Shown: in pieces, positions 1 through 64,000 of the stretch
Numbering within the stretch: position 1 is the stretch's first letter
Layout of the letters: every line of letters starts with the position of its first letter
Assembly (NCBI RefSeq): GCF_018977255.1
Contig: NW_024704742.1
Span: 52,578,001 to 52,642,000, forward strand
Direction: 5' to 3'
Source: Callorhinchus milii
Lineage: Eukaryota
Length of the DNA stretch: 64,000 nucleotides
Notes under the pieces: generated by a model
What the model was told of the DNA's origin: nothing
The model's input: only the letters and a program-made list of their open reading frames with translations
Databases searched by the model: none
Program-made: the position numbers and the translations under genes

Positions 1-59
1 AGTGTGTGCACATTGGCTGCCACAAGTGACCCGAGCTGCTTCCCCAAGATGTTCCTAAC

Positions 60-316
60 CCCGTCCCCTTCCCTCCACTAATCCCGCTCAACCCTCCTCT
101 CCCTCCGCCTGCCCTGACTTTTATCCCTCTTTGACTCCTTTGTGTCCCGCCTCAAAACCCTCCTCTTCGACCATACCGTTGGTCACCCACCTTCTCCTCC
201 CCTTCCTTCTCCCTCACTGACCCCAGCTCGGGTCTGAAATGCTGTACACTGTCCAGCGCCATGGGACTTCCTCCCAACGTGAAAGGCGCTATACAAATAT
301 AATCTTGTTGTTGTTA
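60..316 (+). mobile_element. L2-clade LINE 3' end
   Basis: Shared tail cagcgcc..gggac..cctcccaacgtgaaaggcgctatacaaat..(ttg)n, seen in many copies in the window. Confidence 0.75.
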
Positions 317-521
317 TATGGTTAATGTTTGTTATTGTCTTGAATTAGGTCAGTTTAAATTCATTCTGTACATCATTTTTAATCGTCATGCAGTAATTAG
401 CTGTTTTAGTTACAAAACAAAATATGAAAAAACAACTGGATGTTCAGCTAAGGTTGAATCTATAAAACATTAGTTTTGTGTTTCTGTTTTAAGTTTTACG
501 TATTTGTCCTCTTTTGTACAG

Positions 522-653
522 TTTACAAAATTCAAGATTTACTGGTGCAGTACCGGTGGTATCATGTAGCTGGATTAACACTGTTTTTTTGGGCAACGGT
601 TCATCATCACAAGAGTCACATTATACTGGCCAGTCTCCGAAAGAACAAATTAG
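522..653 (+). CDS. SRD5A3: SRD5A3 penultimate coding exon (132 nt)
   Basis: ttttgtacag|TTTACAAA ... AAATTAG|gtaaaa. Confidence 0.9.
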
Positions 654-1151
654 GTAAAATCTTTGGGTATTTTTCATGTGTTTTTGTAAGTTAGTATTTT
701 GTGACTTCAGGATTGCATTGAATATTTGCAAACTTAAAAATGTTGCTTACCTTTGCTCTTAATTAATGATTGTGGAACTCGTGCATTTGTAACTTAAATT
801 AGTTTTATCATCATACAATGGCTGTTGTTTAACTTGAAAAATGTTAGATACAATTACACTAAGGCACGTTTCCTGTTTTTGTTGGCTATAGGTGAAGTTG
901 TTAACCTGAGTCACAGAGTTCCTCACGGCGACTGGTTTGAACAGGTCTCCTGCCCACACTACCTGGCAGAGCTGCTGATCTACCTTGCTCTGGCCATGGT
1001 GTTTGGAGGACGACATCTTACTTGGTGGTCTGTAGTGCTGTATGTGTTGTCCAGCCATGCAATGATGGCAGTCCAAAGTCATGAATTTTATGTCAACAAA
1101 TTTGAGAATTACCCCAAAAATCGCAAAGCGTTCATACCTCTTATATTTTAG
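522..1151 (+). CDS. SRD5A3: Polyprenol/polyprenal reductase (steroid 5-alpha-reductase 3), 3' part; last two coding exons 522-653 and 892-1151
   Basis: The exons translate to ..LLVQYRWYHVAGLTLFFWATVHHHKSHIILASLRKNKLG / EVVNLSHRVPHGDWFEQVSCPHYLAELLIY...YPKNRKAFIPLIF*, the steroid-reductase C-terminus. AG/GT boundaries are in matching phase 1. The position upstream of TMEM165 matches vertebrate synteny. Confidence 0.95.
892..1151 (+). CDS. SRD5A3: SRD5A3 last coding exon
   Basis: ggctatag|GTGAAGTT; GDWFEQVSCPHYLAE motif; TAG stop at 1149-1151. Confidence 0.95.
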
Positions 1152-1202
1152 TTTTGTTTTTCTACATCTACATCTTTTTTATCTGCACATTTTTATCTAA
1201 AA

Positions 1203-1208
1203 AATAAA
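1203..1208 (+). terminator. Candidate proximal polyadenylation signal of SRD5A3
   Basis: AATAAA about 50 nt after the stop, followed by T/GT-rich sequence. Confidence 0.45.
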
Positions 1209-2544
1209 TTGACAAACATTTTTGTTTTCTTTGTACGATCTTTTCCTGAGGTCATATTGCCATCTACAGTAATTGGTTGAAGAGATTTTTAATGCCTTCA
1301 TATGCGAAGCAGCAAACCTTAAGGAACTTGTACAATGGCTAAAATTGGTGAGCTAACCTTTAACTTGCTGGTAACAGATTCCACGTTATTGTTTGTGGTT
1401 TCCAATGCTGTGATGATAATGTGGAAGTTAAATGAAAGGCAGTTTTCAGATAGACACCAAGATGATTATACAGATGGTAATCAACCGCTGGAACAGATTA
1501 CCAGGAAGGTGGTTAGAAAGATTTTGATGCTATAATTGGAAGATGGAATAGTTAGTATTCCAGAAAGATGAGATCCAAATCTTTCTTGTGAAAAATGAAA
1601 TTAGAAGAGGTCATTCAGACCAACAAGCCTGATACCTCATGTGGCGATGTATGATTTGTCTTATCATGAATTCCATTTGATCTTCTCAATCTTCCAAGGG
1701 AAGAAAACCACAATTAAACATCCAGAAAAGATGAACCTTTTTTAATGTTTGTTTAGCTTCCAGGAGCAATCTAGCAAAACTATTATTTTGTGACAGTTCA
1801 CTACTGTGATTCGCATCACTCTCTGAACTGAAAGTAAATGTTCAATATTCTAGACTTTGTTTTAGTTAAGATAAGTTGTCCTAATTCACATAGACTGACC
1901 CAATTATAAGGGTGTGGCTTGGGTCCATGAACTCATAACTGATAATGGATATGCTATAAAAATGGTCCCCAATCAGCAGTTCGAGATAATTACGGCTTAA
2001 ATAAAATTTCAAATAAAAGTGGTCATTCATTTTATGGCTGTCTGTGGGACATTGCTGAACAAAATTGGCTGCTGTGTTTTCCTACAAATATGGTCACAGT
2101 AAATCCTTGAAGTGCTTTGAGACATCTCAACAAGGTGATAAGGCACTATATAAAACACAACTTTTATTATGCAGTAGCTTACAAAATATACAATCAATAC
2201 ACTTTACAGTAGCAACAACAACTTGAATTTATATAGTGCCCTTCACGCAGGGTAGTATTTTGGAGCGCTTAAATCCTGTGAAGCGCTTGAAAATGTCCTC
2301 TAATTCTATATTAAAAGGATTATTATTACAATATTAGTACAAGTTTCAATGATTTTCTTGAGATGCAATTCCTTTTTACAATTTAAAAATTGCAAATATT
2401 TGTAGTCACAATGGCACACTTTGATATCACCCATTTATAGCAATCCACCAACCAGTATAATTAGAGGGAAGTAGTGCTGATGTAACTGTTTCCTTACAGA
2501 TATGTGACCTCAGTCCTGACAGGACTATTGGATTACTGCTATCG

Positions 2545-2960
2545 GGATATACTGGATATGTTAGGCCTTTTTCACTGGAGAGGTGATGTTTCAAGGGGAA
2601 AATAATAGAGGTGTTCATGATTATAAAATGGTTCAATAAGGCTAGCATAACTAGGCTGTTTCTACTTGTTGGGAGTCCATAACCAGGGGATATAAGTATA
2701 AGATAGTGGTTAGGGGATCAAAAAGATAATTTAGGAAGAACTAATTCACACAGAGGTGAGAATATGGAACTTGTTGCCTGAAGTAGTAGCTGAATCAGAT
2801 AGTATAGATGCATTTAAGAGGAAGGTAGATATATACACGAGAGAGAATGAAATAGAAGGGCATGGGAGGGAGTAAGTAGTGGGTGTAGAGTCTAAATACT
2901 GGCACAGATGAGTTGGAGCAAATGGCCTGTTTCCTTGCTGTACAATCTATGTAAATCAAT
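2545..2960 (+). mobile_element. CR1 LINE 3' fragment
   Basis: Degenerate similarity to the other CR1 3' ends here (15570-16010, 48540-49520). Confidence 0.6.
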
Positions 2961-3154
2961 GTAAACATCTTAAAATAATTGGTCAATTAGTTTCTATCCA
3001 TGCAAAGAAGTTTCTATTTTTCAAAACCATACTGCAATAATTTAAGCAATATAATTTTAAAATATCTAGCAGTTTTAAGAACACAAAATGTGGAATAACA
3101 AAAGTGCTAGTATTCTACACCACTGGGTGACAGGCCATACTATATATGTTTAAT

Positions 3155-3465
3155 AAATAATAATACTACTTGCATTTGATATAGCACCTAATCACGTCTA
3201 CGACATCTCAAGGTGTTTTACAGAATATACTGTGAAGTGAATTCACTGTATATTTTGTCAGCAAAACACAGCAGCCAATTGCGCACAGCAGTGTCCCACA
3301 AACAGTTGTGGATTTAGTGACCCAAATTTTTTTTAAAAGGGATTATAACCCCCGGAAAGCAATTTGCCAATTGACTAACAACCGGGTTCCTATTTACTAC
3401 TAGGTAAACAAAGGCATGTGGAGTAAGGAAACTTGTCTAAGGTTTCGCCCTGCCTGGGAATCGAG
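3155..3465 (-). mobile_element. tRNA-derived SINE copy
   Basis: (taa)n-cttgcatttgatatagc tail and body shared with the copies at 5229-5579, 55322-55646 and 57251-57620. Confidence 0.8.
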
Positions 3466-4102
3466 CCTGCTTACATTAATACGGTACAATACACCAGACT
3501 GTATCTTTAGACTATAGAGTCTAAAGAAAGTCTTTAGACTATATATAGTTTAGACTAGAACAGTTTTATTTTAGACTTATATACTAGAATAATTTAGACT
3601 ACATCTTTACAACTGGGTCCCAGGCCATTCATAGCTTCAAACTCATTCAAATCCATGGCTTCAATCACACGCAATGGAAACTGTCCGTTCCAGGAAATAA
3701 CATATCTAATGTTACAATCTATTATCTTTTACTTTGGCAATCCTGATTGAACTTTCTTATCCACATTATTGGCTGTTAAACTGCAGATCTCATTGTCATA
3801 ACCATTGATTATAGTTTTATTCAGACAATATTAAGGAAAAAATGTCACCTCAGAAGTGAAAAATAAGTTTGTATAATTGTTATAATAATAATAATAATCC
3901 TTGCATTTGATATAGCGCTTTTCACATCTTCTCGATGTCTCAAAGCGCTTCACAGAATAGACTGTAAAGTGAATTGACCGTATATTTGTGGGCAAAATTT
4001 TTGTACGTTTTGCATTAATTTCCATATTCTAACAAGATGACAATGTCTGGTCTGCTCCTCCAAGCCCTGCTGACAAACCAGTCTGTCGTCATCATTGATT
4101 GC

Positions 4103-4250
4103 AACAACAACAAAATTACATTTGTATAGCGCCTTTCACGTTGGGAGGACATCCCAAGGCACCGGATAGACAGAGTTACGTACCCGAGCTGGGGGTCAGA
4201 GTGGGGGAGGGTGGAGGGTAAGCAGGGAAATCGAAAGCACGGTCGAAGAG
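4103..4250 (-). mobile_element. L2 3' end
   Basis: (aac)n..catttgtatagcgcctttcacgttgggagg. Confidence 0.75.
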
Positions 4251-4636
4251 GAGCAGATTGCAAAAAAAATGTTTCTATTTTTCAAAACCATACTGCAATA
4301 CTTAATTTTTTTAAGCAATTTTTTTAAGATTGCCATATTGTACAGCCATCTATCTGAGGAACTGGGCTATGGAGACCCCCACAGAGGGTCTAAAATAAAT
4401 TCCAATATCACTTAAAGCCAACTTAGCAGCAAGGAAATCAGCTTATGTCTCTTCCCCCACCCCCCAACCCAAGAAGGATAGTCATTCGATAAATGAGTGC
4501 TGATTTGAGCCTCACTAGGTGCATAGCAGGTACCAAGAACTCTTTGTGAGACTCTTGAATGAGCAGCACAGATCAGTATAAAATGCATGAGAACATTGCC
4601 ACCATCTTTATACCCCCAGCTTGACACACATCCCTC

Positions 4637-5025
4637 ACAATCCTTGCATTTGATATAGCGCCTTATATCGTCGAGAAGTCTCAAAGGATATACTGTAACA
4701 TGGATTGACTGTGTGTTTTGAGGAGCAGTATTGCCTGCAACAATGTCTCACAGTGAATTACCATTTTATTTGGGCAATTTGTTGGCCGGGACACCGGAGA
4801 ATACTCCTTTCTCTTTTCAACCCATGGGATCTTTAATATCCATTTAAACAGGCAGACTGAACCTCAGTGTCTCAACCAAAGAAAGGCACCTCCAACAATG
4901 CAGCACTCCCCCAGCACTTTGTTGGAGTGTCAGCTTTGACGGATTCCAAGTTGTGACATGGGGCTTGATCTCACAAACTTTTGACTCAGAGGTGAAAGTC
5001 CTACCACTGAGTCATGCTGACACAC
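4637..5025 (-). mobile_element. Older SINE with Deu-like core
   Basis: Same tail, plus core aaaggcacctccaacaatgcagcactccc and a tRNA-like head. Relatives at about 19260-19630 and 52020-52400. Confidence 0.55.
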
Positions 5026-5228
5026 ATCCTACCCATTTGATCAATGGTTATGACAATAATAATCCTTACCTTTGATATATTGCCATATCACGTCATTGAG
5101 ACATCTCGCAGCACTTCACAAAATGCAACAATTTACATTTATATGTGCCTTTCATAGGATAATATCTCAGAGTGCTTTAAAGTATAGTGACTGTATTTTA
5201 TTGGTAAACATGGCAGTCCATTTGTATA

Positions 5229-5579
5229 CAATAATAATCCTTGTTTTTGATATAGCGCCTTATCTAATCTTCGAGACATCTCAAAGCGCTTCACAGATTA
5301 TACTGTAAAGTGAATTGATTGTATATTTTGTGGGCGAAACAAGGCAGACAATTGCACACAGCAGTGTCCCACGAACAGTCGTGGATTTAGTGACCAATTT
5401 ATTCTTTTCTTTAAGGAATTATTGCCCCCAGAAAGCGATCCACCAATCGACTAACAACCAGGTTCCTACTTAACTGCTAAGTAAACAGGCGTGTGGAGTA
5501 AGTAAACTTGCCTAACGTTTCGAACCCAGGTCTCCCACTTGTGAGCTGAGTGCTATAATCACTGAGTTTTAGGACTCCA
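5229..5579 (-). mobile_element. Full-length tRNA-derived SINE
   Basis: Head with A/B-box-like motifs at 5520-5579, body, L2-like tail and (tta)n. Confidence 0.85.
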
Positions 5580-6291
5580 CATAATGTCCTTCCTATTGAC
5601 GCGAAATTAATGACCAATTTTATTTGATGGATTGTTGGCTAGGATTCTGGGAGAAATTCCCTTCTCTTTTTATGCGGTTGGAAGTACAGAGTTTTGCCAA
5701 GAAAAATATAGTCAATTCATCGTACAGTGTATTCCGTGAAGCACTTTGAGACGTTTTGAAGACGTGATAAGGTGCTATATCAAATGCAAGGATAATTATT
5801 AGCGTCTCTCTGCAATACGGATCAAGGTGGATTCCAAACCCTGGATGTATGAACATGTGTGCAGAAACAAGGGCTGCTCCCAGGTATCATCTTGTAGCTG
5901 CTGTGGGCAGGACCTGCAGTGCAGGTGTGCTGAGCCCAGGGCATTGACCAGCTGGGAGGAGGACAACCTCCGCACATGCGCACAGAACGCGCCGCTCTGG
6001 CGCAGGCGCATGGAAGGCTTCTGCTCGTAAAATTCGGACGTCACAAGAACAGCCACAACCTAACCTGGAGTGTTGACCGTCACCTGACTGGCAGGTACCG
6101 GCGCCAATCAAGCGCCAGCTCTGGTGCAGGAAGGCATTCCTGCCTCCAATCGGCAGCAGGGAAGTGGGCGGAACCGTGAAGTCGCGTTCGGTTGACGTGT
6201 AGGGGCGGTTGGCTATGGCGGTGGGCAAAGCTGAGTGAGCGGCGTCTTCTTCCTTCCCTCAGTCCCGGTGCCCGTCCGACTCTTCTCACTG

Positions 6292-6312
6292 TCTCTCTCT
6301 CTCTCTCTCTCT
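6292..6312. repeat. (CT)n microsatellite in the TMEM165 5' UTR
   Basis: tctctctct... immediately upstream of the ATG. Confidence 0.85.
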
Positions 6313-6334
6313 GTCTGACCGCTTCTTCGCCATC

Positions 6335-6484
6335 ATGTCCGGGCGGCGGTGCCCTCCCCCGGAGAGAGCGGCGGCTGCTCTGGCCGCGGCTTTCCTGCTG
6401 TGTTGCGCGGTGGCCAGTGTGGCCGGTATCCCGGAAGAGGAGAGGAGGCCGGTCAAAGCCGAGGCCGGGCTGCAGGTACAGCAG
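6335..6484 (+). CDS. TMEM165: TMEM165 coding exon 1
   Basis: gccatcATGT start; [31 protein letters not shown] hydrophobic leader; two in-frame donors, CAG|gtacag (6475) and CAG|gtgcgg (6484). Confidence 0.8.
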
Positions 6485-9400
6485 GTGCGGGGAGGGCGCC
6501 ATGGCCTCCGGGAGCCGGGGTCTGCGGCAGGGGTCAGTCCACCAGAGTCTGGGGTCAGTCCACCAGAGTCTGGGGTCAGTCCACCAGAGTCTGGGCTCAG
6601 TCCACCAGAGTCTGGGCTCAGTCCACCAGAGTCTGGGCTCAGTCCACCAGAGTCTGGGGTCAGTCCACCAGAGTCTGGGGTCAGTCCACCAGAGTCTGGG
6701 CTCAGTCCACCAGAGTCTGGGGTCAGTCCACCAGAGTCTGGGGTCAAATGAGCAGAGTCTGGGGTCGAATGAGCAGAGTCGGGTCGAATGAGGGGTCGAA
6801 TGACCAGAGTCTGGGGTCAGTCCACCAGAGTCTGGGCTCAGTCCACCAGAGTCTGGGCTCAGTCCACCAGAGTCTGGGCTCAGTCCACCAGAGTCTGGGC
6901 TCAGTCCACCAGAGTCTGGGCTCAGTCCACCAGAGTCTGGGGTCAGTCCACCAGAGTCTGGGGTCAAATGAGCAGAGTCTGGGGTCGACCAGAGTCTGGG
7001 GTCAGTCTGGGGTCGAATGACCAGTGGTCTGGGGTCGAATGACCAGGGTCTGGGGTCGAATGACCAGTGGTCTGGGGTCGAATGACCAGTGGTCTGGGGT
7101 CGAATGACCAGTGGTCTGGGGTCGAATGACCAGTGGTCTGGGGTCGAATGACCAGTGGTCTGGGGTCGAATGACCAGTGGTCTGGGGTCGAATGACCAGT
7201 GGTCTGGGGTCGAATGACCAGTGGTCTGGGGTCGAATGACCAGTGGTCTGGGGTCGAATGACCAGTGGTCTGGGGTCGAATGACCAGTGGTCTGGATGAG
7301 AACTAACTTTGCAGCTGAACATGGATAAAATGAAAGCCGTGCTCCTTGGATCCATCAGGATCTTCTCACCTGTAGTTCTCAACTCCTTAACGTTTTTTGC
7401 CCATCCCTCAGTTGGAAGGGGAGGAGGTTGAGACAGCAGGTGGTGGGTTTCATTGTGGTGATGGTGGAGAGAGGGAGGAAGGAGAGATGGGGGCAAATGA
7501 TTGTAAGATGGGGGCCACGGTAGGAGCTGAGGGCAGGGTGCGTGAGGGAGACGGAATGGGGGTGGTGGTAGGCAACACGGGGCAGAAGGATGAAGCTGCC
7601 AGGGGGATGTTGTAAATTTTAGCAGTAAGGAAGTCTATGACCTCTTCGCACTTGGCGTTAGATGTGATGATTGAGAGTGCTTGAGGGGTCACACGGAGGA
7701 GGTGGTGGGTGGTGGAGAATAGAATTTTGAAGTTATTGTGGGCCTCCAGTATGATGTTTGAGTAGTGCGCAGTTTTTGCTTGTGACAGGGAGCAGCAGTA
7801 GGTGTGAAGATGCTTGAGCCACAGTGAGTCACTAGTATTGGAGAGGAGCTTTGCCATACTTCGTGCAAAAAAAGCGGACCAGCTTGCTTCCCTGCTAAAT
7901 CTTTAGTACATGCCAGCATTTTATGTATTACAACTCCGACTTAATTTAAGGCTTTGGGTGTCGTCAAAATATATGCTTGTTTCCATTAAATATTGGAAAG
8001 TTATGTTGAGAAGTGCGTATTTTAAATTTGTTAATATAAACAGAATACAAGTTTTGTTCTCCTAACTCGAGAAGCCCAGACTCTAATCACTGAACCATTG
8101 GGTATAAAATACCAAGCTCAGTGACAGATACTAATGTAGAGGCAGCGGATTTGGTAAGAGTTGTAGAAACCTGGAAGTAAGAGTAGACTCATTTTCAGTT
8201 TGACATATCCTCCAAGGTGACATGTTTGGCAACGCAATGTCAGAATGGAGCTCACTCTCTGTGGAGGTCTCGGCAATCCAGTCCCTGAGCCAGGGCACTG
8301 CTGCTGACAACACGGCCAGCCAGCCTGGCTCATCGACACAACTTCGAAGGACAGACCAGTCACTAGGGACAGGGACTCTTCCCACTCAGCTCTTGTTAAC
8401 CCTGCAAGCCAGGGCCCTAATGGATAGAGTGGTCCTTGTTGGACAAGCAGTGAGAAAGCTCGCCAGACAATGTTTTAATGGCATACTGTGCAGTTTTAGC
8501 TGGTTATACTCCAGCAGTACCACAGTGTACACTCTGAGGTCCCAAGCCTTGGATCTTGCAAATCTGTGCCTAATACTCTCCAGAATTAGGTAAGCAGGAT
8601 ATGTCCCTCCAGGGAAAGAGTGTGCATTCCCTTCCATTAATATCTCTGGATGACGAAGTAGGATTCATGGAACTCTGTTTGGTTTGCATATTCTTAAGCA
8701 CAGTGAAGGTTTTAGGTATGCATCACATCCAGCTGACCAGAAAAAAGTATGGCAAAGCTCCTCTCCAATATCAAGTTAACTTTATTCCTCTTTGTATTGT
8801 CTCTGTGACCTGGATGGCTTGCTGTTTGTCACAATGATCAAAAATGTACACAGTGTGCCTGGTTCAACCTGACCAGAATGACAGTACAGTTTCAGCCTGC
8901 CATCTATGACTTCTGATCTGTCAGTGTAGCGTGGCATGCGCACACTTTGGTTTTTTGCTTCCTCACAGCATGACTCGTGTTTCCTATTATGAAAGCCTCC
9001 CCCATACTTGGTTAATTTCCAGCCGCCCTTCTCGTGAGAAACCTTCTGTTTACTTTTGCCTTATTTATACTACAATATTTGGATCAATGCTCTTGTAACG
9101 TATTTTGGATTATGTGTATGTTTGAATCTTATTTCCTAGTTTGTAGAGTAGAATCGTTCTTAAACCTTAATCAGTTTGAATAAGTTGTCTGTATCAATTT
9201 TGCACACTTCTTAGTTCACCTTGAAATCCCTTTTCCAACAAGATCGACTTAAACCTTTCTACCTTTAGTCGCTAGGATCTGATATCTTTATTGCCCTGTC
9301 ATACACTCACAAGGGCAATAGTTTTCCTTCTCAAGTAAGATGATCAAACTTGTACACAAATCGATATCTAACCTTATAGAACCTGTGCAGAAAGCTCTGC

Positions 9401-12400
9401 ATTTTGTTTGACCCTCAACTCTCCTTTAAGCCATTCATCCATATTTTGTCTGTCCGCTTTCCTCTATCGCCACAATATCGCCCGTCTCTTCAGTCCATCA
9501 CCCCCAAAATAGCTGAAACCCTCATTTATGCCTATAACACCTTCCAGATTTGACTTGTCCAACTTCCTGTTCACTGTCCTCCTCAGCTGCACCCTCCACA
9601 TGCTCCAGAGCATACAGAACTCTGCAACTCACTTTCTCTTACGAATTAGACTGCAAACTCATTACCCCCATCCTTGCTTGGAACCAATGGCTCATTTCCC
9701 ATTTTAAGATCCTTATCCACACCTTCACATGCCTCTACAAACTTGCTCTATCCTAACTATGCCATCTTCTGTGGACCCTTGTCCCCTGGTCACTACTGTA
9801 CTGCCTATGCTACTCCCTCCATTATGCTAACTCTGGCCTGCTTCATGTAGTCTACTCCATGGTCATTAGGCAAGATTACACCCATTTTGCTCCCACCTTC
9901 CAGAACTACTGAAATCCCTACTTTCTTTCAAAACCTTTCAAAGCCATATCAACCTGTCCGCTCGCTCCGGTCAGCAGGTTCCGACCTGCTCCAAGTCCCC
10001 GGCCCGGCCTGCTCCAAGGCCCCGGCCCGGCCTGCTCCAAGGCCCCGGCCCGGCCTGCTCCAAGTCCCCGGCCCGGCCTGCTCCAAGTCCCCGGCCCGGC
10101 CTGCTCCAAGTCCCCGGCCCGGCCTGCTCCAAGTCCCCGGCCCGGCCTGCTCCAAGTCCCCGGCCCGGCCTGCTCCAAGTCCCCGGCCCGGCCTGCTCCA
10201 AGTCCCCGGCCCGGCCTGCTCCAAGTCCCCGGCCCGGCCTGCTCCAAGTCCCCGGCCCGGCCTGCTCCAAGTCCCCCGGCCCGGCCTGCTCCAAGTCCCC
10301 CGGCCCGGCCTGCTCCAAGTCCCCCGGCCCGGCCTGCTCCAAGTCCCCCGGCCCGGCCTGCTCCAAGTCCCCCGGCCCGGCCTGCTCCAAGTCCCCCGGC
10401 CCGGCCTGCTCCAAGTCCCCCGGCCCGGCCTGCTCCAAGTCCCCCGGCCCGGCCTGCTCCAAGTCCCCGGCCTGGCTTCTCCAAGTCCTCCGCCTGGCCC
10501 GCCCCACCATCATCGGTCGAGGCTTCACCCTCTCTACCCTCACACTTTGGAACTCCATCCCACATTCCCTTTGCCTCATTCCTTTGCCTCCTTCAAGGCA
10601 CATCTCAAGACCCTCCCCTTTGACTGTGTCTTTGGCCACCACCCTCCGTGTCCTCCGCCCTCCCAATGCCTCCCCCCACCCCGTTTGGGTCCAACCAAAT
10701 CCCTGACCTTCCAACGGCTTGGAACATCCTTCCAACATCAAAGGCGCTATACAAATGTAATTTTGTATTGTAAAAACATCTAAAGACCTATCTCTTTGAT
10801 TCTAACTTTAACCACCTCTTCTACACCCCATTTCGCCCTCCCAGCTTAGGCTACCAACTCCATATTTGTAAAGTATTTTGAGACATTCCTATGTTAAAAG
10901 CACTATATGTGTGCAAATTGTAGCCAAGGCGGCACTCAGTAACTTACTTTATAATTATAGTGCATGTTATTAGTACACTTTCAGGGTTGTTAGTGGTGTT
11001 TTGGAGGAGATCTTATGAAGGGTCTACTTTTTTTTAAAAAATCAACAAACTGTAAACTGTGTACTTGAGATGTGCACTTGCATTTATAATGGATTTGCAA
11101 CAGTGATTGGTTTTATTTATATCAGAATAATCCATACATTTAATGTAGCGCCTTTTATGTTGGGAGGACGTCTCAAAGGGCTTCCCAAGAAATACTGGAA
11201 AGTGTATACTGACTGTGTATTTTTGTAGGTGAATGCAGCTGCTAGTTTGGGCACAGCAGTGTCCCACAAACTGCCATGAATTGAATGACCAATTTTATTT
11301 GGAAGATTGTTGGCTGGGACACCAAGATAAACACTTTTAACTCAAACTTGGTGATCTACTCACTTCACCTTTAAATCAATTTTTAATGCTTTTAGTATTT
11401 CTCTCCATGGTTATCTGATTTGCTTCCTCAAGCTGGTTTGTATATAACATGCTTTTTCTCTTTTTACCTTTGTACTTGTCGATTAGGTTTTAAGTCACAG
11501 ATGCAGCATCTTAGTGCAGTATATTCAGTTTTGCTAATAGCACCTCACGGAGGCTCAAACTGAAATTGCCTTGTAGACAAAACTGGATTCACCCTGATCA
11601 CGTTACAAGCAAAGCAATCCCTAGTTTCAAAACTTTTTCTCCACTCTCTTTTGGTGCTTGTCTTTAAAGATCCCCGAGTTAGCACCAGAACAGTATGACA
11701 TTGCACCTGGAGCACTGAGCACAGTGTCTGCAGTAATAATTGGCCAAGTTACATAAAAGAGAAACAGATAGTTGGTAATAGAGGTATTAAAGTGTGAGGC
11801 AAAAGGGTATTGGGATAAAACAAGCTGCCAGAATTTAATAAGCTGGTGGAATAGGTTCAATGGTCTGAGTCTCCTTCTGTCAGTTTTCTATGTTCCTCAG
11901 TTTCTATCACAAGATTAATTCAGATGAAGCCGAGGGTCCTTTAGCCTTTCTTATCTCATCCTTCCGGAACACCTGCTTATCATTCTCCCTACCAAAAAAA
12001 AATGAGTTCAGTGTCCTGGACTCAACTACCCTTTATGGTTTGAAAAAAGTTCCTGATGTCTGCCCTGGAATTGCCTTTTGCAACTCTAAACTTGTGTCAT
12101 CTAGTTCTATGATTGGAGAGAAACTTCTATTGAAAAATGTTTTGGCTGCTGAAGGTTGGCTTTACTGAAAAACATTGCATTGGTTCAGTGGAGAATTTAC
12201 TAATAGATTTAATACTTGAATATTTCACATCTGAAATGGAAAGCAAGCTGAAAACATTAAGCTGATCACTGCAAGACATATACTAATGATCTGGAAAACC
12301 AATGCAAAGAATGTACTACATTCTCAAGTTATGAACAGCTTATAAGTTTCAGACTCACAAAATAGCAGGACTTTAGATTCGGATGCAGGAATGCTTTAAA

Positions 12401-15400
12401 ATTCAGTAAATGTGCACCCTAGTTTTCATGATCCCGGTAGACCCGTTCAGTGATAATTCAATAAATTGCCCACTGTACCTGACCTAATGCTAATGAGATT
12501 AGCAACAAGATTCGCACAAACATGTTTAATCTGCCAATGCTCCTAAATTGTGGCATTTTCTTTGGTTTCTGTTTTCTTTGAGTGAAATGTTTTAAGTGCC
12601 AATGTTTGTGCAAGTCTGTTGGGTCACTAAGACAATGAGAGAATAGTCAGAATATTTAATGGATTTTAAGAAAAGAGCAGGAAAGGACACCACTGATTAT
12701 ACAAAAACACTTCAAATGTGTAGTTGATGGAAATGTCTTTTTTTAAACTGGTTATGTTGTCTTCACTAACATTTTTACTGATCATGTGTTTCTTACAATG
12801 CAGAAAGTGCCCTCACCACATTCTGTGGTAAATGCTGTAAGTGATGAATCCGTTACCAAGACGAACTTAGGATTCATACATGCCTTTGTTGCTGCCATAT
12901 CGGTGATCATCGTTTCTGAGCTGGGTGACAAGACATTCTTCATCGCGGCTATTATGGCCATGCGCTACAATCGCTTGACTGTCCTTGCTGGAGCTATGCT
13001 GGCATTGGGACTAATGACCTGTTTATCTGGTTGGTGATTTCCTCTTTATAAAGCAATGATGTTAAGAGCTTGTGTTTTCTTCCAAAAAGATGCATTATTG
13101 TTGAAAGGATTGGACCGATTGCACAAAGTGGTTTACTGTAGATTTTGTTCTTTGATGGTTAGCTATGTAGTATAGTTAACTGTGGAACTTGATGCCTGAC
13201 TGGTTTATAACTTAAATGTTTAACTAATTTGTAAATGAATTCTATAAACTAGTGAGTGGAACACGCTCAATTTTGATTGCAGTGCAACGGCTGTTTGAAT
13301 TTCAGAACCACTGCATGTTATTTGCCTTCTAAATGTTGTGGACAATTCAGGTACTGCTGGACAATAATTATAGGAAAGTGACTAACATCAGTTATATAGA
13401 TCTATTCAGTTTTTCAGCTATGCCAAGCATTGTTGTCATTTGAGATGCAAGATAGTAGTATTGGCTATTGTGTTTGTGTTTTTTTATGTAATAGTGTTCT
13501 TTTCCAGTGGAATGTAATTATTCGCCAGGGATTTCACTTCATTTGTTCTAAATAGCACTTTAACCTGTAGAAATATTCCAAACAATAGTGATCAAAGTAT
13601 GTTTCTTTGTTTATATTGTGTTTTTATTGGTTACAGTTCTTTTTGGCTATGCTACCACAATAATTCCCCGAAAGTATACGTACTATGTATCAACTGCATT
13701 GTTTGCAATATTTGGCTTCCGGATGCTATGGGAGGGTTTAAAGATGAGCCCAGATGAAGGACAGGAAGAGCTGGAAGAAGTACAAGCTGAAATTAAAAAG
13801 AAAGATGAAGATGTACGTTCAAATACCATTGTATACTGTACCTTATACTATTTTAAATGAGAATGTTTCAATTATCTGTTTCAATTCGATATAGCACCTT
13901 ACCGTGTTATTGAGACGTATCAAAGTGCTTTTCAAGATTGTATTGCAAAGTTCAGTGACTGAGTATTTGTAGGCAAATGCAGCAGCCAATTTGACACAGC
14001 AATACCCACAAACAGCTACGAAGGGAATCACCAATCGTATCTGGGGATTGTTGGTGAACATAAAACTAATCTTTAGTTTAAATCTTGAAATTAAAGTGTT
14101 ATCCAAATTTAATAAACATTATAATTACAGTGCCAGATTTCATTAAAGTAAACTCTCTTGGAATTTGTTTTTGTGTTTCTACTAATCCATTTTCTTTCTC
14201 CTTGTGTTAAAGCTTCAGAGATCAAAGTTGGGAAATGGCCCACAAGATCTTGAGACTGGAGCATCAACACATCTGCCACAGAAAAGAAGAATGCCTTGTA
14301 TTTCCCCAGTGTTCATTCAGGCATTTACCCTCACCTTTTTGGCAGAATGGGGGATCGATCACAGCTGACAACGATTGTGTTAGCAGCGAGAGAGGTGGGT
14401 TTGTCAGTCTCATTTTAACTTATTAAAATTAACTCAAATAATGGGCAAGTTGACTTTGTGGATGAATTTTTCCCTTGAGGAGAGCAAAAGCACGAAAAAA
14501 AACTCACACTCAATGTCACCATTAACTTTTCCGGGTCTGATCTTGTGGAGCCTCATGTGGATCTAAACTACTCAACCTCCATGGGCTCTCACTCAGACGC
14601 ACCGTGCGCAACCTAAGCATCCGGTTCGACCCGCAATTGTCCTTCCTTCCCCACATCCGGTCCCTGACCAGGACCACCTTCTTCCACGTCCGCCACATTG
14701 CCCACCTCCGACTGTACCTTACCCCAAATGCAGCTGAAATGCCCGTGCATGCATTTGTCACATTCCGTTTGGATTACTCCAACGCACTTCTCGCCGGTCT
14801 CCCCAGCTCCACTATTCACAAGATCCAGCTCATTCAGAACTCTGCTGCCTACATACTGACCTTAACCAAACTCCGTACCCACATCTCACCAGTTCTGGCC
14901 AGGCTCCACTGGCTCCTTGAACGGATCGATTTCTAGATCCTCACTCGTGTTCAAATCCCTTCACTTTCTGGCACCTCCCTACCTCTCCGACCTCCTCACT
15001 CCCCAATCCACTACCCGGCACCTCCACTTGACTGGCACCAGCCGCCTGCTCGACCTTCACACCCTCTGCCCCATCATCGGAGGTTGCACTTTCAGCCACT
15101 ACCCCCTGAAACTGGAACACTCTTCCCCCAATCCCTCTGCCTTGTTCCCTGGCTCCCAATTTTCAAGTCCCACCTGAAAACTTTCCTCTTCGACCGTGCT
15201 TAAGGCCGCCTCCCACCTCCCCCCAGCTTGGAGTCAGGCTCCACCACTGTTAAGCGCTCCGAGATGCTACCCTGCATTGAGGATACTATATAAGTGCAAG
15301 TTGTTGTTGTAGCTTAGACATGAAATAAAATTTTGGCAGGTTTAGCATAATGGGTTCTGGAAATAGGCATGCATTGTAACGTTTCCGTGTATGAGCATAA

Positions 15401-18400
15401 TGGTTTCTAGGAGTGATCGTGCAGCATATTGTGTGTACAGCATAGCTGGTTCAGGAGATTAACACACATTTTTAAATCATTTTCTGGTGTTCTATCACTG
15501 TTTGCAAAATGTGCAGAAAACGCAAGGTTTTTTACAATGTTCCATAAGGGATTTGAGTGAAGGTACTTAAGTCATTGAAAGTGGCGCCACAAGTAGCAAA
15601 GGCTGTAAAGAAAGCTGGGTTTTATATACAGTGGCATTAATGCAAGAGTACGAAAGAAAAGTAATAATGTTTAGTTTGTATTAATCGTTGGTAAGGCTGC
15701 AATTGGAGTACTGCGTTCAGTTTTGGGCATTTCACTTCAGCAAAGATGTTAAGGCCTCAGGAGTTTTATAAGAATGATTCCAGGGATGAAGGAATTTTTT
15801 CACCCAGAGAGTTGTTGGGATGTGGAATGTTCTGTCAAGTTGGGAGGTGGAGGCAGAGTCCATTGTAGCTTTCAAGAGGGAAGTAGACAGGCATATGAAA
15901 GAGAGAGACTTGAAGGGGTATTGGGATAAGTGATCTTCTTGCTTTACGAACTGGTGCAGACTCGATGGGCCAAATGGCTGCCAAATGCACTGTAGATTTC
16001 TATGTTTCATAATAAATCCTGATGTGAAAAATACATGTTTTTTATTTCATGGATAAATAACTTTAATGGTCCTTAGCTTAGTTATTCTGAAATCACTAGT
16101 CAATCCTGCCTTTAGGATTCCACGTGCAATATCACCCCACCCCATGTTTGATTACAATGAACAAGGCACACAGGATGCTGGGCTACAGTGCTAAATCAGA
16201 TCCGATCCCGGAAATACTTGTGCAGTATTTGCTCTGGTCAGACCACACCTAGAGTACTGTTTACATTTCTGCACACCTCGATATAAAGGGTTGGCACGTT
16301 CCTAGAGTCAGTGCAGAGGAGAGCAAAAACAACAAAATTACATTTGTATAGCGCCTTTCACGTTGGGCAGATGTCCCAAGGCACTGGACAGACAGAGTTA
16401 CGGACCCGAGCTGAGGGTCGGGTTGGGGGAGGCAAAGGGGAGGAGCAGGGAGATCAAAAGCACAGTCGAAGAGGAGGGTCTTCAAGGTGTCGAGGGAGGA
16501 GGTGAGATTGTGGGAGAGGGATTGTGGGATGGAGTTCCAGTGGGTGGGTGCAGAGTGGTGGAAGGCCTGCCTGCCGATAGTCAGGCAAGTAAGGCAGGGG
16601 CCGTGAAGCAGGCTGGAGCCCGCTAAGCGGAGGGAGTGAACGGGGTGAGAGGGGATTAGGAGGTCGGAGAGCAAGACCGTGGAGGATGATCTCCAGTGTT
16701 AGAGGAATGAGCAACAATTAGACAGATAGGGCTCTTCAGTCTTGAGAGAAGATGACTTAGAGGGGACTTCATAGAAGTGTGTAAAACTTTAAATGGGATT
16801 TAAAAAGTAAACCCAGAACAATACTTTAGGATGCACCAAGAGCCTTTTTTAATCCAAACTAATCTTTTGAAAAGATTCAGATTTTAATTTAGCTAAGGTT
16901 TCCTCCTGTCCAGTTCCAAGAATACCTATTGAGTCATGACAAAGGAGAAAATGGGGTAGAGGACAGGGGATGATGGGTCACCTCAAGGCTTGATGTCACC
17001 TCAAGGCTTGAATTTGGGAACTCCCTCCTCATCGGCATTCCCAACTCTTCCCTTCACAAGCTGCAGATCATCCAAAACTCAGCAGCTCGTGTACTCTCAC
17101 CCACCAAGCTTCGTGACCCCACCCTTGCCCGACTCCACTGGCTCCCCATCCCCCATAGGATCAAGTTCAAGATCCTTGTCCTCACCTTTAAGGCCATCCA
17201 TGGCCTTACCCCCTCCTACCTCTCTGACCTGCTGACTCCCTACCAACCTGCCCCCTCCCTCCGTTCATCAGGCTCCGGCCTTCTCCATGTCTCCCGCCCG
17301 ACCCACCCTACCATCGGTGGCCAGGCTTTCAGCCTCTCTGCCCCCACACTCTGGAACTCCATCCCACAGTCCCTTCGCCTCACTTCCTCCTTTGCCTCCT
17401 TCAAGGTAGGTCTCAAGTCCTTTCTCTTCGATCGTGCCTTTGGTCTCCCTCCCACCTCTCTGCCTTCCCTCACCCCTACACCACCCCTCCCACATGCTCA
17501 GGCCCCGACACCTGACTGTTCAGCGCTTTGGGACGTCCTCCCGACGTGAAAGGCGCTCTATAAAGTAATTTTGTTGTGGTTGTTGTAAAGAGGTGTTAAT
17601 GATGCATTTTCTCCTTTGTCTTCTTTGCCCTGCCTCCCCCCTCTCTGTTAGCCCTTAAAAGCCTCTCCCTACCAACATGCTCCAGTTCTGACGAAGGGTC
17701 GTGGATCCGAAACGTTGACTCACTTTCCTTTCTCCATAGATGCTGCCTGACCTGCTGAGTGTTTCCAGCGACTTCTGTTTTTGTTTTCAGATTTCCAGCA
17801 TCTGCAGTATTTTGGGTTTTGTGATCTATTCTGTGCTTCTTGCAGGATCCCTTTGGTGTAGCTGTAGGAGGAACACTCGGCCATTGCCTGTGCACTGGGT
17901 TGGCAGTTGTCGGAGGAAGGATGATTGCACAAAAAATCTCAGTTAGAACTGGTAAGAACTAACAGATTTACAAATTAATGGAAGGATAATGCTGAAGTCC
18001 ATAAACTGAGGACCTCTTCCATTATACCCTGGGAGATGGAATTAGGAGCAACTGGTCAACAGGGAGGTAATTCTCACATGTAGCTTAAACCTGATGTAGA
18101 TTTAGTATATGTTTGGCAAATGCAGCCTGCGAGTTGGACAACACCTGAACAAACTGGTGCTCAATGGGTGCAATCAAATCCATTTTTGACTCTTGCTATT
18201 AAAATTTTACAGATCCCGAACAATAATTGGGAGACTGACAATTTTTTTATTGCTACCCGAATCTTTAAGAAAAGGTTTTGTTGCCTGAACTTCTGTACTC
18301 GGGAATGAATGGAACTGGTAGCTTTCTGGGAGCAGAAAGTACGTCCAAAATATTGTTCATAAATCTTTTCCTGAAGTGGCCAATGTAGGGCACAGTATTT

Positions 18401-18648
18401 GTTCTATCCATCTATTGCCATACTATCTGTTTTGGTCAAAATAATCCAGGGAGTTAAACTACAATAGTTTTACATTGGATTTGACAAATTTGTAGATGTT
18501 ATAATTCAGAAGAAGAATGGTCTTATTAACTATAGAAAATTTACATTAATTTTGCTCTATTTTGTTTTTAGTTACCATCATTGGTGGAATTGTTTTCCTG
18601 GCATTTGCACTGTCAGCGTTGTTCATCAGTCCAGACAGTGGTTTTTAA
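6335..18648 (+). CDS. TMEM165: Transmembrane protein 165 (GDT1/UPF0016 Golgi Ca2+/Mn2+ transporter); exons 6335-6484 (or -6475), 12804-13029, 13637-13812, 14213-14394, 17846-17951, 18572-18648; apparent 1-nt frameshift in exon 4
   Basis: Signal-peptide-like N-terminus, [16 protein letters not shown] motif, acidic loop [17 protein letters not shown](D)RSQ motif, C-terminus [10 protein letters not shown]. All introns are GT-AG. About 305 aa if one G is restored. Confidence 0.96.
6530..7295. repeat. Compound minisatellite in TMEM165 intron 1 (21-bp then 22-bp units)
   Basis: GGG(G/C)TCAGTCCACCAGAGTCT array, then GGGGTCGAATGACCAGTGGTCT array. Confidence 0.95.
7560..7910 (-). mobile_element. L2 ORF2 internal fragment
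   Basis: [26 protein letters not shown]...LFSTTHHLL...[12 protein letters not shown] resembles the EN-RT linker of L2 ORF2. Confidence 0.6.
8208..8700. repeat. Unclassified dispersed repeat, copy 1
   Basis: Colinear with 47186-47700, starting ctccaaggtgacatgtttggcaacg. Confidence 0.85.
9890..10770 (+). mobile_element. L2 3' fragment containing the minisatellite
   Basis: ..cactttggaactccatccc..gcctccttcaag..aaaggcgctatacaaatgtaattttgt. Confidence 0.75.
9985..10480. repeat. GC-rich minisatellite (23-bp then 24-bp units) inside an L2 fragment
   Basis: CCTGCTCCAAGTCCCC(C)GGCCCGG tandem array. Confidence 0.95.
12804..13029 (+). CDS. TMEM165: TMEM165 exon 2 (226 nt)
   Basis: aatgcag|[36 protein letters not shown]|gttggt. 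Confidence 0.95.
13637..13812 (+). CDS. TMEM165: TMEM165 exon 3 (176 nt)
   Basis: ttacag|[31 protein letters not shown]...KKKDED; GAT|gtacgt. Confidence 0.95.
14213..14394 (+). CDS. TMEM165: TMEM165 exon 4 (182 nt as given; 1 nt short of frame)
   Basis: gttaaag|[22 protein letters not shown]...[14 protein letters not shown], then a frame change to [17 protein letters not shown]|gtgggt. Confidence 0.92.
14590..15310 (+). mobile_element. L2 ORF2 C-terminal / 3' fragment
   Basis: [52 protein letters not shown]; (ttg)n tail. Confidence 0.85.
15570..16010 (+). mobile_element. CR1 LINE 3' fragment
   Basis: [17 protein letters not shown] sequence and CR1-type 3' end. Confidence 0.7.
16327..16690 (-). 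mobile_element. L2 3' end inserted into a CR1 relic
   Basis: Reverse L2 tail, flanked by CR1-like ctggtcagaccacacctagagtactgt (16235-16320) and agaggggacttcatagaa (16700-16830). Confidence 0.8.
17010..17586 (+). mobile_element. L2 3' fragment
   Basis: atccaaaactcagcagctcg..ctccactggctcccc..gggacgtcctcccgacgtgaaaggcgct. Confidence 0.85.
17590..17818 (+). mobile_element. Penelope-like element terminal (pLTR/UTR) relic
   Basis: Hammerhead motif followed by gatgctgcctgacctgctgagtgtttccagc...tttcagatttccagcatctgcagt. Degenerate relatives occur at about 38240-38310 (+) and 56775-56810 (-). Confidence 0.6.
17684..17720 (+). ncRNA. Minimal type I hammerhead ribozyme motif (Penelope-associated, dimer type)
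   Basis: AGTT-CTGACGA-A-GGGTC gtg GATCC-GAAA-CG-TT-GACT: core boxes, 5-bp stem II, palindromic ACGT in place of stem III, 4-bp stem I. Confidence 0.65.
17846..17951 (+). CDS. TMEM165: TMEM165 exon 5 (106 nt)
   Basis: cttgcag|[42 protein letters not shown]|gtaaga. Confidence 0.95.
18572..18648 (+). CDS. TMEM165: TMEM165 last coding exon
   Basis: gtttttag|[29 protein letters not shown]. Confidence 0.95.
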
Positions 18649-18707
18649 GAAGAATACTTGATGTGCTGTCCAAGAAGAAGACTAGCATTGTTACCAGCTG
18701 TACCTCC

Positions 18708-18742
18708 TATATATGTGTGTGTGTGTGTATATATATATATGT
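18708..18742. repeat. (TA)n(TG)n(TA)n microsatellite in the TMEM165 3' UTR
   Basis: tatatatgtgtgtgtgtgtgtatatatatatatgt. Confidence 0.85.
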
Positions 18743-21700
18743 ACAGAATAACCACATAGATACAGAGGATGTAGTGTATATCTGACCATTGTGTAAAATG
18801 CACATGTAGATTCTGAAGTTTCTTGTGAGTTTTCAAACCAAACAACAGTGCTGCGCATCATATTTTACTATATAAATATTTCAGGAAATGGGTGGCCAGG
18901 CACCTGTTATCTACTGTAAAAAATGGAAAGCAAATCAAGGGGGAGGCAGCTATGATGCACCATGTAAGATAGAACTCCAGCATCAAGTTATCCTTTTGGG
19001 ATTGGGAAATCAAACTTAATAGTGAAATAATTATTTATTGCAATGCTCACTTCACAATACATTTTTCTTAAAAAGTCTTTTGCACAGAACATTTTTCCTA
19101 CATGGTCAGCAATTCACAATGTGTCATGCAAAGGATTGCTTGTCAATCTTATCACCGCTTTTTCCCTCTCGAATGTCTTGGGTTTCTTTATTTAAAATGG
19201 TTTGTCATAGTTTAAAGAAGGGGAAAAGGCACTTCTCAAAAACAATAATGCTAAGTATAACAATAATGCTTTTATTTCTTATAGTGCTTTATTACATCAA
19301 AGTGTCACAACACACTTCACAGGGAATTGTTGTCAATGTAGTAACTATTGGTAGGTGAATGTGACAGCCAATGTGAACACAGAGTTCTACCTACAGCTGT
19401 GACATGAATGACCAATTTTATCTGGACATCCGAGGACATCAGAAGAAACACCAGTCTCTTCAAATAGTGTATCTTTAAGGTTCACATGAACAGATAGAAC
19501 GGTTTGTCTCAGCCAAAGAACAGCACCTCCAAGAATGTGGCGTTCCACTCCCCTCCCCACAACGCTGCACTGGATTCTCAGCCTGGACATGAGCTCAAAG
19601 TCCTTGACACAATACTTGAGCCCACAACAATTGATCAGCATTACAAAAAAAGCTTTTAACTATAGGAATAATGCCTCTTTAGAAGGGAAGGTAACATGCA
19701 ATAGGTCTGTTAGAATAACTAACTGCTTATCAGAGGACAGTGTCTTCGTAAGCTCAGTTTGAAGTGCTCTGTTGTGTCCCTGATAATACTTGGAGAGACA
19801 AGTGAATAATGTAATGAAAGAAGTTACTTCAGTAATTTTTTTAATATTATCTTGTTAACTGAGTTTGCTAGTACAACCTCTAAATTATGAGCATTTCAAT
19901 TACAATGTTTGTGTTAATTGTTCAAATTGTTTAACAATTGTGTGGCCGTTTGCTGGTTACCAGTGTGCTTTTGACTGGACAGATCTTCATTTAGAAATAT
20001 GGCATCAGCTGGCTTACTGATGTTTTGAAATGCCTGCTGGAGAATTGATCAGGAGTAGGAAGCAGCGGTTGTTTTTGCAATATTTTTAGGATTAAAATAA
20101 TAATACTTGCATTTGAAATAGCACTCTCACGTAATTGAATCATCTCCAAGCGCTTTACAGGATATACTGTGAAGTTGATTGACTGTAATTGTTATTGTGA
20201 AGAACTGCAAAAAAAGTAAGTGTTGTTGAACCTGTTATTACCCTGTCAGAATATTGCTCTAAAATCAAGTACTGTACATATAAATCTGTCCAAGATCATT
20301 GTAAAGTTTAGTATTCGTTTAGTTTTTAAGATGAATGTTTGCAGGAGACCCAGCAGCATTTTTTTTGTTCTTGTCTAAAATTGTGGAAATAAATCTGTCA
20401 CTATTTTCAGGTTATATTTTTTCTTTTACCACAAATTTTGGTTGAACTGTAAAAACTCACCATCTGAAAATGCCAGTAATAACCTTCAAACTGAATATTT
20501 CAACCAGTTGAATGGAGTTTGAAATATTGCATTTCATATAATTACCAAACAATAACTTGAAAAATATATCTTCAATGAATAGTGGCAATCACGTCAACCA
20601 CTTTAATTTGGAGCGATTTAGAACATTTCAAAATGCTGAGATAATGTCTTTTCAATGTTCAAAAAAAAATTCTTATCTAAAGCTAAATAATTGCTGCCAT
20701 GTTGAATAGCACAGCTTTGGCCTGACTTTATCTTGCAAGATTTATTGCCACTGTTGTATCTGTTCATAATTAAGTTTGATAAAGAGGTATTCATAAACTT
20801 CAGTTTATACGTGGACATTAACAAATATCCAAAATAAATTTGCACAACTTAAGATCCAATTCGTGACTATTTCACTACATTCAAGTTTATCTTATCACAC
20901 TCTGAAGAGGTTAAACTGTTCAGCATTTTACACAAATATAAATATGTTAGCAGTATAAGATGCTCTTTACTAAGGGAATTTTGGAATATTTTGTGATTGA
21001 AGATGAAAAGAATTTTGAACAACTAGGATTGTTTTCTTAGAAGCTAGAAAACCTCAAATAATTTGAATTAGCAGGTAACAATCATCTACACAATATATAG
21101 ATTTCTGGGTATAAATATCTCCAATTTTAATGTCACACTTTAATTTCTCTATATAGCATTTACTGATATGGTGTTGGTATATGTGGCAATACAGGATAAG
21201 GATTTTAGAGTAACGTTTGAGCTGATACTTTTAAGAGCATTTGTAAAATGTTACCTTTGCATATTTTCAATGTGGTCCAAATGATTGATAATTAGATGGC
21301 AGCTTAGTGTTTTGGTACGGTTAAAAACTGTGATTCACTGAAGTGAAAAGGACGGGAAATAATTACCCAGGTGCATTAATTGGAACTTCTGCAACCTGAG
21401 GCAGATATGCTGTCACTAAACTAATTAGTACCAGTAAAGTTGGTTTAAAAATGAAATTTTGTTGTAAATGCAATTTTGTTGTAAATATATTCTCCTGATG
21501 CCAACAGCCTGCATTAAATCGAAACACTTTGGGGAAATCTTGAATTTCCACTTGCTTTGTTGCTGTTTCAGTACAAATAAGATTGTGTAAATAAAAACAG
21601 TGCTTTAAGAAACCTTGGGTCATTTGAGATGGGAAGCAGAGTTACGTGGTTGATCTGGGCATAGACTTGGCCAGTTTGTAGTCTTTGCTGGGAGTTGGGA

Positions 21701-23052
21701 AAGATACACTCTTGAAGCCAGGTGAATCTGCACATTTTTTACCTTTCAGACTTGCAATTTTCAAAAAAGTGCAACAGGAGGTTAAGTATTCAATAAACTT
21801 TTGCAAGTTATTTATCAGGTACTCAGCTGTTGGATTCATAAATGAAAATGATGCACCTCCTTGGCAATAGTACTGTGATTCCTATACTATAATTGCTTTT
21901 GCTTATGTTCAGTGTTTTTCTTCCATGTAATAACAGGTATAGTAGTCTTGCTTTGCATTTCTAAATGTCTTAATTTTCTAACATTCAATTAAATTAGTCA
22001 GTAAAATTACATAGAGGTGGAGTACATCTTGCATACAGATTACCAGAATAATTCTTTTTTTTTTTAGTTGTGAAGACTAATTTGTAGGACCATGAAAATA
22101 TATCAATCTACATTGAAAAAAATATAGTACAGTACAAATGCTGGACATAAGTCAAAACATTACATAAAGGCTGTGCTTTTAAGTGTGAATGCTAATATTT
22201 TTGTCTCGCAGGATTGGACACTTATTTTGAAATGGAATTTAGTTCTGCTATATTCAAAACATCAGCATGACTACACAGAATTTTCCACTATGAGTCCCCA
22301 GTACAGGTTTTCAAACTTCCTTTATCCAATATTTTGAGTTTATCTCGAAGGTTATCGACTGTTTGTAATTTATTATAATGTTGCAGGTTTCGATCTACTT
22401 GACTTTGTCTAGTACAAGGTGCTTTGATCTAGAAAGCTACAATTAAGTCATTTGAATTCACAAGATATATTTTTTGGCTAGTGACATTGCAAAATTTGAA
22501 AGGTTTATTGTATGCATTAACTTGATTTTTACTAAACCTTAAATCATAGTTTTTGGGTTTTGTTTTTAGTTTGTGGTATTTTTATGTATGTAGGAAAAGT
22601 TGTGCTGCTGATACACCCACCGTTTTGTATTGTTAACTCGCAATATAAATGTTTGGTCAATATTTGACGCATTGCAGCAACATTTTCGTTTCAATAAACT
22701 TTTTTGACCCTGTACCGATTGTGTAGTGCGGATTAATCTCATGAAAGTTCAAAAATAAGTTTCAACTTAAAAAAGGACAATGTGAATTAATGTGAATTGT
22801 TTCTACCTAAGATGAGCAACCTCCCTTTTCACCCCTCGCCTTGTATTTGATTGAACTTTTTTTGCTTTCATGCAATGGTCAATCAAAAGTACAATACAAA
22901 TTACAGTTGTATTAATGCCTTTCATGTCTGGAGGATGTCCTAACAATATTAGCTTGGCACTCGAGCTAGGGATGGAAATGATGACTCAAAGTGGAGTCAT
23001 AGAGTTTGGTCTTGAGATGGACCTTGAACAGGTTGAAGGAGGGAGTGAGTCA

Positions 23053-23520
23053 TAACAACAACAAGATTCCATTTATAGAGCACCTTTCACGTCGGGAAGA
23101 CGTCCCAAGGCGTCATAGGGATAGATTTCCAGAGAGATAAACTAAAAGCCTGCCCACCAATGGTGAAGTGGGTAAGTGCGGGAGACATGAAGCAGGCCGA
23201 TGACTGCTGAGCAAAAGGAGCGGCTTAGTCGGTAGGGTTTGAGGAGGTTGCAGAGGTAGGGTGGGTGGGTAAGACCATGTAGTGGATATGAAGGTGAGAA
23301 TGAGGATCTTAAACTCGACCTGCTATAGGATGGGGAGCCTATGAAGCTGGGTGAGGACTGATCAGATAGACTCGCAGAGCCTTGTGTGGGAAAGGACATG
23401 GGCACCAGAGTCCTGAATAGTCTGCAGTATGTGTAGGGAAGAGCTTGGTAGTCCAGTGAGCAGAACATTGGTAGTCAAGTCTGGATGTGATAACTATGGA
23501 TAAGGGTCTCAGTGGCTTGA
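23053..23520 (-). mobile_element. L2 3' fragment(s)
   Basis: Reverse L2 tail at 23053-23115, followed by reverse-strand ORF2 C-terminal sequence. Confidence 0.65.
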
Positions 23521-24069
23521 GTGGAGAAATAGCAGCAGAGGTGGGTAATATTTTGGAGGTGGCGGATCAGTGTCTTTCCTTGAAATGCAGTACATCTTCA
23601 TTCCTTGTGCACTAAATTCAATTTGAACAAGATTGTCTTTAGATATGAGGCAGAAGGAAATGAATTTGAGTGCTTTAGTAGTAGTTGTCAGTCTGCCAAT
23701 TATGAATAGATGCCAAAAAAGGCCATTTGGCCCAATGTTTGCACCAGCTTTATTAATCCTTTTCGTAACAAAACAAATCATGGTCACAAGTCCTCTTTGC
23801 CATAAAAAATAAGGTCAACCTATTTTTTCCATAAGATTGCCAGATCTTGTTATGTTATCCCATGTTTCCATGAACGAAAGGATGAGTAATATCTTTCATT
23901 TACTGACCAGAGCTCCATATAGTATTCAAGGTGAAGTTAGTAAAATCAACTGCTGTATCATGAATGTTCATTGGGAGCTGTATTAAGTTTCACAACATGC
24001 AGTTCCAGGATATTAGAATTCATGCATTTTATGATCATTTGAAATAATAATATTTCGGGAAATTAATTG

Positions 24070-26335
24070 ATTTGGTTTTTAGTGATTTGTGGATATGGAC
24101 CCAAATCTCTTTGCTCTTCCACAGTACTTAATTTCTCCCCATTAAAAAAAAATTCTGCTTTATCTTTTTTCGGTCTGTAGTGGATAACCTCACGCTTCCC
24201 TACATTGAACGCCATCTGCCACAGCTTTGCCCACTCACTTAATCTGTCTAAGTCCCATTGTAACTTCCTACTCCCATCTACACAATTTACTGAGCCTTTT
24301 ACCTTTGTGTCGTCTGCAAACTTTGATTTAAAAAAAACTTTCTATTCCTTCATCCAAGTCATTTATACATAATATATATATGTAATATATATACATACAC
24401 ACAAAATAGTCCTGTTGGACAGAACTAGTGCCTCCTCCTCTGCCTCTACTAAGTAAATGCTACCCTGCTGGCTATCAATCTCACACTCCTCTTTCTGTAC
24501 CTAGCCTGGAATATTTAGCTCCCAGTCCTGCCCAGCGTGTAACCAGGTTTCTGTAATGGCTACTACATCACACCCTTTAAACTGAATTTGTGCTTCTAAC
24601 TCACTTGTTTTATTTCTTATGCTACGTGCATTTGTATACATAACTCTTATTTGGGTAACTGACCCCAACATGCCTATATGCCCTGATGATGTTCTTCTCA
24701 CACTTTTTGACTTGTTACATCTTTTGTAATAACTTCCTATTACCCTTTTCTTTCCTGTTCATGCCTTCATCACCTTCAGGGTCGACTATGAAAACGCCCT
24801 GCTGTCGGCCTTCCCAACTCCTCCCTCCACAGGCTGCAGATAATCCAGAACTCTGCAGCCCATGTCCTCTCCTGCACCAAACTCCGTGACCCGATCTCCC
24901 CTATTCTCGCCCGACTCCATTGGCTCCCTATCCTTCAGAGGATCCAGTTCAAGATCCTGGTTCTCACCTACAATGGCCTCGCCCCACTCTACCTCTGCGA
25001 CCTCCTAACCCACTACCAACCCACCCGTTCCCTCCACTCAGCCGGCTCTGGTCTGCTCCACGTCCCCCGACCCACCCACCCCACCATTGGCGGGAGAGCC
25101 TTCAGCCAATCTGCCCCAACCTCCGGAATTCCATCCCCCAATCACTCTGCCTCGCCCTCTCCTTAGCCTCCTTCAAGTACCGCCTCAAAACCCTGCTCTT
25201 CGACCATGCCACTGGTCACCCCCCTTCCCCTCCCTGACCCCAGCTCGGGTCTGAAATGCTGTACGTTGTCCAGCGCCTTGGAATGTCCTCCCGACATGAA
25301 AGGCGCTATACAAATCTAATCTTGTTGTTGTAGTATTTGTTATCTTTATCACTATTTGTAATATGACTGTTGCTCTCATCCTCTCCTTGCCTTACCCACC
25401 TGAACCCCCCGCCCCCCACCACCTTACTGGTTTAAAGCTTTTTCTACAGCCATACTTATCCTTTGCGCTAGAACCTTGGTCAAAGCCCCATTCAGGTGCA
25501 GCCCATCCCAGAAGTACAGCTCATTCCTGTCTCAGTACTGGTACCAGTGTCCCATGAAATGGAAACCCTCCTTTTCACACCACTCTTTCAGCCACATTTT
25601 CCTGATCTGTTTATCTCTATACCTATTTGCACGTGGCTGGGGTAGCAATCCAGGGATTACCACCTTCAAGGTCTTTTTTTTAAATTTAGGCCCGAGCTCT
25701 TGATACTCCCTTAGCAGACCTCCTTCTTGCTCTTTTCTATGTCATTGGTTCCCACATGGAAAACGACAACTGTTCTTTCCCCTCCCTTTCCAAGTCCCCT
25801 TCCAGCTGCTTTGAGATATCCCTTACCCTGTCACCAGGAAGACAACACATCCTCCTAGATGCTCAATCTCGACTGCAGAAAATACCTTTGATCCCCTTAA
25901 TTATGTCATCCCCTATAACTACAATGTTTCTATTCTGCTCCCCCCCACCGCTTGCACTGCCTTCTGCTCTATGGTGCTTTGATTTGCATTCAGGCCTCCT
26001 TCCCCACAGACTTTTCCCTCATCCAATGTAGCAAGTACATTATACCTCCTTCTCTGCCTCTACTAAGTAAATGCTACCCTGCTGGCTATCAATCTCATAC
26101 TCCTCTTCCTGTACCTCTCTACATGGCGTGGCTATGTTCTGAAGTAAATTGTCCAAATATTCCTCCGCCTCCCTTATGAGTCAAAGTGTCTCTAACGTGC
26201 ACTCCAAGTCGAAAACCCTGAGTGACTCAAGACACATGCACTTTTCACAGATGTGACCATCAGGGACAGTCTTACTATTCACAAATTCCCATATACTGCA
26301 GCTTTGACACACTACATGTGTTGCCATTACCCCTT
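24070..26335 (-). mobile_element. Rearranged CR1 LINE (ORF1, endonuclease start, RT piece) with a nested plus-strand L2 at about 24770-25332
   Basis: Endonuclease N-terminus YTNARSIRNK..DVVAITETWL..WELNIPG (24501-24660); Cys-rich ORF1-like start near 26330; L2 tail at 25270-25332. Confidence 0.75.
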
Positions 26336-26777
26336 TCTAGCTTCTACTCCACTTAACGTTTAGGATTATTTATATATTACTATATTATCTATAATGTTTA
26401 AATTTACAAGGTTTTACCTTCGCCTTTTATTTGTTTTTAGTTATTTTCCCCTTAATCTATTTTACCATTGACAATTTCAGGGTAAATAGATAAAACAAGT
26501 AATTTCGACCCTTTTGTTCCTTGCTCACACTGCTTAATACTTAACACCTACTTACTCAGAGATAAATATGTCTAGCCCAACCCTAATTCTACACCTGACT
26601 TCACTCTCTGATCTCTCACAGGCCCCTACAGTGTAGAACATCAGCGTCCTGTTCCACCCTCAACTGTCCTTCATGCCCCACATCCGTGCCATGACCCGCT
26701 CTGCCTTTCACCACCTCTGCAAATTCACCTGTCTTGAAATTACTGTGGTTTTCAGATATTAAAGACTTTGAAAACCT

Positions 26778-26783
26778 TTTATT
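26778..26783 (-). terminator. Candidate CLOCK polyadenylation signal
   Basis: AATAAA on the minus strand at the end of an AT-rich, mostly unique 1.9-kb stretch after the stop, just before repeat-dense DNA. Confidence 0.3.
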
Positions 26784-28653
26784 TAGTCCCATGAACTGTA
26801 TAGCAGAAAACAATGCATACAATGGAGCACATAGAACACTGAATACCATTCACAGCTATTAACTGATATACTACTGAGGAACTATTAGTTGATGTTAAAC
26901 ATTTAAAAAGTACAAGAATCAAATTATTTGTTTCATTTTCAATCAATTTGGCTTCAAAAGGAATTATTTTTCCTCCTTTGCAAACATGTAACACTGAATT
27001 TTTCCAGATACTTTGAAATACTGTAACAGTAATTAAAATTAGTTGCCTGTGTGATAAAATTTTTCCATTCTTTGGGGGAAATAGAAAAATGGCTAATATA
27101 TGATGTGATTTCATCACCATGCATACATAAAGATCACAACAGATTGTCTACTTTTCTAGGGTTGGTTCTTCATAAATAACAACCTTTGGATTCTGTATAC
27201 AAATGCAGCCTAATAAGCATATTCCAGTAATGTCAGTTTGTTTAGTATATTATTGGTAAGAAATTGGCCTTTACCAGTAAGCATCACTTCAAAACATTAT
27301 GTTGAACAAATATTGGCTAGTAGTGGATTATTATTATTGAAAGCATCCAAAGTGTGTAAATTGTGAGAACATGGAGTACACAATGCTTCAACATGTAGGG
27401 AATAATAACAATAATCTTTGCATTTGATATTGAGCCTTGAAATGTCTCAAAGCGTTTCACAGTATATAGTGTAAAGTGAATTCACTGTATATTTTGTGGG
27501 TGAAACTCAGCAGCCAATTGCACACAGCAGCGTCCCATAAACAGTCAAATAGAGACCAGATTTTACTTAGTCACTATAGTATTTAAATATTTTACTCAAG
27601 AAGTCACAGGATACAAATTTCACATTAAATGGAAACAAAGAAAAAATCAGGTGACTTTGGTGTGAAAATTAACTTTACTACTTTACTACTACAGAATTTG
27701 TACCAACATATTCTGCAAACAAATTTTAATGTTGGCCACTTCAATTACATCACAATGGAACCCAAAAGAAAAATCAGGTTCAAGTGTAAAACAGGAATCC
27801 AGATTTTCCAATTCAAGTGGAAACAAGTAGTCCTTAGTATCTGATTTATTTTGCATAACTTGTTTTTTCAGTCAGTATGACAATTTTAATCCCATTTTAT
27901 CCCATGAAGCAGCACAGTAAACAAACTGACCTCAGCAGTTGGAACATACCAATGACGACATATGGTTTGTATATGTTGAGTGAATGGTACATTAAAAATT
28001 AAAATAACTTTTGCATCTTTCAGAAATGTAGTTAGCAATATTCAAACATATGAACAGATTATTTTCATGCATCATATAAAATATTTCTCTCCTTTTCCAT
28101 TATTTACACATTATTTTACAGAATCTATACAATAGCACATTCTTTCATAAAATATTTTCTGACCCATAATCATTTGACACCAAATGTCCTTTAAATTCTC
28201 TTCATAATATTTCAAATAAATCACAGAGGCAGCAGCACACAGGAGTGACTACACTCTGCAAACATCAAAAGCAGTCATTTATGTCACCATTAAAATAAAA
28301 ACTAGTTATATTAGTGCTCATTTCTGGATTTCTGAATTTGTTAAGTTTTCTAAATTGGACAATAGTTGGCAGTGCATTTTTGCAGAATCAAGGAAATAGA
28401 AAACTGTCAATCAAGGAAATAGAAAGTCCTCCAAACCTCTCCCTCTTTCTCAAGAATCATCTTGTGTTGGTCTAAAAGCACCTCGTAGTGAGTGGATGCA
28501 TTTCCAGAATTGGAACATACCAGTTTCACCAGTTATTAGCAGCAGAGTTCAGAACACTGCATTTATTTTAATAATGAACTAAGATTAAAAAGCCCAATTT
28601 TAGAGATAGAGATTACTTGATATAATTAGTCCTTTTTTTAAAATCGTCACAGT

Positions 28654-28803
28654 TTACTCTTGCTGTGCTTTTGAAGGATCCGATAAACTGTCTGTCCTTG
28701 GCCGTGAGAGCTGCTGCTGTTGAGTAAAAGTATTTTGTTGTAGAGGGAAAGCAGCTGACAAGATAAACTGGGTGGATTGGCTACCATGGAGCAATCGAGG
28801 TGC
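28654..28803 (-). CDS. CLOCK: CLOCK last coding exon
   Basis: [49 protein letters not shown]. Confidence 0.93.
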
Positions 28804-31800
28804 CTAAATTTAAAAAGACAAAAGTACAACATTTACAATCTAAAGAAAAAAATTAAAATAATTTTTCAGCATCCAAAAACCATACAACACAGGAGGTCCT
28901 AACCTCAAACAGAATCCAAACACTCTGCAAATACTTAATTTTATCTGTTGCTTTCTTCAATGCTACCAGGGACATTCATGCCCTGGCAGTGTTGAAGAGA
29001 GCAATCAGGTGATCACCAATGTTTAAGGGATAAGCTAATAGAAATCACCAATAATTTAAGATTCTTCGTCTTAAAAACAAAGTATTTCCGAGATAATCTG
29101 ATAAAAGTTGTACAATGGGAAGGTGGACATAAGCCTCAAAACAATACTTTCAGATATACCAAGGCACCAGAAGAGGTACAAGTTCAGTCCTGAACTTTAC
29201 AGCAGACACCAGAAATATTTCTTTATATAAAGTCTAAACAACAACTCTCATAGGTTTTCTGGAATGGTGATGAAGCCAGATCTACTGAACTCATTTAAAG
29301 AGCAGATTGATTTTCAAAGACTAAGAAGTCATGTAATGGGAAGATGTTGTAGTTGGTATTATAGAAAGATGAGATCAAATGAATCGAAGTCTTCTTCTTC
29401 TGAATCTTATTTAAAAAATCTTAGTTCCTGATCAGCACCATATATGAGTGTTACAGGAATTTCTGAAATATTTTTAATTTCCTGATTTTGTGCTACTTAT
29501 TTGACATTGAACTGAATGTCCCACTACTACAGCATGTTCATACTGGAAAAGAGAAGATTGAGAGGTGATATGATTGCTGTCTTTAATATTCTAAAGTGGC
29601 TAGACGATATAGATCATGACAGGCTGTTTCAATTTGTCCAGAATCGTAAAACCAGAGGAAACGGCCTGCGATTGAAGGGGGTAAATTCAGAACGAATCTA
29701 TGCAAACACTGTTTCGGTGAATTAATAGTGAACCTGTGGAACAGGCTCCCTAGGGAGATGGTTGAAGCAGGAAGCGTTGATTCTTTCAAACACAGATGAG
29801 ATAGTTTTCTTCTAGGAAATAACAATATGAGATGTAGTACAAAGGTAGTTTGGGATATATGTGCATGTGACCGCCAGGAATGTGGAAGGTGAACTAGATG
29901 GACCTTAGTCGTTTTTCGTCTAGCATTTCTTATGTTCTTACTAATGTCAATTGCCTAAAAGATTAAAATCTCTGAAACTAGCTGTTCTAGTACTTTGAAG
30001 CTATCAGAAAACAAATTAACAATATTTTTTAAGCCAATGCTTTAAATGAGTAAATAGTAAAATATGAACATACAATGAACAGTTGAAAATGAATTAATAA
30101 ATCAATTTATTCATCCAACAATGAGAAATGATATTCTTTTAAAACATTTATGTATAAGTAATCATACCTGTAGGAATTGTTGGGGCTGGGAGAGTTGGGC
30201 TTGTGTTTGGGACTGCTGTGGAGATGTGACGGTTTGCTGTTGCTCTTGCTGGCTTTGAATCAGTGACAGTGTCTGAGGTTGTTGCTGAGTGGCAAAGGTG
30301 GGGTAGGCTGTCACTACTTGCCCCATGAACATAGTTGTTGGAACCATGACTGCACTGCATCCCATAGGAGTTGTCACCAGTTTTGTCACAAGTTGCTGTC
30401 CTTGAGTGAATCTAGTCAGAGAAAAATAAATGTGATGATTATTTATATTTTGTTTAGTATTTTCTGTTTGTTAATAAACAGGCCTTTTAAAAATGTCAAT
30501 TCATTCCCAAATGAATTTTCACATTTTAAATATCAAATTTTAAAAAACAATTTCTCACTGGAAGGACTCAAATATGTTGTACCAGCAGTGCATACTTTAT
30601 CATTGTTGGTCGTAAGAAGTGTCAGTAAGTACTTTGTAATATATTAAATCAAAAATGTTATTGGCCAAAAAAAAGTTTAATTTATCCATGTATTTCTACA
30701 GGAATTATTTCTCCCAGCAGAAATGGAACAGTTTCCTCACTAAATATTTTGTATGTGTGCATATCATACAATTAACATGAAGAACTACAAATATTTTACA
30801 ACGATTAGCATTTTTATAGTGCCTTTCATATAAGATAACATGTTGGAGCACTTCACAACGATGGGTTTAGACGCCAAGCAAGGAATGAGATGATCATAGG
30901 TTTAGTCAAAGTTCAATTTTAATGTGAATGTGGTGACATTTGGATTTTCTACTGATAAAAAAATTATGTCAATTATCAATGCACAATTAAAGTTTGCATT
31001 ACGAATATTTGAGCCTCCACATACACATCTGAAGCTGAGCACTTTGACTTTCATATCTGAAAAAATACACATGGCACAAAAATACAATCACACTTCATTT
31101 ACTTCACTAAGCTTACCTTAGTGGTCTATCCTGAGTAAAAGTGGTAACTGCACTGCTTTGGTTAGAATTTGGGGATAAAGTGGAAGGAAGTTGCACAACA
31201 TTTGCTGCAGTAGGCTGTGAAATCATCATTGTTTTATAGAGGGAAGCTGTGAGGGCGTTCTGTGTTTGGCTGGAAAATGAGGTTTGCTGGTTGTGGCTAG
31301 TTCGTAAAGTTTGTTGACCCTATATTAAAGAAAGATATTTTCCAAATTTTCGTTCAATAATCATGCACAATACAAGTCATATACAGTACAAATATTAAAG
31401 CTACATACACCTAATATCAGATTGATAAATTCATTCAAGCACTACATTTAAATAAAAGCACATTTCAGTATTCAGGATTAAAGTTCTTTAAGAATACTTT
31501 TTTTAGATTTCAGAGAACAAGGGATAAGATTTCAAGCTCTCTTCAGAAAAATGAATATTATCATATAGACCAGATATTTTTGAACTACAATAAACAGCTT
31601 GATAAGAAAATATAAAAATCAATAATATGATCAGCATTCATTTTAAATATTTGTCTGTATATATTTAAAGAAAAATGCTTTAAATATTTATATTATAAAA
31701 TAAAATGTATCCATTTGTAACTCTGCTTTTAAAATAGATGCAGACCATATTGATAAATAATTTTATACAAAAAAAACAAAGTGTTTTTTTTTCTCCTCAA

Positions 31801-34800
31801 AGTATTTTGTTCTCAAATAGAATGGAATTTACTTAAGGAGATCCTAGATTCTCCTATTTAAAACTTGTGCACAACAGATCTACAACTTGCATTTAGATAA
31901 CAGGCTTTTCAAGTATTCCTTGAACAGCATTTTAACTGTTCTTTTGAAGCTTAATGTTAATGAAAACAAATGTCATAAATTCATTCACAAATCACAACTG
32001 AAGGAAGACTTGCACTTTCTCACATTACCTGCAATGAAGTGGCGATTTGCTCCCTGAGAAGAGGCTGCCGTTGCATTACACACGGTGTGCTAATGTGTCC
32101 AGTTTTTATTCCCCCATGAACCTGATTGGGTTGAACAGATTGTCCCTGCAGTGTTATGGTTGTAGGCTGTTGGATGTTCGAGGTGTTTCCTGTTGTGAGT
32201 CGGACTGAACTGAAGTTTGCTCCTGTTGATGGCTTTTGGAGAAGCATCTTCAAAGGTAAAAGTTTCATATCAGTTCAAAATAAAATGTTAACAGTATGTA
32301 AATAATACCTATTAGAATAAAGTCACTACAAATAATAGGACATAATGTCAAGGAGAGTTGAATTAAAAACATTTGAAGGGTTATAAACCTTTCAATTTTC
32401 AGCTAGATACATATTCTACCCACAAAATAGTACATGATTAACAATTGCAGCAAGATTTTAGATTCTGTTTTTCTTGCACAGTTGTGAATATGTGAAATTG
32501 ATGGTTAGATAAAGTTGTTAATGTTGCATTCACTAAAACCTTCAAAATGCATTAGGAGAATATCTGCTTTAGAATGCAATAGGGGTATGCTGATGGAAAC
32601 AGTAAAACGCTATGTATAATATGCTGGCTCCTGAACCTCTGGGATCTTGAAATTACTATTTCAACAAAGGCAACGACTGAGTATGAACATTGTAGGTTGT
32701 AACGTTAGACAGGTACTATGACATTTTGGGTGACTTGCCTTTCCTCAGGAAATTAGTTAGGTACAATCCGTTAGATTAGAACATAAGAAATAGGAGCAGG
32801 AGTAGGCCATTTGACCCTTTGAGCCTGTCCCGCCATTTAATAAGATCATGACTGATCTTCTAACCTAATTCCATTTACCCGCCCTATCCCATATCCCTTA
32901 ATCCCTTTAGTTTTTAAAAATCTATCGATCTCAGTCTTGAATATCAATGAATTGTTGAAGTTGCTCTGTGGCATTTCCCCATTTTATTCTTCCTTAAGTC
33001 CTTAAGATAATTTCTAATTCTTTTGTTTTTGAAAGTCACACAACTGATCATGAAGCACTAGATTGTATGTTTCTTTAGTCCCCAAAACACTAACACTATT
33101 TTCTTATTTAGACAAAATTCTAAGATAATCTACCATGTTTTTCAACTATGATGAGAGCCAAACAAGATTCTGTTCCATTTGGATGCATAATACGATGAGC
33201 TGGTTTATTTTGAGTAAAAAAAAAGGACGATAACATGGAATGTTGTCAGAGGATGTTGGTGTTCCAACACATACATTAACTCTATTTAGTTCCCATGCAA
33301 ATGAGTTCGCACTAAAACGTGGCGAGTGAAGACTACGTCATTCACCACAGGATGAGAAATTTGTGGAGTTCTGCAGTGTAGTGGCTAGGGCACTCGTCTC
33401 GCAAGTAAGAGAGCCTAGATTTGTTTCCCGGGCAAGGCAAAACATGGACAAGTTTCCTTACTCCACACTCCTCTGTTTACCATCAGAAGTAGCCGATTGG
33501 CAGATTGCATTTCCAGGGGTAATAATCCCTCCAAAAAAATAATAATTTGATCACTCAATTCATGACTGTTTGTGGGACACTGCTGTGCCATTTAGCTGCC
33601 AAGCTTTGCCCACAAAACATCGTCATTTTACAGTATAGTTTGTGAAGTGCTTTGAAATGTCTTACCAATGTGATAAGGTGCTATATCAAATGCAAGGATT
33701 ATTATCATTAGAAAACAGAATCAACGAATTCATTCTGGATCATTGTTGTGCACTCATAACAACAACAACTTGCATTTATATAGCACCCTTCACACGGTGT
33801 GCATCCTGGAGAACTACCCCCAGGGTCCAGGACTCATAAAATATAACTTTTGAGTGCACAAATGTTACAAATCTAGAGGCCAGGGAGCAAATCCCCTATC
33901 CACTTGCCTGAATTCTGAGGGGTCATGGGAAGAAAAAATAGGGAAGCAGAGAAAATAAAAAGGTGCTCATCTGACCAGGTGAATTGATCTTTTCCCTAAC
34001 CCACCAATGATAAGGGTAGGAATTAATCTGTTGTAATCAACATAAACAAAGGCCTTGGTTAAAATTCCCAAAATACTCAACTGCAGCTACCATTCATTAT
34101 TCTGACATACCTGAACTCCTTGACCCTGAACAAAGTGAAGTTGCTCTTGGATTTTGCGTAGTTCTTCCTGCTGACGCTGTATGTTTGCTTCCAGCATCCG
34201 TGTTCTTTGTTCCAGCTGCTCCTTCAGGTGCTGCATAGCTCCTAACTGTGCTGAGAACTGCAAAGTAGGCTGAACAGAAAATGTAACAATGTCAATCAAC
34301 TGAAGGTTGAAATTCATCAACATATAAAAAATACCAGCTAAAGATAAATCAAAATCTTGTACATTAATCCATCTTCTTTGTAGTGAGACAAATAATAGTT
34401 ATCAATTTATTCTTCATGTTTCTAAAAAAAACATGCAATATGTGTGGTTAGAGTTTTAAACCATCTGTTTAACTGATGAATATTTCCTGAGTAAATGACA
34501 GAGCACACTGAAGTTATTGATCACTGGGAAGAATTGTCAATATTCAACTGTCATATTTTTGTTAAAACGGGGAACAGCCATTAACTTGAATTGGAGGATG
34601 ATTTTACTTTGAACAAACCCACCTTAGCAGGCGGATGGTAACAAATAACAAACATCGAATGAGAAAAATTAGGGTGCTAACATTAACAATACGTAAAATC
34701 TTGCTGAATTTTCCAAAACAAAGAAAACCTAAGTTTAGAAATTGGTACCTGTGTGAGGCTTGGCTGAATTTGTATAGAAGCACCAGGTTCACCAAGGATG

Positions 34801-37800
34801 GGTTGTGAAAGTGTTACTGTTTGAGCATTCACTGTCTGTTAATGCAAGAATGGGGAAAAAAAACTTACACCAATAATTCTTTGACCAGCACCATAACCCA
34901 ATTGAAAGAAGGCAAAGCTAGTTTTACAATGACAGTACATTACAAAACAATGAATATATTGTGTGCACCAATATAATGATTCTCAACTATAACAGCAATT
35001 TAAACAGCACCCTCCACTTAGGATAATATCTCAGACCGCTTTACAATGATGTGGTTGGATGCAAAGCAGGGGAAGTGGGGAGGTGCGTTTGAAAAGGTAG
35101 GTTTTAAGGTGTGATTTGAAGACAAGAGAGCGAACAGAGGAGTAGAGGGAGGAAGTACCAGAGGTTAGGGGCATAGAATCTGAAAATTCAGCCACCGATG
35201 GAGTAATGCTAAAGCAAACTGCAGTTGTTTACGGTTCTTGCAGTAAACTTGAGTTAGCCAAGCAGATGTGGGTTTAGGAGGCGATCAGAGAAATAGGGAG
35301 GTTCTAGGGTCTGAAGGGATTTATAGGTAAGGATGTTGAAATCGATCTGCTGGGAGCCAGGGAGACTTGCAAGGACTGTTTCTATCCCCTTCTATTTTGG
35401 AAGGTGCCTATTGGGGTATACAGAATACCAGATATTGACTGAACGACACAAATACAGTGGAATCCACTTTGGCCAGACGCATTGGGGCAGGGAGTTTTAT
35501 CCGATTTACTCAGCGTCCGGTAACCAATATTCTTACCTCTCTCTTCTCGCCATCTCCACTGGTGAGTACCTCTTTCCTCCCATTACCGTTCCCATTGGAC
35601 GGGAAGGTGTCAATCACTCGGAGCTGCTACTAATTCATCCCCTCCCTATGCACCGGATGCAATCACTGCCCCCCACCCCTCCGCCAGCCGCTTGTGACTG
35701 AATGGAATCCACTGTCAATCGCATCCTGGCACTGCTTGTGGCTAAATGGAGCCATTCGAGACACAGAAAACACGAGCGAGTACATTCAGCAGTGACCAGC
35801 ATGGCATTTTGACCAGATTATCAGGATTTTCATCCAAATTAACAGGCATATTTAAAAAACGGTCAGAATACATCTGAATCAGGGCTGAGCATTTCATCCA
35901 ATTTACCCGGTGTCTGGGGTTAACTGACGTCCTGACCCAACTGTACAGCGCCTTGGGACGTCCTCCCGACGTGAAAGGCGCTCAATAAATGGAATCTTGT
36001 TGTTGTTGTTGTCCAGCTAAAGCAGATTTCAATGCATTAAAATAGCAGTTTGACACCATTAGCCCACAGCTGCAATAAAACAAATCTACAGCTCGGTTTA
36101 AAATCTCTCAAATCTTACCTGGCTGTTTAATGATGACCTTCTTTGTGGGGTCATTTCACGACCTGATGCAATCGTCTGCTGAGTAGGGATACTGGTTTCA
36201 GTCTGCAGTTTAGAGGATGTTGCTGTTATAATAAAAATAGAAAAACAATTAATAAAAAAACTAATTTGATTGAAGAATTCCAAGAAAAATGTAAAGTAAT
36301 TCACTAATGACCTTGAGCTGAAATGTATGAAAACATACATATAACTATCATTTTTTTCAACTGCTGACATTCCAATGGATACAAAACTTTTCTGCCTAGT
36401 GCTGGGTATATATGGGACGTTGTCCCAACGTGAAAGGCGCTATACACATGTAATTTTGTTGTATATACAACTTCCTGCAGTCTTTCATAATCCTTGAAAA
36501 AATTGCTACCGCCTCTCTTTTCCCCCCCACCCCATCGGCAAATTTCAATGTAAAATAAATAAGAGGACTGTACTTACACACTGGATCAGAGATGGCAGTG
36601 TATGATGAAGACTTCCTTGAACTCGTAGAGGAAGCAGATGTTGCCCTACTGTGATCAAATCTTTCTAATGCCTCCTTCAGACTCACTGTGTTCAGCTTTG
36701 TGTCAGAACTAAAATCCTGAATGAAAGAGTGAAGACATTTCTTTCTCATCTCCTCTCTGGTTCTTTTGCCAATTAATGGTTACTTAGTGGCAAAAAATAC
36801 CACAACTGACATTTATTTAGTAATTTTCTCATTGGAGGATGTCTCAAAGTGCTGGCTTGGCACCCAAGCCTGGGGTGGGAGCCAAAGGGAGTGGGAAGAA
36901 GGAAGATGGCCAAAAGCATAGTCAAAGAGGCCTTGAATGGAGGAAGGGACCGAATGAGTTGGAGAGGCTCTGGAATGGAGTTGAAGAGGGTGGAGCAGAA
37001 TGGCAGAAAGCTTACCTGTTATTGGTAAGGCATATCAAAGGCTGAGTGTTCAGGCTGAGTTGGTAGGGTTCATAATCATAGAATTATACAGCACAGAAGG
37101 AGGCCATTTGACCCATCTAGTCTGTGCTGGCTCTTTTGAAAGAGCTATCCAAATCAATCCCACTCCTCCACTCTCTCCCCATAGCCCTGTAAATGTGTGC
37201 TCCCCAAGGAGGTTGAAGGAGGTTGCAAGGCATTTAAAGGTGAGAATGAGGATCTTCAAATTTGATCGGTTGGGGGATAGGGAGCCAATGCAACAGAGCA
37301 AGGATGGGGCATGATAGGCTCACAGAGCCTAGTGTGGGAGAGGACACAGGCTTCACAATTCTGCATAGCTTACAGATTGTGTGGGGAAAAGGAAAAAGCA
37401 AGTAAGCTCTCAGCACCTAGTGAGAAACCACATAACGACCAGATTTTCCTGCTAATCAGTCTCAACACTGGATATTTTCTGGAGAAGATGCAACAATTGT
37501 TTCATAGTTTCTTCGAACATCTGTAACCAATTATTCCATATGATATAATAGACTTCTAGAATAAAGTATATAAAATAAAGTAATTTTAGAAGTACTTCCA
37601 TCAATCTCATGTAATTTTACTGTTCCAGTGTTCTTCTCTATATCAGAGACTGAGTGCAGAGACTAAGTGAACATTTATTTTCTGTTTGTAAATATCCTTG
37701 TGCTTCATTAATTTACTAACCTTCATCCCATTTTGATCTTCCTCTCCCTGGTTTCCTATAATACTCCAGATACATTTAAGGCAAACTTCATGAGTTTTCT

Positions 37801-40800
37801 TCTTGGCACTCTTTACATTGACGAGACCGAATTGGCTTAATATGTATTTTTTCATTTTTGGATTCTATTGCATTCCATCCCCCGATATGTTGTTTTTAAC
37901 AAAGTTGTACTGGACTATCATGCTTTTCTCTAATACCGTATTTTACATGTTTATTGGTGTCTTAATGTTTTAATTTCCTTGGTTCGATTTGCTTTTGTCA
38001 ATTGTTTTCATTGTTTGTTTTTTTGATCAGCCAGGTATATGCACAAAGCCATCATTATGCTTAACAGTATCCAAATCAATCAGGGTTCCATGCATCCCAC
38101 CCTAGACGTGGAAATTCATGTGTATTGGAATGGAATGCGCACATTCCATCTCTCGATTGATAAAGGCAAATCAATTGTAGGGATATGCCCAGCCCAAGTG
38201 TTCCAATTCTGATAAAAGTTCAGTTTTGCAATGTTAACTTCAGGTGCTGATTTGATCTGCTGCTTATTTACAACATTTTCTGTTTTTATTTCAGATTTTC
38301 AGCATTTTGTTTTCTTGTCTGTGGAGTAAAATGAATCTGTAATTCATCCTGACAACCCAGATGTTTTGGTATTTATTACAGTATCTTACCTTATCTATAG
38401 CAATCTCTGGTGGAGGATCTTTTACGCTAAGTTCTCTCCTCCTTTCTGCTCGTACTTCTGCATAGCTATAAAGCCAAAGAAAACTAGATACATAATTGAG
38501 AATAGCCCATGGAATAATATCCACATAATAGTTTCAACTTCAAGCTTATATATAAATGGAGTGGATCTAGAATTTTAGGATGACCCACACACACGACGAA
38601 ACCAACACATGAAACAGAAGTTCAAACTAACTACCTGCTTAACTCACATTCTCTCTTTCCCTAACACTGTATTTACAGTTTTCTTCCTTCCCATTTAGGC
38701 ATGGATTAGCACATTCCATCCCAGAGGCTCCTGAGCCAAATCTCTCACACAGTGAACATTCATCCTCAGAGCAGCTCCAACTCTTTTACCCATTTTCAAG
38801 TGCCAACCTCTGCCTACATAGAGTATCCCTGATCATACTTTTGGCATATGTGCAGGAGATCAGGTGCTCCACCTCAAAGAAAATCCTACATTTCAAACAA
38901 CTGGCAACTTACCCGCTATTAATACCCTTAAGCAAAACATCTTTTAAAACTAGTCTTGCCTCCGGGTGATTACACAACTGCTATGCAGCATGAATGCAAT
39001 TGTGTGGAATATAAATATAATGAGTTACATTCTTCACACCATTAGCAACATCCTGTAACTACAAAGTTGAAAATAATTAATTGTGTATTTCAGGGACCAC
39101 CACCATTGTATTATTTCTTTGGGGTTTACACCTCTCAGAAGGACTGAAATAATACACATGAACAAATTAATGGTAACTTGAAAACAAATTTAAATGCTGA
39201 ACTTACTTATTCCTAATGGGTCTGGGATTTCCAAAACTATTTGTGCCATTTCATTCTTTTTTTTTCTTAGTTATATCTTCCAAACTATGGGAAGAAACTC
39301 TCCCTATGTTGTTATATACAATATAACAATATCTATCCCTATATACCAGAGTCTATTACATGCCGTGTACATGAAGATAGAATAAAAAATGCCCTTGATT
39401 ATATAATTACTTAATTCTTTTCACTGGTTGTTTAATTAAGGGCACGTATTATTCTCTCAGTAAATCTGATTTTCATATTAATTGTACTATACGTTTTACT
39501 TCAGGTCATCCAATTTCTGTGGCAGAAAAAAATACATTTTATATTTGAATAAAAATTATTCACAAGATTTGGGCAGGACAGATGGTAACTTGGTTACATT
39601 CTGATAATCATATACATTAATCAAAGTGATGTTTAACTGCTTTAAATTTATTGCAGAAAATCCTTTACCTTACAACAGTATGTGTACAGACTATGAATTC
39701 TGGCCTGGAGTTCCACTGATGATAAGTAATGTAATAATGAGTCTGAAGCCAGATCCATTGTTGTCCTTTTGTAAGAAACCTGTAGTAGCAAGACTTGCCC
39801 TTTCCATACTGCATTACTAAATAAAGAAACAAAAATCAAATAAATCAACATGAATTAATTAAAACTATCACAAACATTTTTACTTCACATAATATGAAAA
39901 AATCTATCAGCCATACACCAACAATTCAAATGTTGAAACTATAATGGTACAACATGAAGATACCCTAATAACCATGGGATGTCTGGGCGATGTAACACAG
40001 TATATGTAACACTTGTGTATTATGTTGTAGGAATTACTTGAGTACTTAATTATGTACTTAACTAAAAAAATGATTTATTAATTATGTAATCACTTTTTAT
40101 GGCGGTTAATTACATGAAAAAAGGTACCTGTAATGTTCTTATCTACATGGCACGGCACATAATACAGATGCTTTTATAAATGGTTTACACATCTCACATA
40201 ATTGACTCCCAAGTGACTCATTTTCTTCTTTGCATTCATGAACAATTTCCGTGTCATTATAAGTGAATTCAGAATTACAAATGACAAATATTCTCACTTT
40301 TACATAACAGTCCCCACTCCTCTTCCATTTTGCCACAATCCTATCATTAAGGCTCTAAATTTGAAACCTATAATAATGTTCGAGGCAGGTACTATGTACT
40401 TAGTGTATCTTTTTTACAAATAGACTCAAAACATGGATTCAATATTGTTTTTCATCATAATCCATGGCCCACTGTACGAGTTTTGTTGTCCTCACGAATC
40501 TAATAGAGTATAAGTTTCAAAATCTCAAACATCCATAGATATATCTGGTTATATTAACTGAATGAACTAAACTAGTGATCAATTAGTTCTCTTTTATGTA
40601 AGAATGGAGAGATACTGCAAAGAAAATGATCTTAGGATTGCAGTAAAATACAGCCCCAAGTCTTAGCCTATAAAGCCAGTTTTATCTTAAAATGTAACAT
40701 TGCACAAAACTGTGGAAAACACAATTGGAATCTTAATTTGGAAGCTAGTTCTGAAAAAGAACCGGCTTCCAAATTAAACAGAGATTAAGAATGTTCCACA

Positions 40801-43800
40801 CTTCTGTGCTATCTTAAATTTTCAGACAAAATGGTCTAAACAGGTTAAGACAAAGTGGAATTTCAGGCTTGTCATTCGTTGCCTGTCTTAGCCAGAAGAT
40901 GCCAGTGCCAGATACAGATCTTCATCCACTATGACTAGAAATTGGGTACTACAGAAGAAACCCTTTAAGTGACATGATGAATTCTCATGGTGAATGCAAT
41001 AAGTCTTCTATTCTTCTACAAATAATTTGATCATTTGTCATTTAAGTCCATTCAACTACCTTGAGAGAAATGGCAAAGGGAGACTACTTACCATAGTATT
41101 TCCTGTTATCCCAAAGAAGGGTCCTCCATAAACATACAGGACCACCCTTCCAACACCTCTCGTCAGGAAAACTGGTAGATCAAAAAAGAATTGCCAATGG
41201 TCAGTGGGGCACATTTTATCTACAAAAGTCAACACCCACCACGTGATTGCACTCACAAGACCCTTTTGAGAAATTCTGACAATTTCCATGAATGTGAGCT
41301 ACATCACGCTGCGTGTGTGTTGAAGGCCCTTCTTTGAGGACAAGAATTACTCTGCCGAGTAATTTTGTTTATCACTTTAATTTCTCTCTTGATAGGATGG
41401 ACTTAAACAGTGATTAATAAAATCTCTAAAAAAGAATCTTACTGCATTCACCGTGAAAATGAAGTATGCTGAATGATTCCATTTAAAGTACTCAAATTCT
41501 GGCTTATAGGCTGTTTGAGCAGATAGGGAAGATTGAACAGGGAAGATATACATTTGTGTAGAAAGAAGCATTAGGATATTTGAGAATTTAGTGTGATTCA
41601 ACAAGAAAAATGTCTAGTGAAGAGTTACAATCGGAATGTTTGATTGTAACACGATCTCTCGCAAACGTCTTAGAGTACATCCCTGTTATAACACACTTTG
41701 TTGTAAAGCTAATTAGTTTAAAATGCAAATGGAGAGTGGAACCCATGCACAACGCACAATAAGTTATGTGGAAGCAATCTGATTGACTTTTGTTTAGTAC
41801 AGGAGCCAGCCAGCTGCACACATTCACAGTGAAACCGACCTTGTTGTAAGGGACGTTAGGATATTATGGACCCCCAATTACTGCCTTACAAGAGTCCACA
41901 GTAATAGAAACAAGTGAATTTTCCACAGAATCAATAAAACCGAGGCAAGTCAGGTGGGGGGGATGTGGGGGGGTGGGTGGGGCGGGGGGTAGGGATCCAG
42001 TCTGGGGAGAAAGAATTTCCGGCTAAGTGTAATTACAATGCTGATACTGGCATTTACCGGCTTTTTTCGGCAATGTCTTTTTTCAGTGCAGAAATATGAC
42101 GGCATTGTAATTGTTTGAATCCTGCAAATAGGCTGTACTCTGCTCATGGGATTCAAACTGAGTCAAGGTCGATATCCCTGACCACTGTGAAGGCCAGCAA
42201 GGATGCTGAGGCAGAGGCTTGCGCTCGCAGGAGTCTACACACACGTGGGCTCACAGTTGTTTTTGAATTTTTAAGTTTCAGGCACGATACGACTAGGTCC
42301 GAATTCCAGATGCACAGAGTCCAGTCAGCCACGGGTTTACTGTAATTATTTTCTGAACTGGGAATACAATGGGAGCTGCACAGAAAAGCAATTGTAAAAT
42401 TCCTATTGTGAAACTTCTTAAAAAGGAAACAACAATTCTTCCAGTAATCAAAGATAAAAGGATTCCAAATGACTGAAGAGCTACAGACATGAGAAAGTTC
42501 ACAAATAATATATTTGAAAATATATTTGGATAAACTGTGCAGATTAAAGGGAAACTTTAAAAGACTTTTAATGTTTACTTCAGACTATTAATTGTATGCA
42601 GAAAAACTTAAAAATTGAATACTCATTTTTGCTTCTAAGAAGGAAATCAATTTTAGTCAAGTTGTGCCATGTTTTACTACATAAGCATGTGAATTTTATA
42701 TCTGAATTAATCTATTTAAATAATTAGATCATGATAAATTTAGGAACATTTGGTGGCAGCAAAGCAATACAACCATTTTGAATCATTCATGTAGATTTAA
42801 GGCTTTGTTCTGCTTTTTGAATATAAGATTACTCTATTTTTCTCCAGCAAAATCCTTCAAAAGATACTTACAATGTTCATGACACTTCGCCAAATTCTCT
42901 AGATCATCCACATGATAGTAATCATAGCCAGATGTGCCCAGTACCTCAAATGGTAGATAGCCTATAATTGGAGGCGCCCTAGATTAAATACAAGGATCAA
43001 ATAAAGGTATTTAACATTTTACAAAATACAATTGGGCTGATATACATATTTTATGGACATTTCACCCTATCAAAAAAATCTAAGTGCTATGTAAACCACA
43101 CCTATAACAATAGCTATACACATCCATAACAAAATTAACAGTTGGCATAATATATACTATCAGCACCTCTTTTACATTTTATAATAAACTGATAAATTCA
43201 TGATAATTTTAAAATAACATTAGATTGAGAACATTTGATTGGTTATACAATGTTCCATTATTTGCTTATGCAGTTATCAGGTCACATTTGTTGTAGCCAG
43301 TACATCATGTGAGATTGACTTCTATTTTGAAAACTAAAGTACAGTACATTTAACATATTCTTATAAAGGAACATAGGAATGTACCATTAAGAATGTTCCA
43401 AAGTAAAAATCGCATCTTTGCTTACACCTTAAATTAAATTAGAGAGCATAGTGAGGCTCTCTACGTATGTCAGATATCCGTCAGTATATCTATTCAAACA
43501 TCGAAAACAAGACTTAGTATGGTTTGCTAATCAAGGTGCTGCAATAGTATTGTGTTAATCTTTTTCTTCCGTTTCATTTTTCTTTTACCTGATCTTTTTT
43601 TTAAATCAAATTTCTTGCTAATTTCTCTTTCACTTCCTATTTGGCCAATTGACTTTTGGTCTCTGATTGAACTGAAGCAACTGAGAGATTGATTAACAAC
43701 TGAGGTAAGAAGCAGTAAAGTCTAGTCAATAAAAACTGACTTATTAAAATACTTTTTGACAGGCTGACTATGATATTTTTATATGCACTCAATTTGCCTT

Positions 43801-46800
43801 CATAACTAATGGGACATCCTCCCGACATGAAAAGTGCTTAGCAAATGTAATTTTGTTGTTTTTAATAGTAAACTATAATACAGGCCATTTTTTTAAATTA
43901 ATCTTGAATCAGGCAACAAACCTGTGATCCAGAAACAAGAATTTCCATTCTAAGCTATGCCTCGATGTGAATTCTTCATTTGGCTCTTCAACAGAACACA
44001 TTTCCTGTATTTAAAAATAAATCATTTAGGTCATTTTGTACTGCTTTTGCACACCTGTTTCACATATGGTATTATTTACAGAAATATTCTGGAAGATAAA
44101 AAGTAAATATTGTACTTAACAAGACAAAAAAAATCATTAACTTTGCTTACAAAATACAGTCATTGCAATGTAATGCAAAAATTTTGTTTAGAGTTTTGAG
44201 ATGTGAATAATAATTTATGAAGGAGAATGTGAGGTGTTACAGTTTGGTTAAAAAAATAAAAAGGAGCTGAGGAACAGATGGACTTGGGAGTTCAGATACA
44301 TACATAGGTCATTGAAATTGGCATCACAAGTGACATAGGCTGTAAAGAATATAGGAACAGGAGTAGGCCATTCAGCCCCTCGAGGCTGTTACGCCATTCT
44401 ATAAGATCATGCTGATCTGTACCTCAACTCCAATTATCCGCCCTTGCCCCACATCCTTTGATAACCTTACTTAACAAAAATTATCCACCTCAGTCTTAAA
44501 AATTTGAATGGATCCAGCATCCACAGCTTTTTGGGGGGGAAGAGTTCCAGATTTCCACAACCCTTTGTGTGAAGGCTGGAATTTATACACAGAGGCATTG
44601 AGTACAAAAATAATTATGCCAAGTTTGTATAACTCATTTGTTAAGCCATAACTGGAGTATTGCATCTAGTTTGGGGCATCACCCTTCAGAAAATATGTTA
44701 GGGTCTTGGAAGAGGTACAGAGGAGTTTAAATGATTCCAGGGATGAAGGGCTACAGTTATGAAGAGAGGCAGAAGAAGCTGGGTCTGTTTTCATTGGAGC
44801 AGAGAGGGTTGAGGGGGTACCTAATTGATGTGAACAAAATCATGAGGGGTTTTATTAGGGTAAATAGAAGTTATTTCCATTGATAGGGGAGTCGGTAACT
44901 AGGTTATATAATTATGATAGCCACAGAGCGAAAGAAGGAAAGAAGGAATTTTTTCATCCAGATAGTTGTTGGAATATGGAATGCCGTTCCGTGTAGGGTG
45001 GTGGAGGTGGAGTCCATTGTGGCTTTCAAGAGGGAAGTAGACCAACATTTGAAGGTGTATGGGGATAATGTGAGGTAGTGGGATTGAACTGATATCCTTG
45101 CACTGTGAGCTGGTGCAGGCTTGATGGGCCAAATGGCCTCCTTCTGTGCTGTTGATTTTTATCTTTCTAGTCTCATCATAAGATGCAACATCAAATTCAA
45201 GGATTTTTATTAATATAAGTGTCAAATATACCTTAATAAATTGTGGTGTGGCTAATCTGACAGTTGCTACAAAGCAAACTCTGTCTTCATATGGTGGCCT
45301 TAATGATCTTTGTATAACTCCTTGAAAGCCACTTCGTATAGGATTAGGCACTGCAATAAACAAAAATCCATCATGATACTTCATAAAAAGAAAGAAGGTG
45401 AAAAATTAAAAATCTACAAACCTAAAAGGTCTTATCAAGATCCATTTAAAGAACTAAACTCTTATAAGAATTACTGTTTAATTTAATCTATTATTAATTT
45501 GGAATGTTGTGTATAACTTAAGTTAATGCGATGGATAGTTTACAGAGGATTAAAGATATTAGGATTTAAGTAAATCTAAAAGGATTATTCATTGGAGAAA
45601 ATGACATTTAAGCAAAAAACAGAGATGACCAAATAGCCTGCGGAACCCGATCATATCACCACAGAAATGTCACCTGTAGAAAACAACTGCCCATATTTGA
45701 ATACAAGGATTATTATTATTAATAAGACTGCCCAAACACATTTCACATTGAATCCTTAAAGCAGCGCATGTATAATTTTATCTTATTAGTCAGAACTCCA
45801 TTGAACCCAGATTCTTAAAGGTGAATGACAAGTGCACAAAAAACCCTTAACCCCTGCCCCACTCCTCCAACCCCCACACAATTTTGAAAAATATTTTGAA
45901 GTAAAAGTATTTTTAAGGTTTACCAAAGACTAATCAACTGGTTGGGCAGGTTGTTTGAAAGAAATTGCTGAGTTAATATAGTTAATATATTGTTTCTGAA
46001 AAAAATTATTTGGACCTCTTGATATTACAATTATGAAGTTAATTTAACTCTCTCATATTCATAAGTATATAATTCTCCCAACTTGGTTCCAGAAACTAAA
46101 AACAATAAGTATAAGACAAACAAGACGCATTACAGTTAGTCATGTTGGTTTTTAAATAGTCTCATTTTTTATTTTAAAAGCCATGTTAGTCATGTTAAAT
46201 GTTTATTTAAAAATAATCCTACAAGTATGGAATGATGTGATTCTGCTTTTAAAGCATGTATTAGCAAAGAAATCTCCAAGATCACTTGCTGTAGTCAAAC
46301 TTGAGGCTCAATAACAATTCATACTGCAAGATTAGGCACCACAAAGAACTCAGTTTATCAGATGAAGGTATTCATACATATAAAACAGTGCAAGTGTAAA
46401 TGAAGGTAAACATGACTAAAAATCCAATCCGTTGACTAACCAATTAACTTACCATTATTCAATGATTTTAAACTTCCTATGAATCTTACATATTCATATA
46501 CAGGAGCTTGTTTATCGTCAGTTGTTCCTCTTACCATATGGCAACAGAATTCTAGCTGATTACTTGCTATAAAAAGGAAAGAAAATGATCGTGAAAATCC
46601 AATCCCAGTACCACAAAGAAAATAAATAGCTAATTTAATACCAACAGAGAAATAAGACTGTCTATTTTGCAGTGTCTGCTTCATTTGTGAATGAATGCAT
46701 CTTCCTTCAATTCCTAGGAGTAAGGCCAGATCATCAAGAGGGAACTGTGAGTATTAAGGCACTCAACTAACTGCTTCTGTAAAGGACATTCCTTCTCACC

Positions 46801-49800
46801 ATCACCATTTCTTCCCCAGGAAAAGCAAAACAGTAACAGAATACAATAATTGGAACAATTACATTACAGTATATAATTCGAATGCCGAAAAAAAGACAGA
46901 ATGAGGCTATAGTTAGGCATGCATGTAGTATGTGGAAGATGCTAATGTTTTAAGAATAGAGATCATGAAGAAGGTGGATCTTTTAGTTAGGAAGCTCCAA
47001 ATACTGTAGTAATATTTTGTGAAAAAATAAGCAGTACACCAAGTGGTGAATTTCATAAAATAGTAATTACTGCAGAGGAGTAAGCCATTTGACCAGTCAT
47101 AAGATGGTGTAAATGCATCCACTGATAACTATTCTAATAACCATTCTTTCACCATACCCTTTCATATTCTTTCTAGCTAAACTGGCTCCAAGGTGACATG
47201 TTTGGCAACGGAATGTCAGAATCGAGCCCATCCTCTGTGGCAGTCTTGATAGTCCAGTTCACAAACCAGGCAGGTCTGCAGTACTCCAGGGCACTGCTGA
47301 TGTAAGCCCAGCCAGGCAGGCTCATCGGCAGGATTTGGAAGGGCAGTTCAGTCACTGGCAGCAGGGAATCTTCCCACTCAGCTCCAGTTAACCCTGCAAA
47401 CCAAAGCCCTAACACGTAGAGTGGCCTCAGCAGGACAATCAGCGGGAAAGCTTGATAGGCAGTGCTTTCAATAGCAAGCTATGCAGTTTTAGCTGGTTAG
47501 GCTCCAATAGTACCTCAACTCACACTTTGGAATCTCCGAGCCTTGTCAACCTGCGCCTAATACTTCCCAGAATTAGATAAGCAGGACATGTTCCTCCAGG
47601 GAAAGAGTGTGCATTCATTCCAATAAACATTTCTGGAATTTCCATGTGTAGATGAGATGCAAAGACCTCTCAGTTTGGTTTGGAAGGACTCCAAGCACCT
47701 GACTGACCAAAACATTCTTACTCCTCAAATGTTTATCTAATTGCTTTTTAAATGGAGTTATGGTCTCAGCCTCAAGTTCCACGTGTGGCAAAGTGTTCCA
47801 CATTCCTCACATTTGGTCCCTGACCAAGTTAAATTTTCTTCACTTTAACGTCAAATACCACCAAAACCCTCATCCAAGACTTTGTTTACTTCCCGACTTT
47901 ACTTCTCAAACATTCTACCTGCCTCCCCTGTGCCATCATCCATAAGCTCCAGCTGACACAAAACTTCACTGCTTGCACCAAATTCCACACTCACTGCCAT
48001 GCTCCAGTAGCTCCCAACAGATTGACTTCAACATCCTCACCCTCACTTATAATTCCCTTTACGCTCTGTGATCTTGTTTTTTCAATCTTGGATTTTCAAT
48101 CTACGACTGTTTGTGGGACACTGCTGTGCGCAATTGGCTGCCACGTTTCGCCCACAAATATACAGTCAATTTATTTTACAGTCTATTTTGTGAAGCGTTT
48201 TGAGACGTCTAGAAGACGTGAAAAGTGCTATATCAAATGCAAGGATTATTATTATTATTGTTCCTACCCAACTCTTCTGTTACTCTATGCCCAGCTAAAC
48301 CAGGCCCATGGTGCTTTCCCATCTCCTCTCCGCATTGGTGGTTGAACCTTCACAATTATGCGCCTAATTTCCTCTCTACCCACCATTTCCCCTCCCTCCA
48401 TCAGTCTTTAAATTCTGCCTAAATACTTACCTCTGAAACTACTACTATGGTCACCTCCTGTTCCACTCTTGCTTAGTGTCTGATTGCATCTTTATCAGCT
48501 ACTCCAAGAATTATCCTATGTGAAGGCACTATATAAGGCCATAAGACGTAGGAGCACGAATAGACCATTCGGCCCCTCGAGCCTGCCCCGACATTTAATA
48601 AAGGTCACGGCTGATCTTCTAACCTAATTCCATTTACCCGCTTTATGCCTATGTCCCTTAATCCCTCTATCCTTTAGAAATCCATCAACCTCAGTCTTGA
48701 ATATGTTGAAGGACTGAGCATCCACAGCCTTCTGGGGTAGAGAATTCCATAAATTCACTACCCTCTGAGTGAAGAAATGTTTCAACTCAGTTCAAAAAAG
48801 GCTGACTCTTAATCTTGAGACGATGACCCCTAGTTTTAGATTCTTCAACCAGGGAAAACAGTTTCACAGCATCTACCCTGTCAAGACCCTTAAGAATCTT
48901 ATAGGTTTCTATAAGATCACCTCTAATTCTTCTATATTCTAGAGAATATAGGCCTAGTTTACTCAACCTATCCTCATAGGTCAACCCCCTGATCCCAGGA
49001 ACCAACCTCGTGAATCTACGCTCCACCCCGTTTAAGGCGATTATGTCCTTTCTTAAATAAGGAGACCAAAACTGCACCCAATATTCTAGGTGCGGTCTCA
49101 CCAAAGCCTTATGCAACTGCAGCAAGACTTCCCTACTCTTGTACTCTAACCCTTTTGCAACGAACGCCAACATGGCATCAGTCTTCCTAGTTGCTTACTG
49201 TACCTGCATACTAACTTTTTGTGACTGGTGTACAAGGACACCCACATCCCTCTGAACACTAACACTACCTAGTCTCTACCCCTCTAGAAAATAATCCGCT
49301 TTTCTATTTTTACTACCTAGGTGAATAACTTCACACGTTATACACGTTATACTCCATCTGCCACCTTCTTGCCCACTCACCTAGCCTGTCTATTTCCCTT
49401 TGCATTCTTTGTGTGTCATCCTCACAGCTTACTCTCCCACCTATCTTCGTATTGTTTGTGAACTTAGATATGTTAAGTTCTATTTCCTCATCTAAATCAT
49501 TGATATAGACTATAAATATAAACTCTAGTTGCTGTTTTTCTAATAACCCTCTGTATAAAAAACTCTTCAAGTGACAATCCTGAGCTTTTTTCCATTTGTT
49601 ACCAAAATACTAAACAGCAAAAATGTTTCAATTTCTATCCTCTCAAACCACTGGAATTGAAGATTTCAAAATATGATTGGACAATGGTGTCATTTAAACC
49701 CCAAAAAATACTGGTTCCTAAGAATGCTCAGCCATACTATCCAATTTTTTATAGATTTATCAAATTAGAAAAATTTCAAAATAAGATGGGCATACAGATT

Positions 49801-52800
49801 CATAGATGTCAAGATTCAATCACCTATCTGTGCTGAGTTTCCTGATCGCAGATGTAGTACAAGTAACCTCATCATCTCTGCAGAAGTGACTGGAAATTTC
49901 AGAATATTATCCTGGTAACTAGCTGGTGATACGTACTGGACACTGCACATGTGGACAGGATCAAACCCAGATGTGATCTCCTCTACAATCAAAGAGCAAC
50001 TGACACTCACTGGGATGCATCAGGTGCTGAACAAATAATGTAAGATTGCTATTTTCTACAGTCCAGATCCCAGTATCGAGGCTCACACATGAAGAAGATG
50101 GGTGAAATACTGCAGGTCACCCTGCTGGAATAATGATAGGAAATGATAAAATTAAAGATGGAGAACCAAAAGGTAAAAATTAATGTGGAACAATATTTTA
50201 TTATCTAATAAAATGTCGGTCTTCTTCATTCCTTTTGATGTAGCTGAACATATAGTGATACACATATGCACATATAAATACTGTACTCTATTGATGGTCT
50301 CTATGTGAAATCTTTACAATACTGGAGCCATCTTATTCATACACTTTTCTCCCAATTATGTTGTAATTTACAGTCTCCATCTTCTCCTTAGACTGAGGTC
50401 TCTGTTGCGATTCTATCTTGTCAGTGGCCATTGTTTCCATTTGGTCCATTATTTGCCCCTCTTCTCTAGGGATTTTCATCCCTTTATAGTGGGACATACT
50501 CCAATGGTGATGTATAATGGGATCTCCCCATTTGATCCTTTCAAATCTAGAGTCTTATTTCAAGTGTTCCTTAAATGCACTCTCAGGCGATTGCGAATTT
50601 GGAGGTAGCAAGGTCCATTCTCCTAGGTTAAATAATAATAATTGTTACATTTGTTGTAGTGCCTTATCATGTAATCGAGATATCTCCAAGATCCTCACAG
50701 AATTTTGAAGTACAGTGTCCTTGCATTTGTAGGCAAATATGACGCATGATCTGCAATGGCTTTGAAGTAGCAGGAGACTGGGAGTCCAGGCTTCCACTTG
50801 ATTTAGTATTTATAATTGTGAAATAAAATACACTACTTTGAAGAAGGGTCTTCCGCACACTTTCATGAGATTAGCTTGATCCATAAGCCTAAAAAATTTG
50901 AGAAATATTGCATGTTTATTTGCTCCTTATACTTTAGTGGCCATCTATACAGGGCCTATCCAAATGTCATTTTACTGAAACCAATTAATTACTAAAATGC
51001 AGAATAGTGTGCATAATCAAAAGGGTTCCAAGATTTTATTTGTGGAAATATTCCTTCAAAGAGAATGTTATAACTACAGTACTTCCTGTTTTTTTTAAAA
51101 CTAAAGGAAGGTTTTTGCATTATAGACCTTACTTAAATCACACATGCTGTTCATATTTCTGCAAGGTATATCATTCCCTCCCCAACCCTCATTTAAGATG
51201 CCATGTCTAAGAATCAATCAGCTAAAATAAAAACTTGGTATGTAGAACATAAGGAAAGATAGGTACAATGCGTATGAAATACTGGAAACATTCTTCTCTT
51301 ATTTGAATTGCATATTTTAGGAAAGTAAAAGTAATAAATATTTTGAGGTTGAATTTGGCAAAAGCATGTAAAGCGCTGCACCAGCCTTTTAGTGGAAATA
51401 TAGCCTCTAATATAAATAACAATTTATCTGCGTTCTTTGGAGATTGATTCAAAAAGAACAACGTGACTGCCTTTTATTAGAATAGACCTGTAGATGTTGA
51501 GTGTATCCTTTTCTTCTGGTAGGTATGTGAGGAATGAGACAGAAATTTCTAGAGATTAATATGAACCAACCTATCCTGAGGAGAAATTTGGTCCTTGAAT
51601 TTGGTTCAAATCCTTAAACGTGTAAGCAACCATTGATTCCAGCTAGGATCTCATTAAATGCATATATTAGATAAGATAGTGTGTGATGGCAACAGAAGGC
51701 CTTTCAAAAGACTAATCTGAAAATATCATCAGCATCTCTGCCAAAGTAGTCAATGGATGTCTACAAAACTTCATGTTCCATTTTGTTGCGTAACCTGCAA
51801 AATTTTGATAAAACACAAAGAATAGATAACTGGTTCAATGGAACATCTTGGTAGCTTTCATGATGATGCCTAGGAAAGTCACTATACAAATGGTTTGAAT
51901 TCATACATGGCGATGGATTGGTGAAGTGAACAAGAATATATCAATCCCATATTTGTTTTCCTTGACACCATTTGTAAGAGTGACACATCACTTGAACAAT
52001 ACTTTAAGCACTTTTGTCACAAAGTTTTTAACTCACAAGAAGGTTATGGATTAAAACCCTGTCAAGAAGTTGAGCTTGTATTCCTGTCTGATCCTTCAAT
52101 GCAGTGCTAGAGGAAGACTGCATTGTTGAAGGTGCTATACTTTCCATGAGACATTAAACCATGGTCCTCTCTGCCTGTTCAGGTCGATGTTAACAACCCC
52201 AAGGTACTATTTAAAAAGAGAAGGAAATTTCTCCTGAAATCCTAGACAATAATCTCGCAGATAAAATTGATCATTCACTTCATGGCCATTTGTAGTATAT
52301 TTCTGTGTGCAAATTGGTTGCCATGTTCACCTATAAATAGTCACTACCCTTTACAGTAAAACGTGTCATGCGAGTTGAGATGTTTTAATGATGTGATAAG
52401 GTACTACATTAAATGCAATAATATAGGATTGGTTTGAATTTAATATTGACGAGCAAAATGCATTTACTGAATTGCCCATTCTGTGTTCCATTGTTTTAAT
52501 AGTTGAACAAATAGCTAGCAATTAGCATACTCATTGGAATTTCTATTCTCCAGTCAAAGGCTTAACCAGCATGGTTTCCTACTGTCAAGCTCTTGGGACA
52601 TCCTCCCGCTGTGAAAGGTACAATAAATACAAATTGTATTGTAATGTATTGTTGCATCATAAAAGCTGAAAAACCTCCAAAGCTGAAGGAATGCCTATGA
52701 GACCAAGGAATTTTACAGAATATATGTGACGATTCAGAGTATCTAGTGCAAAATCGGTTATGTTTTTTTAAGATAGAAGAGATTAATATGGCCAAATGAG

Positions 52801-55800
52801 CTAAATATTGGCATCAGTATGGACACTAATGCCAATGTATGCCAGATGAACAATATCATTACAATAATATAAATTGTTGTCAGAAAAGATATTGCCAGGC
52901 TGCTAACCATTCTCACAATTGTCAAAGTTTATTTTTGATTGCAACATTCCTTCAAAAGACATCTAACCTGTGGATTCAATCTTGTGCTGAAGGTATCAGT
53001 ACATGATTAACTAAGTATTCCTTAAATTGAGCCTGCTGCTGGTCAGGAATAAATCCTCATTCTTGGGATCACAGATAGGAACACTAACATTCTACTCTTT
53101 TAACTGCTCCTTCAGCCCGCTCTTCTGAACTAACATTAAAACCCAGTAGGAAGGTTACCTTTTTGTGCTGGCAAGAGTCTCCATCAAGAAAAGCAATCAG
53201 TATAATCAGTTTGGTACATGATTATCTGTTAAAACCTCCAATGATAACGAATGTGAGAGGTAGCAGATTGTTGAACAAAAATGTATGCTTTATGAGGATC
53301 CTTCAGGAGAACTTGAAATGGCAACATTGGCAAAGATGTGAAATATTTACCTATACAAATGAGTAATAATTGTCAAATTTGTTGGAAAACATTTGAATAT
53401 AAACAAGAAACACAATGTTTCAACTAATACCATAAAGGCAGGAGGGAAAGAACAATTGTTGACTTTTATGCAGCACCTATATAGGATGAGTATTGATTAA
53501 AGACATGTAAAAGCATGCAAGATTTTTCAAATCTTCACATGTGCAGACCTTACCCTATGAGGGTCTGTGTGTGGAAGACCTGAACTGAAGGAGAAACACA
53601 CATCTGGTTATATTTGTTCTTCCTTATGTAACTTTTCAGTTTCGAAAGACAACACAAGTGAAGAAATACATAAGGTTAATTCACTAAATGTGGACAATTG
53701 CATGTTCTTTAATAAGTGAATTATGTATTTCATAAGTACTTTTATTTCACCCAAAGAAATTAGTTATTTGTCATTCTAATGCAGTCCTCAAAGTGACTTT
53801 CTTTTTATATACGCTGCTTAACTGCAACATAGTGCAATACATTTTTATAATAAAAGTATCCCCAAATACAAAAACTTTATGGATGTAGCTTACAATTGTC
53901 ATTGTGAAACAATCTGCCATAAATACAATATATAGTTTTCAAAATATGGCAAAAATACTCATAACTGTTTAATTTGGTTAAATTGTAGTACAACTGAAAA
54001 GTACAATTCAGTAGGAGCACAGACACAAAACTAATACCATTGATGATTCTCCAAAATACAGTGAAGCCGTTTATAGGGTGCATGAGCTTCCTTATAGTGT
54101 GAATTTGGTTATAACACTGTTGCAATGTGATATCGGTGGCAAAGTAATGACTCAGAAGTCATTTTTAGCAGGCAAAACTAGAACAGCCAATTTCTGGGTC
54201 ATTAGATTGCTTTCGACGTCAATTCTTATTTTGCCCGCACACAGCAAACAGGAATTGACATCAGGAGTGATGTGACTTCAAAGTTTGTTTTGTTTAAACT
54301 TGGGAACTGGCCGCGTGCAGGGAGTGAGCCGTTGGTTGGCTAAACACATGCGCAATGAAACCAGCTATCGCGCTTCGCAATAGTGCTGATTTAGATTTTT
54401 GGGGATCTTAACTGTGTTATAACTCGGATCTATTATAGTTGATTGAAGGAGTTCTTAACTATCAATAGGCCGGCAGACTGTGTAAACAGAAACCTTTTAA
54501 ACAATATAAATTAGTAAATTATGCCTTCTATTACTTACAGTTTAAATAATCTGTAGTCAAAGAATCATTTTCCAGCATTTGAACAGAGAGGAATTTATAA
54601 ACATCTGAATGTTCCAACTCTGGGAGAAAATTCAACAAATTTTGATCCAAAAGTTCAGACTGTGGATAACAAATTATACACTATTAGAAGATCTGCTATC
54701 TGCAGGATAGAGAAATTCAAATTGTTTGAAAGCAAAACACTTACACATCCAAACATTCTTTACATGTACCTCAATATCTATGCTAATTAAGTAAACAAAA
54801 TTGTTCAAGTCTACTTTCAAAAGGTAATTTTGTTTTTCAAACTGGACTAGAAAAGGTAAAATTATATGAGCATGTTCAGAATCCAGTCAAAACATACTTA
54901 CTGGTAAATGTTCAAGTAATGGAGTCACATTTTCTGATACATATATTATGTTTCCACCTGTTGTCACTGCTATAAAAAATCCATCTAATGCCTGCAACAA
55001 AAAGGGTGTTTTAAGGATTAAATATTTGATGACGAGCTGCATTGTCAAAACAAGAGAGCATTACTTTGAGCTTTCAATCTTTCTTCTGTATGAATCTGTC
55101 AGATAATCTGTCAGATAATAATCAACATGCAGACAGATTTTATCTGCATGTTGATCATCAAATAACTTTAAAGTTATGAAACAGTCACAGCACAAGTAAC
55201 CCATTGCCGAACATCATTCCAGTGTCTATTCCACTGAAATACATTAAAGGCTTTAGAAAGAGTCCATTAAATTAGAATATCAATGAATATTTTTCTTGAA
55301 GAAAAAGTATTACATGGAATTAATAATAATAATAATCCTTGCATTTGATATAGCGCTTTTCACGTCAGGAGGACGTCCCAAAGCGCTTCACAGAACACAC
55401 TGTAAAGTGAATTGACTGTATATATTTGTGGGCGAACGCAGCAGCCAATTGCGCACTGCAATATCCCACAAACAGTCGTAAATTGAAAATAACCAATTTA
55501 TTATTGTTTTGGGTTTTGGAGGGATTATTATTAGGCTCTGTGTGGAGTAAGGAAACTTGCCCAAGGTTTCGCCCTCTGCCTGGAATTGAACTCAGATCTC
55601 TCACTTGCAAAGCGAGTGCTCTAACCACTGAGCTACAGGACTCCACTAATTAGAGTATGTCAAACAACACACAATTACTCCTAAACTCATCTTGTTTAGC
55701 TGCATTATGTCAGCAAGCAAGACAATTAACCAGATTGTTTAAATCCTGTAATTGAACAAGTGTGAACTTTCTTCCCTATTCCAGTGTACATAATTGGAAT

Positions 55801-58800
55801 GCAATTAAAAAAACAGGAAACAAATGCATCAACAGAAAACATTTAGAAATCACGCTTCATGCGGGAAACATTGGAAGTGTTAAACAATTGCATGGTTTGA
55901 CACTGAGTCGGGGAGAAAGGGGAGTTGACTATAGTTGGGATTAAAATAGTTGAGCCACAGCGTAAAACTCTTTCATCAGATGCACTTAATGTTTATTTGC
56001 TAAATTGCTTCACAACGGGACTAAAAGCTAAATTATCTTTTCCACTTAAATCAGATAAGAATACAAAAGCTGTCGCAACTATCCCTTAGCATTCCATATC
56101 AATTCAGATTGCTGCAGTACACATTGAACTGTAGAAAGATTAATGTCTGTTACCAGTTCACTTTCACATCCCTCTCAGTGCTCCCAACAGGATTTTTACT
56201 GTAAAGTATAGTGACTATATTTTCCAGGTAAATGATTGTTTACATACAAACAACAGACATCAAAATTCTCTACCGACAACCAGCAATGTGCAATCTGATT
56301 AGAATAGCTATCAGTAGGAGTGGTACATAATTTTGCGTAAACTTCTTCATTAAAACAGATGAAAGGGCTAAAATTCCTTTAGATATCTTACAAATACCAT
56401 ACACAATAACCCACCTCTAACATTAGTGGAGTAAACTCTTCATTGCTAAGAAATGTAGGCTTCCAATCCTGCCGTATTTCACTTGCATCTGACTGTGCTG
56501 TGACTTCTAGAAGAACAGGTATACTTTAATTCAAATATCTTCATTTATACCAATACTGCTATTCTTACCACACAATCATTAAAGACAACTAGAATATTTA
56601 TCTATGAAATATATAAGACATCACAACAGAAAATAAATGGCATCAAGAGAATTTACATTCACAATAATGTCACTGCAATCAATCAACAAACCAATATTAT
56701 TATAGGTTACATTCAAATTAATATATTGGGCTCTAATTTTAAAATATTTTAAAAAAGAAAATCTAAAGAAAAATGGTTGCTAGAAATCTGAAATAAATGC
56801 AGAAAATGTTTAATGGTCCTAAACAAATATGAATCTAACTTCTTCTTTCAAATAATTGACCATAAAAATATCTTTAAAAATTTGTGTAGTCAACCAGATT
56901 TCTGAAACTCATGCAGAAACTCAGCACCATGCTTAAGAGTATCCAAACCAGAGAGAGCTCCACATATGGTCATTGAATCAGTGACTGAGAGGGCATCAAT
57001 TTAAGACAATTAGCAAATAAGCAAATGAGGAGGATGAGAGATTTCTTTTAAAATCATGCAGAGCAGTTAGGATGTGGAATGCCCTGCTGGGAGTAATAGT
57101 TGAAGCAGAAATCATATTAGCTTATAAAAGAGCTAATCAATATTTAAAAATATGGGGAAAGGGCAGGTGAACTCAAAGCCTCAGAGTTTCCCATCAGCCA
57201 TCTGATGGACATTATTTGATGAACATCTGCCTTCATCTGTTGTTGTTGTATAATAATAATCCTTGCATTTAATATAGCGCCTTATCTTGGTTGAGCCATC
57301 TCAAATCGTTTCACAGAATATAATGTAAAGTTAATTGACGGTATATTTTGTGGGCGAAACGCGGCAGCCAATAGTGCACAGCAGTGTCTCACAAACAGTC
57401 GTGGATTCAATGACCAAATTATTATTTTTTTTGAAGAGACTCCTACCCCCCAGAAGCAATCTGCCAATCGCCTAACAACTGGGTTCCCACTTACTGCTAG
57501 GTAAACAGAGGTGTGTGGAGTAAGGAAAATTGCCTAACATTTCGTCCTGCCTGGGAGTCGAACCCGGGTGCTCTGGCTTGCGATGCAAGTGCTCTAACCA
57601 ATACGATACAGGACTCCTGCCATTAATATAAAACAGAAAAATATTTGTTACAAAACAATAGATTAACTACCTTTGTGCTTCTGCAAAAAAACAATTGTTT
57701 TCTGTAATACGGTTGACTTGTCCATCTTTCGACTGTTACCTGGAAGCATGGAGCCAAGCTCTTTGATGAGCACATTAAACTGGTCTCGCCGTTTCTTCTC
57801 AGATTTGTTCCTGGACACCCTAGGGTTAGAAGAATATTTGGAACAGTAAAATATTCATAATTATACAATTCAACTGGATTACAAAAAAATCTAATTCTCC
57901 CAAACCCCAAATTAATAATATTCATTGCATTTGCTGAGCAGCTTACTAAGTAAAACATTTCAAAATGCTCACAAATGATTACTTTAATGTGTAGTGACTA
58001 CTTGTAGCCAAATGTGGCAGCCATTTTCACTAGCAAGATCACACAGTCATGAGAGAAGTAGGGCAATCAATAAGGAGGATTTATGGCCAGCATACCAGAG
58101 AAAAAGTTAGCCATCCCTGCGCTCAAGTTTTGAGGTCTTGAACCACAACCCTCTCACCCAAAATTAAATTGTGCAATTTAAGCAAAGCACGTTATTAAGT
58201 TTCTCTAACAGATTACAATATCCACAGCAATGTTCAGTTCAGATCCAACCACTGTATCTCACCTGTAATATTTACCTAATATAATTAGAATCTGCAACCA
58301 ACAACATTTAAAACTTTACTAGCCCCCGCATGTTTCTAGTAATCAAAGCGTGATTAAAGCACAGCTATTTGGCTCCAACAACTGTGCTGGTGCCCCCAAT
58401 TAAGCCAATAACTTTTTCCCCATAACGTTTCCAGTGTGTATAAAAATATGCATGCATTTCCACTTAAGTATATCTACATAACTATAACCTCCTCCCTATC
58501 ACCCGACTAAGTTTCCATTTTACGTACTCCTCATCAGTAATATTCTTGCTATAATAGAACACCCAAAACTGCACAACTGTAGCCTTACAACTGGTACATT
58601 AGAAATTGAGATGATCTCCTTGCTTTTATTCAATACCCCTAAACATTTGGTATAGTGCCTTTCACGACAGGAGGACGTCTCAAAGCACTTCACAGGGTAT
58701 ACTGTAAAGTTTAGTGACAGTGTGTTCTTGGGGGCTAACATGCACCCAATCTCACCAACACCAAATATAGGGAGATTATGGACTACCTGGTGTGCAAAAT

Positions 58801-61800
58801 CAAAAAGATCTGCTGTACTGCCTTCACAATTGCCCCCCCAACCCCATCAGCACTACATCATCACCCCTCACCCTTCTCACCATTCATATGAAACCTGCCA
58901 GCTGCCCTTGATCCCACCCACAAACAACTTATGTTCATCCAGCAACTGCTTGCTGTCCTACCCCCTACATTAGCAAACATCATCAATGTCTCACTATTCT
59001 CTGCCATTGCATACACTTCTTTCAAAACCACCATTATTAACCCCTCCCCTCAAACAAAAAACACACCTATCCCTTACGTTCACCAGGTATTGCCTCATCT
59101 CCAATATACCCTTCCTTTCTAAGGTGCCGGAACCCACCTTTATCTCTGAGATTTGCTCCTTCCTCTCACCAACCCCTGAATGAGTCCTTCTAAACTGGCT
59201 TCCTGCCCACCTGCACTATGAAGGCAGCCCTGAGTTAAAGGAACAAAAAACACTCTCTTCCTGCAGCCACAGCTCCCTGTGCACCCTTATTCTCCTCAAA
59301 CTCTCTGCCATCTTTGAGACCACTGACCACACCATCCTCCTCCATGGTTTCTCCTCCCTGTTACATATCTGAGCTTTGCGCTTTCCTGGTTTCACTCCCC
59401 ACTATCCAGTCATTGCTAGGTCTCTTCGAACAGCGTTTCCTCCAACCACTGCATGGTTACGTAACATTCCTCGGAGCATCTGAGGTTCTCACCTTTTCCT
59501 CATGTTCTATCCTTAGTTCTCTCCTTTTGCTCATCTACACGCTTCCCTCAATGACATCAATTGCAGGAAACAGGGTCCACTTCCATATGTATGCAGGCAA
59601 CCAAACTCTTACCTTTCTGCCTCCGCCCTTGAACACTGCTGTTCTACCAATCACCTTTCTGACATCAAATCCTGGTCGAGCCACAGCTTTTCCAATTTGT
59701 CTTTCTCCCCTTCCATCAGAATCTCCTCCCTGTATCAACTTTTTCGGGTGCTCATTCCAACTCACCGAGCCTGTGCAGATCCTTAAGGTTTTTTCAACTC
59801 TCAACCCTCTTTGAAATTTTTTATCCAGTCACTAACCAAGACCACTCTTCTCCATCTCCACATTGCCTGCCTCAACCACTCAGCCTAAACCCTCATCTAC
59901 ACATTCGTCAGCCTTCAGAATCAACATTTTCCTGCCCTGCCAGCATCTCTAGCTCCACAACTCCAGAGTCCACATCTACTCCCCCACTAGGCTCCATGAG
60001 CCCATCTCTTCCATCCTCCTCCAGCTCCATGAGTGTTTTAGCCATTCTCACAAAGCTCACCTTTTAGCCTTGTCCTTATCATCTTCATCCACCAATCCAT
60101 CAAAAATGCTACTGTCATCCCTGTTAACACAACAGAAAGTGCAAATGCAGTGGAGGGCTCTTAAAACATATCCATCAGTTTCTCAATGTTCATCTCAAGT
60201 TGAATTTGGCTCCAACATATTTTACTGTGTTTAAATACGAAACTGAAGTTATCTCAAATAGCCCAGTAACCATTTTCTAACATCATATGTCACCAATACA
60301 TTTTGATTCAGTTAAAAATGGTAGCAAGAGGCCTGACCTGCCAATATTTTCTGGTGAGTTGCAGATATACCATGAAAGAGCAACCATAACTGAATCCTTC
60401 TGAGTACATATACCAATCTTGGGAGTCGTAATAACGAAAAATTCACGTTGTGAAGTCCTCATCTTCTAACACCACCTACTAATTCCATTCTCTTAATAAT
60501 AATAAATCTTGCATTTGATATGCCACCTTATCACATCGCAAAATCTTGAAGCAGAGTTTTCTGTAACCTTTAGTGACTGTTTGTAAGTGAACACAGCAGC
60601 CAATTTGCACACAGCATTATCCCACAAACAGCCATGAAGTAGAACTGTTAGAGGTATAATACTGACTTCCATTTTTAAGGTCACCACAGATATCACTTCC
60701 TGCGCACTGCACACATGTGCTACGTGTAAGTGGCACCTTTAATATCACTCTAATGGAATCATACAAACTGGAAGTCAGCCATTTCTGCAGTTGAAAAGAT
60801 ATCTAACAGTCTAAATATGCAAAAAATGTCAAATAAATATTGATATTGGTCTTCTTAAAAACTTCTACAATGAAACATTTCTAAAGCAGATATACAATTG
60901 ATGACCACAAAACAAATTCCATGAAGCAAAGCATACATTTCTCCCAAAAGAAGATACAATATCATGGAATTAATTCAGTTATAAAAATACAATACTTATG
61001 TTCATAAGAGCAAGCAGACTAGAATTATCATCAATCTTTGTATTTGTGACCCAGGATAGTCCAACCTTTTGGCTGCCTCATCCTCTCTCTCACACACAAT
61101 CTCCCTCTCTCAATTACTGTCTCTCACTCCCCCTCTCTCCCGCATACTCTCTCTATCCCCTCTCAAACTCTCTCTTAATCACCCTCTCAACCTCCCCCTC
61201 TCTCCGTTTCTTCCTCTCTCCCTTTCCATCACATTCACTCCCTCCCCTCTCTCAATCTATCTCTGTTCTCTCCCCCTTTCAATCACTGTCCGTCTGCCCC
61301 TCTCTCAGTCTCTCTCTCTCTTTCCCCTTTTCTTACCTCTCACATGTGCTCTCTCCCCTGGGTTCCCCTCTCTCTCCCCCACCAGGTCTCCCCCCCCCGA
61401 ACCACCCCCCCCACTTACCACCACCTCTCCCTACAATCCACCCCCTCTCCCCCCCGCTCCGCCCCTGTACCCACCCTCTCTCCCCCCTGCCCTCCCCCAC
61501 TGCGCACCCCCCCCCTCTCTCCCCCCTACGCACCCCCCCTTTCTCCCCCCACGACGCACCCCCCTCTCTCTCCCCCCCTACGCGCCCCCCCCTCTCTGCC
61601 CCCCCCCTACGCGCCCCCCTCTCTCCCCACCCGCGCATGCCTTTCTGACAAACTGCGGCAACGGCCGGCATTATTTTCATTCTCCGCTCCAGAAGGAATT
61701 AATTTAATACAGTAGTTACCAAAGTGGCAAAAAGGTAGATTAGGAGATTTTTAAAAAAACACAGCATGTGAAATGCCATGTTGGAAGACTTCAATTTGAA

Positions 61801-61990
61801 GTAGTATGGGAAAAGATAGATAAAGGGGCTTGAATTCATTGCTCTTTTAAAGGGCGAGCATAGGGACAATGAGTTGAATATGCCTTCAATATATTGCTAT
61901 TGGAAAAGTAACTTATTTTACCACATTGTAAAAGGAAGTTTTTTTTAAAAAAACTTACCTGTCTGCACAGCTAGAGCTCATCTTATTCAT
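28654..61990 (-). CDS. CLOCK: Circadian locomoter output cycles protein kaput (bHLH-PAS), complete CDS in 20 coding exons, 2496 nt, about 831 aa
   Basis: b[30 protein letters not shown] ([28 protein letters not shown]), exon-19 coiled coil [27 protein letters not shown], and a Q-rich C-terminus. Exon phases chain without a frameshift. It is convergent with TMEM165 as in other vertebrates. This synteny and the N-terminal [20 protein letters not shown] separate it from NPAS2. Confidence 0.97.
29515..29940 (+). mobile_element. CR1 LINE 3' fragment
   Basis: [26 protein letters not shown]; ttcttatgttctt tail. Confidence 0.8.
30168..30411 (-). CDS. CLOCK: CLOCK coding exon 19 (244 nt)
   Basis: [44 protein letters not shown]...QQFLQ. 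Confidence 0.93.
31117..31319 (-). CDS. CLOCK: CLOCK coding exon 18 (203 nt)
   Basis: [36 protein letters not shown]...[12 protein letters not shown]. Confidence 0.92.
32029..32247 (-). CDS. CLOCK: CLOCK coding exon 17 (219 nt)
   Basis: [27 protein letters not shown]...IATSLQ. Confidence 0.88.
32778..32945 (-). mobile_element. CR1 3' end
   Basis: agaacataagaaataggagcaggagtaggccat; near-identical to 48540-48700. Confidence 0.8.
33363..33708 (+). mobile_element. tRNA-derived SINE, full length
   Basis: gtggagttctg..head, body, and gctatatcaaatgcaaggattatt tail. Confidence 0.8.
34111..34269 (-). CDS. CLOCK: CLOCK coding exon 16 (equivalent of mouse exon 19 coiled coil)
   Basis: [53 protein letters not shown]; an alternative in-frame acceptor would start the exon at 34257. 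Confidence 0.93.
34749..34835 (-). CDS. CLOCK: CLOCK coding exon 15 (87 nt)
   Basis: [29 protein letters not shown]; phase 0/0, AG..GT; weakly conserved. Confidence 0.75.
36119..36222 (-). CDS. CLOCK: CLOCK coding exon 14 (104 nt)
   Basis: [35 protein letters not shown]. Confidence 0.9.
36578..36716 (-). CDS. CLOCK: CLOCK coding exon 13 (139 nt)
   Basis: [46 protein letters not shown]. Confidence 0.9.
38390..38465 (-). CDS. CLOCK: CLOCK coding exon 12 (76 nt)
   Basis: [25 protein letters not shown]. Confidence 0.93.
39669..39816 (-). CDS. CLOCK: CLOCK coding exon 11, PAC (148 nt)
   Basis: [50 protein letters not shown]. Confidence 0.95.
42872..42978 (-). CDS. CLOCK: CLOCK coding exon 10 (107 nt)
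   Basis: [35 protein letters not shown]. Confidence 0.95.
43922..44004 (-). CDS. CLOCK: CLOCK coding exon 9, PAS-B start (83 nt)
   Basis: [28 protein letters not shown]. Confidence 0.95.
44200..45160 (+). mobile_element. CR1 fragment with a nested minus-strand CR1 3' end (about 44347-44571)
   Basis: Colinear with 15570-16010 except for the inserted reverse CR1 tail. Confidence 0.75.
45232..45350 (-). CDS. CLOCK: CLOCK coding exon 8 (119 nt)
   Basis: [40 protein letters not shown]. Confidence 0.93.
46453..46566 (-). CDS. CLOCK: CLOCK coding exon 7 (114 nt)
   Basis: [37 protein letters not shown]. Confidence 0.93.
47186..47700. repeat. Unclassified dispersed repeat, copy 2
   Basis: Colinear with 8208-8700. 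Confidence 0.85.
48540..49520 (-). mobile_element. CR1 LINE, RT C-terminus and 3' UTR (5'-truncated)
   Basis: [60 protein letters not shown]. Confidence 0.9.
54539..54659 (-). CDS. CLOCK: CLOCK coding exon 6 (121 nt)
   Basis: [40 protein letters not shown]. Confidence 0.93.
54902..54991 (-). CDS. CLOCK: CLOCK coding exon 5, PAS-A (90 nt)
   Basis: [30 protein letters not shown]. Confidence 0.95.
55322..55646 (-). mobile_element. Young tRNA-derived SINE
   Basis: Head GGAGTCCTGTAGCTCAGTGGTTAGAGCACTCGCTTTGCAAGTGAG..GTTCAATTCC (A box, B box); (tta)n tail. Confidence 0.9.
56415..56506 (-). CDS. CLOCK: CLOCK coding exon 4 (92 nt)
   Basis: [31 protein letters not shown]. Confidence 0.95.
57251..57620 (-). 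mobile_element. tRNA-derived SINE, full length
   Basis: Same family; B box GGTTCGACTCCC. Confidence 0.88.
57671..57819 (-). CDS. CLOCK: CLOCK coding exon 3, bHLH (149 nt)
   Basis: [49 protein letters not shown]. Confidence 0.95.
58780..60030 (+). mobile_element. Degenerate L2 reverse-transcriptase fragment
   Basis: [27 protein letters not shown] and FHMYA remnants across frameshifts. Confidence 0.7.
60061..60120 (-). CDS. CLOCK: CLOCK coding exon 2 (60 nt)
   Basis: [22 protein letters not shown]|gtgagc. Confidence 0.95.
61080..61635. repeat. Polypyrimidine / C-run low-complexity tract
   Basis: CT-rich sequence grading into repeats of ccccccctctctccccccctacgc. Confidence 0.9.
61959..61990 (-). 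CDS. CLOCK: CLOCK coding exon 1 ([11 protein letters not shown]; alternative start at second ATG 61981)
   Basis: ATGAATAAGATGAGCTCTAGCTGTGCAGACAG|gtaagt. Confidence 0.85.
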
Positions 61991-62038
61991 TTATAGTAGC
62001 CAGCAAAAGCAGAAGTATTTCAATCTTATGGTAGACAT
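61991..62038 (-). promoter_or_regulatory. Upstream ORF (MSTIRLKYFCFCWLL*) in the CLOCK 5' UTR, with its stop abutting the main ATG
   Basis: ATG TCT ACC ATA AGA TTG AAA TAC TTC TGC TTT TGC TGG CTA CTA TAA ATG. The nearest acceptors (exon starting 62046 or 62060) lie upstream, so it is exonic. Confidence 0.7.
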
Positions 62039-63646
62039 TTGGCCGACTAAATCAGGAAAACTGAAAAAGTAATGTGGAAGCATGTTAAACTGGTAAAATG
62101 TTTCTGTAAATTAGTAATAAAATTCAATACAGCGAGCATGTGTATTACATTGGAAACTATGTCTTTATATTGCAAATGCATTCGTTATCTATAATTTCTC
62201 CCATTATAAAAATAATACCAGCACAATTTCCCATGCAAGCGTCTTATGTTGAGAAATAGTCAGGTGTAAAGCTTTAAATAAAATAGGATTAGTAGGTTAA
62301 GTGGCAGTGAAACATTATTCTCCATGATCAAACTACTGTAATATCAATAACTAATAGTGGGATCAAAGATGACATGTGCCAGTGGCTTCAAGAGAAACTC
62401 TTTTTTTTAAAAAAACTGATAAATGATTTGAACACTTACTCCTAAATAGAAACCACGTACTGTGTAACTAGCATAGGTAAATTTCTAAATTTTCAGAGCT
62501 CCAGTAATCTGTCAGCCAATTACCTTACTTGTTCCACGAGAGATCTACAGTATCATGTGACAGGACTATTCCCATTTTGATCCTGTATTACATAAATGTT
62601 CCCAAAAACATAAACTGGTAGAATCAAGTTATGAGATGGAAAATTGGATGAATTCCCAGATTTAAATGTACTCTTGAATATAGATCCTAATTTAAAAAAC
62701 ATGCAACATATTTTCATACAACATAGTTACAATTGTGAGAAATTAATGCAGGCTGCAATTTCAGGAAATGCACTGGGCAAGTCTCCAGAAAATGATAGAA
62801 AAGTACATTAAAGTCAAGAACAGCCTAGGGCAAACCAAAGATTTTTAATATAATTTTTAGTATTGAAAATTATTAATTTAAGTAATTATTTCTTCCCGCA
62901 ATATATGCCCCTTCTTATGGTTCCTTCCCTCCTCATCCTGGAGTATAGTTCCACAGATGCTGGTTGCCCGCCCGAGTGGTCATCTTTTCAAATGCTGTCA
63001 CACACTTGCCAATAGATGGTGTTAATAGAGAAACCATGAGTGCACTGGTTTTCCCTGACTCATTTTCTCTTCCCAACCCTGAGAAGGCTATGGCCAATTT
63101 ACCTATTTAGCACCGGATTGTACAAGCAAACTCCAACTCCCTCTCTCCCCTCGTTCAATACAGGCAGTCCGTCCTATAGAGTAAGAGGACCCAGGTTCAA
63201 TTTCCAGACAGAACAAATCCTTAGGCAAGTTTCCTTACTCCACACACCTCTCCATAATGTTTACCTAGCAGTAAGTAGGAACCCGGGTGCTAATGATGTA
63301 CATAAAACTCTGCTGCAATTTAACCATAACTTGCATTTGTTATTTAACTCAATTTTAAGTACTGTTGACGAAAAATAATTCTAAAGATTGAATAAAACTG
63401 CACTTTCAAACTGAAAATATCTCCACAAATGATTTACAAATACTCTGGACATGTTGTCACTCTTTATTAGAACCTCATAATATTTACTATGTGAAACAAT
63501 GTACCATGACTGATAACATTTCTCAATAGAGCAACGCTGTAGCATGTGGTTAGCAAAAAGTAGGTCAAGAAGCCTTAGAAAAATTGTCAAATTAGTAAAA
63601 TTTTGGACAACATGATCAGGAAATCATAGGAATGAAAATACAATAT

Positions 63647-64000
63647 TCAGCCCTTTTCATATCGCGAGGACGACTCAAAGCACTTCAGTGTGCTGGATGT
63701 GCTGGATGTGCAGGCAAGCTGGGCTAAGCCAAGGAGGATGGAGAATAAAGATGGCCAAAAGCAGGGTCGAAGAGGCATGTTTTGAGATGTGCCTCGATGG
63801 AGGGAGCAAATCAGAAGGACTCTGAGATGGAGTTCCATATAGCAGCGGCAACATGGCTGAAAGCTCGTCTCCTGATGATAGTGTGGCTAGGGCAGGGAAT
63901 ATGAAACAGTAATCGTTGAGCAAAGGGAGCAGCAGGGACAGTGTGGTTGGAGGAGGTCACAACGTTAGAGTAGGCCGAGACCGTGGAGGGATTTGAATGG
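63647..64000 (-). mobile_element. L2 3' fragment running off the window end
   Basis: Reverse L2 3' region (gggtcgaaga.., gatggagttcca, ggctgaaagc). Confidence 0.6.

Follow-up and report, generated by a model that had tools for sequence, protein, structure and literature searches.

The first coding exon of the core clock gene CLOCK in the chimaera Callorhinchus milii carries a short upstream open reading frame (uORF) that ends directly against the annotated start of the protein. Is this layout an accident of one genome, a coupled stop-start signal, or a relative of the uORF known from mammalian Clock? The window that we analyzed is the whole 64,000-nt stretch of genomic DNA containing this exon. 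On its minus strand, the uORF (61991 to 62038) opens with the ATG at 62038 and closes with the TAA at 61993-61991; it comprises 15 sense codons plus the stop, ends on the sense codon CTA, and encodes the peptide MSTIRLKYFCFCWLL. Downstream of the stop, the minus strand reads ATG AAT AAG ATG AGC, and a GT donor follows position 61959. The letters thus bear out the original prediction of a 15-codon uORF with its TAA directly before the ATG-AAT-AAG-ATG of CLOCK, together with the bases that it gave at position -3, namely, C for the uORF ATG (uATG, 62038), T for the abutting ATG (61988 to 61990, minus strand), and A for the M-S-S ATG (61979 to 61981, minus strand). The +4 bases are T, A, and A, respectively, and the 102-nt exon contains only these three ATGs. 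The uATG and the abutting ATG both have a weak start context. The latter is in frame and would give a protein beginning with MNKMSS, a start found in C. milii models only (P0003 and P0183). The M-S-S ATG, located 9 nt past the uORF stop, is the start common to jawed vertebrates and likely the true CLOCK start.

A tblastn search with P0003 (XP_042197948.1) placed residues 1 to 831 on 20 exons that run from 61990 to 28657, mismatches being confined to the edges of the alignments, so that the coding exons span 28654 to 61990 on the minus strand, with the stop after 28657. The first coding exon (61959 to 62060, minus strand) runs for 102 nt from its upstream acceptor and contains the uORF and both CLOCK ATGs. 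It is followed by a 60-nt in-frame cassette exon (60061 to 60120, minus strand) and by the bHLH exon (57671 to 57819, minus strand), in which 50/50 residues are identical to P0003 and whose best match is C. milii CLOCK. The uORF therefore lies within the CLOCK gene, in the same exon as the M-S-S start, and the coding exons match C. milii CLOCK. The acceptor AG of the first coding exon (62062-62061) is preceded by 14 pyrimidines in 17 positions. A second possible acceptor AG (62047 to 62048, minus strand) would move the exon start to 62046; whichever of the two is used, the exon includes the uATG. Transcript support was drawn from contigs of 4 of the 13 listed sequencing runs over positions 57500 to 64000, three of these runs being guessed to be RNA and one, X8, being DNA-like. 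In X1 and X2, the cassette exon is included through joints 61959/60120 and 60061/57819, whose ends are canonical. In X4, a run guessed to be RNA, contig 17 spans 61958 to 62061 with 0 differences and then passes directly into the bHLH exon, skipping the cassette. The uATG lies 22 nt inside this contig, the one contig from an RNA-like run seen to span it. Its predicted presence in mature mRNA is accordingly seen in a spliced contig, the RNA status of the run being a guess. Because the X4 contig stops on the G of the upstream AG (62061), an exon start at 62060 is favored, on the strength of one contig, over the alternative start at 62046, also raised by the original prediction. Among the 15 joints listed out of 353, neither CLOCK joint was seen for the DNA-like run X8, and its contig over 61658 to 63242 shows no listed difference within 61959 to 62060. 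With the X4 and X8 contigs both unchanged, the letters of the uATG and the TAA are not an assembly error, and that candidate explanation was rejected. The 5' untranslated region upstream of 62060 may contain further uORFs. Predicted RNA folding of the exon was weaker than that of shuffled sequences (z +1.11), with no unusual structure.

A stop codon directly ahead of an ATG is a common occurrence. On both strands of the window, a stop triplet immediately precedes 184 of 2443 ATGs (7.5%), which makes the TAA-ATG junction unremarkable on its own, and 76 ATGs open a 15-codon frame. The peptide itself is more telling. We compared the N-termini of 310 fetched proteins, among which three amniote gene models fuse uORF-frame residues to the next exon. 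Two of them, from Myotis brandtii (P0059) and Galemys pyrenaicus (P0075), carry the 15-residue uORF-frame peptide MSTTRRKRNMLCCLP, identical to the window uORF at 7/15 residues. The third, from the duck Aix galericulata (P0072), carries seven uORF-frame residues, of which 6/7 are identical. Among 2441 ATG frames counted over the two strands of the window, the uORF alone reaches at least six identities beyond Met to residues 1 to 15 of P0059, and it alone reaches at least five beyond Met to P0072. By this measure, the resemblance to the mammalian uORF is out of the ordinary. M1, S2, T3, R5, and K7 are common to the chimaera, bat, desman, and duck peptides. When metagenome contigs were scanned with a gapped DNA pattern of the exon, 33 matches came up; not one of them had a CLOCK-like frame or an in-register uORF stop, and they are attributed to chance.

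The same protein set bears on whether the frame could be an N-terminal extension of CLOCK, the TAA being erroneous or read through. The chimaera uORF does share the CLOCK frame, and three amniote models fuse uORF-frame residues to the protein. However, the TAA is present in both the X4 and X8 contigs, the amniote uORF lies out of frame, and 0/310 proteins have the M-S-S segment after uORF residues, the three fusions passing directly from the uORF into the next exon. The contigs and the protein set largely refute this reading, which we consider hardly credible.

The kinship with the mammalian uORF that was raised in the original prediction can be followed at the nucleotide level. Mouse DNA was taken from published mutagenesis primers (PMC6547434) and aligned with the window by eye, no gaps being used. 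The mutated stop of mouse Clock uORF-2 falls exactly on the window TAA, and mouse uORF-2 has 15 codons as well, provided that the authors' start-codon substitution kept its length. By eye, 25 of the 42 unmutated uORF positions are identical, with identity densest in the first 20 nt, third codon positions included. There are no indels within the uORF, and the sole length difference lies just after the stop. In this one pair, also compared by eye, the codons show one synonymous and eight non-synonymous differences and residues 8 to 15 are mostly changed, so that start, length, and stop look conserved and the peptide does not. The uORF-2 of mouse and human shares with the chimaera frame the same gene and exon, an AUG with C at -3, an M-S-T beginning, 15 codons, and a TAA in register a few nucleotides before an M-S-S AUG with A at -3. 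With the same length, a stop in register, and 7/15 residues in common with P0059, the claimed kinship holds, and sequence comparison makes the feature almost certainly orthologous to mouse Clock uORF-2.

The two layouts nonetheless differ in several respects. The spacer from the uORF stop to the M-S-S ATG is 9 nt in the chimaera and 11 nt in mouse and other amniotes, which puts the chimaera uORF in frame with CLOCK and mouse uORF-2 out of frame. The last sense codon is CTA in the chimaera versus CCG in mouse. Mouse uORF-2 runs over the annotated AUG in a different frame and stops ahead of another AUG located nine codons downstream (PMC6547434), whereas the long-isoform AUG of amniotes is absent in the chimaera, where the position reads TTG and is out of frame, and the chimaera uORF overlaps no CLOCK start. 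Such an overlap belongs to the amniote layout, and orthology does not require it. Conversely, the extra weak ATG adjoining the chimaera uORF stop is absent in mouse. It had also been proposed that only KMSS aligns with the mammalian N-terminus. This is correct in the CLOCK frame, but in a shifted frame T-I-N of the window corresponds to T-[VI]-[SR] of the long amniote N-termini, so that the nucleotides of the exon can be aligned, the lengths differing by 2 nt past the stop.

The direct TAA-ATG abutment, which headed the original prediction as an apparently conserved feature, did not survive this comparison. The abutting ATG is not a conserved CLOCK start. In mouse, as the primers show, the 11 nt that separate the uORF stop from the M-S-S ATG include no ATG, and no MNK extension occurs in the gene models of 9/9 elasmobranch species or of the other lineages examined. 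The abutment is probably incidental. A functional role would have terminating ribosomes restart at 61990, with CLOCK beginning as MNKMSS. The zero-nucleotide spacing is real, RefSeq does begin the protein at 61990 (P0003), and viral reinitiation at closely spaced stop and start codons is known (PMC10275272). The TURBS-dependent systems of caliciviruses and influenza B resemble the chimaera exon in having directly adjacent stop and start codons, but they follow a long ORF and need an rRNA-pairing element (PMC10275272); the chimaera exon has no such element, and its adjacency is not conserved. The core TURBS motif is of the UGGGA type and lies upstream of the stop. The 102-nt exon extends 67 nt upstream of the stop and contains neither TGGGA nor GGGA. 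Moreover, the ATG at 61990 has T at -3, the exon has no special fold, and 7.5% of window ATGs follow a stop in any case. With no TURBS-like motif or special fold in the exon and no conservation of the MNK start, a functional stop-start was rejected, and we consider restart at 61990 quite improbable.

A conserved-Met pattern matched 219/310 proteins, the other 91 being fragments, other starts, fused models, missed variants, or unrelated cluster members. Of the matched proteins, 79 start at the conserved Met, whereas 140 have extended N-termini, of which 138 are of the amniote type and 2, both from C. milii, are MNK. In gene models, the start falls at the M-S-S equivalent in 9/9 elasmobranch species, gar, teleosts, coelacanth, and frogs. 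The nine-residue extension occurs in birds, crocodilians, turtles, squamates, and tuatara, as well as in mammals, marsupials and platypus among them. One partial model, from pika, lacks a Met at the long-start position. Annotators take the first in-frame ATG as the start, as the argument assumes. By parsimony over this distribution, M-S-S is ancestral, the long start is an amniote addition, and the abutting ATG is particular to the chimaera lineage, in line with the earlier proposal of M-S-S as the ancestral start. The amniote proteins may also carry a trace of the uORF stop. A stop in the uORF frame can be encoded across residues 5/6 in 14/14 distinct nine-residue extensions (17/17 in a wider set), against 0 to 2 of 14 at the other seven junctions and 10.75% of random residue pairs. 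Judged indirectly, from protein sequences that are related to one another, this fits a uORF stop kept across amniotes. The presence of the uORF at the same place and with the same length in the chimaera suggests that the shorter CLOCK start and this translational brake probably both go back to the earliest jawed vertebrates. The proposed origin at the base of jawed vertebrates is largely right as an evolutionary inference, with the qualification that the dating rests on the chimaera and amniotes, between which losses are possible.

How such a uORF would act is best known from mouse. In reporters, mutation of the downstream, M-S-S-equivalent AUG lowers output by about 95%, mutation of the annotated AUG has little effect, and mutation of uORF-2 raises output by about 50% and removes DENR dependence (PMC6547434). 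Clock is also among the poorest-translated clock mRNAs in mouse liver (PMC4665006). For the chimaera, the explanation that we favor as a whole, and hold to be fairly probable by analogy, is a weak-context, sequence-independent uORF that would lower CLOCK output through leaky scanning and reinitiation at 61981. Scanning ribosomes would probably initiate in part at the weak uATG and in part leak past it, and those that leak would probably also tend to skip the ATG at 61990, likewise weak, and begin translation at 61981. After translating the uORF, a ribosome would either leave the mRNA, lowering CLOCK output, or go on scanning until it reinitiates at 61981. The uORF peptide is probably not the effector. 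On this account, the longer amniote start would have arisen later within the uORF tail, in another frame, and the abutting ATG at 61990 would be a lineage-specific accident.

Two other accounts of the conserved exon were weighed against this one. The exon may be homologous with its letters kept for another reason, such as splicing or RNA-binding sites or slow holocephalan evolution, the ribosomes mostly leaking past the uORF. This would suit the weak uATG context and the concentration of identity in the first 20 nt, where third codon positions are included (by eye), and an exon with no unusual RNA structure (z +1.1) leaves a linear motif possible. Yet no indel has disturbed the start, length, or stop even as the middle codons diverge, with length changing only after the stop, and uORF-2 is heavily translated in mouse and human from the same weak start context as in the chimaera (PMC6547434). 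We therefore regard a passive uORF as unlikely. Alternatively, an MST-x-R-x-K product could stall the ribosome or act in trans, as the M1, S2, T3, R5, and K7 common to chimaera, bat, desman, and duck might suggest. The CPuORF criterion is amino-acid conservation with Ka/Ks below 0.5. Against mouse, one synonymous difference stands beside eight non-synonymous ones, the residues from 8 to 15 are mostly changed (by eye), and the residues in common are also alike at the nucleotide level. This one pair argues against a conserved peptide, a reading that we consider improbable.

The weakest step of the favored explanation, a weak-context uORF with leaky scanning and reinitiation at 61981, is its extension to the reinitiation factors DENR/MCTS1. 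The link of DENR to Clock translation named in the original prediction holds for mouse reporters (PMC6547434). For endogenous mouse Clock, the effect is borderline and below the transcriptome-wide threshold in mouse cells (adjusted P 0.76) (PMC6547434), and CLOCK is not a hit in HeLa DENR knockouts (log2FC TE -0.11 and -0.10) (PMC7494916). The uORFs of ATF4 and a-Raf that depend on DENR/MCTS1 (Bohlen et al. 2020, PMC7494916) are likewise short, upstream of the main start, and kept across animals, but they need the penultimate codons GCG, CTG, or ATG, which are those described as DENR-dependent, whereas the chimaera uORF ends in CTA. Neither CTA nor the CCG of mouse is among the codons named there (PMC7494916), and mouse uORF-2 is DENR-dependent regardless. 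Penultimate-codon effects are also weak in vitro (PMC11790910). By analogy with mouse, DENR/MCTS1 dependence of the chimaera uORF is thus possible rather than probable. A still broader reading would combine these elements. In it, uORF-2 would be a fixed-geometry control of CLOCK dosage in all jawed vertebrates, a group whose depth exceeds 400 million years; the amniote nine-residue N-terminus would overprint the uORF tail, its T-[VI]-[SR] core reflecting a hidden stop and not protein function; and short-spacer reinitiation would need DENR/MCTS1 in all lineages. Taken jointly, we find this tentative and on balance doubtful.

Conservation of uORF-2 has been reported across mammals only (PMC6547434, Castelo-Szekely et al. 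2019). Our literature search found no report of it outside mammals; most subscription papers fell outside its scope, and the CPuORF catalogue of PMC7530721, in which deeply conserved vertebrate uORFs are listed in large numbers, may include it. A search of PMC11685710 and PMC4890304 gave no clock-gene rows. PMC10032668 lists a different, primate-young CLOCK uORF of 20 residues, which is not uORF-2, and none of the five CLOCK uORF rows found in file 7 of PMC7494916 corresponds to it. Another core clock gene, Per2, also carries a conserved repressive uORF, although this one is a start-stop only and its conservation was shown in 22 mammals (PMC10556633). The chimaera uORF is thus a known element at a new evolutionary depth, with a simpler layout and no new mechanism. 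Single uORFs are generally hard to match across distant vertebrates (PMC4890304), which makes a clean one-to-one case on a core clock gene useful. A copy in the chimaera that agrees in start, length, and stop and lacks the long start provides independent evolutionary support for both claims made for mouse Clock. With one uORF and no overlapping start, it also offers a simpler natural version in which start context, length, spacer, and peptide could be told apart as targets of selection.

The exon carrying the 15-codon uORF is preceded by two tandem acceptors lying 14 nt apart (window 62062-62047, minus strand), both with strong pyrimidine tracts (14/17 and 13/17). The uATG at 62038 is exonic with either of them, and the choice of acceptor alters the leader immediately 5′ of it. 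The intron 3′ of this exon contains a G- and GA-rich low-complexity tract (61640-61100, minus strand).

In the amniote layout, according to the published mutagenesis primers for mouse Clock uORF-2 (PMC6547434), a second stop in the uORF frame overlaps the ATG of the M-S-S start as A-TGA, at the equivalent of window position 61981. In contrast, the window uORF lies in the CLOCK frame and lacks this amniote-type backup stop. In a partial pika model (P0234), the long start, i.e., the nine-residue-longer amniote N-terminus, has no methionine, M-S-S is intact, and T-I-S is stop-compatible. In the bat and desman models (P0059 and P0075), splicing at a GT overlapping the uORF stop creates an in-frame fusion between the uORF, 15 residues long, and CLOCK; this may be an artefact of gene prediction or else a genuine but minor isoform. 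This GT corresponds to window 61996-61991, where AT replaces it, and the window thus has no such donor.

Further into CLOCK, the exon at 56507-56412 (minus strand) encodes F-T-P-L-M-L-E, as does the C. milii model P0003, whereas in shark records, P0188 and P0200 among them, the P is replaced by Q. Downstream of the gene, tandem-repeat tracts on the minus strand (about 7350-6750 and 10600-9950) yield long repetitive open frames.

The 60-nt CLOCK exon at 60120-60061 (minus strand) stops where the bHLH basic region begins. In contig 17 from run X4, presumed to be RNA, 61959 is joined straight to 57819, leaving this exon out while keeping the frame. Since the same exon is absent from the models of the horn shark (P0010) and three frogs (P0252, P0254, and P0262), its skipping may be an old alternative splice.
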